This document shows, in pieces, positions 1-10,736 of a stretch of 10,736 nt of DNA. Positions within the stretch are counted from its first letter, which is position 1; each line of letters opens with the position of its first letter. Below the pieces are notes generated by a model. It searched no databases. It was given only the letters and a program-made list of their open reading frames with translations, and was not told the DNA's origin. This stretch comes from Chthoniobacteraceae bacterium (GTDB lineage: Bacteria > Verrucomicrobiota > Verrucomicrobiia > Chthoniobacterales > Chthoniobacteraceae): the NCBI GenBank assembly GCA_031409655.1, contig JANNXQ010000040.1, positions 1 to 10,736 on the forward strand, given 5' to 3'. Position numbers and translations under genes: made by a program.

Positions 1-47
1 CGCCCTCGCCCCGATTATCTTACTCGGGGCGAGGGCGCCCCTGCTCC
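1..47. repeat. REP-like palindrome, probably truncated by the window edge
   Basis: Perfect 14-bp inverted repeat CGCCCTCGCCCCGA (1-14) / TCGGGGCGAGGGCG (24-37) with a 9-nt loop, followed by CCCCTGCTCC. The stem may extend left of base 1. Confidence 0.7.
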
Positions 48-92
48 TTGGTCTCGTGCGCCGATCGTCGCAACTGAACCGTCACCTCCATC

Positions 93-1517
93 ATGCATCC
101 ATCTCTTTTCACCCGCCGCGCGATGCTCCGCCAGTGTTCCCTCGGCTTTGGCGGCCTGGCGCTCTCCGGCTTGCTCAATGACCAAGCTTTCGGCGCGCTC
201 GCCGCAAATGGAAAACCACCCGGCCCGCACTTCGCGCCGAAGGCGAAGCGGGTGATCTTTTGTTACATGTCGGGCGGGGTGTCGCATGTGGATTCCTTTG
301 ATCCGAAGCCTGAACTCGCGAAGCGCCACGGCCAACCCATGCCCGTGCCAGTGCGGCCGACGATGTTTAATAACAACGGCAACATCATGGCCTCGCCGTG
401 GGAGTTCAAAAATCGCGGGCAGAGCGGGCTGCCGATCAGCGATCTTTTTCCCCACATCGCGCAGCACGCCGACAGCCTCTGCGTGATCCGCTCGATGACG
501 AGCAAGGTGAACGAACACGCGCAGGGGAATTACTTTGCGCACACCGGCTTTCCCTTCATGGGCCACCCGAGCGCGGGCGCGTGGGTGAGCTACGGGCTCG
601 GGACTGAGAATCAGGATTTGCCCGGCTTCATCGTCCTCCAGAGCGGCAATGCCAGCGCGCCGCACGGAGGAGTGGGCGTGTATAGCAATGGGTATCTGCC
701 GGGGCAGCATCAGGCGTCCTTCCTGCGCGCGGATGCGGCGGAGGCGCTGGCGAATATCCAGCCGCACGAAAGCGACGCGCTCCAGCGGAAGCGGCTGAGC
801 TTTGTGCGCGGACTCGACGAGAGTTTTCTGCGCGAAGCCGCGGAGTCGCAGGTCGAGGCCGCGATCCGCAACTACGAAACCGCCTATCGCATGCAGACCG
901 CCGTGCCGGAGATCTGCGACATCGCGGGCGAGACCGAGGCGACTAAGACCCTCTATGGGCTCGATTCAAAGAATACCCAGACCGCCGCCTATGGCCGCCA
1001 GGCGCTGGTTGCGCGGCGGCTCGTCGAACGCGGCGTGCGTTTCGTCGAGCTGAGCTGCATGCCGCAGAAGATCGGCGGCGGGCAGGCGGCGAACCCGTGG
1101 GATCAGCACGGCAACATCAAGGAAGGCCACAGCGACATGGCACAGCAGGTCGATCAACCGATCGCCGCCCTCCTCACCGATCTCAAGGCCCGCGGGCTCT
1201 TCGACGACACCCTCATCCTTTTCACCGGCGAATTTGGCCGCACGCCCTTCTCGCAAGGCAGCGACGGACGCGATCACAATCCGACCGGTTTCAGCCTGTG
1301 GCTCGCTGGCGGCGGCGTACGCGGCGGCACCATCGTCGGCGCCACGGATGAACTCGGTTACTATGCCGTCGAGGAAGTCGCCACCTTCTACGATCTCTAC
1401 GCCACGATCCTCCACTTACTCGGGGTGGATCACGAAAAGCTCACCTATCGTTTCGGCGGCCGTGACTTCCGGCTTACCGATGTGCATGGGCAGGTCATCA
1501 AAGGCGTGCTCGCGTGA
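93..1517 (+). CDS. DUF1501 domain-containing protein (sulfatase/alkaline-phosphatase-like superfamily)
   Basis: 474-aa ORF. It has a twin-arginine-like N-terminus (TRRAMLR) and family-typical motifs [66 protein letters not shown] and [30 protein letters not shown]. Confidence 0.92.
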
Positions 1518-1530
1518 GGCCCCGGGTATT

Positions 1531-1650
1531 GATTCACCACAGAGACACCGAGAGCACCGAGGGGCGGAAGGGTGGATGGGGCGGTTGATAAAGCGGGCGC
1601 CTTCGGCTCTGGCTTCTTCTCCGTGTCCTCGGTGTCTCTGTGGTTAAATC
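1531..1650. repeat. Long inverted-repeat element between convergent genes
   Basis: Perfect 17-bp arms ACCACAGAGACACCGAG (1536-1552) / CTCGGTGTCTCTGTGGT (1628-1644), extending imperfectly to ~30 bp. The arms contain CACnGAG sub-repeats at 8-9 nt spacing. The right arm abuts the vsr stop codon. Confidence 0.85.
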
Positions 1651-2072
1651 CCAATCCACCCCAGAGCCCGCGCCACCCTCGCCGCCACCCGCGGCCAGTG
1701 CTTCGCCGCGAGATCGCACTCCCACACCCGCAGCACCGTCCAACCCTGCTGGCGCAAGGTGCGCGTCACCAGCCGGTCGCGAGCTTGGTTGCGGAAAAGT
1801 TTCGCCGCCCACCACTCCGCACGGTTCTTGGGCAGCGGCGCGTGCTTCGGCTTTGGGCAGCCGTGCCAGAAACACCCATCCACGAACACCGCCACCCGCC
1901 CACGGCGAAAGACAAAATCCGGCTTCCCGAAAAGCGCCACGTTGCGCCGCCATCCCGTAAAGCCATGCGCGCGAAAGAGCGTCATCATCCTCAGCTCCGT
2001 ATCCTTGTTCCCCTTCCCGCGGATCGCCGACATCACCGCGCTGCGTTTGGCCGGGGTGAAAACGTCGGGCAT
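1644..2072 (-). CDS. vsr: Very short patch repair (T:G mismatch) endonuclease
   Basis: MPDVFTPAKRSAVMSAIRGKGNKDTE N-terminus, GKPDFVF, VFVDGCFWHGCP, WWAAKLFRNQARD and GWTVLRVWEC are all Vsr hallmarks. ATG at 2072 is preferred over TTG at 2087. Confidence 0.96.
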   Translation of the reverse strand: MPDVFTPAKRSAVMSAIRGKGNKDTELRMMTLFRAHGFTGWRRNVALFGKPDFVFRRGRVAVFVDGCFWHGCPKPKHAPLPKNRAEWWAAKLFRNQARDRLVTRTLRQQGWTVLRVWECDLAAKHWPRVAARVARALGWIGI

Positions 2073-2083
2073 CGCCAGTTCGC

Positions 2084-2572
2084 TCAAGCTTCGCCGGCGA
2101 GTCGGAGGACTTCGACCTCGAAATCCGGATGCAACCAGAATCCCGCCTCCGCCCGCAGTCGCACAAACACCGGGCGCACCGCCGGAATCAGCCCGCTTTG
2201 GCGAGCACGAAGGAGGATGCCGGCGACCCCGACGAATGGAACCTTGAGAAGGCCCGCTGCCCGCCGTCCGGCGGCCTCGTCAATGAGCACGGCATCGGCG
2301 TGCCACTCCAGCGCGAGCGCCAGGGCTTCGGATTCGCCGGCGTCCAGATCGGGACAGGCACGGACCTCCGATGGCACCTGCACGGGAGGCGAAATCTGCA
2401 CCCAGCCTGGGAGCATGAGGCCTTGAAAGCGCGGGCGGCTTTTCGTCAGGCGGGAAAATTCCGCAGCCACGGCGGGCGGAATCCACACCTCCTGAAAAAG
2501 CTCCGGAAGCAGCCCCTCGGCAGACACCCGGCAAAGATTCAGCAATACGGAAGTGTCCGAGACGACGAGCAC
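2084..2572 (-). CDS. DUF3368-family PIN-domain protein (putative toxin)
   Basis: GTG start at 2572, 1 nt after the upstream TGA. Motifs: (M)LVVSDTSVLLNL, VWIPPAVAAE, LDAGESEALALA, VLIDEAAGRRAA, GVAGILLRA and a C-terminal LRLAGE. Confidence 0.88.
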   Translation of the reverse strand: MLVVSDTSVLLNLCRVSAEGLLPELFQEVWIPPAVAAEFSRLTKSRPRFQGLMLPGWVQISPPVQVPSEVRACPDLDAGESEALALALEWHADAVLIDEAAGRRAAGLLKVPFVGVAGILLRARQSGLIPAVRPVFVRLRAEAGFWLHPDFEVEVLRLAGEA

Positions 2573-2573
2573 G

Positions 2574-2837
2574 TCAGTCTTCGCGCGGGGCGGTTCCACT
2601 CTTCCCGAAAAGCCGGTCCATCGCCTCCAACTCTCCGTGGAGATCCTCCACCGTGTAGGTGCTGATGCCGCGCTCACCCAGCGCCTTCTGGAAGCTGAAA
2701 AAATCCACGCCAGCCAATTCCGCCCCGCTCACCTTCGTCACCTTGCTCTGCGCATACAGCGCGCACGCCAGTTCCAGCCGCAGTTCGGCCTCCGTCATCC
2801 GCGCGGTGGCGGGAACGTCTGGCAGGGTGAGATTCAT
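2574..2837 (-). CDS. UPF0175-family protein (putative antitoxin)
   Basis: 87 aa with ELRLELACALYAQSKVTKVSGAELAGVDFFSFQKALGERGI and YTVEDLHGEL. It lies directly upstream of the DUF3368 PIN gene, the usual pairing. Confidence 0.88.
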   Translation of the reverse strand: MNLTLPDVPATARMTEAELRLELACALYAQSKVTKVSGAELAGVDFFSFQKALGERGISTYTVEDLHGELEAMDRLFGKSGTAPRED

Positions 2838-2843
2838 GGGCGC

Positions 2844-2872
2844 AGCCTAGCAGCGGGGCGAAGGATGGGCAA
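2844..2872 (-). promoter_or_regulatory. Putative sigma70-type promoter for a leaderless UPF0175 transcript
   Basis: The minus strand reads TTGCCC-N17-TAGGCT-N6-ATG, with no Shine-Dalgarno sequence before the ATG. Confidence 0.55.
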
Positions 2873-2925
2873 CGCCGGTAACCGCTGCCGTACGGCCAAC
2901 CGCATTTCGAGGTCCGACTCCTCCT

Positions 2926-3088
2926 CCTCGTTACCAAGTTGGAACTTGGTCACGCACCCTGCCGGGGAAATTCCATTTCGTGGCGGGCTCCGGAATCGAA
3001 TCGAGCGATGCGAACCGTCCCGCCGCACCCGTGAAGCACAGCGTCCCCTCAGAGCTTCCGCAATCAAGTCCTCAACTTGGTCACGAGG
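2926..3088. repeat. REP/REPIN-like composite element with palindromic inverted ends
   Basis: The left end CCTCGTTACCAAGTTGGAACTTGGTCACG is itself a palindrome (ACCAAGTT-GG-AACTTGGT). The right end reverse-complemented reads CCTCGTGACCAAGTTGAGGACTTGATTG. There is an internal mini-hairpin GAAAT-TCC-ATTTC (2967-2979). Confidence 0.75.
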
Positions 3089-3089
3089 C

Positions 3090-3602
3090 TCAAGACAGCG
3101 TCTGGATGCGGGGCAGCGTCTGGGTGATCAGCCAGGCGAGGTCCTCGCCCGCTCGCAGGGCGGGAAACGCGGTGAACTCCTTCACCGCAAAGCCGCGCTC
3201 GAAGATGATGAAGGCGCCCTGTCCGCCTCCCGCAGGATCCAGGCGGAACTCCGGCCTCTTCGCTTCCGCCGTGCGAAGAATCTCAATCGTAGGTCGATAG
3301 TATCGAACGCTGCCGCACACTTTTTTGTTCGGATACTGAAAAAACGCGACGGTTCCCTGGACCAAGCCGGTCGTGGATCGGATGCCGACGGTGATCTCGA
3401 AAAAGCACGATGTGCTGCTCCAAAAAGTCGGCGGCGATTTACGGCGCGGCAGAAGGCGAAGGCGGGCGACATTCTTGATCGTCGGATGCGGCTGGGGATC
3501 GCCTTTGGCGGGTGAAAGCGCATCGCGCAACTCTGGCGGGAGCTTTTCCAAACACGTTTGCCACGCGGCCTGCGCCAATTCGTTTCGTGCTTCGTTAGTC
3601 AT
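3090..3602 (-). CDS. Hypothetical protein (170 aa)
   Basis: ATG at 3602 overlaps the upstream stop (ATGA) and has AAGGAG 7 nt upstream. No family recognised. Confidence 0.7.
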   Translation of the reverse strand: MTNEARNELAQAAWQTCLEKLPPELRDALSPAKGDPQPHPTIKNVARLRLLPRRKSPPTFWSSTSCFFEITVGIRSTTGLVQGTVAFFQYPNKKVCGSVRYYRPTIEILRTAEAKRPEFRLDPAGGGQGAFIIFERGFAVKEFTAFPALRAGEDLAWLITQTLPRIQTLS

Positions 3603-4336
3603 GGGGAAACTCCTTTCATCGTCAGGGGCTGAAACCGCTGAAACTCCTTCGGCAGCTTGGCCAGCAGTTCGCCCGGTTCCAGCGCGTAGAGATCCCACGT
3701 CACGTCGATCTGGTTGCAGAAATCCGCGAGTCGCCTTGCAGTGCCTCGGGATTTTCCGCCGCCACCGCGTTTCGGCTGCTGCGTTTGCGGATCAACGTAG
3801 AGCGAGGTCGCGGCGGCGAGGAAGGCGCGGTTCGTGACCAGTTCTTGCCGCGAGGCGAGTTGTTCGACGAGATCGCCTGGCGTGTGCAGGGGCTGGCAGA
3901 GCACGACCATTGCGCGGGCGGGCTCGTCGCGATGGGTGCGATAGATGCGCCAAGGGCCGGCGAGCAGGTGGCGGTAGTAGCGCTGGAAGTTGCCCACGTC
4001 CGGGATGTGCCGTGCGCGTTCACCAGGCTTGCGGTGGCCGCGGCCGTCGGGCGGGCACACTTCGTCAAAGTGCAGCAGCGAAAGCCAGGCCCACAGGCCA
4101 GCGTCGCGGGCCACATCGGCGAGGCGCGCGGCTTCCAGCGTGTCGTAGAGCCATTGCCCGGCGGCGAAGCGGCTGCCGAAGGTCTGCCGCGCGATCTCTA
4201 CGGGCGCGGCCTGCTCGGAAGTCGCGTCTGCCGTGAGCAGTGTCACGGGTGGCGGGAGCGCAGGCTCGTCCTTTAGCGCTTCGAGATATTCGGTGAAGAG
4301 GCGCAGACCCTCCGCGTTCAGGCGGCGCAGATTCAT
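3599..4336 (-). CDS. Hypothetical protein (245 aa), candidate defence-system component
   Basis: ATG at 4336 with a strong SD (GAGGAGGTG) and an ATGA overlap with the upstream gene. Motif-like segments: DAGLWAWLSL, RYYRHLLAGPWRIY, EQLASRQE, PKRGGGGKSRGTARRL, QIDVTWDLY and LPKEFQRF. Confidence 0.85.
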   Translation of the reverse strand: MNLRRLNAEGLRLFTEYLEALKDEPALPPPVTLLTADATSEQAAPVEIARQTFGSRFAAGQWLYDTLEAARLADVARDAGLWAWLSLLHFDEVCPPDGRGHRKPGERARHIPDVGNFQRYYRHLLAGPWRIYRTHRDEPARAMVVLCQPLHTPGDLVEQLASRQELVTNRAFLAAATSLYVDPQTQQPKRGGGGKSRGTARRLADFCNQIDVTWDLYALEPGELLAKLPKEFQRFQPLTMKGVSP

Positions 4337-5109
4337 CGGCTCACCTCCTCGCTCCAGAAGCTCCGAAACTTCTCCAGCAGCCCATGCTTGCGGGCAAAGG
4401 CCGCGACGGCGCCCGCGATCCATTCGTCGTCCGCGTCCTCGCCTTCGGTTTCGAGCGGCGGTTCGCCCACGCCGAGCACCTCCACGGCGAAGCGCAGCCA
4501 GCGCGAAAGCGGGTGCTCGGCATCGTCGAAATCGCGATGCTTCTCGCGATGCAAAATCCGCTCCAGCACCTCGCGCAACGCCGCCGGATAGACCACCGCC
4601 ACAAAGCCCGGCTCCAGGCCGATCTGCTTGTAGTCGCCCGCGTTGGCATTGATCAGCAACCGCGGATGATCCTCGAAGTCGATCCTCCAAAGCAGGTCGC
4701 CAAGATCGTGTGAAGGCACCACCGGCAGCAGCGGCGTGCGCGGATCGTTGAGATCCTCCGGCGCGCGCAGCCGCACGCGATCGGCCTCGGCGAGGAGCAG
4801 CCCGTGCGGCTCCTCCGGCGTGCCGGGCGAAGTCACCCGCACGCGGAAGAGCACATCGTCCGGCGAATCAAACTCGGCCAGCGCGCGGTTGACCGGCGGT
4901 TGCAGCGCGCTCACCGTGCCCCACGGCCAGCGCATCCACGTCGTCTGCCGATAGGCTTCCACGAAGACGAGCGACTCGCCGGGCAGTTCGTAGCCATCGA
5001 ACTCGAAGACCGCGTCGAAGCTCCAGCCGCGGCCTTCGGGCTTGAGGGAAAAGCGCACGTCCTGCTGCCGGAGCCGGACGCGATCCGTGTAGTTAAAGGT
5101 CCGCTGCAT
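4333..5109 (-). CDS. Hypothetical protein (258 aa), candidate defence-system component
   Basis: ATG at 5109 preceded by GGAGGA. It has a beta-rich-looking N-terminal half (RTFNYTDR, VFVEAY, VLFRVRV, LLPV, LWRIDF, PRLLIN) and a helical, acidic C-terminal half. Confidence 0.85.
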   Translation of the reverse strand: MQRTFNYTDRVRLRQQDVRFSLKPEGRGWSFDAVFEFDGYELPGESLVFVEAYRQTTWMRWPWGTVSALQPPVNRALAEFDSPDDVLFRVRVTSPGTPEEPHGLLLAEADRVRLRAPEDLNDPRTPLLPVVPSHDLGDLLWRIDFEDHPRLLINANAGDYKQIGLEPGFVAVVYPAALREVLERILHREKHRDFDDAEHPLSRWLRFAVEVLGVGEPPLETEGEDADDEWIAGAVAAFARKHGLLEKFRSFWSEEVSR

Positions 5110-5398
5110 CTTCCTCCTCCTTGTCTTTGACCTGAATCTCCACGCGTAGATCGCGCTGCACGTCGAAGCCGATTACCGTCAGGAGGAAATCGCGTTCCAA
5201 TACTTTTGCGAACAGTCGGTTCTTGCCGCCTTCCGTCACTTCGACGCAACGCCCCATAATTGTGAACCGGTCGTCTGCCAGGTCGAAGTCAGCAGGGTGA
5301 TACTTCTTGAACGCGTTGCCTCGGCGCACTTCGTAAGCGGCGCGGATGTCGAGCAACTGCGGCAAATCGGCGTCGGGATCGCCGGCATAGACGCGCAA
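5093..5398 (-). CDS. Hypothetical protein, possibly the C-terminal remnant of a larger gene
   Basis: Protein-like sequence (AYEVRRGNAFKKYHPADFDL...GFDVQRDLRV). Its 3' end overlaps the next gene by 17 nt and carries that gene's SD. Only a TTG start without SD is available at the 5' end, and the frame stays open up to 5482. Confidence 0.6.
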   Translation of the reverse strand: MRVYAGDPDADLPQLLDIRAAYEVRRGNAFKKYHPADFDLADDRFTIMGRCVEVTEGGKNRLFAKVLERDFLLTVIGFDVQRDLRVEIQVKDKEEEDAADL

Positions 5399-5440
5399 GC
5401 CGGCCTTGTCATGCTGGAGTCGCCAGGGCTCAATGTCGCC

Positions 5441-5668
5441 ATGTCGAATGTCGAAGACTCTCTCGGTGCGCTTGGAACTGCGTTACGCAACGCGCGTGAA
5501 GAACAGGGATGGACGGTCGAACAGCTCGCGGAGAAGTGTGGGTTGTCGGCGCTGGCGATTGCGGGATTTGAGAGCGGTCGCGCGGAAGCAACGTTGCTCG
5601 ATGTGCTCGCCCTGGCGAAGGCACTCGGCACCACGCCACAGCAGCTATTCGCAGACGCTCGTCTTTAA
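5441..5668 (+). CDS. XRE-family helix-turn-helix regulator (75 aa)
   Basis: LGTALRNAREEQGWTVEQLAEKCGLSALAIAGFESGRAEATLLDVLALAKALGTTPQQLF fits the HTH_3 pattern. ATG at 5441. Confidence 0.85.
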   Translation: MSNVEDSLGALGTALRNAREEQGWTVEQLAEKCGLSALAIAGFESGRAEATLLDVLALAKALGTTPQQLFADARL

Positions 5669-5693
5669 CCCGCGCCGCGGGCATCAAGGAATT

Positions 5694-5873
5694 CCGGAGG
5701 GATTTTGGAAATTAGCCGGGCGTAACACCCTCGGACCCGCATCGACAAAAGCGCCGCACCCCGGCAGTGGTGCCGGAATTGTCGCTGACGTTTCCCGCGC
5801 CCCTCTGGGGCGCATTCAATTTTGGCGTAGGACCGGGGGTGTTACCCCCGGCAAATTTTCGTCAGCCCTCCGG
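5694..5873. repeat. 180-bp REP/REPIN- or MITE-like element with 44-bp imperfect terminal inverted repeats
   Basis: 5694-5737 matches the reverse complement of 5830-5873 at 35/44 positions by manual alignment. Internal hairpins: CCGGCA-GTGG-TGCCGG (5761-5776), GCGCCCC-TCT-GGGGCGC (5797-5813) and CCGGGGGT-GTT-ACCCCCGG (5833-5851). Confidence 0.8.
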
Positions 5874-5892
5874 GCTGGGTCTCAGCTCCGAG

Positions 5893-6669
5893 CTATGCGG
5901 CGGCTTGAAAACGATGCCGCCGATGCCAAGCGAGGAACTCCAACTCGGGAAGGAACCGCTCAGGCGGTCGCACGGATATGCCGTCGAAATCGAGGAGCCA
6001 TGTTTTGATTTCAGGCGACTCGGCTTGGCAGCGAAGCCTTGGCGATACCATGACGCTGAGCTTGTCGCTGAGAGTGATCAGGCCGCGATCAAAGGCCCGA
6101 TCGTGAAGCGCGTTCAGGCAAAGCCCGTTGGCCGGGTTGACGCGCGTTGCCTTGTTCTCGGCCCAAGGGATGACGTGACTGGCGACCAACAATTCCGGGA
6201 CTGCCAGACCAGTGATGCAACAGCGATAGGTGTAGGCGGCAAGCACCGCGGATCGGAAGAAGTGTTGATTCACGCGCTGCCGAACCATGCGCTCTCGCTC
6301 CAAGCCTTCTTTGGGAAGCTCACGCAACGGAATCTCAGCTTCCACTTCGACCGGCTTGCCGCGAAGCGCGGCCAACATCTCTTCGCTCTCAAACGCTTCA
6401 CCTTCCCAGTCGGAATGAAACTCCTCCCAAATCCGACGGTCTGCCTGGCTTGCTCCCGAAAGTCCCTTCACCCCGCGAGCCTGATGGATCGGATCAAGCG
6501 AAGCGAAGTTGCACAGCTTCATCGCGAGACTCGACGGCGAACGACCCATCCGCCCGGCGATCTCGATCAGCAGAGGGTTCCGAGCGTGAAACTGTCCGAA
6601 CGGCACCTTGCAATAGATGTTCATCGCCACCATCAGATCCTCCTGAGACCAGGGTTTGCCGTGTGCCAT
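5893..6669 (-). CDS. HNH endonuclease (HNH_2 / COG3440-like putative restriction endonuclease)
   Basis: RVNQHFFRSAVLAAY, CCITG, LVASHVIPW and NPANGLCLNALHDRAFDRG. The N-terminal helical domain reads KPWSQEDL...YCKVPFG...GRSPSSLAMKLCNFASLDP. Confidence 0.93.
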   Translation of the reverse strand: MAHGKPWSQEDLMVAMNIYCKVPFGQFHARNPLLIEIAGRMGRSPSSLAMKLCNFASLDPIHQARGVKGLSGASQADRRIWEEFHSDWEGEAFESEEMLAALRGKPVEVEAEIPLRELPKEGLERERMVRQRVNQHFFRSAVLAAYTYRCCITGLAVPELLVASHVIPWAENKATRVNPANGLCLNALHDRAFDRGLITLSDKLSVMVSPRLRCQAESPEIKTWLLDFDGISVRPPERFLPELEFLAWHRRHRFQAAA

Positions 6670-6672
6670 AAG

Positions 6673-7068
6673 TTAATCGGTTAGCTCGAAAACCGCTTTG
6701 CTGGGCACGGTGGTCTGGTGCTCGAATTTCACGACGCGAACGATACCCAAGTAAGTGAATAGGTCGCGATGTCGGTGGCGATGAAAGACGTAAATCCCGT
6801 CGCCTGATTTCGCGGCATTTGCGATGCGGGCGTCGCTCCCGTGTCCTTTTTCACCTTCCCAGATGAGTGTCTTCCCATGCAGACCATTTTCATACTGCGT
6901 GAAGTCTTCGGGTTTCTCCTCGGAGACGAACAAGATGATCTTGTTGTCTCCTGCGGGCGTCACAACCCCACGGGCGATGGCTTGATAGGCCGCATAGTTC
7001 CACAAGTCCGCCAGCTTTTGGCGCGTCCACTTTGAACCAACAGAAATCTCGGAGAACGATACTTTCAT
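6673..7068 (-). CDS. Stand-alone SRA/PUA-like putative DNA-binding domain protein (131 aa)
   Basis: AIARGVVTP, IILFVSEEK, QYENGL, LIWEGEKGHGSDARI, IYVFHR and FTYLG resemble N-terminal SRA-like domains of modification-dependent HNH nucleases. The start is uncertain because GGGAGG is only 2 nt before ATG 7068. Confidence 0.65.
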   Translation of the reverse strand: MKVSFSEISVGSKWTRQKLADLWNYAAYQAIARGVVTPAGDNKIILFVSEEKPEDFTQYENGLHGKTLIWEGEKGHGSDARIANAAKSGDGIYVFHRHRHRDLFTYLGIVRVVKFEHQTTVPSKAVFELTD

Positions 7069-7117
7069 TGCCTCCCTGGAAGACCAGGCTACGTCACTGA
7101 CCGCAAGACCAATCGAG

Positions 7118-8716
7118 TTAGGACGCCCCGGACAACCCGGCCAACTGCGCTTCCGAGCAGTAGAACTCTTCCTCCGCAATCAAACCGCCTTCGTAGCGCT
7201 GCCACGCTTCGTGGCCCAGCAGTTCGAGGGAGACGGGCCAGCCGCTGCGGGCAAACCGATTCGCCGCAAAATCTTCGAGACCGGGGAGCGGGAGTTGATC
7301 TTCTGACCAAAGAGCGATCGGGTCGCCGTGATCGAGCGCGTTGTCAGGATGCAGGCCGGGGAAGAGATAAAACAGCGCGAACCAACCGCGGAGAAAGACA
7401 TCCTTTTCACACCCGCGAAGCTGCCGCCGGTCGAGACCGGCGATCTCTTGGAGACGGACGGCGGCTTCAGCTTGCGACGCGGGGATCAAGCGGCGCAGCG
7501 GAGGCTCGGTCCGTGGCGCCGGCTTTTGCGAGCGGGGCTTCTTCTTCGGCTTCGCACGGAGAAAAGCGCGCACTTCGAGTCCGACGGCTTCACCAACGAG
7601 CGGTGGCACGGCGTTGCCGATGATTCGATACTGGTGGGTGCGGGCGACGGGGAAGACGAACCAATCCGGGAAACTCTGGATGCGGGCGGCTTCGCGCGGG
7701 GTGAGCGAGCGGTTCTGCGTCGGGTGGATGAACATGAGGCCGTCCTTGCTCAGATGCGCGACGATGGTGCTGCACGCCTTGCGGCGGCTCTGGCGGGTGT
7801 AGCGGTCCTTGAAGGTGGTCTTGTCGTAGGGGAAGGCGAACTCGACGCCGCGACGCATCGCTTTGGCGGAGCTTTCTCCCTCGCGCAGGAGGAGGAAGTC
7901 GCCCAAATCGCGGGCGCTGTGAGGGCGGGCGCGGTGTTCGGTGAGGTGAGGCGCGAGTTTCACCTCGAGCACCTGATACAAAAAGCGGCGGGCAACCCTG
8001 CCCCAGCGGTGGAGATGTTCGCGTCGGCGGGAGAGGTCGTAGGCGCAGCATTCCTCACCGGCGCCGGCCGCGAGGACGGGCAGGTCGCCAATGGCTGGGC
8101 CGAGCGTGGTGCCGGGGAAAGCACGCGGCGCGGGCTTGAGCATCGAAGGAAAAAAGCCGGGTAGATCGCCACGCACGCCGACGATGAGCTGGCGGCGGCG
8201 CTTCTGGGGGACGCCCAGGGCGAAGGCGTCGGCGATCTGCGCCATCACGCGGTAGCCGAGCAGCCGGGCCTCGTGCTGGACGCGGGTGAAGTATTCGCCG
8301 CCCGCGGCGGTCTGCAGACCGAGCACGTTTTCCATGACGAAGACGCGCGGCTGGAAGTGCTCCACGTAGCGGAGGTATTCGAGGAAGAGCAACCGTCGGG
8401 GGTCGTCCTTGAGCCGTTGACCGCTGTTTGCGCCATCGCGCTGGCGGGCGGTGGAGAAGCCCTGACACGGCGGACCACCGGCGATGACATCCACGCGATC
8501 CGTGCCGATCAGCTCCGCGAGCTGCGCGGGCGGAAACTTCGTGAGATCGCGTTCGAGGACCTGGGGGACGTCGGGGAAGTTTGCGCGGAAGGTGGCGACG
8601 GCTTCTGGGTTGAAATCAATGGCCGCAAGGCAGTCGAAACCGGCGCGCTCCATCCCGAGCGAGAAACCGCCGCAGCCGCAGAAGAGGTCGAGGAACGTGG
8701 GTTCTTCCGACTTCAC
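7118..8716 (-). CDS. dcm: DNA (cytosine-5)-methyltransferase with C-terminal extension
   Basis: Motifs occur in canonical order: I DLFCGCGG, IV GGPPCQGFS, VI ENVLG, VIII VPQKRRR, IX RSLTPREAARIQSFPD and X IGNAVPP. The GTG start overlaps the upstream TGA (GTGA). The symbol is family-level only and the target site is unknown. Confidence 0.97.
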   Translation of the reverse strand: MKSEEPTFLDLFCGCGGFSLGMERAGFDCLAAIDFNPEAVATFRANFPDVPQVLERDLTKFPPAQLAELIGTDRVDVIAGGPPCQGFSTARQRDGANSGQRLKDDPRRLLFLEYLRYVEHFQPRVFVMENVLGLQTAAGGEYFTRVQHEARLLGYRVMAQIADAFALGVPQKRRRQLIVGVRGDLPGFFPSMLKPAPRAFPGTTLGPAIGDLPVLAAGAGEECCAYDLSRRREHLHRWGRVARRFLYQVLEVKLAPHLTEHRARPHSARDLGDFLLLREGESSAKAMRRGVEFAFPYDKTTFKDRYTRQSRRKACSTIVAHLSKDGLMFIHPTQNRSLTPREAARIQSFPDWFVFPVARTHQYRIIGNAVPPLVGEAVGLEVRAFLRAKPKKKPRSQKPAPRTEPPLRRLIPASQAEAAVRLQEIAGLDRRQLRGCEKDVFLRGWFALFYLFPGLHPDNALDHGDPIALWSEDQLPLPGLEDFAANRFARSGWPVSLELLGHEAWQRYEGGLIAEEEFYCSEAQLAGLSGAS

Positions 8717-8946
8717 GCGCGCACCCCTTCACAAAGCTCCGCCAATGTAAGGCCGAGCGCCTTGGCCACCCGGACCATGCTGAGCAGGCTCGGATTGCGC
8801 ACGCCACGTTCGATGCCGCTGATGTAAGTCGGGTCGAGATCGGCTTTCTCAGCAGCCTTGAGCTGGGAAAGACCGAGCGCTTCACGACGCTGCCGAACAT
8901 TGAGACCAAACGCCGCCAACGGACGGGCACGGGGAGACTTCGCCAT
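8713..8946 (-). CDS. XRE-family HTH, restriction-modification controller (C) protein-like
   Basis: FGLNVRQRREALGLSQ...LDPTYISGIERGVRNPSL...VAKALG matches the C-protein pattern (TYISGIERGxRN). It is coupled to the methyltransferase and has C-box-like repeats upstream. Confidence 0.9.
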   Translation of the reverse strand: MAKSPRARPLAAFGLNVRQRREALGLSQLKAAEKADLDPTYISGIERGVRNPSLLSMVRVAKALGLTLAELCEGVRA

Positions 8947-8969
8947 GCCCCAGACCCTGCCCAGTCATG

Positions 8970-8995
8970 GACGATCAGTCTTTGGACGATGAGTC
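8970..8995 (-). promoter_or_regulatory. Tandem C-box-like operator
   Basis: The minus strand reads GACTCATCGTC-CAAA-GACTGATCGTC. These are two 11-bp GACT-N3-(A/C)GTC boxes with 15-bp periodicity, ending 23 nt upstream of the C-gene ATG. Confidence 0.8.
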
Positions 8996-8996
8996 A

Positions 8997-9019
8997 GAAT
9001 GTTCTGGTTTAGAACATTC
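8997..9019. promoter_or_regulatory. Perfect palindrome, candidate second operator
   Basis: GAATGTTCT-GGTTT-AGAACATTC, with 9-bp arms and a 5-nt spacer, 1 nt from the distal C-box. Confidence 0.5.
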
Positions 9020-9068
9020 CTTCAAACCACCAGTGAACTGATCAACGTGCTCCGGAGGCGGGGCGGGG

Positions 9069-9101
9069 CGGTAGATGGCGCGCGCAATTCGCCATCTACC
9101 G
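9069..9101. repeat. GTAG-type REP-like hairpin
   Basis: Perfect 12-bp arms CGGTAGATGGCG / CGCCATCTACCG with a 9-nt loop. It contains GTAG...CTAC and lies between divergent genes. Confidence 0.6.
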
Positions 9102-9200
9102 GGCTCGGGCACCGCACTGCCGCGGCAGAAAGAGCTTGCCGGGGATTTTCGCGGGCGGCGATACCTTCGGACCCACCTCGATCACTCCCGCCTCACTCCT

Positions 9201-10358
9201 ATGAAACAAGTTCGTCTCGGCATCGTCGGTCTCGGCAATATCGGTAAATTTCACACGGGGTATCTGCTGGAGGGGAAGATCGCGCGGTGTGAGCTGGCGG
9301 CGGTGAGCGATGCGTATGCGCCGAGTATGGAGCCTTTCAAGGCAAAGGGGATTGCGACTTTCGACAAGGGCGAGGATCTGATCCGGTCGGGGAAGATCGA
9401 TGCGATCGTGGTGGCGACACCGCACTTTCTCCACACCACTCTGGGGATCGAGTCACTGAAGGCGGGGCTGCACACGATGATCGAGAAGCCGATCTCGGCG
9501 CACAAGGCGGACGCGGAGCGGCTCTGTGCGGTGGCGCGGGAGCATCCGCAGCAGATCTTTGCGGGGATGTTTCAAATGCGCGTGGAGCCGCGCTACCTGA
9601 AGATTCGCGAGCTCATCGACAAGGAGATCGGCCAGCTCGTGCGGGTGAACTGGATCATCACGGATTGGTTCCGCACGGAGGCCTACTATGCGAGCGGCGG
9701 CTGGCGCGCGACTTGGAAGGGCGAGGGTGGCGGGGTGTTGCTGAATCAATGTCTGCACCAGCTCGACATGCTGCAGTGGCTCTGCGGGATGCCGGCGAAG
9801 GTGCGCGGGTTCTGTCAGCTCGGGCAGTTTCATGACATCGAGGTGGAGGACACGGTGACGTGTTATCTGGAGTGGGGAAATGGGGCGACAGGAGTGTTTG
9901 TCTCCTCGACGGGTGAGGCGCCGGGGACAAACCGGCTGGAACTCATCGGCACGCGCGGCAAGGTGGTGCTGGAAAACAACAAGCTGATTTTCAACCGCAA
10001 CGACGCGGACATGATCGCCTTCAGTAAGTCGGCGAAGAGCGGCTTTGCGAAGCCAGAGGTCTGGAACGTGGAGGTTCCCTTCGACAATGCGCCGAATGCG
10101 CACGCGACGCTGATGCAGAATTTCGTGGATGCGATCCTGGACGGCACGCCGCTGATCGCGCCCGGCTATGAGGGCCTGGGCTCGGTGGAGCTGGCGAATG
10201 TGCTGCTCTATTCGTCGCTCCTCGGCCAGACGGTGGATCTGCCGATGGACGGGCTGGCTTGGGAGGCGAAGCTGAACGAGCTGATCGCCAACTCGAAGCA
10301 CGAGAAGAAGGTGGCGGCGGTGCAGACGGAGGATTTCACGAAGTCCTTCCGACGGTAG
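9201..10358 (+). CDS. Gfo/Idh/MocA-family oxidoreductase
   Basis: Rossmann start MKQVRLGIVGLGNIG, then DAIVVATPHFLH, MIEKP, WRATWKGEGGGVLLNQCLHQLD and IEVED. ATG 9201 is preferred over 9075. Confidence 0.95.
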   Translation: MKQVRLGIVGLGNIGKFHTGYLLEGKIARCELAAVSDAYAPSMEPFKAKGIATFDKGEDLIRSGKIDAIVVATPHFLHTTLGIESLKAGLHTMIEKPISAHKADAERLCAVAREHPQQIFAGMFQMRVEPRYLKIRELIDKEIGQLVRVNWIITDWFRTEAYYASGGWRATWKGEGGGVLLNQCLHQLDMLQWLCGMPAKVRGFCQLGQFHDIEVEDTVTCYLEWGNGATGVFVSSTGEAPGTNRLELIGTRGKVVLENNKLIFNRNDADMIAFSKSAKSGFAKPEVWNVEVPFDNAPNAHATLMQNFVDAILDGTPLIAPGYEGLGSVELANVLLYSSLLGQTVDLPMDGLAWEAKLNELIANSKHEKKVAAVQTEDFTKSFRR

Positions 10359-10605
10359 GAGCGGCGGAGGGGGAGGGCACCCCTGCCTCGGGGTGGGGGG
10401 TGAACCGTCGGCCCTGAGAAAAACTGCTAAGAAGCCACGGTGGCCGCGGTTTCCCGTCCAGTTGTGACGTGCGCGAATGGGGGAGTCTTCGGAATGGCCA
10501 ATGCCTTCCTTGATGCCGACCCCTCCGCCGCGGCGCAACCGATGCTTCGGGTCGAACCGGGGCAACTCCCAGAATCCAATCAGCCCAAGACACCCATCCA
10601 ATCGT

Positions 10606-10736
10606 ATGAGCGAAGAAATCAAACCCGTTACCTGGTTCGAAGATCCGGCGCATTTCCGCCGCACCTCCCGTCGTGAATTCATCTTTGCCGGCCTCGTCGG
10701 TGGCATCGGCCTGAATATGGGGAGCTTTTTCAAGCT
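10606..10736 (+). CDS. 5' fragment of a twin-arginine-motif protein, probably DUF1501 family (runs off window)
   Basis: Translates as MSEEIKPVTWFEDPAHFRRTSRREFIFAGLVGGIGLNMGSFFK. SRREF followed by a Gly-rich hydrophobic stretch resembles DUF1501 N-termini. The frame is open to the window end. Confidence 0.6.
   Translation, partial: MSEEIKPVTWFEDPAHFRRTSRREFIFAGLVGGIGLNMGSFFK

Follow-up and report, generated by a model that had tools for sequence, protein, structure and literature searches.

The DNA analysed here, referred to as the window, is a stretch of 10,736 nucleotides from a Chthoniobacteraceae bacterium (assembly GCA_031409655.1, contig JANNXQ010000040.1, positions 1 to 10,736). Its minus strand encodes a control (C) protein of the XRE HTH type (8713..8946; Pfam HTH_3, E 2.5e-16; PADLOC Control_protein, E 1.7e-16), and this gene overlaps the start of a 532-aa C5 cytosine methyltransferase gene (7118..8716; PF00145 DNA_methylase, E 3.8e-66) with an open frame. 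The methyltransferase is of the 'clade I' partner type and clusters with those of 21 related loci. At the other end of the window, a Vsr very-short-patch endonuclease is encoded on the same strand (1644..2087; PF03852, E 1.5e-20; TIGR00632 over cut-off), so that the C-protein/C5-methyltransferase/Vsr setting of the original prediction is confirmed. Next to the vsr gene, a toxin-antitoxin-like pair of UPF0175 and PIN (DUF3368) proteins (2084..2837, minus strand; PADLOC PDC-S70, E 1.6e-39) forms a separate cassette.

Between the methyltransferase and the block of interest lie three genes that the original prediction had omitted. Two are on the minus strand and encode a 133-aa DUF3427-like protein (6673..7074; DUF3427, E 2e-4, below the cut-off), which may be SRA-like, and a 258-aa HNH endonuclease (5893..6669; HNH_2, E 5.5e-13; PADLOC PDLC04132, E 1.8e-97). 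The DUF3427-like protein has no match in the PDB and no homologue among 75 related loci. The third encodes an XRE HTH protein (5441..5668; HTH_3, E 6.5e-14) on the plus strand. The HNH and HTH genes are separated by an imperfect inverted repeat with 44-nt arms of 80% identity (5694..5873, no strand), which folds as RNA with a z-score of -4.7, none of 200 shuffles being equally stable. An Rfam search, which included this repeat, gave no near-threshold match, and promoter and terminator signals in the window were not in excess over shuffles. A contig from sequencing run X1, which may itself be the source sample, covers 4939-9200 with zero differences; in a check for an assembly artefact, none of the other runs bridged the junction by 31 letters.

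The block itself consists of ORFs of 101, 258, 245, and 170 aa, chained by overlaps of 17 nt, ATGA, and ATGA, with strong SD sites (AGGAGGAGG, GAGGAGGTG, and AAAGGAG, respectively) before the last three, as described previously. Scans with Pfam, PADLOC, and NCBIfam named none of the four by any family. The earlier view of four coupled genes has to be revised to a conserved unit of three, termed A, B, and C: the 101-aa ORF is a fragment of gene A, and the 170-aa gene does not belong to the unit. We read the block as a conserved A-B-C module from which part has been lost by deletion and which represents a divergent PDC-M33/paraMORC2-like branch, with a probability of about 0.9.

According to profile comparison, the 101-aa ORF (5093-5398, TTG start) is not a separate gene and constitutes the last domain of a GHKL (Hsp90/MutL-type) ATPase of about 635 aa. 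The remnant of gene A, a C-terminal beta-rich domain (5093..5431, minus strand), aligns to positions 538-633 of the 635-position family profile (E 5e-31) and is the only match to this profile across the host genome. In the alignment, similarity to the family extends about 11 codons upstream of the TTG, up to the broken end of the gene that is abutted by the HTH gene. The first ~530 codons are missing in the window, where the DUF3427-like, HNH, and HTH genes occupy their place, the DUF3427-like gene standing at the position of the gene A start. The remnant thus comprises neither the ATPase nor the ExxxH region, and it does not match the PADLOC PDC-M33A model. An apparent in-frame extension under the HTH gene (5459-5578) contributed only about 1 bit, and its antisense control found just three HTH loci. 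Internal duplications were considered and rejected, both between the A tail and the Ig-like domain of B (hhalign E 0.34) and between A and C, for which comparison found no similarity.

Of 55 full-length relatives of A, 54-55 carry the GHKL motifs. Residues E436 and H440 of the ExxxH motif are invariant in all 55, at the place expected for paraMORC2, and R..ExxxH is also invariant in 20 of 20 distant A proteins with 16-28% identity. Comparison of A with 23 MutL sequences by hhalign gave a probability of 76% and an E-value of 2e-5 (10 shuffles: at least 0.4), with an alignment that, in a check for the S5-fold domain, spanned the ATP-binding part only. Among 37 weak PDB matches, 34 are Hsp90 N-domains (best E 0.055). 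On these sequence grounds, the fold of A is assigned to the GHKL type. The PDC-M33A model PDLC04582 is matched by all nine intact A relatives scanned (E 2e-12 to 3e-26), most strongly over the first ~300 positions. The earlier statement that no nuclease, helicase or ATPase motif is recognizable holds insofar as no nuclease was found, but the family does possess an ATPase, which is deleted here. No relative of A was found on viral contigs, and a plasmid collection contained one match for A and none for B, C, or the 170-aa protein.

The order A-B-C with all three genes near full length is conserved in 54 of 75 loci, B is followed by C in 72, and the order persists down to 25% identity (L084). 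The description of two ~250-aa genes behind a larger gene was accordingly correct, B and C following A. Occurrence is patchy: the module is present in 3 of the 60 genomes from the host's family and in 10 of 300 from the phylum. A C5-methyltransferase is encoded within 5 kb in 58 of the 75 loci, compared with two C5-methyltransferase genes in the whole 6.85-Mb host genome, and Vsr within 5 kb in 52, which bears out the proposed link of a defence-type module to methyltransferase/Vsr loci. Three unrelated methyltransferase clades partner the trio, and they switch even among close relatives in a tree from which 7 of the 76 loci were left out for want of sufficient B or C sequence. In nine loci, the methyltransferase is adjoined by an EcoRII-type nuclease; because it already has this nuclease, the trio is not its cognate endonuclease. 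Both the clade switching and the EcoRII-type loci count against our preferred reading of intact A-B-C as a methylation-linked, restriction-like machine.

The variability of the partners, which also include EcoRII-type restriction-modification, Z1/DUF4420 (L128), GmrSD_N (L119, L120), and a PAPS-reductase-like protein (L118, L121-L124), would suit a stand-alone defence module that is blind to the methyl mark and responds instead to phage DNA ends, to replication intermediates or to a phage protein, while recombination merely carries it into and out of restriction-modification hot spots. In addition, PADLOC lists three gene types, A to C, for PDC-M33, and PDCs have been found embedded within other systems. 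Six of the 75 loci, at three places on the tree, have no C5-methyltransferase within 5 kb despite full flanks. Four of those tested are under purifying selection, and in the Planctomycetaceae group A, B, and C show dN/dS values of 0.02-0.14 at unsaturated dS, which speaks against a strict dependence on methylation. Unlinked C5-methyltransferases are encoded in five of five genomes tested that carry such loci, but also in 9 of 14 control genomes. Against a stand-alone module, 58 of the 64 assessable loci have a C5-methyltransferase within 5 kb, in many cases no more than 100 bp away and in the same orientation, and no other defence family recurs nearly so frequently near the trio. Furthermore, in five distant methyltransferase-less loci, the PAPS-reductase-like gene, a candidate DNA-modifying enzyme with weak matches to PADLOC BrxP, lies within about 20 bp of the trio. 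We consider independence of the mark doubtful, though it has some merit.

The proximity of vsr, which in 17 of the 75 loci lies no more than 80 bp from gene C, raises the alternative that the trio is not directly involved in defence and serves as a dedicated MutL-like helper of very-short-patch repair or methylation upkeep, loading or activating the neighbouring Vsr at T:G mismatches. In E. coli, MutL acts together with Vsr in repair (Iyer 2008, PMC2292703), and the trio itself was found to contain no nuclease. Such a function is nevertheless improbable: MutL is already encoded in each of the 31 genomes sampled from the phylum, vsr is absent at the methyltransferase-less Planctomycetaceae loci, and it was not seen in the 15-kb stretches of the PAPS-reductase-like and GmrSD loci. 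The only C-Vsr 'fusion' found (P0154) reads as a frameshift. The hosts' own MutL and the missing counterparts of B and C likewise distinguish the trio from the MutL-Vsr repair pathway, with which it shares a GHKL ATPase near Vsr and a C5-methyltransferase.

Gene B (4333..5109, minus strand) encodes a protein of 258 aa with a predicted Ig/FnIII-like N-terminal sandwich followed by a helical domain (model pLDDT 91). It has 541 homologues, and its best structural match (Z 8.4 across residues 11-116) is a generic Ig/FnIII sandwich, the helical half being barely covered by the search. B is the positional counterpart of PDC-M33B, having the same position and a similar size. The sequence similarity to PDC-M33B is weak (hhalign E 0.0045-0.06), and the PDC-M33B model PDLC04583 matched 0 of 55 B proteins and none in five genomes. 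Values of dN/dS for B of the window were 0.30-0.41 against L003-L005, compared with about 0.08-0.12 for other pairs; relaxed selection was not accepted because the values against L001/L002 were 0.11-0.13 and the branch was not assignable.

Gene C (3599..4336, minus strand) encodes a 245-aa protein that is predicted to be helical (pLDDT 92, pTM 0.88). Its best PDB match with VIA-align reached Z 3.3, neither VIA-align nor Foldseek found a fold match in the PDB, and a search of viral models gave none, which is not proof of a new fold. In the ESM Atlas, B hit hypothetical clusters only and C had no usable match. Profile comparison of C with 14 third-position genes (PDC-M33C/DUF6339) gave a probability of 94% with E 1e-7 over 172 columns; with seven of these genes, it was 92% and E 7e-7, and with four core members E was 0.017. 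By this measure, C is a remote homologue of DUF6339/PDC-M33C, as the original prediction had guessed, although a direct HMM scan matched 0 of 55 C proteins. The motifs quoted earlier for C are present, and its conserved basic and aromatic residues fall outside the predicted interface; DNA binding by C is plausible. No nuclease motif or family was matched in A, B or C, the fold search covering B and C.

A modelled complex of B, C, and the A tail scored 0.76, the best control reaching 0.00; at least 65% of the contacts agreed between runs, and partner pLDDT was at least 79. Solved pairs attained the score mark used in 116 of 157 cases and mismatched pairs in 2 of 215, figures that apply here only roughly. 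The model supports binding among the three and predicts B to be an adaptor that joins A and C. The contact between the A tail and B is not supported alone, because the score drops to 0.00 when C is replaced, and this weighs against the preferred reading.

Among known systems, the closest is PDC-M33, a PADLOC phage defence candidate with genes A/B/C (Payne et al., bioRxiv 10.1101/2024.01.29.577857) that goes unmentioned in the main text of that preprint. In both, the three genes have lengths of about 630, 280, and 245 aa and the same order, A relatives match PDC-M33A, C is homologous to PDC-M33C by profile comparison, and C5-methyltransferases adjoin both groups, including the true PDC-M33 loci. 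However, this clade stands at a large distance from the PADLOC models, homology of B is weak, the C-terminal domain of A does not align with core PDC-M33A proteins, and the window copy has no ATPase. The proposed PADLOC check succeeded for A relatives but failed for B and C, with 0 of 55 matched each. The family is already catalogued, as the candidate PDC-M33, and resembles the paraMORC2 class. The text of Iyer, Abhiman, and Aravind (2008; PMC2292703) describes for paraMORC2 an N-terminal GHKL domain, a strongly conserved ExxxH behind it, and C5-methylase and Vsr neighbours, all of which are shared by A relatives, including the ATP-binding motifs. A-B-C loci differ from paraMORC2 in having fixed partners B and C, which that text does not describe, and no recurrent helicase. 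No SF2 helicase recurs in the neighbourhoods of the trio, unlike in most MORC-type operons, which counts against the preferred reading. The suggested resemblance to Azaca (ZacABC) extends to three genes and an anti-phage context. In Azaca, ZacA is DUF6361 and the other components are a PLD nuclease and an SF2 helicase; A, B, and C match none of these families in Pfam or PADLOC, the large gene being GHKL, and identity was rejected on composition and these absent matches.

Loss of module genes with retention of the methyltransferase was found in six loci besides the window, with every breakpoint different. Since the motor is gone, B and C of the window are probably idle; the methyltransferase, Vsr, and the incoming HNH gene persist. 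A very unlikely alternative is that the window arrangement is a working new system, in which B, C, and the A tail form a scaffold for the HNH nuclease or the 170-aa protein in place of the ATPase. In its favour, both B and C are intact and preceded by strong SD sites, the A remnant is close to one whole domain and modelled as touching B, and the A-deleted loci L006, L039, and L065 carry related HNH genes at the corresponding position. Yet B or C is cut as well in four of the six other A-deleted loci (L006, L014, L039, L065), and the same HNH family adjoins intact trios (L033, L074). The TTG start would drop residues 5-8 of the modelled interface, and an opposite-strand gene and a strong hairpin separate the HNH gene from the A remnant. 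The 170-aa gene (3090..3602, minus strand, from ATG) is a real coding sequence (dN/dS 0.20 against L083). It has no homologue in the 75 related loci or in 100 related genomes, and the protein is known from four clusters, itself included. Its relative in L083 follows an AIPR-like gene at a locus that retains only ~70 bp of gene C, and the 170-aa gene is a rare, lineage-specific passenger outside the conserved unit.

For the intact module, we give about even odds to a methylation-linked, restriction-like, ATP-driven defence machine against phage or plasmid DNA. By analogy with MutL, Hsp90, and MORC, the GHKL ATPase A would close as an ATP-driven clamp on DNA. A proline-rich linker would bear its last domain, which in the model docks on the N-terminal strand of B, and C would be held by the Ig-like domain of B and present a conserved Arg/Tyr/His surface to DNA. 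The adjacent C5-methyltransferase would mark, and thereby may protect, host DNA. Vsr repairs T:G mismatches caused by the C5-methyl mark, as is established for dcm/vsr pairs. Unmarked DNA may be trapped or looped and then either blocked uncut or cut by a hidden site or a neighbouring nuclease; this effector step is purely inferred, and the finding of no nuclease in A, B or C counts against the restriction-like reading.

BREX combines an ATPase and small partners with a DNA-modifying enzyme, has no obvious restriction nuclease, and in one type carries a PAPS reductase instead of the methyltransferase. The trio may be its functional analogue, sharing an ATPase, small partners, a DNA-modifying enzyme, and no nuclease found; it differs in that no match to Brx/Pgl proteins was obtained for A, B, or C by sequence or fold, the ATPase is GHKL and not P-loop, and the mark is C5-cytosine. 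A speculative and rather unlikely extension is a nuclease-free, BREX-like machine whose GHKL clamp can be used with different DNA marks, set in most hosts by the three unrelated C5-methyltransferase clades and, in the five gammaproteobacterial loci, by the PAPS-reductase-like enzyme, possibly with a non-methyl mark. In such a machine, the helical C, with no solved-fold match, would read marked versus unmarked DNA.

The existence of prokaryotic MORC/paraMORC systems was predicted in 2008, and their restriction-like role is still called 'proposed' in a 2026 preprint. A literature search outside supplements found no mention of PDC-M33 or DUF6339, only Iyer 2008 for paraMORC2 terms, no match to the A-B-C system, and no anti-phage test for any member of the family. 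The present analysis unites three labels (paraMORC2, PDC-M33, DUF6339) in one putative three-subunit machine and describes a branch whose B and C genes are missed by current PADLOC models. The broken window copy is the wrong one to clone; intact loci are available in cultured strains (Lysobacter defluvii, L063; Planctopirus hydrillae, L026) and, together with the modelled B-C interface, they make the question directly testable. A-B-C is a widespread bacterial three-gene module, usually situated beside DNA-methylating enzymes, and probably has an antiviral role.

The conserved unit at this locus comprises three genes, rather than the four-gene system of the original prediction. The four minus-strand ORFs (101, 258, 245, and 170 aa; window 3090-5398) are arranged as described there, with overlaps of 17 nt, ATGA, and ATGA and SD sites before the last three, and they receive no family name from Pfam, PADLOC, or NCBIfam. 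Homologues number 541 for the 258-aa gene (B) and at least 1131 for the 245-aa gene (C). In the 75 loci obtained by scanning species genomes with the B alignment, C directly follows B in 72; two of the other three stop at a contig edge and one (L037) lacks C. B is preceded by a gene A of about 635 aa, which is at least 85% full length in one frame in 59 loci, split or cut in six, cut by the contig edge in four, and deleted in six. In 54 of the 75 loci, A, B, and C are all close to full length. The 101-aa ORF of the window matches positions 538-633 of A only and is the sole piece of A in its genome. The 170-aa gene was found neither in the 75 loci nor in 100 related genomes. Judged from its sequence it is a real gene (four clusters including itself, dN/dS 0.20), and its one relative with context is located behind an AIPR-like gene and about 70 bp of a decayed gene C. 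It is a passenger that came in behind C in the lineage of the window.

By sequence, gene A encodes a GHKL ATPase. The N-box, Asp/Gly box, and glycine-rich lid are visible in the alignment, and each of the four GHKL motifs is present in 54 or 55 of 55 A proteins. In the region of these motifs, a broad A profile aligns with 23 MutL sequences (probability 76%, E 2e-5; E >= 0.4 in 10 column shuffles), and 34 of its 37 weak matches in the PDB are Hsp90 N-domains (best E 0.055). Beyond these motifs, even 20 proteins at 16-28% identity all share an arginine and an ExxxH motif. The arginine and histidine are 39 residues apart, similar to the 46 residues between two MutL motifs; the second of these bears the gamma-phosphate-sensing lysine, so that ExxxH may be part of the ATPase rather than a nuclease site. 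ExxxH in the S5 domain is the hallmark of the paraMORC2 class of GHKL ATPases in the accessible text of Iyer et al. 2008 (PMC2292703), which also reports DCM and Vsr neighbours for this class.

Sequence comparison places the trio as a distant branch of the PADLOC phage defence candidate PDC-M33. All of nine A proteins match the model PDC-M33A. B and C of this branch escape the PADLOC models (0/55 each in direct scans). PDC-M33A has matches in 18 of 400 gammaproteobacterial genomes (one further genome unscored), and DUF6339 occurs in five of the 400, all among these 18. In the best three PDC-M33A loci (L115-L117), A, a second gene, and a PDC-M33C/DUF6339 gene stand in the same order and are followed by a C5-methyltransferase; the second gene matches PDC-M33B in the two loci scanned. 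The likeness to DUF6339-containing loci, loosely suggested before, is borne out by the alignment of C with PDC-M33-type third genes (probability 94%, E 1e-7; only E 0.017 with the four core members alone). B aligns weakly with PDC-M33 second genes (E 0.0045-0.06). Azaca, suggested alongside, is ruled out on composition, consisting in the accessible description of a DUF6361 protein, a PLD nuclease, and an SF2 helicase. A trio at 25% identity is encoded on the 1.3-Mb plasmid pRlX5 of Rhizobium leguminosarum (L084:7878-11440), with a methyltransferase-like gene 2.6 kb downstream.

High-confidence folds were predicted for both B and C. The N-terminal part of B is an Ig/FnIII-like sandwich (best Z 8.4, rmsd 3.1, 96 residues) with helices at the end; for C, the fold search gave no structural match above Z 3.3. 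Co-folding of the A tail, C, and B reached a score of 0.76 vs. 0.00 for the best control, with at least 65% of contacts agreeing between runs and partner pLDDT of at least 79. Among solved pairs, 116 of 157 reach the mark for a complex, and among mismatched pairs 2 of 215; these counts are only roughly valid for a three-chain job. Since the score falls to 0.00 when C is replaced, B-C binding is the supported contact of the model and that of the A tail a tentative one. Conservation is higher at the interface than in the rest of B (0.67 vs. 0.53), but not so in C (0.62 vs. 0.60). The conserved residues of C outside the interface (R56, R102, R109, Y121, R122, H123, R201, R202) are compatible with putative DNA binding.

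The trio is associated with C5-methyltransferases, and the proposed methyltransferase/Vsr setting extends to its relatives. Of the 75 loci, 58 have a C5-methyltransferase within 5 kb (it is absent from six with complete flanks; another 11 do not reach far enough for a call) and 52 have Vsr within that distance; the same methyltransferase profile finds two such methyltransferases in the whole host genome. The partners fall into three unrelated clades (21, 23, and 10 loci; four others), which switch among close relatives in a B+C tree of 69 loci. With a probability of about 0.5, A would act by ATP-driven clamping and C by binding DNA, the neighbouring methyltransferase would provide self-marking of the host, and unmarked DNA would be blocked or cut. 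A further gene is common to nine of the ten clade-III loci and proved to be an EcoRII-type nuclease in the two scanned; the other loci have no recurrent nuclease except Vsr and an occasional HNH. In five distant loci (L118, L121-L124; genomes G505, G336, G256, G109, G406), a PAPS-reductase-like gene of about 420-460 aa lies directly beside the trio (within about 20 bp), with weak SspD/DndC/BrxP matches all below cut-off and no C5-methyltransferase in 15 kb; a non-methyl DNA mark is possible for this partner. Three more distant relatives have other partners: at L119 and L120 the trio adjoins GmrSD_N (HEC-05-like) genes, and at L128 (G299:C7) it lies inside an Mza/MORC-type operon, behind dcm, vsr, an MzaC-like Z1 gene, and a DUF4420 gene.

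A Planctomycetaceae clade (L050, L051, L054, L056, L060) carries the intact trio in varied housekeeping surroundings, and neither a methyltransferase nor vsr was seen linked to it. Strong purifying selection on A, B, and C in these methyltransferase-less loci (dN/dS 0.02-0.14 where measurable) argues against a linked mark being strictly required. Such loci would suit a mark-independent defence that merely shares RM hot spots, which is rather unlikely given the linkage in 58 loci. A role as Vsr repair helper would suit the 52 loci with Vsr, less so this vsr-less clade, and is quite improbable.

Just upstream of A, a gene of about 215 aa is found in 11 loci (L009, L010, L017, L021, L026, L032, L057, L059, L064, L067, L074) and one of about 390 aa in six (L007, L011, L012, L024, L052, L053). 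Both are probably regulators; the six scanned have no Pfam family over cut-off. In L023 (4557-13299), an intact trio with a vsr fragment is flanked by two IS66-like transposase genes, and a second copy of A lies 8 kb away (19076-20728).

The window is an entire contig of 10,736 bp from a 6.85-Mb genome, and the closest related loci are from Chthoniobacterales and Spartobacteria. Housekeeping-type flanks (DUF1501 and a Gfo/Idh/MocA gene) enclose an island which, read on the minus strand, begins with a C protein and the C5-methyltransferase, followed by a DUF3427-like gene of 133 aa and an HNH gene. An HTH gene on the opposite strand separates these from the four ORFs, behind which lie a UPF0175/PIN pair and vsr. 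The DUF3427-like gene and the HNH gene directly after it (window 5893-7074) may form a split modification-dependent nuclease. Between HNH and HTH lies a strong 180-nt hairpin element (window 5694-5873, z -4.7), possibly a small mobile or repeat element. The genome contains one further, partial copy of it (C150), and other contigs of the sediment runs show similar ends. The 34-nt inverted repeat (79%; window 2098-2131 and 2897-2930) on both sides of the UPF0175 + PIN (PDC-S70) pair suggests a discrete cassette. A REP-like inverted repeat (29-nt arms, 86%; window 1533-1647) marks the left edge of the island. The same genome has a second C5-methyltransferase (G000 contig C178, about 9.3-12.3 kb); behind it come more genes, among them, as judged by eye, a vsr-like frame.

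In the window, A has been lost, with about 530 codons missing. A single contig from run X1 (possibly the source sample itself) reads across the junction with zero differences. Six other loci have A deleted with all different breakpoints; B or C is also cut in four, and related HNH genes occupy the gap in three. By methyltransferase clade these are 6/21 in that of the window vs. 0/23 and 0/10, given without a statistic because the loci are kin. The pattern suggests a hot spot of repeated decay at which the methyltransferase is retained. A working ATPase-free cassette in the window's genome, which sits poorly with the cut B or C genes of the other loci, is very improbable. At L005 (7214-9502), a Schlafen-group-3 helicase and an opposite-strand HTH gene replace most of A, with an AIPR-like gene and a second partial gene C downstream.

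The 145 PDC systems are called untested by Payne et al. (bioRxiv 10.1101/2024.01.29.577857), whose main text, as far as accessible, does not name M33. Searches by name found no paper on PDC-M33 or DUF6339 and, for paraMORC2, nothing beyond Iyer 2008; further literature searches brought no match to the trio either. In the accessible part of a 2026 preprint a restriction-like role of paraMORCs is still a proposal, and PMC8011034, in its available portion, concerns a different paraMORC-related family. The PDC-M33-type family is therefore catalogued but untested; the trio is a divergent variant and the window a broken copy. The intact relatives open a long-standing prediction to testing, and the apparent swapping of marking enzymes deserves attention.
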